From NCBI GenBank assembly GCA_964057225.1, contig OZ059897.1, forward strand, positions 14,322,001 through 14,386,000: a stretch of DNA of 64,000 nt, in the 5' to 3' direction. The position numbers and the translations under genes were made by a program. This document shows, in pieces, positions 1-64,000 of this stretch. Position 1 is the first letter of the stretch. Each line of letters starts with the position of its first letter. The stretch is from Auanema rhodensis (Eukaryota > Animalia > Nematoda). The notes beneath the pieces are model-generated. The model worked only from the letters and a program-made list of their open reading frames with translations, did no database searches and was not told the DNA's origin.

Positions 1-1818
1 TTGGGAAATTTACTGTTTATAACAGCAACAAGTGCAGCATATATATTTGAAAATACAGGCGAAAATGCTTGAGCTTGCATGATCGATCGGACAATTAACC
101 CCCTATTAAATGCTTATATCAAAAATTAAACATAAACATTACTTACTGTCCACGGAAAACATTTTCCTGTAATAGTTCTCGGACAACAGGTACCAAGTTT
201 GAAGTGTTGACCTAAATATACATTGTAATCTATTTACAAAAAACCCAAAATACTTTATTAATCAAACCATGAATTTTTTTCTTTAATCTTTCCCAGTTCA
301 TTCTCTGATACTCTTCGCCTCCCTTTAATTAATAATGTTATTATTTTTTAGGATTAAAACTTAACCTTATCAGCTATTTTCTCTTGCATCATCTTTAATT
401 TTGCCGGAGGAATATAAGCACCACCTGCTCTTGTTCGCAAATCCATTACAGGCTCTTTCTTAGGAACAGCTTCTATAAAAATGTTGAATAAGAAAGTTCA
501 GCATAACACCAATATGTTTTTTAAAGGAAAAAGATCATACCTTCCTTGACTTCATTTACTTTTTCAATCGTCTCACTTCGCTCATCGTATTTATCGTGCT
601 TGTCTTTTTTTTCACGTCTTTCATTTCTGGGACTTCGGTCATGACGATCTTTTCTGTCGTGTCGATCTCTTCGGTCGTCACGAGGACTTCTATCACGTCG
701 GTCTCTGCGGTCATCCCGAGGACTTCTATCACGTCGGTCTCTTCGGTCATCCCGAGGGCTTCTATCACGTCGGTCTCTTCGGTCATCCCTTGGACTTCTA
801 TCACTTCGGTCCCTACGGTCATCCCTTGGACTTCTATCACGTCGGTCTCTTCGGTCATCCCTTGGACTTCTATCACGTCGGTCTCTTCGGTCATCCCTTG
901 GACTTCTATCACGTCGGTCTCTTCGGTCATCCCTTGGACTTCTGTCACGTCGCTCCTTTCGATCATCATGAGGACTCCTGTCATGACGATCTCTTTTTTT
1001 ACGAGGGCTACCATCGTGATCATCGTTCAGATCTTCCCGAGGACTTCTGTCATTTTGGTCCTTTTCACCGTCCTGAAGACTTTTATCGACACGGTCCCTT
1101 CGTTCTTCTTGGGGACTGTTGCTTCTATCTCGAGGACTTTTGTCTCTGGAACTTTTTTCCTTGTTGGGACTGTCGTCTCTGGGACTTCTTTCCTTGTTGG
1201 GACTGTCGTCTCTGGGACTTCTTTCCTTGCTGGGACTTTCGTCTCTGGGACTTCTTTCCTTGCTAGGACTTTTGTCTCTAGACCTCCTTTCCTTGCTGGA
1301 ACTTCTGTCTCTTGAACTTCTATCCTTTCTGGGACTTTTGTCACTGGAGCTCCTTTCTTTTCTAGGACTTTTGTCTGCGGAGCTTCTATCCTTTCGAGGA
1401 CTTTTGTCTGCGGAGCTTCTATCCTTGCGCGGACTTCTGTCACTGGAGCTTCTATCCCTTCTGGGACTTCGGTCCTTAGGACTCAAATCGCGTCGGCCAC
1501 TTCGCTCGTTTCTATCAGCTCTTTCATGTCTTTCTTCCCGATCAGACTTTTCTCTTTTTTCACTCTTTGCTGACTTTCTTCTTGGAGATCTGCTGCTTTT
1601 CCCTAAATACTATAATATACACATATCGGTAAACTAAAAACTTACTTTCTTTATGCCTTCTTTCGCGGTCTCGTGAACGTGATCGAGATCTAGATCTTTT
1701 GCCTAAAAATATTTTTTTTAAATATAGGATCATTTAATAGAATATTTTAAACATTTAAATAAAAAAATCTCATACTTCTTTTAGATTTTCTTGGAGATCG
1801 TGATTTACTTCGAGACAT
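1..1818 (-). CDS. let-858: Pre-mRNA splicing factor CWC22/nucampholin, 5' part (multi-exon; runs off the left end)
   Basis: ATG at 1818 ([11 protein letters not shown]) follows a TTTTAAG acceptor. A long RS/RD-rich N-terminus (ORF 521-1486) is followed by the CWC22 hallmark [17 protein letters not shown] and MIF4G-start exons [14 protein letters not shown] / [17 protein letters not shown] / [33 protein letters not shown]. Confidence 0.93.
649..950. repeat. Coding 36-nt tandem repeat, ~8 copies, encoding [12 protein letters not shown]
   Basis: Unit GACTTCTATCACGTCGGTCTCTTCGGTCATCCCTTG (+ strand) starts at 685, 721, 757, 793, 829, 865 and 901 with few substitutions. Confidence 0.95.
1135..1480. 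repeat. Coding 33-nt degenerate tandem repeat encoding [11 protein letters not shown] / [11 protein letters not shown]
   Basis: 11-residue periodicity in ORF 521-1486; unit GGGACTGTCGTCTCTGGGACTTCTTTCCTTGTT. Confidence 0.85.
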
Positions 1819-2253
1819 TTAACCTTAAAATTAAAATAAATATTAAAATATTATTTTAAAAAAACTAAAAATAGATTAAAAATATCAAAAACGGCTAATA
1901 ACTATGAAGATATAAGATAATTTCAAACTTAGCGTTTCGTATTTTCCGCGGTTTTGCGTCTACATTTTACGTACAGACGTGAGAACAAAAATTCCTTGTA
2001 TTCTACTTTGATTAAAGATATAACATAATTAAGTTTCTTCAAAGTTGTTTATGATATCGAACCTATTCGTATCATTCGAATCAGTTACAAATGTATGTGT
2101 TATATATATATTGTGCTGTTTTTGGAACTGATTGAATGCCTTTATTTGAAATGCAAATTATTTAAAATATTTTATAACAATTTAAGTAACATTCTCCTGT
2201 AATCTCATTGATACAACAATTCTTAAATTTAAATTTGATAAATATATATGCTA

Positions 2254-3582
2254 TTAGTCAGTTTTGTGAATGTTTTGTGGTTGCTCGACCATTACGCATG
2301 TTGGATCATCACAAGGTAGCGTTTCAGGCTTCAGTATACGGTAACCCTAAACAAAATGGTACCATTATATGTGAATTAGAAATAATTTTACTTTATGACT
2401 AGTCCATAATTGTAAGGGTGTATAAAATGTCGTGTTCATTTTTTCTGAAGCTATTAATCGAAGTCGAGCAAACATAGGATTGTTAACTTCGGAAACACCT
2501 TGAATGAGCATAAGTATATGTATTAATCCATGAATTGCTACCTGATACCCAATCCCAATCCTTTTTGCTCCAATCTGTTTGATTGAAGAAAGCTCGTGCA
2601 TTTCTTTCCGCAAGTTGTGCTGCATACTGTTTCGCTACATTGTCGAACTGATTCTTTTCTTCGTCCTTATACAATTCAACAAAGTTTCTTTGTACAAGAG
2701 TATACTTATCACACATTCTAGTGAGGCAAAGAACTTAAAAAAAAATTATTTTCAAAGCAAATGTCTGAATTACTGCAGAGGGCTGACAATCCTACAACTA
2801 TAACTAAAAACCAAGCAAAGATCTGCGATTCTGCTTCTAAATAAGATCCATCATGGCCATCTAGTTTACATATACACTCTGGACAGTACTCAAAACAGAT
2901 TTTGATATTTATATTGAGAAATTATCATAAATACCTTTCCATCTCCACTCATTTTTTCGTAACTTAAGCTTTCTTTATAATATGCCATCACAGTATCATT
3001 TCTACAAAACTTTGAAGTATTCATATCGCAGAAGCCATGTGCAAGTAAACATCTGTAGTACCTGTTAATGGAAATTTAGCGTTTTTCTCCTAAATTCTTC
3101 ACAAAAATACCCTCCATCTAATAAAACTACAAAGAGCCAAGCAGTTGGTGCAATAGAAGATTGAACGATTAATTCTATCCAATGAACTAACACTGTCTTC
3201 CAACTATGTCTAGTATCAGGGGCTCTGAGAAAATAAATGATTATGAAAGGTTTAGTAAATATAATTTACCTGAAACAACATCCATGTGTTAATTTCCATG
3301 TTGTTGTATTTATCATTATTCCTATTATAAGTAAAGCAACTGTTGGTCCAAACATAAATACAATTGAATGATAAATATTCAATGGATAAGCACATGGACA
3401 AGCAAACGTTAATTTACGAATTAACTATAACAATATACTAAAATATTTGAATAGTTGATATACATTTTTACAGATTGTCCTCCAATTGTGGAAACTATTA
3501 AAATAGCGTTGAGTAGAGTGGGACCATGATTTGAAAATACGCTTTGAAATACGTTTGCTATAGCATGTCCAGGAGCCGCCAT
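2254..3582 (-). CDS. clhm-1: Calcium homeostasis modulator (CALHM) large-pore channel
   Basis: Spliced product MAAPGHAIANVFQSVFSNHGPTLLNAILIVSTIGGQS...KLTFACPCAYPLNIYHSIVFMFGPT...MCDKYTLVQRNFVELYK...FFNQTDWSKKDWDWVSG...NNPMFARLRLIA...YTPLQLW...GYRILKP...HKTD*. Closely matches recalled C. elegans CLHM-1. Confidence 0.93.
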
Positions 3583-3747
3583 TAAATAGCGTTGTAATTA
3601 TACTAATTATCTGTGAATATATTATAAAGTATTCCGTTAAAGAAAAAATTATATAAAGAAAAAAGTAGTTTTTACAAGGAATAACTAAAATTATTTTGAA
3701 GCTATAGTGAAAATCGAACGCACAGTGACATGATCTAGATGTTTTTC

Positions 3748-3760
3748 GTTGCCATGCAAC
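3748..3760. promoter_or_regulatory. Candidate X-box (RFX/DAF-19 site) upstream of clhm-1
   Basis: GTTGCCATGCAAC, within the inverted repeat TCGTTGC-cat-GCAACGA (3746-3762), 166 bp upstream of the clhm-1 ATG. Confidence 0.6.
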
Positions 3761-4054
3761 GACAATCGCAACCTACCTATTGATCGTTTGAATATTATAA
3801 CTAATTAAATTTAAAAAACTTAAAAGAGTTTCTTTAAAGTAAGAATTTCTTAAGAAAAGGTTAATGAGCCAATATCGAATAAACTTAGAGCAATTGGCAA
3901 TATTGAACAACTGTTCTCGCTGTTTCATTTATTGAAGTAGAAGATTTGTCATTTCACGAAACATTTGAGAGATAGGAAAGAAAATGTATGAGATGTTTTT
4001 ATCCGATAATATATCAAATAATAAAAACAAACTTGATTGAACTTAAACATTTAT

Positions 4055-6723
4055 TCAATGATATTTGAATTTATGAACAAGATATTTAGATTTTTTAGTA
4101 AAATGTGTACCTAACATAGATACTAAAGATAAAAACATTAACATGAAGCATAATACACAATTACTTGGAACATCAGATGGATCATAACTATCAGAATAGA
4201 GTTCATCCATATATGAAGCACTTTGATTCCACCTGAAAATAATTTTATTTTCAATACAAAATAAATAAATAAACCCTACCGGCAAAATTGAGATGCTGCT
4301 ATAGAGTCAATATCATTACGTTCAGTTCGAGAACAATGAATTATTGGTAATCGACTAATAATATTTGAAATAAAAAAATAATTTGAATATCGATATGGTG
4401 AGAGATATGTAAAATAATTGAACCAAGTAGGTGACATGGTTACAAAAGATCTGAATAATATTTTAAAAAATAAATAATTTTAAATTATAAATTACCGTAA
4501 ATGTCCACCAGCACCAATTAATAAAAAAGTGTCAATAGTTATTACAAATCCTATAGCTGTTAAATTATTTTTAATTAAAATCATTGCAATCATAGTAATA
4601 TATTGAAAAAAGAAACATATAAATAAAATTAATATAAAAGATTGAAATATAAGCCATTCATCAGATATATTACACATCCTAAAGTTAAATGTTATTCGTA
4701 ATATTATTAATTTAACTTATTTACCAAAATATAATAAATGTTGATATTGCAATCTCAATTATATATATTGGAGTAAATATTAATAAATGAGATATAGCTG
4801 AAATCATCTGGCTATAAAGCCGTTCAGAGGATTCAAAATATGATAAATCACGAATATCTCGATCTGAAAAAAATACTTAATTAATTGCTTTCAAGTTACA
4901 TTACTGCTTACAATTTATATTTGTCAAAAATATTATAACTATGGATAATATAAAAACAGAAATTTCTAAAAAACCAATAGAAGAATGCGGAACCGTCCAT
5001 GATCCAGCTAACATGTTCACACTGTTCATACTATTGGTACATAATGAGTATAAGAATTTAAAAACCTGAATAAGGACAGAAATACTGCTGCTAAAGGAAA
5101 CACGGATATAAGAAGAAGAAACCGTACTAAATCCGTTATTAATCTATGCAAACTTCGACTGAAAATACATTTTCCATTTAATTAAAACTTTTAAGTTTTT
5201 TACCGGCATAATATAAATAATTTAAGAATTGTTGTTGGTTGTGTCAGATAACATAAAGCTGATGGTGAAGAAAAGGTAATTGCTGAATCTGTATTATCAG
5301 GACGAATTGTATTTGATCTATATTCCTGTAAAATAATTATTAAGGAATATTGATTACTTTATTGATACTTTAAGATAATTGACCAACAACATAGCCTGTT
5401 CCTGAGTTTCATCACAACGTGTAGCTGTTTCTCTATCAATAGTAGCTATGGTAACTGAACAAAGTTGTTTTTCAGAACAATTGTTTTCCCTTACTGTAAT
5501 AAGCAGCTGGGTTTTCATTACTTGGACATGGAAATCCCGCCTTCTTGAAGTATGCCGGCAAATTTTTAGTATAACCTAAATGAGTATTTTAATAAATATT
5601 TAATTAAAAATCAAATATATACCACTATAAAATACTTCACCATAAAATAATATAGTAATTGTGGTTATTAATTGATATATGTCTGATCTTGGGCTTTGAA
5701 TACTTATAAAAATAATTCTATTATGTAGTCGAGCATAACTTTGTAAACAGTTCATAAGTTGAAAAGCTGATAATGCTTCAATATCTTTACAAGGATCATC
5801 AAGTATGAGTAGAACTAGAATTATTCAATTAGTAACTTTAATCAAACTATTCGAATGCAAAAACCTGGATCTTTTGCTGCAGCTAGAGCAATAAGAACTC
5901 TTCTTCTTGCACTTTCAGATAATTTGAAAAGTTTCGTGTATGCATAAGAAGATATTTCAAATTCTCTCATTAATTGAACTGTCTAAATAATTTAAAATAT
6001 AAGTATATATTAAATAATTTTATTATTATTATTATTATTTAAAAAATTGTAATTTTAAAAATAAAGTTCGATATACCCGTTGTTCTATATCTGATTCCGT
6101 TAGTGATCCCCCAAGGCATAGCTTTAAATTATAATATAACAGATTTCGAACTGTTAATTTTGAAGGATAGTTTGAATAGAAATTGACAAATGATCCAATT
6201 TGGCAAAATCGAGATTCTGAAAAGAAAAAGTAATTAATAGAAAGATGGCTTATATTATGACGATGAATACATTATATCTGTAACAACTGTCATGAATATT
6301 ATTAAATCGTTCTTATTCATAACCATTTCTATTTTAGAAAATAGAAATATGATAAACTATACTTGTTAAAAGAGTTTGATTTAAGTACACGGAACCAGAA
6401 GTATCACCATCGGCACTGTTAGCTACTACCTTCAGAAGGGTTGATTTGCCGCTTCCTTGAAAAATCAGACGATATCAATGCTTATCCACATGTTTTACCT
6501 GATACACCACAAACTGCATGTATTTCTCCAGATTTCGCTTCCAAATTGACATCATTCAAGAATTGAGCAATAACAGGAGGGCTGTAAATACGTGAGAACC
6601 TGAAAAAACATTATTGAAATGAATATATAGTATTGTAAAAAACCATTTATCTCCGGCAACTGTACTCATGAAAGAAATGTTTCTACATTCTAAAATATTT
6701 TTATTTTCTTCTAAACCTTCCAT
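4055..6723 (-). CDS. abch-1: ABCG-type half transporter (NBD-TMD), ABCG5-like; probable abch-1 orthologue
   Basis: MEGLEENKNILECRNISF...FLNDVNLEAKSGEIHAVCGVSGSGKSTLL (Walker A spans an intron)...LSESARRRVLIALAAAKDPVLLILDDP...NRIIFISIQSPRSDIYQL...YFKKAGFPCPSNENPAAYY, then hydrophobic TM exons; stop at 4055. The symbol is from recall and less certain than the family. Confidence 0.8.
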
Positions 6724-6923
6724 ATAGGTAAATTTGAATAAAAAATTCTAAAATAAAATATTTAAAAAGAAGAAATTTATTACAAAAAATGAAATTAATA
6801 TTTTGTTCAAGAAATGGAGAGTAATAAGAGAAGAAATACTATATTTAGCCTTCAGATACTGAGTAGTCGGTTAATTATCTTCAGGAAGTCAATAAGTCTT
6901 CATTATTTGAAAATAACCTCAGA

Positions 6924-6984
6924 CTACCTTGAAGGTAAAGAATATTGACCAGATGGAGAGGGTTGACTGTATGACCTTTGCCAT
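6924..6984. promoter_or_regulatory. Candidate nuclear-receptor sites in the bidirectional spacer (DR1/HNF4-type and NR5A-like)
   Basis: TGACCTTTGCCAT at 6972-6984 (ATGGCA-A-AGGTCA on -); TCAAGGTAG on - at 6924-6932; GATA site TTATCT at 6875-6880. Confidence 0.35.
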
Positions 6985-7119
6985 GAGACTTTTACAGTAA
7001 ATGAAAAACAATTTTTACAGTTGCTATAGATGAATGATGGTTTTCTTATATTATTTTATTTAAAATTTGTCTATATTTTAATATTTTAGTTAAATTACCA
7101 TAGCTCAAGACTTTATACA

Positions 7120-10100
7120 ATGTTATCTCCAATAAATCAAGAATACAAGCATGGATTAAGAAGAAATTATTTAGAAAATAATGATATATATGCAAATGAT
7201 TTTATAATGGAAGGAAATGTAAGTTATTTCTTCAATTTTTCAAACAATTTGTATAACTTTCGCAAATTTTTTGTTTTATACATACAAAAGGCTTTGAGAG
7301 AAAAGGAAATACATGAATATAACATGCTATGACTGAAGAACGATAAAGGTAAGAAGGTGAAGAAGTCAGAGGAGTAGAGAGGATGAGGGTAGTTAAGACA
7401 TGAACTGGATATAATTGTGAAAGCGAATCCAACAAATTGTGCTGGACTGTGATCCGGTTTTCCGATTCTTTTGAATAGTGTGTAGTAGGGTAATTCGTTG
7501 TTCTGTTGGAACTTCTTGACTTTGAATCACCTCTCGTTTTATTTGACTCTTCAATCTCAGTTTACCTTATTTTGGCAAAAAGCTTCTCATTTTTGTGTCT
7601 TAGTTTCGTTCTTGTTCATTTTATGTTGGTATTATGTTATTCAAGAGATAATACTATGATTTTTGCAAATATTTTTATTTTTATGTTATTTCACCAATGT
7701 ATTTTCGATTTTTCTTTCCAGAAGAACTCATGCTCTGGTGCAAGTAGTATGAATTCCAAAAAGTTGTCTGTTCTTGAATGTTCAGAAGATTACTTACCGT
7801 GTGGATATCCACGTAATGCAGGTTTGATTGAAACAGTTCAAGCTTATATTTCATTTGTAATACTTTGATTAGGTTCGTCATCACAGCAGGACAGATTAAC
7901 AGAACCAGAATTAGTATCAAAATGGAAGAAGAAAAATACAAATCCATTTGATATGAAGTTAGTTAATAATATCTTTCATATCAATTTTCATGTCTATTTT
8001 TATAAATTTTGAAGCTCTCCCGCTAGAGGCGAATTGAGTGTTTTCACTGAAGAAACTGATACAGTTTTTGCTGATGATGAAAGGTTAGTAGAGTATAAAA
8101 GATGAAAAAGACTATTCAATTCATATAAAATACAAATTCAATGTGTCAGAAGATTATATATTCCAGAAACTCAGGATTTCTAGTTCCTTTACGACATCAA
8201 GGTCATTACTTTTCGAACCTAGATTTCTTTACAAGTAGTGGATATAATTATCTGAAATATGCAAAATATTCAGAATTATCTAAATCAAATAGAACGTACG
8301 ATTTTTCATATTTCAACTATAAAATAAATAAAAAGTAAATCATTTAGTAATTCTCCACATTTATCAATATCTCATCTATCGTTTTCAATGGATACTCGAA
8401 CTCGTATAGATCGTTGGTTATGGCGTGTTCCAAAAATAATTCATTCACTGAATAATATTAGTATGGAATTAGTTTCTGGAGATATTATGGCACTTCTTTA
8501 CACAACAGGTTTCTAAGTTTTTCTTCTTTTTGAAATTTTGTTCTAAGCTTGCAATCTTTTAAGAAGCCAGTGAAGTTTTTTTTAGAACAAGAAGTAAAAA
8601 CATTGTTGAGAATCATTGCCGGTGATACTATACCAAATGGAAAAATAAGTGGTGAATTCATGATAAATGGCCATAGAATTAAATCACATAACTTAAAAGG
8701 AAGAATTGGTAAATAGGTTTACAATTAAAGTTTTTAATTTGATATAGCTTTCATAAGAGAAGATGATCTTCCGGAATATTTAACAGTATATCAATATCTT
8801 CAATTATATACATCTTATTATGGAACAGAAGCTGCAAATAACTGCAAATCATTCAATATGGTTAATATTGAAATGAAATTTAGAATTAATCGATATTGAT
8901 ATATAGATTGATCAACTTGTTGTAACTCTGGCACTAACTCATTTCAAGAATGTTTTATGTAGCGAATTAACTAAATCAGAAAAACGTAGAGTTCAAATTG
9001 CTTGTCAAATTCTATGTGATACAGGTAAATATTATTTTGGAAATATAATTAAATACATATTTTAGATATTCTTGTTTGTGATAATATAACTGGTGATATG
9101 GATGTGTATGATTCTGCTTTTGTAATTGATTTCCTACGAGATTGGGCTTTGAAGCTTAATAGAATTGTTATCATGTCAATTGCTCCATGTTCTATGGGTG
9201 TATTAGAAATGTTTTCACAAGGTTTAAACCTAATTAATCAATTCAAACATTATTTTGAATATTTACAGTGTCAATATTAGCTTCAGGACAATTAATATAC
9301 TTTGGTACACCATCTAATTTCATTCCATATTTTGAATCAATTAACTTTCCTTGTCCACCATTCAAAAATCCTTGTGATTATTATGGTTAATTTTAATTAT
9401 ATAAAATATATTAAAACATATATTTCAGTTGATTTAGCCACACATGACCACTTAACAGTAGAAGCATCAAAAGATTCATCTCAACGAATAGATATATTAT
9501 GTTCAAAATGGAAACAACATGGAATGACTCATGTGCCTGTAACTATATCAACATTACCGAATAAATTAGAAAATGTTGATATTGTGACGTCATCAATAAT
9601 TCTTTACAAGTTAGTTTATATTCTCTTTATATTCTTTTTTAATTTTAATTTTCAGACGATATTGTAAAGAAATGTTTAATAAGCCTTTACTTCATTTACA
9701 GCCATGTATTTGTACTCTTTTCATTTCACTTATCATTGGATTTATATTTTTTCAATTATCAAATCAAAAACGATCGGAAATAGATGATCGTTTGGGATTA
9801 ATTACAACTATAATGTATTTTATTTTATTTCCATTATGTATTTTATGGATAAAACAAGGTAACTCTTTATATAATTTTTAGTTAAAATCTTTCACTTAGC
9901 CCATATTTTTCGAAAGAAAGCAAGAATTGATGCAAGAAGTGGTTTTTACTCTTCTATTACTTATTCTATAGTTACGGTACGTATTTGAATATTTTTGTTT
10001 TTACAATTTTAAAACTTTTTTTCAGATATCATTCCTTTTACCATTATTTATAACTCAAATATTGTTTTTTGTCACACCATTGTATCTATTATCAGGTAAA

Positions 10101-10915
10101 TTTACCTTTGATGAGAGTATCTGAACAATTTTTCATTAAATGAGCAAAAAAACTTAAAAAATGGTAAATAAATAGAAATAATTTCAGGAATAACTATGTT
10201 AAATGGAACTGACTACTCATTCATCTCATTTTTTCTAATCATCTTTTTATATTTTGGACTTGTTTATTCCATTTGTTTCTTTCTCAGTCATTTCTTGAAA
10301 TCGCCAATCGCTTCACTTGTTATAACATGTAAGTAACTGATTGTCTATTTGAGGTCTCACTAATGAATATCATTTCAGATCTGTTTATATCCATTTTTCA
10401 TCTTTCAAGTGGTCTTTCTGTTGTATCTGCAGATTTTCCTGCTAGTCTGACTGCTTTTCGCTTATTTTCTCCTGGTTATTGGACATCATATTTCTTACTT
10501 CATCAAGCATTTCTCGGTAATTCTATTAACTATTTACATAGAAATATAATAATATTATAGGATCATCAGTTGTTAGTTCTTTAATACAAAATACAGCTGC
10601 TGTTAATTTCACAGAAATTGTATTTTCTTGTGAACGTAAAAAGATTTTAGCTAAACGAATAGATGAAGTATAAAATTATTTTAAATATTTTTAACATTCA
10701 TATACTATCAGGTGCCAATATATACGATCTCAACATGCTCAAAATTCCGATCGGATCATTTAATGGCATTTTACGGTTTTGAAGGCAGATTTTTATATGA
10801 AAATTATTCAGCTACCCACTTTGTGTCATTTGGAATCATTGTAATCATCATATGGATTGCAATTTTTTCCATTTTTTTCTGTTGTTCCAACCGAAAAAAA
10901 AGTAAAATCAAATGA
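7120..10915 (+). CDS. abcx-1: Degenerate ABCG-type half transporter with long N-terminal extension, ABCG8-like; probable abcx-1 orthologue
   Basis: Exons give PHLSISHLSF...LNNISMELVSGDIMALLYTTEQEVKTLLRIIAG...SGEFMING...ELTKSEKRRVQIACQILCDTDILVCDNITGDMDVYDSAFVIDFLRDWA...NRIVIMSI...FPCPPFKNPCDYYVDLAT...DDRLGL, then TM exons; stop at 10915. The start is uncertain (possible extra exon from ~6953). Confidence 0.78.
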
Positions 10916-11169
10916 AATTTTTTAATATAAATTGTAATAATTCTATTTTATGTTATAATAAATGTTTTTTTTTGATTTAAATATAAAAAAAATAATTTAT
11001 TCAAGAAATCATTTATTTATAAAGAATGTAAAACATTCCATTTAATAACACATTATATCATACATTCGGTCTTTTGAAGTATAATAGACCCGATATCATT
11101 TTGACTGTAACTGTGTAAACCCTGAACAACTCATATACATATTAATACATTCAATTTTATAAAATAAAT

Positions 11170-14100
11170 TTAAAATCTTTCGATTATCACCGCATTTCGA
11201 TGAGTTGAAGCTCTTTCCATTTCTGATGCTCCTAGTGGAAATTTTTTACGTTTGACTGGAGCTTGTTTAGCCATAACATCTGATTCAAGATCTTGTGAAC
11301 CTCTATATGATAATAAATAAACTTTTATATATATTTTACTAATATATAATATACCTGGGATCTGATGATTGACTTTCTAAATCTTGATGATGATGAGAAT
11401 CTCGACTATGTATCATGATATCAGAATCGGGACCCGATGATAGTGTACCATCATTATCTTGCATTTGAGACATTTGTCTCAGCCATTGATTTGTTTTACC
11501 TTATTTATACATATAAAGCTTCAAATTATTATAAATAACATACTGTTAGGGGTTAACTGATTTTCTTTATCATCAGTACTTGCTGTACTTGGATCACTTC
11601 GACTTTGTGATTTAACCATGTTCATAATTCTTTGTCGACTACTGATGAAAGAACTATAAATATATAAAATATTAAAATATTTCGTATAATTAACTATACC
11701 GGCTATTATATGCACTAGCATTATCTGGTAAGCAACATACTCCAGTTCGTATCCATCGAACAATTACTAATCGAACTTTATCATTCATTACAACATGAAG
11801 GAAAAATATAAAAATTCCCTTAAACAAAATAATTTATTATTTAAATAAATATAATGATCATGATAAGTTACCTGAGTACTGTTAAGAATTGTGAAAATCC
11901 AAGCAAATGCTGTACCAGTTCCTCCTTTTACAGCCGTCAAAAAGCCAAATACCCATGTAATTCCTAATAAGCAGAGAAGTGTTGCAGAACCCTGAATCAT
12001 ATTAGTATTTTCTAAAATTTATTTTATCAAATAACCTTAAGCCATCCTAATAATCGGTCTGCCTTGTTTCTATCACGACTACGAACTGATAGAACAACAC
12101 GAAGAGCAATTAATAAGAAAATGATATTTGCCTGAATATTCGATTTATAAATTGGTAAAAATAGGAAAAAAATACAATGATAACTATGATTATTGGTGCG
12201 ATGAAGGCCCAAATGGTAGGTGTTGTCGTATCAATCCAACAACTATAATCATACTTTGAACTTATTGAAACTTTGTTTGAACTAACTAGCTATCAGTTCC
12301 ATAGTTTTGCCAGGCTACACCTGCAGAAACAGCTACAACAACGGCCGAGAACCCATAAGAGAATAGGTAGTAAAGTAAAACATGACTTTTGTTTGATTCA
12401 AAAACCTAAAATAAATGAAAGTTTCTAGTTGATTGTTATTGAAATAATCATTTTTACTTGAATTAACATAAGGTAAAGTTGATATCCTTCTAATAACATC
12501 CAACAGAAAGATGATAAAAAGAAGAAATGAAGTAATAAGGCTACAACTGAACAAGCTGTTTTATTTGATGTTCGATCCATTCCAATCACAAATACAAGCT
12601 CAGCAATCAAGAGGCAAAGACATAAATTCCTATGAATTGTATTTCGAACGTTGTATAGAGAACTAAAAAATTTAAATAAAATACATTCAAATTATTTTTA
12701 TTTTACCGGAAAAATGTGAATGTTGCTAGAGATAGGACCAAACATACAATGGAAATTGAGCATCCAATTATGGAAACAACATCCAATGCTGATGATAAAG
12801 CTCCCGAGTAACGAGAAACTTTTCCACTGACATCCATAAGAATAGCAAAACTTAATTTTATTTTGCAAATTCAAAACTTTTCTTGAATGTTATACCTGGT
12901 TAAGTGATTACAGGCACATTGAGAAGCTGTTTCATTTGTTGAAATTAACTGACATCCTTCTGTATTCCATGTTCTGAAATAAAATTTGTTAATAAGCTCT
13001 ACTTTTAAAGAAATGTTCTACTTCATATTTAAATCCCAGAAAACACATCTTGGATTGCTAACTCCATTTTTTCTGATATGATAGAAGGTGAATGTTACGG
13101 GTTCAGTTTCAGGCAGACTGAAAAAAAATAGGAAAAGCATTAAAACATTATAAATTCTGATAATTCACCTAATGGAACGAGTAGCATCATCTACTGATGC
13201 TCCAATTATATGACTGTTAATCAATGTATTATCATCTGTTGCTAGAATATCAGCAAATGTTGTGAATACATAATAGCCTAGACGTAGACGTGTTCTATCT
13301 AATGATCCAACAGGCTAAAATTAAAAATAGTTATGCTTTACTTCAGATTATTTCATACTGCTGAACCCCCAGGATGGAAAAATGCTTGACTTGCTATGTC
13401 ACCAAGCGGCGGAGGTGGTGCAGCTGATTCTTCTTAAAACAGTTATTGAAGTATCATTGTGATAAGGATAAAACTTACTCAACGTACTGAAAGAAGGCAA
13501 TGATATTGTCGGAGATTTTCGGATTGAAGAGAATTCAACAGTTGAAGTTTCTTGAACATCTAGTTGACTTCTGAATCATGTGATGGTTTATTGAAAACAA
13601 AAACTTCAAAAAAAGCTGACCTTGAACCAGAGAGTTCGATCGTATCATCCATTGGGACAGGCCCTGATAGAGGATCAACCCGAGCGTTAGAGTAGGCTTC
13701 AGGTTCCTTAACATCAATTTCCATTGCTGAATTAAGAAATTTGCTAAAAGAAGAGAAATGTATATGATATACCCCAATGTTTATAATTAATAGTTCTCTG
13801 TGACTGAATTGTATAATCTGCTAATAATAAAGCACTTTGCTCTAAAACATTCATAAGCCTATGTAAGAAAAATAATTAGTTGAAATACAAAAATAAGTGA
13901 AATTACTTCGAAGCATGATCAATTCTTTTCCATGATTCTAGCTCTTCCCATACAGGGATAGCTGTTGCTGATAACAATTCATCTCCTGATGCTCCAAGTG
14001 ACTGAAATTTGAAATCAGAGATTAATCTTTCTTCCGCTACAGATAGGTATAGCAGATATGCTTTGGAATGTTACATACTTCAGTGAAGTTTGATGCTCGT

Positions 14101-17100
14101 CTTTGACGATCGTTCCGATCAATCAAAGCTGAAAATTGGGTTTTTGCCAGTGATAATACGTCTCCGCTCAGAGAAACACTTCCCACGATATCGCCACCAT
14201 ATAGTTGTTTATACAACGTTTGTCTACAATCAAATTAAAATATAAAGTAAAGATTAAAAAGAATAAATATCAATAAACTTACTCAAGATTTTTGGCTAAA
14301 AGAGCTGATATTTCCTCAGCTGGATCTCCATTTTGAAGTGAATTTCGAATCTCAGAAACCCATTTATGAGTACAATTTGTAGTATTTGGAGTTTCCCATT
14401 TAGCTGTTTTACAATTACAATAACGAACTACGGCTCCTGGAAAAACTTGTAAGCATAATTCAAATATTTGAATTTAATAAACCAATTATATTTTCTTCAT
14501 CAGGACATGGAACAGTAGCTTCAGTACATTCTCTGGTTTTCGGAAATCGAATGCCTTTAACTGTACTTTCGGGACAATATTTGACATCACCAAAGATATC
14601 TTTGATATCAACTGATCTGAAACAAACAGATATAAATAGGAAAATCATTGATGCTACATCACATGCTTTCACTTAATCCTGATCGTTTATAGCTTAAATG
14701 AAAAAAGTTTTCAAAGTTCAACGGTTTAAATACAACTTTTTTGGTTACACCATGATTTGAAAATACAAAAAGCCGAACAGAAACAAAAAATCGATACGGC
14801 TTGATTAATCTGGTTTCAACTAGTTCTAGCTAAATGCCATCTTCAGCATACTACCCAGATCATTTATCTTTCTAAGATCTTTCTTTTCATCGTTTTTAAC
14901 GGAAACACTAATTTTGTGACGTCACAATTTAAGCCACAGATCGCCAACGACGTTCTCTCTATTTATTCTCTATTTTCTCACCGATTTAGAAAAAAAGAGC
15001 ATCAATTGAAATTTAATTTTGTACAATTTCTATGGAAAAATGAAAAGTTATTGACTAAAAGTTTTTTTGAATAGAAGGCTAATGGAGAGCTATTATGAGA
15101 GATTAAAGTTGTACACAATATCCGGACACTATTGTCAACCAACTCGAAGAAAACTGTTCATGTATTTGGATTGGAGTTAAATATTCTCAAACATTTTCAT
15201 AGTGATGAATCATAAATACGAACTTAGTGTCAACGTGTCTGGAGGACGATATATTCCGGTCTTCTAGACTTGAACTGCCTATTACATTTAGTAGTAGAAT
15301 GGTTAATATTAGAAATAAATATGTTCCACCCTCTGTGGCCATAATCTAGAATAAATAGTAGCAGTATGCAAAAGTGAAACAAATAAGTTTTGTTGATTTC
15401 GCAAAAATAACGAAGAAGAAGCCAGGGTGGAGAATTAAGGCGGTGCCTTACAGAAGTTGTTGTTCGTCGAGTTCGACCAGAGGAATGTGAGGAGGGGGAA
15501 GTCTTTCGTCACCTATCTATTTGAGAGTTAACGAGGGTGAGTATGAACCGGAGAAAGGATGAATGGTGTCACAGTCTTCGTTGTCAATCAGCCAGCCCAG
15601 GCAGTGGTAAACGCGGTAAGCCTCCCAGAAAGTTAGACAGAGAAGGATAGTAGATTGAGAGAAACGAAACCGGTTAGAATGTCGACTGGGATGTTGTAGC
15701 AGCATCAGCAACATTAGAATTCTTAGCTATGTTTGTCAGCTATGTGAGCAGATCAGAATTAGAAATCTTGGACGTTTGCCAAAAGTAGATATAGTCAATT
15801 ATAAGATAAACTAGTATACATCAATGTATATGCATACCTATGAAGATGGATATCAACTATATCTTCATGAAAGAGGTAGAATAATAGAAAATAGAACAGA
15901 TTCAGGAATATATAAGATTAAACAAACAAACAACAACACAACTTTTAAAAATATTGTGTACATGTACGAGCATGAACCTTTTTGAAATCACTTCATGAAG
16001 GTTCCAATAGACAGAAATGCGATCAAGAAGAAAAAAACAAGTGTTGGTCAATATTTGAATAGTCGAAGAATAACCGAAAGGAAAACGGTCATAAGGATGC
16101 CTATATTCGGCAAATTACTAGCAGAAAAGAATTTGAACGATGAATGATTAGATTAAAACAAGAAACTATGAATGAACCTACTCTTGATCTCCTTTGAAAT
16201 ACTCTTGTGATTCTGTTGATGATGTAGAAGGTACAACATTTGCAAATGGTTCAGTTGATCGTTTATTACCTAGACTTTTTATTATTTTACTTTTTCTTCT
16301 TTTCGAATAGATTGTACCTGAAGTTGGAGCTGTTTCACAAATATAATTAGCTTGAGATGTACAAGAAGTTGACTTCCAATATGAGTCATCTTTATCAACT
16401 GCTAGAACAGCACATCCTAATGCTTCACTTAAATCTGATTTTGGAGGTCTGAAAAGATAAAAAGATTTTTTTAAAAATATTAAATGAAACCATCAAATGT
16501 TTCAGTTATTTTTATATTTTTTTTTTCCAATGATTTATATAATATATAAGAGTTTCGCAATAGGTAAATACAGTGAACTGAAGTGAATCCTGATTCTTCT
16601 TTTCTTCTTTATTTAGATTGAGCTATGTTCTTTCAAAAAAGAATTGTTACATTGCAAATTGTGATTTTCCCTTCAGGCTCTTCAATATTTATGTGTCACC
16701 TTTGATACAAGAAGAATTGAATCAAAATGAAAAATTGAGAAAATACCGATTCAAACCTTGTATTTCGTAAATGGAAATATCATTGAAATGAAATGTTTTC
16801 CGTTTAAACGTTTGGTTTTTAAAAATTCTTACGCGAAAGTAACTTCCGATCCTTGATCCCATATTGCTCCATTTTGAGAAGTACCAAGTGCCAGCCAGAA
16901 TTCTCCAGTTTTTGTGATTTTTTCTATTTGCCGGACAAGTTCTTCGTGACTGGCTGATGTTAGATCAGTAGGAAGTTGACCTCCCTAAATTGGAAAGTTT
17001 TCAAATTTTCAAGGAAGTTGACGAATTAACCATTTCTCTACATAGATCTTGTGCTTTCTGCTTTGTGATTCGCGAATTTTTATTAAAGATAATGGTGAAA

Positions 17101-18849
17101 CAACGTCCAGAATTATAAATCGAGCCAGTTGGGCAAACCGCTTGCACTTCTAGAAACTTCAATGTGAAATAATCTTTTAAAGAATATTTTTACCTGTACT
17201 ACATCGAAATCGGTACTGTAATCGTAATTCTTCTTTTACATAACATGAAGTTTCAGCGAAAGTATTTTTCAAATCATCAATATTACAATAATTCAAACCT
17301 TGACATCTAAATGAAATAAAGTTTGACATAATTAAAAGAAAACGAACTTATTATTAATTGTCTGTAAACTATGAGGATTTGAGCATGTTAGATTTAAACT
17401 TGATGATACTCGATTTGAGCAAGTTGTTCCTGCCTATAAATGAAAATGTTTATGTTGCAACTAAATAAGCTCATACCGATCCATATAAAGCATAATCAAC
17501 AATAATTGTTCCTGATGGACATGAGAAAAAAAATGATTCAGAAGCACAAGTATGATTTTGCTCATTTGTAGCTGAATATAAAGCAGAAATGAAATCATAT
17601 CAATTCAATTTACTTACAATCGTTGATTTTATCTTCACAACGTGATCCTTCATATCCTGGTAAACAAGAACATTGTCGAACTAAATTTTTTTCTAAATTT
17701 TCAATTATTTGAATGTTTATTAAGAACAATATATACCTTCTGTATTTAATTTTCGTTCACATACTACATGATTCTGTTTTTCACAAGTTTGAGTTTGCCA
17801 ATCTTTGTAAAAAGTTTCTTCGTTTATGGAAACACAAACATCTAATATATAATAATAATATTAATTAATTAATTTAAATATTTTACCATTCCAATCAGGA
17901 TAAAGATTTGGTTCTCCAATTTTCCAATTTTGATTTTTAGCCAAATAGCTACCAGGATAATATACCCATGCTGGATTTGAACCATTGGAAACTGAACGAA
18001 CTCCTGTCCATACACCTCTAGATACCCTTGCATCAGAATCTAAGATGAAGAACTGCATTTAAAGATGTTTTAGATTAAATACTTTGAAATATAGTTAGTG
18101 ATCCTTGAATATAATCTTGTAAAAAAATTTGTTCTTCTGAAGTCTCAGGAACAGGTAATACTGAATCTTGATCATAACATAATTGGGCAGCCTGACAAAA
18201 TGAAATTTAAAAATTTAAATTCATATTGTAAAAATAATTACTTCTTTCCAATTTAATAATTTATCAATTGAAGAGAAACAAGCATCATTATTGAATACTT
18301 CATTATCATTGCATCGCTTTGTAGCAGGTAGAGCTGAAAAACTCCTTTTATTCTTTTAACAAAAAATTAAAATGCAAAGTCCAATTTTTTAGTTTTTGAT
18401 CATTTTTTCGCAAAAAAATGATAAATTATCTTAATTTTGCCGAACAAACTAACGAAAAAAAAATGTTATTTGGCAGCTCTTGAGTAGGTTAACAACCGAG
18501 AAAAATGTTGATTTTCTAAAGCCTTCTACAAATATTAACGAGCTAAATGAAAGAGCCTAAGTGGAGAAATTTGATCACTCATTTTGAAAAACATCGTATG
18601 ACGTTATCATGAAGTTTATTATTATTTTTCTAACTTACAACTTGTTAATGTACATACACCTCCATTCAAACAGTATGTTTCATCATTACAAGAATATTGC
18701 TGAGAAAAAGTATCTGAAAACCAGATGTATGATGATCAATTCGATAAAATTTAAAAACAAATTAATATCTAATTACATCAATTTATTATTTTATTTCTCT
18801 AAAACTAACATTTTATTGAGAGAAGTATTATAATGAAAATTTTTTCCAT
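11170..18849 (-). CDS. lat-2: Latrophilin-family adhesion GPCR (EGF/CTLD, Gal-lectin/SUEL, CTLD, HRM, GAIN-GPS, 7TM)
   Basis: Signal peptide [13 protein letters not shown]; two C-type lectin domains flank a SUEL domain; [18 protein letters not shown]...[11 protein letters not shown]; [11 protein letters not shown]...WNTEGC...CACNHLTSFAILM; 7[18 protein letters not shown] and [12 protein letters not shown]; ends VIIERF*. Confidence 0.92.
14914..14927. promoter_or_regulatory. Palindromic CRE-like site in the large lat-2 intron
   Basis: Perfect 14-bp palindrome TTGTGACGTCACAA containing TGACGTCA. Confidence 0.35.
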
Positions 18850-20345
18850 TACCAATGTGTCTGTGAATTATCTGCAATTTGAATAAAAAATTAAAATTTA
18901 ATGCCTGTATGAAAAAAAAAAGTTTTGAAAGTTTTACCGATGTTTATCGGAACAAATAGATTTTCATTGAATTTCTTGGATAAATCGTTCAATCTATAAT
19001 TTTATAACTAACAATAAGAAGTATATAATATATTTAACAATATAATAATTATAATATTATATGAATTTTCTTTTAAAACAATGTCAAACTTTAAGAAATG
19101 ATAAGAACGTTTTTGTGAAAATTGGTAAAATTATTATGTGTGGTGAATGAGAATCCAGTGTCTAGCTGTAGAAGTGGCTAAACAATAGACTTCGGGCAAA
19201 AGATAGAGAGGAAGCACCGACATGAACGAAGAAGATCTAATAGAGGACAAGAGATATGACTCATTACGAAAGATAGGGTAGACGACTAGAATTTCAGGAG
19301 ATAACCTGGAAATGTGTCGAAAATATCATATACAACTGAGGAGATTATGAATATAGCACTGAAATCAAATATTCTAGATTTTCTTCAATCCTCTGTTTCC
19401 GAAAACATAATGTATATAATTCAAATATACATATCTAAGAAAGGTTACATTTCATTTCCGAAAATAAAAACTTCTATTTATACAATTTCCATTTGAATAT
19501 TACTATTTTTCCAAGTTTTTTACGTATTAAAGTTTAACTAATATACTCCATTATTATCATTTATAATTAGATAAATTATGATTTTAATTATGTAAATACA
19601 GTTTATAAATTAAAAAAAAAACTTTTTCTTGTTATTTGTGGACTTTTTTTATATTTTCTTTATATTTTATATTTAGTATCAGTTTCTATTTTAAAATGAA
19701 AAAACTAATAATTATTATTAGTTTAAGTTTATTGTTTACTTGGTTGATAGTTTGTTGAACTATAAATGAATTTACTTGAAAGTCAACCAGATGGATAAGT
19801 TCTACCTTTGTTCAACTTTAATTGAATATATTATTTCTGCAACTTAAATAAGTTATTTTAGAAAAATAGGTGAGATTTATTCTTATATTAATGCTGTCCC
19901 AAAATTAAAACGGCAATTTCAAGGAAAAATATGGTAAATAAACAATTAAAAGAGCAGACAAGTTGACCCATATTACATACCATTAATGCATTTTACAAAC
20001 TTTTCGTAAAATAGTATTTCTATACAAATTGAAAAAGAAATAATAAAAATCAATATATATATATATATAATTATGTTGTTATATTATTTAAAGTTTAAGA
20101 TGAATATGGTTGGAAAAAATGATCTAAATGATTAAGTTTGACACCGTATGAATATAAGGAGAAGATAGGCGAGAAGAGAGGGGGGGCACAAATCACAAAC
20201 AACAATGTATATCTTTTATAAAAGATGAGCAAAAGAAAGCACGGAGTAGCTTTGTTTATATATATATATATATTAATTTTGTTAATTTTTGTAAAAATAT
20301 TAAAAAATTCTAATATTGAAAAATTTTAAAAGTTATTGATGATAA

Positions 20346-22681
20346 TTAGCTATAAGCTTTAACTTTTCTAAAAACTGTCATCCACAAAGCCGCTCCAACT
20401 GTTGTAACTACAGCATTTATTAGCCAAAGTTTATCCTGCCCGTAAGCAGTGAAAACTGATCTGAAATATTGAAATTTTAAATTTTAAATATTTTAAAACT
20501 AACGCTGAATATATTGGTCCAACAATTAGAATAATATCTTCAGCAACAATAATAGCTCCTTGCATAATACTCTGAATGATATAGACAATTTAAAGAACAA
20601 TTCAAAGAAAAATTAAAAAAAAGAAGTTTACCTGGTCAATATTTCCTAATACTTTAGAATAAATTGTATCTAATGAAATAGATGCTAATGGTAGTCCAAT
20701 ACCCATAACAATAATTACAACAGGAATAAATATATAAGGAGTTGTTGATGATTCAGTACCACACCAATCATATTCCGCTGGATTACATCCAGAACGTGTA
20801 GTTTCTACAAAACAGTTTTTCTTTTGAATAATTGTACAGAAAAAAAAACGAAAAATCATTGTTCAAAACAGTCTGTTTCTATTGTTTTTTTATTTCTTTT
20901 TCAAAAAAACTCACCATTATATAAAGGCATTTTATGTCCCAATTGAGGATATGGATAGGATAATCCATACAAAGTTATTGAAATAAGAAGTGAGATCAAG
21001 AAAGCAACACGTGACGATATACTAAAAGTTAAATTTAACTTTTTAAATATAATATTCTTAGAACTAACAGTTTGCCTAGCCCTCCAATCATCCAAGCAAC
21101 AGCTAAGCCAATTGATAATATTCCTACAGTACCCATAGACACAGCCATAATCTGTACTGTTAAAGCTCCATCCCATCCAAATGATGACATCATCAATGGG
21201 GCACCAGTACTGTAAGAAGACAACTATATTCAAAGAAATGTTCAAAAAGAATATTGAGAGGCTTAGCATTCGGTATTACTATTAGAATTCGTCAAATTCT
21301 TCCGTTCAAACAAATACAAGCCTGTTTTACAACAAAAAAAAAGTTTTTCATTGCGATCTGTGGTTATATGATTCAACTACATGAGACCTTACTTTTCAAA
21401 TTTATGCCAAAAAGTAGTTATCGGCGTAGGGGATTTCAATGAAAATTTATGAAAACAAAATGAAAAACATACGTGGATAGAGTTACAACTGCTAATTGGG
21501 CTATTATTTTCATTGCCCAGCAGATAGTGATGAGAGACCATTGTAAATCTACAGCCATTAATTTTTGTAACCGATTTTTGAAACCTTGAAGAGTAAAAAC
21601 AGATGCTTCTGAAAGAAAAATATATGAAACTGATAGAATACAGTTTAACTCATTACGTTTAATTTTTTCTTTCTTTTCCAGCTCTTTGAGTGATGTAAAG
21701 ATAATAGCAACCGAAACAAAATTAGTTAAAGAAGCTATCCAAATTGGAGCTGAGTAAATATGGAAACGTAAATTTTCAGAAAAAATTCCTAATCCAGGAT
21801 ATTCGATTCCGGAAAAAGAAAGTTGAACCACTGTAATTTGAGAATATACATTTAAAAGTCACTAAGAACTGTAATCTTACAAGGACCAATAATGATTGAA
21901 AGCATATTTGCCATAACAATAGCTGAAAATGCTCGTGAACGATCTGCATGAGAACTGACAGATACTAGGTAGAAACGGAGTATACATGTTGAGCCTGCAA
22001 TCACTTTTATTAAAATATTTATTTCAAAATTATATTCTACTTCCTGCTACTCCAAACAGAAAATAGCAAATCATCATGAGATATCTTCTGCCTGCTGGCA
22101 GAAATTCGACACAAAGATAGACACAACATGCAAAAAATGCAACAATTCTTCCGAATACAAGAGGCCAACTGAAAAAAAATTTCATTTTTGAAAAGTTATT
22201 TAACATCCAATTTTACCGAATTTGTTGAGATTTATAGCTCCAATATGAAAATATTAAAGCAAATATAGCATGACCAGCTTTCGAAATGGAGGTTACACCA
22301 CCGAAAAATTGTGATGTTGCTTCGGGATCAATCTATACACATAGAAGAAAAAAAATAAAAAATACATTGAGAATAAAAACATAATTGAAAGATAAGAAAT
22401 AAAAAAGAAAAATCATACCGTGTGCATGTATGGCCATTCTGACATACCAACTACTGTTCCTTCTAAAGAGGATAAAAACGTCAGAAGAGCGGCAATGCAT
22501 ACTGCTCGCCAATTTGTCCTCTGACAATCTATAAAAGAAAATTGAAATATTAACTTTCTATGTTTCCTATAATAAAAATAAAAATATGAGAAAACTAAAA
22601 GAATCAAAATAGATTACCTGGTTCATCTACTTCGATTTCTTCGATTGCAGTCTTAACAGGCGCTATAGTATCTTCTCGCAT
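20346..22681 (-). CDS. Major facilitator superfamily transporter, MFSD8/CLN7-like
   Basis: MREDTIAP...RTNWRAVCIAALLTFLSSLEGTVVGMSEWPYMHTIDPEATSQFFG...DRSRAFS...IIIGP...GCNPAEYDWC...SLDTIYSKVLGNIDQ...ALWMTVFRKVKAYS*. These motifs are typical of nematode MFSD8-like proteins. Confidence 0.88.
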
Positions 22682-23787
22682 AATAGTCTATAATCCATGA
22701 ATTTGATAAAATAAAAATTAGATTTGATAATAGAAAGTAAACTAAAAGTTTTAATATTCAGAAAAAAAAGGATAAAAATATACAGAAAATTCGTGACTTT
22801 GTATTAGTTTGTTTAAATATTTATCAGAATAAGAATGATATAAAGAAAATTGAATAAGTTATTTGGAAACGACGATAAAGATATATAATATAATTCTTAT
22901 AAAAATTTTCATTAAAAGATAAGAAAAGAAAAAAAAAGAAATTTGTGTTTACATAACTAATTCAGAAATATAAAAGTATATAAACGGAACTGACATATTT
23001 AACCAATTAGTTGTGATCGTAATAAACAAAGAATGAGAAAAAAATTGAAATAGAAAAGCAAAGAAAGTATACGAAGATGTTGATGATGCTTATGATGACT
23101 ACCAGTTGCACGTAAAAAATAAACGAAACCTAGAAAGAAGTTACGACATAAGTGGAGGTAAAACACTCTTCTCGGAAATTGAAAATTATCTCAAAAATGT
23201 TGTTGACATGTTTATTAATACTCTAAAACAACATGCATAACCTCAGAATTATCTTTCACGACAATGTCGAGTAATTACAAATTTCCAAACAACGAAACCA
23301 TCTGATGCATTGATGCCCCTTTTCATACTCTATTGATCATCTTACAAAGCTTGTTGTGTTTGTAAATCAAACAAAAAAATTAAAATTTTCAATTTTCTTG
23401 AGCAATTAAATAAAACAAACTAGTTGTATAACATAAAATAAATAATTTAACAATGTTTCTAAAAAATTGCTTTTCAATTCTATGTAATGAAACAATTGTG
23501 TTCCAAATAAAAACAAAAAAAACGATAGAACACAGAGAATAGTTCTATTATAAGAGATCAAAAAAAAACAATTAAGAGAAATTTATACATTAAAAAAACC
23601 GAGAAAACTAAAAATATAATTCTTTCGTTTTGAGGTTGTGTTAGCCAAGAGAGATGAAGAGTGAAAAAAAGAGAAAGAAAAACAATATTTTTACAGTCAA
23701 TAAAAAGAAAAGTAAGGCGTTATAGCAGATTAGAAACATTAAATATAAATAAAATAACTTAAAATAACTTATCTCATCCATGTGACT

Positions 23788-23820
23788 AGTTTACTGATCA
23801 CAATGAATGATCAGTAAACT
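23788..23820. repeat. Perfect 13-bp inverted repeat with 7-nt loop
   Basis: AGTTTACTGATCA-caatgaa-TGATCAGTAAACT. Confidence 0.9.
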
Positions 23821-24955
23821 GAAATTCATTGTTATGTTACAAACTATCAGAAAAACTGAATAATCTTCTTTTTTTTTGGAATATGTACAAAGTGCTATGT
23901 AAAAGGGATTTAATTTTTGTGAATTTCTGAATACTTTGATACATGAGTCAACACAGGAAAAACTAGACAGAGTTATTATGGTTATCCATGATTCAATTCA
24001 TATTTGCATAGCATTATCTAATTATGATGCGGTTTTCAATTAACTAAAAGATCTAACAAATATTAGAAAGTGAACAATTCAATTGTACTTTGTAGATTGA
24101 ACCCACAAATTGGACATAAGAAATGCGACGAGGACATGATCATTTTTTTTCTTCGACAATTTCAATGTAAAAGTGTTAAAATGAAAATTGAACAATCTTT
24201 TAAACAAATATAGTTCAAAGATGATTCGATTAGAAGAAAAAGAAAAATGTCTTCAAAACTGCACGTTAATGATAAATGTTTAAAAGTTGAATAGAAATGT
24301 GGGAGGAAAACGAGGACATTCCTAGCAATAGTCAGCGGTCAGTACAAACGTTTTCCAGATTTGGATTTGTATCAGCTGTTATGGAAAATGAAAGGAAAAG
24401 ACCCGATGATCGACGTGGGTCATTCGTGATGAAAGAGAGTTGCAGTAGGCTGCGTCAAATACGATGCTAGGACGTGTGCGACGAATAGAACGACGAGGAC
24501 CACGACGACAACCACAACGATAGGGTCATCATTATTCGTAAGTTCGGTGAACGAGAACTGTTGGGAACAAGAAATGATGTCAAAAAAACAAGTCAGAAGC
24601 AAAATTGAAGACAAAAGAAGAAAAAGAAGAAGAAAGTTAGACAGAAGAGGGCTCAAAACAACGATGTACGCATATGCATACAGTGTGAACTGTGCATTGT
24701 GACGACGGAAACAGAATACTTTGATGTAGGCCCATTATTTATGAACGTTGAAAGTAATTGACTGTCAGCTTCGGTTTCTTGGTCACCTTGACCATGATAA
24801 TGATGGTTAAATATCTACAACTATCTGCAACGCTAGTCGAGCATCAGACATGTCGTATAATAGTGACCAAATGCTTTAATTTTCAGGAAAAACCTGCTAG
24901 AAACCTACATTGAAACGAAGAGAATGAATAGATTACGAGAGAAAACGTGAGAAAC

Positions 24956-24956
24956 A

Positions 24957-25020
<64 letters not shown>

Positions 25021-25033
25021 GATAGAGATAGAG
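24956..25033. repeat. (GA)n microsatellite
   Basis: Near-pure AG dinucleotide run; similar tracts at ~26030-26065, ~26795-26856 and (TC)n at ~28551-28571. Confidence 0.95.
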
Positions 25034-26032
25034 AAAGGAAGAATGTCTAGGATTAGTTAGAGGAGAATTATGTACTGAATGAACCATTTGATTGTATCAT
25101 TATATTGAATCTAAAAGTTAAGTTATTTCAAATACTTTTGAAAATAACTAGAAGTAGAGAGATAAAATGAGTTGTCTGAAGATTTGAACTATGAAAAGAA
25201 CAAGAAGGTACAGTTAAAAAAAAAACAAAACAAGAAAACTATAGAGTTGACGGAGGACAAACTGAATGGTCTAGTTCATCATGGAAATAGTTCAAACTAC
25301 AATGTCGGCGAATACAAAAAACTCAGAAAGGACACGGATGAGTGTCCTTGTAAATATCAGAGGACGAAGACCTGATATGGCCGGTTGAATGGCAACGAAT
25401 GATCATTTTATTTGAAGATTCCATCACACCTTTCATCTCAACAGTTCTGGCACTAAATTTTTGAAAAAAACCTGTTTACAGGGTGATAAGTTGCTCTTAT
25501 AGTTTGTTACAATATTGCTTATATCAACCATATTCAAAAGAGTGTCTGTATGAATGGAATGGTAGTCTCAATTAGGTCGATTGGCATCCGCAACTGAACG
25601 AAAATCTAGTTACGACCCTCAGGCAACAGTTGATGTGTATTTGGAAAAATCGGAAAAGAAGAAATGATAGAGAGATTCTGATTGATGCAGTCTGAAGAGG
25701 AAGATGTGATGAGAGAGTTCAGCAGAATTCTTAAAGCGCTAAGTCTGAAACTGGACATGTCTTCTGAAAGGCTGTAGACAGTCAGGATCAAATAGCATGA
25801 TGCAGTGCAAAGAGGGAAGAGAGTTATAAGGAAAAAGGATAATTTGCTTAGGATGACGACTAATTCAATGTTCTTAGTGGAGGAGGAATAAGACGGTAAG
25901 CAATAGAAGACCGTATTAAGAATTCGAAGATTGATTTTGACCTGTAGACGTAGAGAAAGATGAGAAACTACGCGGGTCACACGCATAATGAGAGAGAAAG
26001 AATAAATGAGAGAGAAATAATGATTATAAGAT

Positions 26033-26063
<31 letters not shown>

Positions 26064-29000
26064 ATGAGAAATACGTCAGCGTAATGGATAGATGCTGCTG
26101 GAGGCAATGGAAAGGAAGAGTTTCGGTGACAGAAAGAAATCAGGATAGTCCACGACTGTCAACTTTTACAGCAACAATCTGAAGATTCAATACGACAAGT
26201 ATTTTATAGAGAAAGTTATCTGAGATGGTATAATAAAATATTCACTGAATATAGCTAGTTGATTCTCAAATGTGGGTAATGCTTATAAATAGCAATAATA
26301 TAGCATGTAAGCGATGAATAAAGCCTCCCCCCCCAAACCTTTTGAAATAAAATGAAGAAAAAAGAGAGAATAAAAAGATGAAAAAGGAATGAATAGTGGT
26401 CAAAAAAAAAGAAACACGAAAAGAGCTTGTTTTGACGTTAACTTTCGAAGAAAGTTGAAGGTGGGAAGTGAAATCAGTGCATTGATCAAACATAAAGACA
26501 GAATTTGATGGTTATTGGAGGTTAAAAGAATAATTCAAATTTTCAAGAAACATCACACAATATAAGAACTTATTGACATAAAAGGAAAAAGAAGGAAAAA
26601 AGAAAGAATTTTACTATTGATGAAAAAAAAAGTTAAGAAATTTAAGTAACAACTGTTACTCACCAATTGGTTCATCATAAAAATATTATATATTTTTTGA
26701 GGGTTAATATATTTTTATGAATAAATTGGTAAGATACTGAGAGGATCAGAAAATAATTCGAGTTGGTTAAGGAGAGAAGAAGAAAGAAAGAGAAAGAGAG
26801 AGAGAGAGAGATAGAGAGAGAGATAGGAAGAGAGATAGAGATAGAGAGAGAGAGATAAGAAGATATCAAGGTTACAGTTACTTAGTTCAAGTTTTAAGGA
26901 AGTTAATCATAACAACGTATTAATAGTAAGTTTTATTTTAATGACCAATAAGATAATGACATTTTACACTTTAAACCTTTTATTATTTATAAATTTTCCA
27001 GTTTTTTGTTAATTTTTAAAGTAAGAAGGTAATGTTTCATCAGTACCATCATGATCATGGTAATACTTACTTCATTCAATTCATATCTTCAGTTGTCATA
27101 GTCATAGATTTCAAACTTATTGCGGAAATATTAAAGATTTACTTAACGATTATATTATTTTGACGTATAAAAACAATTTTTATGTGTTTAAAAAAGATTA
27201 TATGAATATATATAGTAATAAAACAAAACTTATTATAAATTATACAGATAATATGCATATACTATATATAATTTTGAAGAAAGCAATATTATGATATTTC
27301 TAGTTATAGATTATTCTATGGAATAATAAGACAATATTTTAATAATTTAAATACAAATGTTGTTTCAATATTCATTTCATTTCATTTCTTTTTTTTTAAT
27401 AACTTCGTTTTTCTTATATCTATTTGATTATCATATTTTATCTTTTATGATGTTGATTTGATGAATATTCTGATTATTGAGTTAATCTTGATGTAATCAT
27501 TCTTCATATATGACTCACAATATAATAATGAAAAGGACATCAACATATAGTTTATTCAAATACATACATGACATACATACATACATGTATGTATACTATA
27601 AAATACATTTTATTCACATTTTTTAAATAAAAATTAAAAATTTTCAGACAACTTTCAAATTTATATTAAATGCTGAATGATGAAATGGAATAAAACTTTT
27701 AAGAACAATTTAAAAAAAAAATATATATATAGAAAAATATTAGAAATTCAATTAATATTATCATTATATTATAAGATAACTAGATAATTTATAAATTTAA
27801 TTATGTTTAATAAATTATTTCTCATCAAACTTTTGATAATCATTCTTTAACTGTACACTTTTCAAACAAGTTACACAAGTTTGTTTATACTAATTTTAAA
27901 TTTAAAATAATTTCAGAATTCGAATTAACAATTTGAACGTCATACTATATCTATTATGTTTGTATCAATACGTTAATTATAATAGTAAATTATATCCAGA
28001 ATAATCATCTTTGTCATTATTATAACTACTTTTTAATTATTAAATTCAATAAATTGTATGAAATAAAGGTTTTAAAGTTCAGAAAAGAGATATGTATTCT
28101 GAGCTTTTATAATATTGAATTAGTTTTCTTATTATTCTTCGTCTTAACAATTCCTTTCTTTGAAAAAAAGATATATATCTATGTATGTATGTAAGCTGAC
28201 GCGTTGACAGAAAATTTAAAATTTAACAATTAATTTTTTTCTTGCAATTATTTTTTTATAATTTTCTTAAGAAATATAGTGAATACATAGATGTAAATAG
28301 ATATATTTTTGTATTTTGAAATATTTTATTGTTTTCCATCAACTAAAAATATATTTAAATAAAGCTAAATTATACCAAATTTGATAAATAGTTCAATCTT
28401 TAAATGATAGGAATAAGTAAAAAAGTATTCAATGTATAAAGTCAGAAATAAAAACAATTTTTAATATTAGTATATATATAATATATATATTTGCAGCTGA
28501 AAGTTGCTGTGACAAAGATTATCGTTCTCTTTATCTTCCTCTTCTTCCCTTCTCTCTCTCTCTCTCTCTCTTCTTGTAATGTGTCTATCATTAGTTCTTT
28601 TTTCGTTTTTTTTTCGATTTATAAAGTTTTCTTCAATTCATTTAATATTAAATGAACATGCTATGTAAATAGCTAAAATAACCATCGATTCGTCTTCTTT
28701 TTTTTGTTTTAGTTCTTAACACTTCTTTTAAAAACTTAAGACTTATTTAAAACTATCATATTAAAATTCCCAATTTATTTGATAATTCAAAAAAAAAACA
28801 ACGAAATTCATTTTCTCAATTAATATATTATATTTATATTTTAGTTCACACACGCATATATTTGTTTGCAAATTTACAAAAAAAAATACAAATGTAGTAG
28901 TCTGTAGTATATGTCTCGTAAATTCTCATTTTCATCTATTCTTTAAAAGTATTTTAATATTTTTTATTTTTAATATCTTTCTTTATTATTATATTATATG

Positions 29001-29719
29001 TTAAGTTAATGAAATTAAAAGAACATATATTCAAGCACATTCGTGCACATTATCATAACATTTCATTGATTCTTAAAACTTTTGCAACATTTTATTCGTA
29101 CAATTGCTGATTTCCCTAGATAGTGATTACAGTTCATTCAGATAGATTGATACGTTCAAGTATTATATTATTAATTTTATATATTGTTTTTTCATACATA
29201 GTTAGATAGATAGTTAGAGATAGATAGATAGATGTAAATTTTCAATTAAAACTCAGTATGCATATGTCTAGATCTATATAAGTATTGGTTCCTTTAAAAA
29301 CAGAAACAAATCTTTATATTGTTTTTATCAATGAAGTCTAACTCAATTCAACTCTTTTCATCGCATCGTCTAACGATTCAAAAAAAAAACCAGCTACTAT
29401 TTCCATCTGCGATTTTAATACGTATGACGGCTTTTCATTAGGTTTTTTCTATTATTGTTTATAAATAATGCTAGTGAAACATATATATATATATATTACT
29501 GATATATATATATATATATATGATATAATATTTTCCTAACAATGTTCAAAGTCTATTATGAATATATCATTTTTATTCAAATTCTTAAATATTTTCGTTA
29601 GCATCTGTACATATGTATTTATCAAATTTCATCTTCCAATTTAGTTTTTGTATTATTACTATTGAATTTCTTATATTTTGTAGTAAAAATTAACTATTAT
29701 TTCTTATTATACCTTCAGA

Positions 29720-31746
29720 ATGTTATCGGATGTACAGCATTATATCGTTTTGATATCTCGAAATATCTCAATTGAAAATCATAACGAATCCTTTCTCTTA
29801 TCTTTATCTATATTTCAAGCATTTCTCATCATTGCAGAGTAAGTTCTTATAAACTTTAAACTTTTTTCTTAATTTCTAATTTTCAGTTCCTTTGCTATAG
29901 TATTTATAATTTATTGTTTAATAACTTTACAAGTATATCATTATAATTTACAAACAATTTTTATGTCATTGGCTTTTGAATATGTAGTAGAATTAGTTAT
30001 ATTAACCACACAAAATGCACATATTTGGATTCACGCATTATCCCCATATGGTTAGTATATTTGAAAATATAATATGTCATCATTCCTTCTTTTTCTAGCA
30101 TTCACTACAACTTCATTTCTACAAGGAATTTGTTATTCTTACGGTATGCTAAATCTAGTTTAAAAAAAAAAAAAAAGAAGATCAAACTTACATTTAATGA
30201 TTTACTTCTTGATTTTACAGTTTCATTCGTTCTTCCTGCTGTAATGCTTGAACGAGGATGTGCTACATATTTTCTACGTGATTATGAAAGGAAAAAAAGA
30301 CCGTGGATATCGTTTATAATTGTTATTTGTTCTGTAATTATATCAATTATCTTTTCTTTTTGGTTACATTACGGTAATATTTTATTGTTTCTCCCATTCA
30401 TATTTTATTTTTCAAATCAATTCAACTTAATTTTTTTCCAGCTGAAACAACATATGTTCCTATTGCTATTCTATTGGTGGTAAACGTCCTATCTTCACTT
30501 TCTAACTTTTATTTAAAATATTATAATAACAAAAAACTTCGTGAAAGCACTAATCTTTCGCATAGTAAGCGCGAATATAGCTTAGCAGAACGATTTCAAA
30601 TAGCGGAAAACATCAAGACATGTGAGGTGAGGACATGATAGGAATAGGACATCAGATTAACAAATACTTGTCCAATTTTCTAATTGCTCTTCATTATTTC
30701 TATGAATGAATTGAAAAAAACAAAGTTATTTTTAAACTTTAGATGGTCGAAATCATGGTATACTTAGTCACTGCTTTTAATTTCTTAATTGCCGCTTTAC
30801 TTATATTAGATAACATTGATTTATCTCCAAATATTCATAATATTACAAGAACAGTATTCAATGTTTGTGTACTTATGTAAGTTTATTTTCTATTTTCTAT
30901 TTTTACTTTTTATTGTTTTTCAAGATATGGCTCTATAATTATTATGGTGATATTCTTATATACAGAACCATGGAGGCTGGAAGCTTCAAAGGTTCGAGAT
31001 AAGGTTAATAATAATAATAAATACCATAAAAATATACAAATTTATTTATTTGAATATTTTTTGAATATAATAATAGATATTATAATTAAAACTGTGAATT
31101 ACCAAACAATGTTAAGTTATATTCTGTTAAACCTTCTCCCCCAACAGCTTATAGCTGAGGTATGATCAGCAGTAGTATATTCACTTGAGATTTGAAATAA
31201 GACTTCGTATTACGTCATAAAATTGATATAATATGAGATCAATAAAGAAGGATATTTTAACAAAAGATAATTTCAAATATTATAATTGTATATTTAATAT
31301 AATTTTTTGATGGCTACAAGTGAATAGTTAGAATTAAAAAATATTATTATAACTATGAGGTTTGAAACATTAAATATGTATAAAACTAAATATTATATAT
31401 AATTTTGATAACCAACCAAAACAAATTAATAAGCATTTTTGATTGTAATCATAATTTTAAAAATTATTTTTATTTCAGTTATTACCTATATTTCTTCAAA
31501 GGCAAAAACAGCATTCTATTCAACCAGATTTTGAAAAGGACACCAATCAGTACTTTTCTCAGTTAACTTCATCATGGGAAATTCAATGCAAGGTGAGAAG
31601 CCCCGAAAATATCTTAAAATTCAAAATGAAAATAGCTAAAAACTGAAGAAAAAAATACATAGATAGATATAGGTATATACATATATACATAAATATGTAC
31701 ATATATAGCACATAATTAAAATAAGCTTTATATTTTTTAGGCTTGA
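29720..31746 (+). CDS. Serpentine chemoreceptor, Sre class (Sra superfamily)
   Basis: ATG follows a TTCAG acceptor. Motifs YHYNLQ, LERGCATYFLRDYERKKRPWIS, YSLAERFQIAENIK and C-terminal YFSQLTSSW are diagnostic of Sre receptors. The last micro-exon GCTTGA at 31741 is inferred. Confidence 0.88.
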
Positions 31747-34700
31747 AATATCTGTATACCCATGTTTATATATCAGAAAATATAGTGAAGAAAATTTGAT
31801 TAAAAATGTAATTTAAGTCATAATTGTGTTTCCTTACTTGCCGATTTTGCTTTAATCATGAGTTATTATATTAAATAATAATAAATAGATGTATACATAT
31901 AGTATATATTACTATATAAAATAAATATATTATGTTCAATTATGTATTGGATTATAATAATAAATATTATTAATATGATATTATTATTTCAAGTTTATAA
32001 TTTATATTAAAAATTGTTTAATTGTTCATTCAATGTATTATAGGTTAGATAAAAGATTAAATTATTAAAGAAGAAAAAGATGATGATGATGATAAAGAAA
32101 GGATGAATAAATAATTGAATTGAAAACTAATATTCCAATACAACAAAAAGGATAATCGCTTGATCTTATCTTCTCATTCAATTTGTTCGTCAAGTCTCTT
32201 TAAGTCTCACTTCTTTCAGCTTTTCATAATTCTTTGATATTTACTGTTATAATATTTTTTTTAAGATCCTAATAATATGTTATCTATATATTTATGAAAT
32301 ATAAATAATTGATTTGATAAAGTTTTATAAAAAGTTTGATGATTCTATTTATATAAATAATAATATAATAATTTATTAAGTTTTATAACTAAATAATAAT
32401 AATAATATAAATAGTATAAATAATTAAAATAAAAAACATGAGATGATAGCATGACATGAATTATACGAATGGTGAGAGAAAATAACAAATTGATGATTTT
32501 TTCCCAAATTTAGTTAGTATTTATCTACGAAAAAATGAATACTAGACTTTCAAATACTCTCGATCAGATCTCTATCTGAGATTGAATTATCCCTTCGTTT
32601 TTGGGATTTTTATTTGCTTATATCATCAACTATTTCATGACTTGAACTCACACCCCACTCCCTCCCTTCTTTTTTTCTTTTTTCCGATCATGAGTTTTTC
32701 ATCAGAAAAATAGCTTTTTTTCCTTTTTTTTTGTTCATTTCGAATTTTTCCGTGGCTTTCGCTATGCTGAACAAAAAAATTGAGACAAGAACACCTGCAA
32801 AATAACGATTTGAAAACCTAACTGAATAATAATATTAATAAATCTGCCCCAGTTCCAACGAAAGTGTTTTGTTGTTGCAATAATTATTTCTTTTCCAAGT
32901 TTTAGATTACTTACTGCTCATTAATTACTCTTCATCATGTCGTGAAAATTGAAAATATTCTGAAATCTGTGATTTATATTTTTCAATTCGTAAATGACAA
33001 CATTTAGTTAAAATAAAAATAATAAATCATGTTATTTTGGACTTTGATTAGTTTTTTTTTACAAAAAAATATGCGAACGTCTTCGACAGTATTTTGGTTA
33101 AAACTAAATGTTTATCAGCAACTAATTATCTTATAAACTTATTTTTATGTTTAAAAAAATTTAAATGTTTTCTATTTCACTTTATTATGGTTGAAAATAA
33201 AATTTTAAATGATTAAGACTATAATGCCCACGAGAATTTATTAGCATTGTTAAAAATTGTATCAAATGATTTAAAGACTAATGATTACTTTTATATAAAT
33301 TTAAAGGATTAATAATTAGTTTATTAAATTATTTAATATTTCATGATCATTTACAATGAGCCTATTACTCTTTTAACTCAAGATTCTCAGTTTGTTTACT
33401 TAAAAAGGAAATACCGGAAGCGAGAAGGCCATTTGTTGTTAATCTTTATGCGCAATTCTCATTATGAACTAATGAGACGAACAACAAGAAATTTGAATGC
33501 ACATCCGACTCATTTTATATTTTTTCTGAAAAAAAAACACACAGAATAAGAGGAAGAAGTGAAAAAGTAACAAGCACAGAATAAAAGAAAGACATAACTT
33601 ACAAAGCAATAACATGTAGTGAAGTTGTCAAGTCTTTTTTACATTTTTCTCACAATCTTTCATTATTTGCAAGCTATCTTTTTTACCCTCTCCTTCTCTC
33701 TATCATCCTTCTTCTAAGGATTCTTTTTCCTTTTGCCTTTATTTCCCTGTTTTCTCACCCTTTTTGCCTTTTTATCGTATATATAGGAGATCCCAGCTTC
33801 CTTTCAATTCACATCTCGTCTTTCATTTCTTTTTTTCGGACTTCCAAACTAAATCCCTCACCCCATATCTACCGCTACTCCTATGTCTCATTTTTCTTTT
33901 GCCTAGATCTAATATTGCTCAAGTTTTGTAATCATTCTACTATTAATTTTACGTACTTGCATGTGTGTCTAAATAAAGCTATTCAAGATTATTTTAATTA
34001 GCTTAACTATATACATATAGTATGTGTTTTTATTCGCATATTTAGTAGTTTATCTCATGCGAGCAATCTGTGAGCATTTCGATGTGCTGAATGTGGCAGC
34101 TACTAAAATAACCGACTGAGAACTCTGAGATGTAAGCATAGAGAGAAAAGAAAAAGAGCAACGCTAGAGAGAGAGAGCAAGACAAATTGGTTGAAAGAGG
34201 CAAGTAGACTAGAGTAGAGATGCTAGAAAACAGAGAAGAAGTAGAAGCCTTCAAAAGATTTTGCAAAGCAGAGAGCTTCAGTTGTTCTATCTGGTCGGCC
34301 GCTATGGCAATAGAAGCCTCCTTCTTTTAGCTCCCCCTTCTGTGTCTCTTCCCTAGCATTCTGTTCGTCCAGCTTTCCAACTCTCTTCCCCCACGTTATC
34401 TCATCGATTTTCTCATCTCTCGACCCATTTGAAGCTTTCCAGGCTACTCACATCTCAGCTTGAATATATAGACAGATAGATATACACATGCATGAAAGTA
34501 GAGTCTCTTAGTACTCTAACTCCCTCTTTCAAGTCTCTGTGTTTTCTCACTTTCTCATCCTCTCTCGTTCTTTCTCTCTGTTTTAATCTTATCTGCCACT
34601 CTAGTCTCTCTCATTTAACCCTTCCCATTTATATTTCTCTTACTCTATTTCGTTATCTCAGCTGCAATGTTTGAATCTCCTCCTCGATCAAACTCTCTAC

Positions 34701-35543
34701 TCTTCTTTCTTCCCATTTTCTTCTGTCTACCCTCCCTTCCTTTCAATTCACGTCGTCAGCGTGGTTGTAGATGTAGTTGTCGTTGAGGATTCGGCCGATT
34801 GCAAATCCATCTGAAAAGCTTTCAGTCACGTTGTCCAGCATCTATTCTCTTACTCGTTTCCGTTCATTTAGACTAATATTCGACTAGCCTTTTTTCGTGA
34901 TATTCCAGGTAGTTGCTGCTTATTAATCGCAAATAGCCTGCCAAGCTGCCCTGAGTATTTCTAGGTTGTCAAGGCTTTCAAATTATTCTTCGTGATTTCT
35001 AAGAGCCTTTTAGTTCCAACTCCTGCCATTTTCTTTGAATTTTTACGACAGAGCCGTTTTTCTATTCACAGCTCGGAAGCACTTTTTTCACAGCTTCTGT
35101 GACTTAAGTATGGGTTTTCGGGTTTTGGTCTTAAAAGTTCAAATTCGAATACAGTTCAGAATCCTTTATTATTCTTTAATATACTTGTCTTTCTTCAATA
35201 ATTTATACGTATAATAATTTTTTTTCAATTTTTATACGTGTAGTATGCTTATTCTTTAAGTAATGAATATTCAATAATTGAAAAAGATGAGAGACAATGG
35301 GAAATATGAGGCAATGGCTGAGTGACTGAGCACAACGTCGCAACAATGCATATACAGCCCATCGCACAACCTTGTTCTAAATTCTTTCTATCATTCGTTT
35401 TCAGCCTTTCTCTTCTATTTTACCATGTTCATAGCTTTTTTTGCCTTTTTAAGCATCCGTCCACATACACATGCACACATGCACACACATACACTGTTTT
35501 CACCCGTTTCTCTATTCGGAAAGCCCACAGAATCTGACACCTC

Positions 35544-35553
35544 TCCCATGGGG
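35544..35553. promoter_or_regulatory. COE (UNC-3/EBF)-like motif upstream of snt-1
   Basis: TCCCATGGGG within CCTCTCCCATGGGGAGG; near consensus TCCCNNGGGA. Confidence 0.4.
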
Positions 35554-38500
35554 AGGCCATAAGGCAGCTCGACGGTTGTTAGCGCCATATTTCGTTTTCT
35601 GCTTCTGTTCCGACTTATGTGTGCCAAAAATTTTTAGAAAGTTTAGCTTTATCTTCTCGTATTTGTATAACCACTCTATCTGTTCTGCATTTTATTCTCA
35701 AATTTCCTTCAAAAACTATGCAACATTTCTACAATTAAACACAATTTTTCATATAAGATTGAATTCGTTTTTCTATTCTTATAAGCTTACTCTCATTGAG
35801 CTCTGTCATAATCAACAGCTAGAATAGGATTAAGAGGTTTCGTTCTTCCTATATGACGTCATCCTATCATTAGAACCTGTCCTTCTCTAGTGCTCGATCT
35901 CAATTATCTATTCAGGATGATATATCTGCTTCATCTTCGCATCTAAACTGGCACCTTCACTAATAGTATGGAATATTCTCAATTCAAAATTCACACATGA
36001 ATATAAGCTCACACGTGATAGTTCATTTTAACTTTGTTGAGCATGAAGCAGGGTTGTTACCTAATCTTATTCGCTTATTTTCTCTTCAGCTCTCAACTTT
36101 GCTCTTCATCTTTCCTTTTCGGTTTATTCATTTCCTTTTCCATTTTCAGTCAGTTCATTTTACTAAGGCCCACTATCTTTCTTTTTTTTTGAAAAACAAT
36201 TTCAAATTTTTTCAAAAAAATTACAATAATTCTAACATTAATTAGACTCACAGTGCTTTTTGACTTGAAAATGAAGATATTATGAATATGCAACATTCGT
36301 TTTCCTGCAATAAACATTAAAAAATTCAGGTTTCACATTCTTATTTTTCTATGTTATTTTACAGTATTAACTATAATATTACAACCTCTATCTAAATGGC
36401 ATCAAATTAATTCATAAAATTCTTGTTCATTCGTTTCAATGATCAAAATCTTCTAGTAAACTATTACTATCTCGAGAACTTTTCTGTTTTTTTCCTTGTT
36501 TGTGATCCTTTTTTATATTTTATATATTGTACTTAATACTTATAATCTATTATATTAGCATTTCTTTATAAACTTCTGAAATCATCATTTACATACTCAT
36601 TCTTAAACTTTTTTTTTCCAAATTTTTACATAATAGTTTTTTTCTTCTTACTTCATAATTCTTCTTTTGTCCATAATTCATATTTGAAACAAAAATGACT
36701 TCTTGTCATTTTTGTTAAGTTAGCTTTTTGTACCTTAAAGGCTAATTTCATTTGATTATTATCTAAGTTTCCAGAAAAAGAGACCAAAACGAATTTAGAG
36801 AAAACTTAAAAAATGGAGAATCGTTTCAAACATGAACAATAGTAATTACTTATTAAGATGGCGTACATCTAATCTCATTAGGTTGCTTCCAGCAAATAGT
36901 TCTTAATTTTCAGTAGTGAATAAGCTTGTGAGAGCATTATCTAATAATGACATCACGTGGTTTTTATTTTTATTGCAATTCTCTTTTTTTTTCTTTTTTT
37001 TTTTGAATTTTTTTTTCTGTTTTTCTTTATAATTTTAATAAAAATATTGTAGTATATGTATAGCTTATTATTCTTCTGCTATTTATGAGCATAGTGTTGC
37101 TACAATACCGAACAAGATTTATTCGAAGACATATTTTTCAAAATGTATATATCGCTCTTCTCTCATGATTCGTTACCTCATGAATCAATGTCATCTTCCG
37201 TAATGTCAGGTTTTCTCTTCATATTCAGACTTTTCCATCATTGATTTCAACTATGTGTATAGAGTTTTGAAAACGAGCAGTTATTCCGGTTGGAGAGAAC
37301 GAGATCAAAACAAAAAGTATTTGGAAAGACCATGCTTCACTGCTCCGGAACGCTTCCAATAGCATAGATAGGCATACTTCTTACGATTAGCTCAAGCCGA
37401 CGTGGCTCAACTGTGAAAGACAGCCTAAGATGATAAAGCAGATGAAGAAGGGTACACTGAACGCTATTCATGTGCTGTAGTCATGGCGTTTGTCCAGTTT
37501 GACCGATTTACATGCTGTGCCTATTGATTTTGGACTCAAACCTCATTTTTCGATTTAGTCTGCTAGCTCACTGCTTTCGCAACTGTCTTTACATGCCTAG
37601 TCTTCTACTTCTTCTTCTTCTCTTCTATTGGTTATCCTGACGGCCTCACAATGAGCCAGACGACGAGACTAGTAAGGAACAGAGATGCTGCCTCAGTATG
37701 TACTCTAGACTACTCCTATCTCCTCTATCTCCAAACCCATTCTCTTCCCTCCTGCATCCATCGTTTTCCTTTTCTGCTGCTTCTTCTTCATCTTCCATCA
37801 GCTTTGAAGCTGATGCCTGTCCCGTCGTCGGCTTCGTATTCGCCCTTCCATATATGTGTTTGGAGGCTCGTCTTCTTCTTCAACTGCCTCTTCCTTCTCC
37901 TTCTCCTTCTCCTGGCACTTTCTCTCCTCCCTCTGGCGCTCACCAGCCCTCCAACCCCCTTCCTAGTCTCGCTCCATTTTTCCGATAATCCACGATTTTA
38001 TGTTGTTTCCTCTCTATGCTTCTTGGGCTTCCCTACATTCTTTTTCTAACTCAACTCCACGCTCTCCTGATGGCTGGAAATATTTTTCTAGATTCTACTA
38101 GCAATTTCAACGTCACCTTCTCAATATTTTTCCACTTCCTATGACAGTTTTTTATTTTATTTTTACTATTTATCTATGTTGGAGAGACTTAACTCCCGCT
38201 ACATCCCACAAAATGGCAATCAATCGTAATCTTCTTTTTTCCTGAAGAATCCACTGAATGTTGTTTGACAAAGACGACCAATACTGGACACAAGCTTAAA
38301 TCTTTTATCGTGTCACATCTTCTCCAATATTACTCTTTTTTTTGTATTGTTATGTATTTTCTATTTCACTTTGTACTCCTTATACATATTTTTTAAAATT
38401 GTCCTGCAAAATAAAGATTGATTTACTCTCCCTCTCCCTGTTTCCCTCTCTCTCCAACCGAAATTGGTCAATTTTTTTCTTCGTTGAACACTCATACAAT

Positions 38501-39405
38501 TTTTATTTAGTTTATTCTTCCGAAAAAAAAGTGTTTTGCGGAAAAAATATTTAAAAAAACCGTCAGCATCTTTATATCATTTTAGGGACTACAAAAAGCT
38601 CATCCATCATATTCTTTGTGCTGCCCTTTAAAGCCTTTTCCCTTTCTCGATTTTTTCGTTAAAGTCTTTGATGTTCAAAAAGCTATTTGTTTATGTTTCT
38701 CTACTGCATTTTAAAGAAGTTTAATCACACTTCAATACTTGGACCCTAAATGTTCACAGTATGTGAATATTATGTAATAAATGATCAAACTTCCTCTATT
38801 TCGCACTTCCTTTTTCTCATTTCCTATTCATTGCTTTACCTATTTTACCTGAAAGTTTTTGCTTTTAATCAATAGATTGCTATCGCTTTTTCTTCTATTT
38901 TAAAACAATATTGCTTCTATTCATAATTCTTCACTAAAAAAAAAAGAAAAAAAGCGGACGACGAATACGAATATTTATAATGGTGAGAAAAAAAACGAAA
39001 AAGAAGAAAGAGTCAACGAACAGTTTTGTTTTATGTTTCAACACTATTTTTTCTCATAAGCCTCTTGTTGATTGAAATGGAACACAGTTGCAACTGATCC
39101 AAAATTGCTGCAAATCTTCCGTTTCTGTTTCATCTAGAGATGTATTTTTGAAACCTACCCATTCTATTGTGGTCATAACGTAGTTCTCTTCGTCTCTGAA
39201 TTTGTTCTGGGTATCGTATGTCAAATTAAGTGTCAACTGAAACCAGCAACAATGAACTCAAAGCTTCTTCTTAGATGTGGTTCTGTAAAAAATTGAAACC
39301 TATTAAAAAAATTAGAAAAAGAGAGAGAGCGATAAAGAGACAGAGAGATATTCAAAAATGAAGGGTCGATAGAGAAAGAAAGAGAGAGAGAAAAGCGTTA
39401 TATCA

Positions 39406-39419
39406 GTAACCATGGTGAC
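39406..39419. promoter_or_regulatory. Candidate X-box upstream of snt-1
   Basis: 14-bp imperfect palindrome GTAACCATGGTGAC, 280 bp upstream of the snt-1 ATG. Confidence 0.45.
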
Positions 39420-39698
39420 AAGTTCTCTGAAACACAACTATTTATATATTTTTCTTGTCTTTATTATTTTTTTCAATTCCAGCATGTATTTTTTTCAATC
39501 ATTGATTCACTGATTCAATTATCTTTTATTTTTAGATCTATTTTTCTGTTTATTTCTTTTATACAAATGGTATTTCATGTTTTTTTTTTGTTTTTTTTTG
39601 CGCATTTACCTATTACTCATATGAAAATAGTATACTATTTATTTTTTATTTTTTTTATTGTTTCAGGATCATAGAAGGGTTATATTTAGACCTTCAAA

Positions 39699-46691
<6,993 letters not shown>

Positions 46692-47047
46692 AAAAGTGAA
46701 TTGAAATAACTACGCTGATTGTATACAGAGTCGTATGATCTACTCTCTCTTACTCTGTTTCCTTTTTTCTTTCTCTCTCTACCTTCCTCACATAACAATT
46801 TTTCGTAACTGAAGGAGTAACCGATGACAGAATTTCAGTTATGCCTTCATTTATATGATTAGTTTTCATTTTCTTATGTAACACAACAAAGACTTAATTA
46901 CCATAAGATTCGTCTTTATTTTATTTTCAAACACTACTCGTATTTCTTCGTCTCATGTCTTACGTTTGTATTTTCACCGAATTCTTTATTTACTACAAAT
47001 CTGTTCACTGTCCAAAAAAAGTTTTTTTTGTACAGATCAACGTATAA

Positions 47048-47050
<3 letters not shown>

Positions 47051-47078
<28 letters not shown>
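47051..47078. repeat. (AT)n microsatellite in the snt-1 3' region
   Basis: Pure TA run; similar runs at ~40160-40187 and ~56147-56177. Confidence 0.9.
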
Positions 47079-47086
<8 letters not shown>

Positions 47087-48545
47087 TTAATATTTTTCCT
47101 AAATTTCTATAGAGTCCTAGATATATATTATTCGGATGTATTTAACTAACTTATATCAAACACATTCCTAAAATTGTAAACATCCATTTTAATATTCTGA
47201 TTTTACGTTTGATTATACAATTGTAACCTTGATAACAACCATTTTGTTTTGTCACGAGAATCGTTGTCACTTAGCCCAACATTATGTGGATGGGTATATG
47301 GTAGAGTTCGAGCAGGAGCACTCCCGACCACATGGTCATTTTCCCATCCATCAAATATCCCAGTCCTAATAATATATAATGAAATCATATAAAGGCCATG
47401 ATTCAATTGGCTCTGTATACATATGGACACACTACTAACTACTACCAAGACATCCCGTTGAATTTTCTGTTTGCTTTTCCTAATATTATAAGTTATAATT
47501 TTGTGTGAATAATTTAATTTATTTTATATAATAATAAGGTTTTGGTGTACTGATGCTGATATAGCTGATTTTCTTTGATACTATACCATTTTATACCAAT
47601 AATGAGGTCATCGTCAGTTGATAAACTTAAGACGTTGAAGTGGTTCGAGTTTTTCGTGTTTATGATTTTGCTTGTAGATATGTATGTCATGAATAAAAAG
47701 AAAATACATAATATTATAAATGTTTATAATAACGAAAATCTTTTTTTTAATACACTCGTGTTTCTTGAGGCAGAGACCTCTAACGATCATAGGGAACATA
47801 CAACGAAAAGACAGACTGGAGTAGGGTACTCAATATCTAAATATCACACCTTTATTTTGAAACAAATGAGTTTGGATTGATAAGTCCGAAAAGCAAAACA
47901 AATATTAATTAAGGTATAAAATTTAGACTTTCGAGCTATATCACTTTTATGAAAATAAGCAAAGCAGAAACTAATCCATTATCAACATAAAATCATACCG
48001 GTTTCAACAAGAAAAACGGATCTATTCTTTATATTATAGCCGGGGAGGCACACTTGTAAGATTCACATACTACGTAATGCGAATTTATATTAGCGATTAC
48101 GAAATGGAAAAAATCGCGTTAAAACTTCGGTAAATATAGTTATGACCATAACGAGCAGTGAGAGCAAGACATCTAAACAACAGAATAGCAACTTTCAAAT
48201 AAACGTAAATTTTGTAATTTAGAGTTTTGCACATTACACGACCCAAGGCACTGGGTATACCTGAGAGATGACGAGGTTGCTATATACAGAGTATCTCAAA
48301 CCACCCAAAAACACAGACATGAAGACGAGTACAACGAAAGACGGGATAAAAAGCAAAATATAAAAACATAAAGATATCGCACTTACAAGGGTTTGTGGAA
48401 AATATAAAACAAACATGAGAAAGAGAACTGAGATGACCACATCCTGAGTGGACGAGAATTTCCAGAGATATGACAACGCACACAAAAGCCGAAGGAATCT
48501 ATCAAATTATGGCAAGGAGAACAACGATTGTGGGAAAGAACTCAA

Positions 48546-59794
<11,249 letters not shown>

Positions 59795-62700
59795 TTCTGA
59801 AACTAACACTAATATACAACTCTATTTAAAAGAAATAAAACAAAATATCTGAAAGAATAAATAAGAAAAAACGATTCTTGGCTTAAGATTAAAAAAAAAG
59901 TTTAAAAGCGAGAACCTTAACAATATATGAAAAACATTGTCTACTCAAATAGAGGCTATGAAAATTATATAAAATTAATTAAGATAGACGAGAGTATAGA
60001 TTATAGGATAAAGAAAGTGGACTATGTTGGAGCGTCGGCACTTGTCCACTCAAAGGTCATATCAGCCCAACCACACCAATAGAGGGGTGGTCATCCAGCC
60101 AATCCCAAGTTCACATAATTTTGCATGATTGAAAATATGAACAAGCATAGCAGAACACAAAATAGAGGTGCAACACGAAAATCATGAACCGTTTTGATAA
60201 AGCAGAGTATATTTGGATAATAAAATTCCCGGATAAAAGACTGAGCGTTTGGGACGAAGCAGAGATATCCTGCACAAACAACAAGCATTGAATACACCGG
60301 AAAACACAAAATGGTTATTAGATCAGAGCAACCAGATCGTTATAAAACTATATGAAACTTGGACGGTAAAAATGCAAATAAAGAGCATTGTGATTATCAA
60401 TAATTCAACCGACTGACAAGAAGCGTTTGCAGATGAATTTTCAATTAAAGTCAGAAAAAAATCGTCTGTTAAAAAGGTTCATCGCTTAATGAAGACTTCA
60501 AATTATGTACACATTCGATGTGTACATATAAAAATATATATACATGCTATTACTGAGAAATGAATCATTTAAATGTCAAAAACAAATGTCACAATTTGGC
60601 CTTGTAAACTATGCAGAATGAGGCCAGTTAGGCGCGGACAGCATTGCTTAAGTTATTTTTGTTAGAACAATCAAAGAGCGGCATCAAAATTCATAGTTTT
60701 GAAAGAAACACAGCACATACATACACATTGAATTTCAGGGACAACAGGACACTGAGGAAAACCATATGAGATAGCAGACGTAAAAAGAGAAAGGGAAGGC
60801 GACGGAGACCAGCGGCGGCCATGTGAGAGAACGCCTCCTTCACAGAGAGAGCAGAGAAGTGGCTGGAGACCAGCAAATACACCAGTAAAAAACGAGGACA
60901 CCACTAAACTTTTTTCGCTTCCACTTCTTCAATATGAAGCCAGATAACATAAATGATACGTAATTATGAAGGGACTTTCCTTATGAGACAGAGCGAAGGA
61001 AACTATAACAAATAGTATTGCCAAAATGTTGCATTTCGGCTTGTACTAATACATATATCAAAACGAATAGTACGTAAAGAATGAACAAGTCAAGAGAAAA
61101 ATTTGCGACGAAAGAGTCAATGAAAGAGGAGAGGAGAAAAGAGAGAATGAGAGAGAAAGCGAAACGAACAACATGTCTTAACCATGGGAACGAATGAAAT
61201 GAAGATAAAAAAGCTGAGAAAACTTTACAACTGCTAACCATCTCTGAAGGATACTCACATTGCGCAAGAGAGAATGATTAGGGTCAACAGCCTATCCCCA
61301 TCCATACATAACAGATTATATACATCGTGGCCGAATAGAAGCAACGACAGATGAAGTTCACAACAAGACTTCCGTCGAGCATACTTTATACACGGAGAAC
61401 AACATTGAAAACTCATGAGAAACAAGAGAACAGGCTAGCTTTAGCTTCATCGTTAACTACTACGATTATTCCATCAAATCAAAATGTGGCGGCGCATAAC
61501 TTCAAACTCTAGTTATATTCAAATATAATTCCTATTTCGACTGATATTTACAGCCATTAAGGCTGGTATTAGGTTGCTATCTGCAGCAAAGAGCTCAGCT
61601 AAGAACAAAAAAAAACAAGCAAGACAAGCAGCTAAGAAAAATGTGCTCATATTCAACTAATGGCAAGTGTGTTAGGTGGTTCGAGGCGCGAATAGTGCCC
61701 CTCGAGAGGACATATGGCCGCTTGTGGACACAAGTGGATTGCCGCCACCAACCATGGCCATTACCACCTTCCTTCTTCATTGGACGTGGTCTACATCTAC
61801 GTCTACTTATTCTTTACTCTTTCAAGGCATCATTTTCGATTCAACATTAGAAAACATAAGAGTAAGAAGAGCATTGCTATGTATTTAGTTCTTTTCTGCG
61901 CATACGCGTGATATACGTGAGCAAACAGGACGATCTTTTATCTCAATAGCTTCTAACCTTCAGCAAAATAGAGTATGAAAAGAACATTCCGTAGACATTG
62001 ATTTTACTGATTGTTATTTAGAAATCGGAAATGAGTTCAAAGTAAAAATAATGACGAGAGAGGGAAGATGAAGGATTAGATGATTTTTAATGACTAGATT
62101 ATAAGATGATAGCATTAGATTTGCGGATGAGCGTGTTTGGGAAGTGAACTGACAGGTCATAACAGTGCTCAGTGTTTATGCCAACAGGAATCTCATTTAG
62201 ACCGTTAGAAAGAAGCTAGGTGATTTTCCGTCCTTAGTCTGCCCTTTAAACGAGTGTAGTTCACAAGATTTAGAAAGTTGACAATTTTCAGGGTTAACCA
62301 TCATTTTTTATCTATAGGCTATAGCACAATTGATAGATTGCCATGTTATTTGAGCCATAGTAGATAATATAAATGTTAAACTTTTAAGGCCATAAACAGA
62401 CGAAGAATATTACTAGAATAGAAGATTGCCTCAAACTGTAAGAACTAGTCTATTCAATCCAATGTTGTGTCTGAAAGACAATCATCGATCAGCTGATTGG
62501 GCAACACCGACAAAATCACTCAGACTCGGAAAAGTCAACTGCAACATTATCGATGACCATTACACCCATTCTAACAATCAAGGGTGTGATAGAGAGCGAA
62601 CAACGAGAGAAATAGAGCTAGTTAGAACTACGAAAGAGAACTTAATACGATCAGGCTACGATGATGCGTACAAAAATAAAAAAGCAACAAAACACAAAAG

Positions 62701-64000
62701 AGGTGAGAATAAGATCATGATGCGTAACAGTTCTGATAGTTGAACAGATGTTGAAATAAAAGAAAGATAGTTTGTGTGCAACAACAAGAAGACAAGTAGG
62801 CAGTTGTGATGCTAATTAAGGCGACGAACAGTCAGAGCGAGTAATACGCAGGGGTCGCGATTATGGGGCAGACGACTAAGAACACGATAAAGAGCCAACA
62901 GCTGTCTGTGATAGCTACTTGATCCGTCGAAAAACCACATGAAGAACTACAAACAACATACCTCTGCATGACTAAGAAAAATGAAAAGAAAAAAGACAAA
63001 AGTGAAAAGTTACTAAAATCTGATAAAAAATAAAAATTGCTAGCGAATATGGAAGCAAAGGAAGAAAGAAAATAGAGATAAAAAATGAAATAAACAATAA
63101 AAAAACATATAAAACCTCAACAAAGCATTTCCTTGCATCAGTCTGCTTGGTGAATTACTTATTAAATGACAATAGGCGGGAATAAAATCGGCGTGGGAAT
63201 TCACGTTAAAATAATGATATGCTAATTGCTCATGGAGAAGGATTGCCAGCGGTACAGTGGCATAGTGGTTTAGCAATCAAGTGGTTATTAATATAAAACA
63301 GTAATCAATAGATATTTTCAATGCCGGTAGTTTAGAATAAGTAATGAAATAATCAACTTAAATATAAACAACAAAGAAAATTGAAAGGAATTAATTGAGA
63401 GTTAAAACAAATGAAGTACGACAAAGTTGATGACAGCAGAGCGAAGAACAAGATGGAGTCTTCGTTCGGTCAATCACTATTACTATAACACGAATGCCAG
63501 ATGGATCATATGGGTTGTTAATCGCAAAGGAACGAACAAATTGTACCAGAAGATCAATAAAGAGAAAAGACGATCACGTCAACGAAATTGGAAAGAGATG
63601 GTAGAGATTGGGAAACAAAATGGTTACAGAAAATAATAAATTCAGCATGAATTTCAGAAAAAATAACTTGTTCACAGTTCACTGATGCAAACAATAAGAT
63701 GAGCGGAGGCATCAGTTCTCGTTAAGTCAACAAATGATCGGCTTCGACACTCCGCCAACTATTGTAAACATTCAAAAGCCCATTTGTCACAAAGTCCTTG
63801 TAGGGACTACTAGAAGTAAATGAACTCTTTTCCTATCTAGTGCTATCTAGTTTCTTCTCTCTGATAATGAAGACATTGATTTAGGGGCAGTAAAATGAAA
63901 AGATCGAAGTTTAGGCATTCAAGATGGCACGTTAGCGTGTCAATGAACTAAAGGATAAAAGGTTTCACAGAGTTATGTTGTTCACTGCAGAGATGGGAGC

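What the first reader, a model, noticed from the sequence alone, without database searches (positions are those of the whole stretch)
4055..10915. Head-to-head ABCG5/ABCG8-like half-transporter pair in a sterol-auxotrophic nematode
Seen: two NBD-TMD half-transporters are divergently transcribed, with provisional ATGs ~400 bp apart (6723 and 7120). Both carry the FPCP..(E/K)NP..YY segment after the NBD. The left gene has an intact Walker A and the right gene a destroyed one. Established: vertebrate ABCG5 and ABCG8 are a head-to-head, obligate heterodimeric sterol exporter with the same Walker A asymmetry, and arthropods keep a similar pair. Nematodes cannot synthesise sterols de novo. Inference: these genes, probably the poorly characterised abch-1/abcx-1 type, are overlooked G5/G8 orthologues forming a co-regulated sterol or lipid handling heterodimer.
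Basis: partly seen in the sequence, partly recalled or inferred. Interest (0 to 1): 0.8.

Follow-up and report, generated by a model that had tools for sequence, protein, structure and literature searches.

The report
Nematode ABCG5/ABCG8 head-to-head gene pair
Two neighbouring, divergently transcribed genes in this nematode are the worm counterparts of the animal sterol-exporter pair ABCG5/ABCG8, which published surveys said nematodes lack, and both have lost most of the residues normally needed to burn ATP.

Summary
Two intron-rich NBD-TMD half-transporter genes lie head to head: LEFT (4055-6723, minus strand, 15 exons, 628 aa) and RIGHT (7749-10915, plus strand, 18 exons, 759 aa). Both are transcribed and spliced in four RNA runs. 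One correction: RIGHT starts at ATG 7749, not 7120, so the two ATGs are 1,026 bp apart, not about 400.

- LEFT belongs to the nematode abch-1 family, which includes CBR-ABCH-1. That family is sister to panarthropod ABCG5 (support 100/99).
- RIGHT belongs to a nematode family that groups with the ABCG8-type neighbour of a mite ABCG5 (100/100). A tree built from TMD columns alone gives the same clades.
- A nematode-specific duplication is rejected (AU p = 2e-74).
- A LEFT-family TMD profile hits human ABCG5 best. A RIGHT-type TMD hits only human ABCG8.
- The head-to-head arrangement recurs in Halicephalobus, Steinernema and two Caenorhabditis species, and more loosely in Pristionchus.
- The Walker A asymmetry has the mammalian polarity.

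The site that is active in mammals is also non-canonical here: Walker B is DD, the H-loop His is absent, and the partner signature is LTKSE. ATP hydrolysis, heterodimerisation and sterol transport are inferred, not shown.

No ABCH, white or vertebrate sequences could be fetched for the tree, and only one ABCG8 was available. Another first-stage note in this scan flagged the same stretch for "dead" ATP sites.

The parts
4055..6723 (-). LEFT gene CDS: ABCG5-type half-transporter (abch-1 family), 15 exons, 628 aa. Exons: 6723-6644, 6599-6499, 6455-6363, 6216-6077, 5982-5865, 5814-5623, 5575-5495, 5454-5369, 5325-5204, 5158-5066, 5021-4912, 4863-4725, 4678-4496, 4450-4280, 4232-4055.
   Evidence: The first 10 introns are confirmed by spliced RNA contigs with CT..AC ends. 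The last 4 are inferred from GT-AG sites and an open frame. The full-length best match is P. mayeri P0009 (E = 2e-142).
7722..10915 (+). RIGHT gene: ABCG8-type half-transporter, 18 coding exons, 759 aa, ATG at 7749. Exons: 7749-7821, 7873-7957, 8015-8083, 8167-8295, 8348-8508, 8586-8708, 8748-8860, 8907-9024, 9066-9221, 9269-9385, 9429-9609, 9656-9858, 9900-9970, 10026-10116, 10188-10328, 10379-10516, 10561-10667, 10712-10915. The first exon begins at the acceptor 7720-7721.
   Evidence: RNA joints confirm introns 7822-7872, 9222-9268, 9386-9428, 10329-10378 and 10517-10560. A loose contig end confirms 9610-9655. Contig pieces cover 8165-8295, 8378-8506, 8584-8707 and 10025-10152. The other junctions come from an open-frame GT-AG search. 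Several N-terminal and TMD junctions have close alternatives.
6724..7748 (.). Divergent intergenic region, presumed to hold a shared or bidirectional promoter. RNA depth falls to zero between about 6916 and 7515.
   Evidence: Depth table. No enrichment of GATA or nuclear-receptor half-sites here or in four orthologous intergenic regions.
6439..6508 (-). LEFT Walker A, G-V-S-G-S-G-K-S-T. It is intact and split by intron 6456-6498.
   Evidence: Translation. GSGK[ST] is conserved in most LEFT-family rows; Haemonchus has DSGRN and the Diploscapter model lacks the region.
5908..5922 (-). LEFT signature motif, LSESA instead of SGGE/Q.
5792..5812 (-). LEFT Walker B, LLILDDP. The catalytic Glu is replaced by Asp.
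   Evidence: DD occurs in most nematodes; DE is kept only in Ascaris and Toxocara.
5684..5704 (-). LEFT H-loop, SIQSPRS (His replaced by Gln).
   Evidence: alignment to human ABCG5 (TIHQPRS).
8496..8602 (+). RIGHT Walker A remnant, LYTT-E-QEVKT. It has no P-loop glycines and is split by intron 8509-8585.
   Evidence: It is destroyed in all five RIGHT-family sequences and in the mite ABCG8-type protein.
8967..8981 (+). RIGHT signature motif, LTKSE instead of SGGE.
   Evidence: The mite ABCG8-type protein has LTEAE.
9068..9085 (+). RIGHT Walker B remnant, ILVCDN (no catalytic Glu).
9176..9193 (+). RIGHT H-loop remnant, SIAPCS (no His).
9343..9384 (+). RIGHT NFPCPPFKNPCDYY segment, followed by VDLATHD. 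It closely matches the mite ABCG8-type YPCPAFKNPSDYY-LDLVTLD.
   Evidence: motif table.
5496..5537 (-). LEFT GFPCPSNENPAAYY segment. It matches the ABCG5-type GFPCPELENPLMYY.
   Evidence: motif table.

Best explanation
The two genes are the nematode orthologues of the bilaterian ABCG5/ABCG8 pair. LEFT is the ABCG5-type gene and belongs to the family named abch-1 in Caenorhabditis. RIGHT is the ABCG8-type gene and is probably the abcx-1 family. They keep the ancestral head-to-head arrangement around an intergenic region of about 1 kb, and both are expressed.

By analogy with the vertebrate proteins, they most likely assemble into an obligate heterodimer of two NBD-TMD half-transporters in a membrane and handle sterols or related lipids. 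This step is inferred, not shown.

The nucleotide sites are asymmetric in the mammalian sense. The ABCG8-type partner has no Walker A, and the ABCG5-type partner has an intact one. The site that is catalytic in mammals is also non-canonical here: Walker B is Asp-Asp, the H-loop has Gln instead of His, the Q-loop Gln is absent, and the partner's signature is LTKSE. I therefore expect ATP binding at one site with slow or no hydrolysis. The pair would then be a low-turnover, ATP-gated lipid handler rather than a fast pump.
For: Gene structure and expression: spliced RNA contigs from 4 runs cover both genes, and complete ORFs were built.

LEFT and ABCG5:
- An exhaustive search of 1.84 billion representatives with LEFT exon 6 found nematode proteins first, among them CBR-ABCH-1 and proteins that automatic annotation names ABCG5 in Ascaris and Haemonchus. 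The same family also holds such proteins from Toxocara and Aphelenchoides.
- After the nematodes, and apart from full-size two-domain ABCG proteins, the named animal half-transporters were all ABCG5: tardigrades, arachnids, copepods and a springtail.
- In the ML tree the LEFT family and panarthropod ABCG5 group at 100/99.
- The LEFT-family TMD profile hits human ABCG5 at 50 bits (E = 2e-12) and ABCG8 at 28 bits. No other PDB chain matches.

RIGHT and ABCG8:
- The RIGHT family and the mite ABCG8-type gene group at 100/100 in the full tree and 100/99 in the TMD-only tree.
- The Halicephalobus RIGHT TMD hits only human ABCG8 (E = 3e-6). The mite gene's TMD behaves the same way.
- Scores are reciprocal. 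The mite G8 scores 201 bits against the RIGHT orthologue and 89 against the LEFT orthologue. A G5 scores 168 bits (128 + 40) against LEFT and 103 against RIGHT.

Not a local duplication: the AU test gives p = 2e-74.

Synteny: a RIGHT-type gene lies upstream on the opposite strand of the LEFT orthologue in Halicephalobus, S. carpocapsae, C. auriculariae and C. briggsae, 0.4-2.5 kb away. In P. mayeri it lies 8.8 kb away.

Motifs.
Against: - Only one ABCG8 sequence (mite, my own gene model) was available for the tree. It and the RIGHT family are both long branches with degenerate NBDs, so some long-branch attraction is possible. The TMD-only tree and the human ABCG8 PDB hits argue against it.
- RIGHT-type NBDs score higher against human ABCG5 than ABCG8 (79 vs 64 bits).
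- No ABCH, white, ABCG2/4 or vertebrate G5/G8 sequences were in the tree.
- Published surveys found no C. elegans G5/G8 orthologue (PMC3724490) and place nematode genes in subfamily H (PMC4587908).
- Heterodimerisation, membrane location, substrate and ATPase activity are untested.
- The intergenic region has no recognisable sterol-receptor or GATA site enrichment.
- Co-expression rests on four low-depth runs from one study.
Confidence: 0.75

Rival explanations
1. The pair functions as a non-transporting pseudo-transporter or sensor. The genes are G5/G8 orthologues, but with both composite ATP sites crippled they no longer pump. Instead they act as an ATP- or sterol-binding regulator or scaffold.
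For: - LEFT has Walker B DD, H-loop Gln, no Q-loop Gln and signature LSESA.
- RIGHT has no Walker A, no catalytic Glu, no H-loop His and signature LTKSE.
- The same losses run through both nematode families.
- Pfam ABC_tran is not detected on most RIGHT-type gene products.
- Another first-stage note raised the same idea.
Against: - LEFT keeps a perfect P-loop in most nematodes examined, which suggests selection for nucleotide binding.
- The TMDs are retained and conserved enough to hit human G5 and G8 specifically.
- Arthropod ABCG5 orthologues show similar H-loop, signature and Q-loop losses yet are conserved as a pair.
- Asp at the catalytic position can support slow hydrolysis in other ABC proteins (general knowledge, not tested here).
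Confidence: 0.3
2. The grouping of RIGHT with ABCG8 is a long-branch artefact. RIGHT would then be an old nematode-specific, fast-evolving ABCG paralogue (an orphan 'abcx') that merely sits beside the ABCG5-type gene.
For: - The RIGHT stem (0.89) and the mite G8 branch (1.2) are long, and win_RIGHT has deviant composition.
- Only one G8 was sampled.
- RIGHT NBDs score better against human G5 than G8.
Against: - The TMD-only tree still gives 100/99.
- The RIGHT-type TMD hits human ABCG8 and nothing else in the PDB.
- RIGHT shares derived motifs with the mite G8: CPxFKNPxDYY-xDLxT and L-T/S-x-x-E-K/R.
- The head-to-head position is exactly that of ABCG8 in vertebrates and arthropods (PMC3724490).
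Confidence: 0.1
3. The pair arose by a nematode-specific tandem inverted duplication of a single ABCG gene, followed by decay of one copy.
For: The genes are adjacent, share the same domain order, and share the FPCP..NP..YY segment.
Against: - LEFT and RIGHT never group together.
- Forcing them into one clade costs 102 lnL units (AU p = 2e-74).
- Each has its own non-nematode relatives.
Confidence: 0.03
4. LEFT is a true ABCH-subfamily member, as its Caenorhabditis name abch-1 implies, and is unrelated to ABCG5.
For: Literature usage: subfamily H is 'found in arthropods and nematodes' (PMC4587908), and the gene is named abch-1.
Against: - Every named animal half-transporter among the best exhaustive-search hits is ABCG5, none ABCH.
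- LEFT groups with ABCG5 at 100/99.
- The LEFT-family TMD profile hits human ABCG5 specifically.
- Dermauw et al. list 0 ABCH genes for C. elegans (PMC3724490, Table 2).
Confidence: 0.04

Closest known systems
Vertebrate ABCG5/ABCG8 (sterolin-1/-2) obligate heterodimer
   Same: - Reverse NBD-TMD half-transporters, head-to-head genes and a short shared intergenic region.
- The ABCG8-type partner has a degenerate Walker A, and the ABCG5-type partner an intact one.
- The ABCG5-type partner has a degenerate signature.
- The TMDs match human G5 and G8 specifically.
   Different: - The consensus site of the mammalian pair (G5 Walker A, Walker B and H-loop plus G8 signature) is not canonical here. 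It has Walker B DD, H-loop Gln, no Q-loop Gln and RIGHT signature LTKSE.
- RIGHT has an N-terminal extension of about 130 aa.
- Identity to the human proteins is low.
- Sterol export and dimerisation were not tested.
Arthropod ABCG5/ABCG8 orthologue pair (Drosophila CG11069/CG31121; Tetranychus tetur01g16290/16280; Halotydeus destructor pair in locus L008)
   Same: - Head-to-head pair (PMC3724490).
- These are the sister groups of LEFT and RIGHT in the tree.
- They share loss of the H-loop His, the SGG signature and the Q-loop Gln in the G5 type. The mite G8-type also lacks Walker A, the catalytic Glu and the H-loop His.
- The organisms are likewise sterol auxotrophs (general knowledge).
   Different: - Most arthropod ABCG5 keep Walker B DE but have Walker A GSGK[K/R]A. 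Nematode LEFT keeps GSGK[S/T] but has Walker B DD.
- The function of the arthropod pair is also unknown (PMC4587908).
Caenorhabditis abch-1 (C56E6.1) and abcx-1 (C56E6.5)
   Same: - CBR-ABCH-1 is a member of LEFT's family.
- A RIGHT-like NBD is encoded about 0.75 kb upstream of Cbr-abch-1 on the opposite strand.
   Different: - That the upstream gene is abcx-1 rests on my memory of the C. elegans cosmid names and was not checked.
- In C. briggsae only the NBD half of the RIGHT-type gene was detectable, and it is buried in a UTP20 gene model.
ABCH subfamily (arthropods, zebrafish)
   Same: The same reverse NBD-TMD half-transporter topology. The nematode gene carries the ABCH name.
   Different: No sequence or tree evidence here links LEFT to ABCH. 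All evidence points to ABCG5. ABCH sequences could not be fetched for a direct test.

Membership tests
ABCG5/ABCG8 orthologous pair | Reverse half-transporter architecture (one NBD followed by one six-helix TMD) in both genes | tested here: met
   The gene models give an NBD followed by a TMD in both. The RIGHT TM1 exon hits Pfam ABC2_membrane at E = 3.4e-5 and the LEFT Walker A exon hits ABC_tran weakly. PDB ABCG hits.
ABCG5/ABCG8 orthologous pair | One gene falls in the ABCG5 clade | tested here: met
   The LEFT family is sister to panarthropod ABCG5 at 100/99, and at 100/96 with TMD columns only. The LEFT-family TMD profile scores human ABCG5 at 50 bits and ABCG8 at 28 bits, with nothing else.
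ABCG5/ABCG8 orthologous pair | The other gene falls in the ABCG8 clade | tested here: met
   The RIGHT family groups with the mite ABCG8-type gene at 100/100, and at 100/99 with TMD columns only. The RIGHT-type TMD hits only human ABCG8. Caveat: one ABCG8 sequence, long branches, and the NBD scores G5 above G8.
ABCG5/ABCG8 orthologous pair | Head-to-head (divergent) gene arrangement with a short intergenic region, conserved across species | tested here: met
   In the window the ATGs are 1,026 bp apart. The same arrangement is seen in Halicephalobus, S. carpocapsae, C. auriculariae and C. briggsae. It is looser in P. mayeri, at 8.8 kb.
ABCG5/ABCG8 orthologous pair | NBD asymmetry: degenerate Walker A in the G8 partner, intact Walker A in the G5 partner, degenerate signature in the G5 partner | tested here: met
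   The motif table shows this for the window proteins and most of their nematode relatives (exceptions: Haemonchus DSGRN; the Diploscapter model lacks the region).
ABCG5/ABCG8 orthologous pair | One canonical, hydrolysis-competent composite site (G5 Walker A, Walker B Glu and H-loop His plus G8 SGG signature) | tested here: not met
   LEFT has Walker B LDDP, H-loop SIQSPRS and no Q-loop Gln. RIGHT has signature LTKSE. This lowers the claim that it works exactly like mammalian G5G8. It does not affect orthology.
ABCG5/ABCG8 orthologous pair | Obligate heterodimerisation and sterol efflux | not testable with these tools
   No multimer modelling or experiment was available. The spliced proteins could not be handed to the structure tool.
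ABCH subfamily | Phylogenetic grouping with Drosophila CG9990, CG33970 and CG11147 and zebrafish abch1, outside ABCG | not tested
   No ABCH sequence could be retrieved. Indirectly, none of the 30 named top representatives is ABCH, and the animal half-transporters among them are all ABCG5.

The most novel reading that the evidence does not exclude
The whole ecdysozoan ABCG5/ABCG8 pair (nematodes, arthropods, tardigrades, all sterol auxotrophs) may have given up canonical ATP hydrolysis.
- Every ABCG5-type sequence examined from these phyla lacks the H-loop His, the Q-loop Gln and the SGG signature.
- The ABCG8-type sequences lack Walker A, the catalytic Glu and the H-loop His.
- Nematodes go furthest, with Walker B Asp-Asp.

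The pair would then be an ATP-binding but essentially non-hydrolysing sterol gate or sensor, repurposed in animals that must retain dietary sterol rather than excrete it. C. elegans abch-1/abcx-1 would be the tractable model for it.
Probability: 0.3. Interest if true: 0.7.

Novelty: new member of a known kind. Interest (0 to 1): 0.58.

Why it matters
Comparative surveys state that C. elegans has no ABCG5/8 orthologue (PMC3724490) and file the nematode gene under subfamily H (PMC4587908). Automatic annotation names only the LEFT-type protein "ABCG5", in a few parasites, and leaves the RIGHT-type gene unnamed, split or fused into neighbouring models.

Recognising abch-1 and its divergent neighbour as the G5/G8 pair has three consequences. 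It corrects the nomenclature. It shows that the head-to-head unit predates the split of Ecdysozoa from other bilaterians and survives in nematodes. It also gives sterol biology in a sterol-auxotrophic genetic model, and in parasitic nematodes, a concrete and testable candidate transporter.

The loss of catalytic residues at both ATP sites poses a mechanistic question about how, or whether, such a pair transports.

Tried and rejected
1. Fetching ABCG8, ABCH, white or vertebrate sequences.
- P0009 returned only 13 hits, 11 of them nematode, partly because I set the E-value cut-off too strict.
- The P0067 list was filled by 120 arthropod and tardigrade ABCG5.
- A profile that mixed a LEFT scaffold with RIGHT and mite-G8 NBD exons returned LEFT-family, plant, fungal and bacterial ABC proteins, but no G8 or RIGHT family.

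2. Finding more ABCG8 genes beside ABCG5.
- Sarcoptes: the contig ends upstream.
- Hypsibius, Pediculus and Capitella: no ABC gene within 10 kb upstream.
- Two RefSeq isoforms were not on record.
- Only the Halotydeus neighbour was usable.

3. Scaffolded alignments of short exons. MAFFT misplaced the TMD exons, so alignments A1, A2 and A4 were discarded.

4. Single exons against Pfam and the ESM Atlas gave only generic ABC2_membrane hints.

5. The RIGHT Walker B exon alone gave no PDB hit.

6. A splice-exact model of the Halicephalobus RIGHT gene failed. An approximate concatenation of open segments was used instead.

7. A scan of five orthologous intergenic regions for GATA (TGATAA) and nuclear-receptor half-sites showed no enrichment.

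8. A literature search for a Strongyloides ABCG inventory returned nothing relevant.

9. The spliced window proteins were never submitted to tools that need a reference or id. Structure prediction and whole-protein database searches of the window's own proteins were therefore left out.


Full report
**What is there**

The stretch is AT-rich (about 28% G+C) and eukaryotic, with very short introns. Assembled RNA contigs from four public runs of one study were laid on 4916-10915. They show both strands transcribed and spliced. Ten introns with CT..AC ends lie between 5022 and 6643, in the minus-strand gene. GT..AG introns lie in the plus-strand gene.

From these joints and an open-frame GT-AG search I built two complete models.
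- LEFT: minus strand, 15 exons, ATG 6723, stop 4055, 628 aa.
- RIGHT: plus strand, 18 coding exons, ATG 7749, stop 10915, 759 aa.

The first 10 LEFT introns and 6 RIGHT introns are RNA-confirmed. The rest are inferred, and a few have near-equivalent alternatives in the N-terminal and TMD parts of RIGHT.

RNA depth is zero from 6916 to 7515 in all runs. The first expressed exon begins at a TTTCCAG acceptor at 7720-7721. The two ATGs are therefore 1,026 bp apart. No other ABCG-like gene lies in the window.

**Motifs**

| Motif | LEFT | RIGHT |
|---|---|---|
| Walker A | GVSGSGKST (canonical) | LYTTEQEVKT (destroyed) |
| Signature | LSESA | LTKSE |
| Walker B | LLILDDP | ILVCDN |
| H-loop | SIQSPRS | SIAPCS |
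| Q-loop Gln | absent | absent |

Both proteins carry the FPCP..NP..YY segment. A separate first-stage note in this scan said that both composite sites look non-canonical, and that is also correct.

**Relatives of LEFT**

LEFT exon 6 (Walker B to H-loop, 63 aa) was searched exhaustively against 1.84 billion cluster representatives. The best hits are nematode proteins. In full length these are 32-40% identical to LEFT.

The source names of these hits and of the further family members found include:
- CBR-ABCH-1 of C. briggsae;
- 'ABCG5' or 'ABCG5-like' in Ascaris suum, Haemonchus contortus, Toxocara canis and Aphelenchoides bicaudatus;
- unnamed proteins of Pristionchus, Steinernema, Halicephalobus, Panagrolaimus, Diploscapter, Acanthocheilonema and other Caenorhabditis species.

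After the nematodes, and apart from full-size two-domain ABCG proteins, every named animal half-transporter is ABCG5. These come from tardigrades, a pseudoscorpion, spiders, copepods and a springtail. No ABCH protein appeared among the 30 representatives I could name.

**Synteny**

I fetched the DNA around the LEFT orthologues.
- Halicephalobus: an ABC2_membrane gene lies on the opposite strand about 0.4 kb upstream.
- S. carpocapsae: two adjacent gene models on the opposite strand, about 0.9 kb away, together form a RIGHT-type gene.
- C. auriculariae: a 714-aa ABC2_membrane gene lies 2.5 kb upstream on the opposite strand.
- P. mayeri: a 731-aa ABC gene lies 8.8 kb upstream on the opposite strand, with three small genes between.

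tblastn with RIGHT confirms that each of these is RIGHT-like. It also finds a RIGHT-like NBD about 0.75 kb upstream of Cbr-abch-1 on the opposite strand, hidden inside a UTP20 gene model. The divergent pair is thus conserved in the clade IV and clade V nematodes sampled.

**An ABCG8 reference**

The database tools could not deliver ABCG8 sequences (see "Tried and rejected"). I therefore took the mite Halotydeus destructor. Its ABCG5 (P0213) has an 887-aa ABC gene head to head with it, and I modelled that gene from the locus.
- Its TMD exon hits only human ABCG8 in the PDB (41 bits).
- Its NBD exon scores human G5 and G8 equally.

Its motifs resemble RIGHT strikingly.

| Feature | Mite ABCG8-type | RIGHT |
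|---|---|---|
| Walker A | MATNALEGT | LYTTEQEVK |
| Signature | LTEAE | LTKSE |
| Walker B | LLLDQP | ILVCDN |
| FPCP segment | YPCPAFKNPSDYY-LDLVTLD | FPCPPFKNPCDYY-VDLATHD |

**Tests of orthology**

1. Reciprocal scores. The mite G8 scores 201 bits on the Halicephalobus RIGHT orthologue and 89 on its LEFT orthologue. A G5 scores 128 + 40 bits on LEFT and 103 on RIGHT.

2. ML tree. It used 39 sequences, 634 columns, the LG+C20+F+G4 model and a careful search.
- The 11 LEFT-family sequences form a clade (100/100) that is sister to 13 panarthropod ABCG5 (100/99). A Capitella G5-like protein lies outside (98/94).
- The 5 RIGHT-family sequences form a clade (100/99) joined to the mite G8 (100/100).
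- A fish ABCG1 (identified), plant ABCGs and fungal ABCGs lie outside.

3. AU test. It rejects the best tree with LEFT and RIGHT held as one clade (delta lnL 102, p = 2e-74).

4. TMD-only tree. Both RIGHT and G8 have degenerate NBDs and long branches, so I rebuilt the tree from TMD columns only (305 columns). The same two groupings appear, at 100/96 and 100/99.

5. Vertebrate anchors from the PDB.
- A profile of nine LEFT-family TMDs hits human ABCG5 over the whole TMD (50 bits, E = 2e-12), then ABCG8 (28 bits), and nothing else at E <= 1.
- The Halicephalobus RIGHT TMD hits only human ABCG8 (30 bits, E = 3e-6).
- The NBDs of both families score G5 and G8 far above ABCG1 and ABCG2. For LEFT the scores are 151 and 146 against 110 and 100. 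For RIGHT they are 79 and 64 against 44 and 43.
- The one discordant point is that the RIGHT NBD scores human G5 above G8.

**The organism**

Both genes nest inside nematode clades, nearest to the Caenorhabditis, Diploscapter and Haemonchus sequences. The window therefore comes from a rhabditid nematode. I did not identify the species.

**How it probably works**

*Shown:* two expressed, intact, conserved half-transporter genes that are orthologous to ABCG5 and ABCG8 and share a divergent intergenic region.

*Inferred from the vertebrate system (established knowledge):* they form an obligate heterodimer and handle sterols or related lipids.

The nucleotide-site pattern keeps the mammalian polarity. 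In mammals the degenerate site is built from G8 Walker A and the G5 signature, and the competent site from G5 Walker A and the G8 signature. Here the 'competent' site lacks the catalytic Glu (Asp instead), the H-loop His, the Q-loop Gln and the SGG of the partner signature.

Across nematodes the P-loop of the G5 type is conserved in most species examined (Haemonchus has DSGRN), while Walker B is DD in most species. DE is kept in Ascaris and Toxocara. I therefore expect ATP binding with slow or no hydrolysis.

The arthropod and tardigrade ABCG5 sequences already lack the H-loop His, the Q-loop Gln and the SGG signature, and they have Walker A GSGK[K/R]A. Much of this degeneration is therefore ecdysozoan rather than nematode-specific.

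Co-regulation is only weakly supported. Both genes are present at similar low depth in the same four runs. No GATA or nuclear-receptor motif enrichment marks the intergenic region.

**Comparison with the literature**

- Dermauw et al. 2013 (PMC3724490) state that C. elegans orthologues of human ABCG5/8 could not be identified, and they list 0 ABCH genes for C. elegans.
- The salmon-louse survey (PMC4587908) says subfamily H occurs in arthropods and nematodes, and that the functions of the arthropod G5/G8 orthologues are unknown.
- abch-1 appears in the searched library only as an expression marker in H. contortus (PMC11636055). abcx-1 appears only in an RNAi longevity list (PMC3468884).
- I found no paper that assigns the nematode pair to G5/G8.
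- Automatic annotation already calls several LEFT-type proteins 'ABCG5'. The RIGHT-type gene is unnamed and often mis-modelled: split in S. carpocapsae, fused to a 1,959-aa product in Halicephalobus, and absorbed into UTP20 in C. briggsae.

**Verdict**

The interpretation as overlooked G5/G8 orthologues in a conserved head-to-head pair is well supported for LEFT. It is supported for RIGHT with the caveat of thin ABCG8 sampling. Function as a sterol-handling heterodimer is a reasonable inference.

The loss of canonical catalytic residues at both sites is the unexpected element. This is a new member of a known kind, with a possibly altered mechanism, and of moderate interest.

Noticed in passing
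window 633-967 and 1134-1469: Two tandem-repeat arrays with periods of 36 and 33 nt (8.5 and 10 copies, 92% and 84% matches). They lie in an unusually G+C-rich (48-49%), strongly AT-skewed block. The periods are multiples of three, so this may be a repetitive coding exon of a neighbouring gene.
   Followed up: no
window 45235-45306 (-): A tRNA gene. It is the only Rfam match at gathering threshold in the window.
   Followed up: no
window 7701 (RNA run X2): One RNA contig matches the window from 7701 onward, 21 nt upstream of the RIGHT first-exon acceptor. It carries 255 further upstream letters that occur nowhere in the 64-kb window. It could be a distant 5' exon, a chimeric contig or read-through from elsewhere. 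It is too long to be a spliced leader.
   Followed up: partly
L008 (Halotydeus destructor), plus the P0067-P0290 set: Arthropod and tardigrade ABCG5 orthologues themselves lack the H-loop His (E/D/S/Q instead), the Q-loop Gln and the SGG signature, and have Walker A GSGK[K/R]A. The mite ABCG8-type partner lacks Walker A, the catalytic Glu (LDQP) and the H-loop His. Non-canonical ATP sites may be general to ecdysozoan G5/G8.
   Followed up: partly
L002 1419-9643, L003 5605-9090, L004 1-9381: The RIGHT-type gene is mis-modelled in public annotations. In Halicephalobus it is fused with a Cys_rich_FGFR gene into a 1,959-aa product. In S. carpocapsae it is split into 366-aa and 382-aa products. In C. 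briggsae it is absorbed into a UTP20 model. In most species its NBD escapes Pfam ABC_tran. This probably explains why the family went unrecognised.
   Followed up: partly
L007, L009, L010: In Hypsibius exemplaris, Pediculus humanus and Capitella teleta no ABC gene lies within 10 kb upstream of the ABCG5-type gene. The head-to-head pair is therefore not universal, or the spacing is larger there.
   Followed up: partly
L003 8647-9138 (-): The N-terminal extension of the mite ABCG8-type protein (aa 32-104) gives weak tblastn matches upstream of the S. carpocapsae RIGHT-type NBD. RIGHT and its Halicephalobus orthologue share a GHYFSN.D.F...NYLKYAK motif before the NBD. This may be a conserved N-terminal element of ABCG8-type proteins.
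   Followed up: no

What the first reader, a model, noticed from the sequence alone, without database searches (positions are those of the whole stretch)
5680..9190. Both composite ATPase sites of the ABC pair look dead: candidate pseudo-transporter or sensor
Seen, left gene: Walker A GVSGSGKST is intact, but the signature is LSESA (not LSGGE), Walker B is LLILDD (catalytic E to D) and the H-switch is ISIQSP (H to Q). Seen, right gene: Walker A reads LYTTEQEVKT, signature LTKSE, Walker B ILVCDN (E to N), H-switch MSIAP. Established: human G5/G8 retains one competent site (G5 Walker A/B plus G8 signature). Here even that site has lost E, H and the signature glycines, yet both reading frames appear intact. 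Inference: the pair may bind but not hydrolyse ATP, and could act as a facilitator (even an importer), channel regulator or sensor.
Basis: partly seen in the sequence, partly recalled or inferred. Interest (0 to 1): 0.72.

Follow-up and report, generated by a model that had tools for sequence, protein, structure and literature searches.

The report
Nematode ABCG5/G8 pair lacking consensus ATPase sites
Two head-to-head genes encode the nematode counterparts of the sterol pump ABCG5/ABCG8; both are intact, expressed and conserved, yet neither ATP site has the residues that normally split ATP, so the pair probably binds ATP without being driven by its hydrolysis.

Summary
I built both gene models: left gene on the minus strand, 15 exons, 628 aa; right gene on the plus strand, 19 exons, about 796 aa. 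Spliced RNA contigs from four runs confirm the exon junctions that were listed, so alternative splicing does not restore canonical motifs.

The left gene is the nematode ABCG5 orthologue, the family named abch-1 in Caenorhabditis. The right gene is its ABCG8-like partner. The head-to-head pair is present in all six other nematode species whose loci I fetched.

The degeneracy is old and conserved, not decay:
- No nematode ABCG5 orthologue (0 of 15) keeps the H-loop histidine or the Q-loop glutamine, and 11 of 15 have Asp in place of the catalytic Glu.
- The partner's Walker A is replaced by a conserved LYT-x-E-x-E motif.
- dN/dS between C. briggsae and C. nigoni is 0.04 for abch-1 and 0.06 for the partner's ATP-binding domain.
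- Arthropod and tardigrade ABCG5 also lack the histidine (0 of 24), whereas vertebrates and lophotrochozoans are fully canonical.

"Dead" remains an inference. One site cannot bind ATP. The other looks like a classical degenerate site that binds ATP and hydrolyses it very slowly. The scan's other note on this stretch (s1-384028) agrees on the ABCG5/G8 identity.

The parts
4055..6723 (-). Left gene: ABCG5 orthologue (nematode abch-1 family), 15 exons, 628 aa, with the ATP-binding domain first and the membrane domain second
   Evidence: Gene model. Ten junctions confirmed by spliced RNA contigs. Its Walker B to H-loop exon hits human ABCG5 best (1.2e-6). It nests inside the nematode ABCG5/abch-1 clade.
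7120..10915 (+). Right gene: ABCG8-like partner, 19 exons, about 796 aa. Exon 1 (7120-7218) is unsupported; an alternative start ATG lies at 7749.
   Evidence: Gene model. Junctions confirmed. The exon at 9657-9857 hits Pfam ABC2_membrane (3.4e-5). Orthologues lie head-to-head with abch-1 orthologues in six other species.
6724..7721 (.). Shared divergent upstream region between the two genes (397 bases to the modelled right start, 998 to the first RNA-covered right exon)
   Evidence: No RNA contig depth between about 6750 and 7550. The same head-to-head layout is seen in L001-L007.
6439..6508 (-). Left Walker A GVSGSGKST, intact, split by the intron at 6456-6498
   Evidence: Junction 6455/6499 is seen in RNA. 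Lys and Ser/Thr are kept in 12 of 13 nematode orthologues with that column.
5908..5922 (-). Left signature LSESA in place of LSGGE/Q
   Evidence: Nematode orthologues read LSESA, LTESA or LSVSA.
5690..5812 (-). Left Walker B LLILDD (catalytic Glu replaced by Asp), D-loop KDIE, H-loop SIQSP (His replaced by Gln)
   Evidence: Alignment to human ABCG5 (MLFDEP...TIHQPRS). Census of orthologues.
8496..8602 (+). Right pseudo-Walker A LYTTEQEVKT, with no P-loop glycines and no Lys-Ser/Thr pair, split by the intron at 8509-8585
   Evidence: Junction seen in RNA contig X1 record 3. The LYT-x-E-x-E motif is conserved in Caenorhabditis, Steinernema, Halicephalobus and Pristionchus.
8967..9190 (+). Right signature LTKSE, pseudo-Walker B ILVCDN, D-loop GDMD, H-loop position SIAPC
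   Evidence: Orthologues read L-x-x-[ST]-[EQ], with variable Walker B residues (ISD, CKD, CDN, TEN) and Pro at the H-loop position.
8192..8266 (+). Conserved N-terminal motif RHxxHYFSN...NYLKYAK, specific to the right-gene family
   Evidence: tblastn hits in five other nematode species. Its function is unknown.

Best explanation
The two genes are the nematode orthologues of ABCG5 (left, the abch-1 family) and ABCG8 (right). They keep the ancestral head-to-head arrangement and most likely still form an obligate heterodimer in a membrane.

Their ATP-binding domains keep the fold but not the chemistry:
- **Site 1** (right Walker A position plus left signature) has no P-loop. It cannot bind nucleotide and serves as a fixed structural contact.
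- **Site 2** (left Walker A, Walker B Asp-Asp, H-loop Gln, right signature LTKSE) has the make-up of a classical degenerate site. It should bind Mg-ATP and hold it, hydrolysing very slowly or not at all.

The pair is therefore most likely an ATP-binding but not hydrolysis-driven ABCG5/G8 complex. Possible roles are a nucleotide-gated lipid or sterol facilitator or a regulator.

Shown: identity, splicing, expression, motif states, conservation and purifying selection. Inferred: heterodimer formation, ATP binding without turnover, and any sterol role.
For: **Motifs and splicing.**

**Orthology of the left gene.**
- The closest solved structure for its Walker B to H-loop exon is human ABCG5.
- For its P. 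mayeri orthologue the ranking is ABCG5 2e-46 > ABCG8 3e-31 > ABCG1 > ABCG2.
- Named relatives are CBR-ABCH-1, and 'ABCG5' of Ascaris, Toxocara and Haemonchus.
- The gene tree follows the species tree: nematode clade support 100, Ecdysozoa 99.

**Orthology of the right gene.**
- The membrane domain of its Halicephalobus orthologue hits only ABCG8 (1e-7).
- That orthologue's ATP-binding domain hits ABCG5 and ABCG8 first.

**Conserved pairing.** The genes lie head-to-head in Pristionchus, three Caenorhabditis species, Steinernema and Halicephalobus.

**Selection.** Omega is 0.039 for abch-1 and 0.06 (95% interval 0.02-0.11) for the partner's ATP-binding domain. Wrong-frame controls give 0.8-2.2.

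**ATP binding at site 2.** The Walker A Lys and Ser/Thr are retained in the left family.

**Literature.** Glu-to-Asp sites bind ATP but hydrolyse far slower than a transport cycle (PMC7756269).
Against: - No biochemistry was done. Asp at the catalytic position can support residual ATPase; ABCB1 with both Glu changed to Asp keeps residual activity.
- Four nematode orthologues (Ascaris, Toxocara, Acrobeloides and one other) keep Asp-Glu. The Glu loss is therefore not universal, and some lineages may still hydrolyse ATP.
- The right gene's assignment to ABCG8 rests on orthologues, synteny and a weak membrane-domain hit. No tree with ABCG8, ABCG1 or ABCG2 sequences was made.
- Selection was measured in Caenorhabditis, not in the window's species.
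- Heterodimer formation was not tested.
Confidence: 0.55

Rival explanations
1. The pair is still a primary active transporter. Site 2 hydrolyses ATP slowly but sufficiently, with Asp as the general base and Gln replacing His, and drives sterol or lipid export as in mammals.
For: - The Walker A and the Walker B Asp are intact and conserved.
- Some nematode orthologues keep the catalytic Glu.
- Glu-to-Asp sites retain slow hydrolysis (PMC7756269).
- Strong purifying selection acts on both ATP-binding domains.
Against: - The same site lacks the Q-loop Gln, the H-loop His, the catalytic Glu and both signature glycines. In human G5/G8, introducing degenerate-site residues into the active site inactivates transport (PMC7756502).
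- The partner's signature is not conserved among nematodes (LTKSE, LNRSQ, LGPSE, LGRTE, LSWTE). That variation is unexpected for a catalytic contact.
Confidence: 0.3
2. Each subunit works with a different, canonical ABCG (WHT) half-transporter rather than with its neighbour, so a consensus site is supplied in trans.
For: ABCG half-transporters can form different dimers.
Against: - The head-to-head linkage of exactly these two genes is kept in every nematode locus fetched, as for obligate G5/G8 partners.
- A consensus site needs Walker A, Walker B and H-loop from one subunit and a signature from the other. Both window proteins are defective in both halves, so no partner could complete a site with them.
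Confidence: 0.1
3. The genes are decaying pseudogenes, or the odd motifs are artefacts of wrong exon choice.
For: Pfam does not detect an ABC_tran domain in the single exons or in the partner's orthologues.
Against: - There are 34 exons with open frames and GT-AG introns.
- Spliced transcripts occur in four runs.
- The motifs are conserved across nematode clades III-V.
- Omega is 0.04-0.06 in Caenorhabditis.
Confidence: 0.02

Closest known systems
Human ABCG5/ABCG8 (sterolin-1/2) heterodimer
   Same: - Reverse-topology half-transporters encoded head-to-head.
- They are the best solved relatives of both nematode families.
- The asymmetry runs the same way: the G8-side Walker A and the G5-side signature are degenerate (PMC7756502).
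   Different: - Human G5 keeps the Q-loop Gln, catalytic Glu and H-loop His, and G8 keeps a consensus signature, which gives one active site.
- Here those residues are Phe/Asn, Asp, Gln and LTKSE, and the G8-side P-loop is gone entirely.
- The substrate in nematodes is unknown.
C. elegans / C. briggsae abch-1 and 'ABCG5' of Ascaris, Toxocara and Haemonchus
   Same: - They belong to the same orthologous family as the left gene.
- They carry the same degenerate motifs.
- They have the same divergent neighbour.
   Different: - Identity to the window protein is only 32-40%.
- The papers found treat abch-1 only as an expression marker.
- One survey states that C. elegans has no ABCG5/8 orthologues (PMC3724490).
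- From memory, unverified: Sheps et al. 2004 placed C56E6.1 and C56E6.5 in a separate 'subfamily H'.
Degenerate nucleotide-binding site of heterodimeric ABC exporters (TAP1/2, MRP1, TM287/288, BmrCD)
   Same: Site 2 has the textbook pattern: intact Walker A, Walker B Glu replaced by Asp, a non-His H-loop residue, and a non-consensus signature from the partner.
   Different: Those transporters always pair the degenerate site with a consensus site that powers transport. Here the second site is not consensus either; it has lost its P-loop.
Arthropod and tardigrade ABCG5 orthologues
   Same: - They form the sister clade in the tree.
- They also lack the H-loop His (0 of 24), the Q-loop Gln (2 of 24) and the signature glycines.
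   Different: - They mostly keep the catalytic Glu (21 of 24).
- They have Arg or Lys instead of Ser/Thr after the Walker A Lys.
- I could not obtain their ABCG8 partners.

Membership tests
ABCG5/ABCG8 sterolin pair | ABCG architecture: ATP-binding domain at the N-terminus, followed by an ABC-2 type membrane domain | tested here: met
   - The left and right models align over the ATP-binding domain.
- ABC2_membrane hits the right exon at 9657-9857 and the Halicephalobus orthologue's membrane domain (5.6e-15).
- ABC_tran hits the left orthologues.
ABCG5/ABCG8 sterolin pair | Closest relatives are ABCG5 (one subunit) and ABCG8 (the other), not ABCG1, ABCG2 or ABCG4 | tested here: inconclusive
   - The left family is clearly ABCG5.
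- The right family's membrane domain hits only ABCG8, but its ATP-binding domain scores slightly higher to G5 than to G8.
- No tree with G8, G1 or G2 references could be built, because no such sequences were retrieved.
ABCG5/ABCG8 sterolin pair | Head-to-head gene arrangement with a short shared upstream region | tested here: met
   Seen in the window (6723 versus 7120) and in six other nematode species. The same layout is reported for human, Drosophila, Daphnia and Tetranychus (PMC3724490).
ABCG5/ABCG8 sterolin pair | One consensus ATP site: G5 Walker A, Walker B and H-loop plus the G8 signature | tested here: not met
   Walker B is Asp-Asp, the H-loop residue is Gln, the Q-loop Gln is absent and the partner signature is LTKSE.
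ABCG5/ABCG8 sterolin pair | Obligate heterodimer that exports neutral sterols | not testable with these tools
   No interaction or transport data are available.
Nematode abch-1 family | Groups with named ABCH-1/ABCG5 proteins of nematodes to the exclusion of other animals | tested here: met
   - The nematode clade has SH-aLRT support of 100.
- The window protein nests with Haemonchus, Diploscapter and Caenorhabditis (support 96).
- A CALHM gene lies downstream in the window, in P. mayeri and in C. auriculariae.
Classical degenerate-plus-consensus ABC heterodimer | A degenerate site paired with a hydrolysis-competent consensus site | tested here: not met
   Site 2 fits the degenerate pattern, but site 1 lacks the P-loop and the left signature is LSESA, so there is no consensus site.
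Pseudogene | Broken frames, no or aberrant transcripts, and neutral evolution | tested here: not met
   Frames are open, RNA is spliced, and omega is 0.04-0.06 in Caenorhabditis orthologues.

The most novel reading that the evidence does not exclude
ABCG5 lost its H-loop histidine, Q-loop glutamine and signature glycines at the base of Ecdysozoa, the animals that cannot make sterols. Nematodes then went further and removed every hydrolysis-competent ATP site from the ABCG5/G8 pair.

On this reading the complex changed from an ATP-driven sterol exporter into something else that selection has kept for hundreds of millions of years. It could be an ATP-gated or ATP-independent device for sterol uptake, retention or sensing.

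The conserved acidic LYT-x-E-x-E motif would then fill the empty phosphate pocket of site 1 and lock that interface shut.
Probability: 0.25. Interest if true: 0.85.

Novelty: new variant of a known kind. Interest (0 to 1): 0.62.

Why it matters
ABC transporters are defined by ATP hydrolysis, and even the atypical members (CFTR, SUR, TAP, human G5/G8) keep one consensus site. This pair has none, yet it is expressed, conserved across nematode clades III-V and under strong purifying selection. That makes it a natural test of what an ABC membrane complex can do with ATP binding alone, or without ATP.

The result also corrects a published statement that Caenorhabditis lacks ABCG5/8 orthologues. abch-1 and its divergent neighbour fill that place. 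C. elegans genetics therefore becomes available for studying this system in a sterol-auxotrophic animal.

The census further shows that ABCG5 is non-canonical in all sampled arthropods and tardigrades. This bears on how insects and parasites handle dietary sterols.

Tried and rejected
- **Single exons against Pfam.** Only one membrane exon matched, and the ATP-binding domain exons are too short and divergent.
- **Right-gene exons against solved structures.** Nothing meaningful came back, so I switched to long exons of the Halicephalobus orthologue.
- **Loose end in run X3 at 7701.** Its 30 printed letters have no match in the window. It stays unexplained.
- **Arthropod or tardigrade ABCG8 via neighbours of ABCG5.** No record was found for Panonychus. 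Varroa's gene lies at a contig end. Hypsibius, Sarcoptes and Pediculus have no ABC gene within the flank.
- **Sheps et al. 2004.** The paper is not held, and a supplement search for wht-9/C56E6 was uninformative. The C. elegans name of the right-gene orthologue was therefore not established.
- **Third word search, seeded with Capitella P0115.** It returned only ABCG5 proteins and no ABCG8.
- **First dN/dS mapping.** It was too strict and mapped only 118 codons; I redid it.
- **Rejected readings.** Pseudogene, splice artefact, and a species-specific oddity.
Full report
**What is at the locus.**

The window is AT-rich (about 22-40% G+C). It carries two divergently transcribed genes with introns of roughly 35-150 bases. 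I assembled both gene models from the three-frame translations.
- The left gene runs on the minus strand from 6723 to 4055. It has 15 exons and encodes 628 aa.
- The right gene runs on the plus strand from 7120 to 10915. It has 19 exons and encodes 796 aa.
- All introns are GT-AG and both frames are open.

BLASTP of one model against the other aligns their N-terminal ATP-binding domains (NBDs) at E = 3e-25 and 25% identity. This puts each motif of one protein opposite the same motif of the other.

**The observation.**

- Left gene: Walker A GVSGSGKST, signature LSESA, Walker B LLILDD, H-loop SIQSP.
- Right gene: LYTTEQEVKT at the Walker A position, signature LTKSE, Walker B ILVCDN, H-loop position SIAPC.

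**Is the splicing right?**

The look-up of sequencing runs returned four runs of one 2019 study. Their contigs, laid on 4950-10920, are spliced, so they derive from RNA.
- They show all ten left-gene junctions across the NBD.
- They show right-gene junctions 7821/7873, 8508/8586 (the one inside the pseudo-Walker A), 9221/9269, 9385/9429, 10328/10379 and 10516/10561.
- They corrected one acceptor of mine: left exon 11 begins at 5021.
- Three right-gene junctions (8708/8748, 8860/8907, 9024/9066) were not among the printed rows. They fit the contig lengths and depths.
- No contig covers 6750-7550, so right exon 1 is unsupported and the protein may start at the ATG at 7749.

Both genes are therefore transcribed and spliced as modelled. 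No alternative splice restores canonical motifs.

**What the genes are.**

Because a joined model has no reference, I searched exon by exon.

*Left gene.*
- Its Walker B to H-loop exon hits human ABCG5 best among solved structures (1.2e-6), then ABCG8.
- The same exon, searched against 1.84 billion representative proteins, found 27 proteins at E < 1e-10.
- Their names show a nematode family: CBR-ABCH-1 of C. briggsae, and 'ABCG5' of Ascaris suum, Toxocara canis and Haemonchus contortus. Members also come from Pristionchus, Steinernema, Halicephalobus, Panagrolaimus, Bursaphelenchus, Diploscapter and filariae.
- The closest non-nematode proteins are tardigrade and arachnid ABCG5.
- The full-length P. 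mayeri orthologue ranks human ABCG5 (2e-46) above ABCG8 (3e-31), ABCG1 and ABCG2.
- A tree of 61 ABCG5 orthologues, rooted on the right gene, reproduces the species tree. Vertebrates group with lophotrochozoans against Ecdysozoa (support 99). Nematodes are monophyletic (100). The window protein nests with Haemonchus, Diploscapter and Caenorhabditis (96).

*Right gene.*
- I fetched loci around the left-gene orthologues.
- In P. mayeri, C. briggsae, C. nigoni, C. auriculariae, S. carpocapsae and Halicephalobus, tblastn with the right-gene model finds its orthologue upstream on the opposite strand.
- Annotation pipelines split or fuse these genes, and the precomputed Pfam hits listed for them show no ABC_tran.
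- A long exon of the Halicephalobus orthologue covering the NBD still matches human ABCG5 (3.7e-21) and ABCG8 (1.2e-16) over the whole domain.
- Its membrane half matches only ABCG8 (1e-7) and Pfam ABC2_membrane.
- A CALHM gene downstream of the left gene is syntenic in P. mayeri and C. auriculariae.

I conclude that the pair is the nematode ABCG5/ABCG8 pair. A published survey stated that C. elegans orthologues of ABCG5/8 could not be identified (PMC3724490). The C. briggsae locus shows that abch-1 and its neighbour fill that place.

**How old and how constrained the degeneracy is.**

*Left (ABCG5) family*.
- The Walker A Lys and Ser/Thr are kept.
- The signature reads LSESA-like.
- The catalytic Glu is Asp in 11 of 15 members.
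- The H-loop His is absent in 15 of 15; it is mostly Arg and is Gln in the window.
- The Q-loop Gln is absent in 15 of 15.

*Right (ABCG8-like) family*.
- The P-loop is replaced by a conserved [AV]L[LM]YT-x-E-x-E motif.
- The signature is L-x-x-[ST]-[EQ].
- The Walker B acidic pair is not conserved (CDN, ISD, CKD, TEN).
- The H-loop position is followed by Pro.
- The segment after the D-loop (D-x-Y-D-x-x-F-x-I-D-F-L-R-D-W-A) is strongly conserved.

*Selection, C. briggsae against C. nigoni.*
- dN/dS is 0.039 for abch-1 over 276 codons.
- dN/dS is 0.06 (bootstrap 95% interval 0.02-0.11) over 321 codons of the partner's NBD region.
- Wrong-frame controls in the same DNA give 0.8-2.2.

This is conservation of a derived state, not decay.

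*Wider census*.

| Group | n | H-loop His | Q-loop Gln | Signature | Walker A Ser/Thr | Walker B Glu |
|---|---|---|---|---|---|---|
| Vertebrates | 10 | 10 | 10 | two Gly in 9 of 10 | 10 | 10 |
| Lophotrochozoans | 12 | 12 | 12 | two Gly in 12 | 12 | 12 |
| Arthropods + tardigrades | 24 | 0 | 2 | two Gly in 0 | 0 (mostly Arg/Lys) | 21 |
| Nematodes | 15 | 0 | 0 | two Gly in 0 | 12 of 13 | 4 |

The non-canonical ABCG5 NBD therefore dates to the ecdysozoan stem or close to it. Nematodes added the Glu-to-Asp change. I could not obtain arthropod ABCG8 sequences, so I cannot say whether arthropods keep a consensus site.

**Mechanism.**

In an ABC dimer, each ATP is bound between the Walker A, Walker B and H-loop of one subunit and the signature of the other.
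- **Site 1** here (right Walker A position plus left signature) has no glycine-rich loop, no Lys-Ser/Thr pair and no conserved acidic pair. Nucleotide binding is very unlikely. This extends the human state, where the same site is the inactive one (PMC7756502).
- **Site 2** (left Walker A, Asp-Asp, Gln, plus the right signature LTKSE) reproduces the substitutions of the degenerate sites of TAP1- or MRP1-type exporters. The review PMC7756269 reports that Glu-to-Asp sites still bind ATP and hydrolyse it, but much more slowly than a transport cycle. It also reports that ABCB1 with both Glu changed to Asp has only residual ATPase.

My best reading (confidence 0.55) is an ATP-binding complex that is not driven by hydrolysis. 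The main rival (0.3) is a slow but genuine ATPase. Pairing with other ABCG proteins (0.1) would not create a consensus site. The pseudogene or artefact reading (0.02) is excluded for the family.

**Novelty and limits.**

The genes are annotated in other nematodes, and abch-1 is a named gene. The papers I found use it only as an expression marker. I found no paper describing the loss of all consensus sites or the ecdysozoan-wide pattern, but the library is incomplete and Sheps et al. 2004 was not available. I classify the finding as a new variant of a known kind.

Limits:
- No biochemistry.
- No tree with ABCG8, ABCG1 or ABCG2 references.
- Selection was measured in Caenorhabditis only.
- The right gene's start is uncertain.

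Noticed in passing
window 2400-3700, minus strand: A CALHM-like (calcium homeostasis modulator) gene lies just downstream of the left gene. Ca_hom_mod genes sit in the same position in P. mayeri (L001) and C. auriculariae (L005), so the block is syntenic.
   Followed up: partly
window 11200-13000, minus strand: ORF pieces resemble an adhesion/secretin-type 7TM receptor (latrophilin-like) downstream of the right gene. This was read from translations only.
   Followed up: no
window 45235-45306, minus strand: A tRNA-Gln (TTG) gene. It is the only Rfam match at the gathering threshold in the window.
   Followed up: no
window 7701: A contig of run X3 carries 255 letters that do not lie on 4950-10920, joined 21 bases upstream of the exon-2 acceptor. 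The 30 letters printed for it have no match in the window. It could be a distant 5' exon or a chimeric contig. No RNA covers the modelled exon 1 (7120-7218).
   Followed up: partly
window 8192-8266; L002, L004-L007 upstream genes: The right-gene family has a conserved N-terminal motif, RHxxHYFSN...G(F/Y)NYLKYAK, ahead of the ATP-binding domain. It is weaker in C. briggsae and C. nigoni. Its function is unknown.
   Followed up: partly
proteins P0067, P0171-P0281 (arthropods, tardigrades): All 24 sampled arthropod and tardigrade ABCG5 orthologues lack the H-loop His (mostly Glu), and all have a non-Ser/Thr residue (mostly Arg or Lys) after the Walker A Lys. Vertebrate and lophotrochozoan ABCG5 are canonical.
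   Followed up: partly
L003 2024-9381; L006 5605-9090; L007 1419-9643: Public annotations mis-model the ABCG8-like gene. It is fused to UTP20 in C. briggsae AF16, split in two in S. carpocapsae, and fused to a Cys_rich_FGFR protein in Halicephalobus.
   Followed up: no
window 6008-6048: An (ATT)n-type simple repeat lies inside left intron 4. Read laying skipped it as a repeat.
   Followed up: no
vertebrate ABCG5 proteins P0317-P0413: Nine of ten non-mammalian vertebrate ABCG5 sequences sampled have a consensus SGGE signature. The ISTGE signature described for human ABCG5 may therefore be a later change.
   Followed up: no
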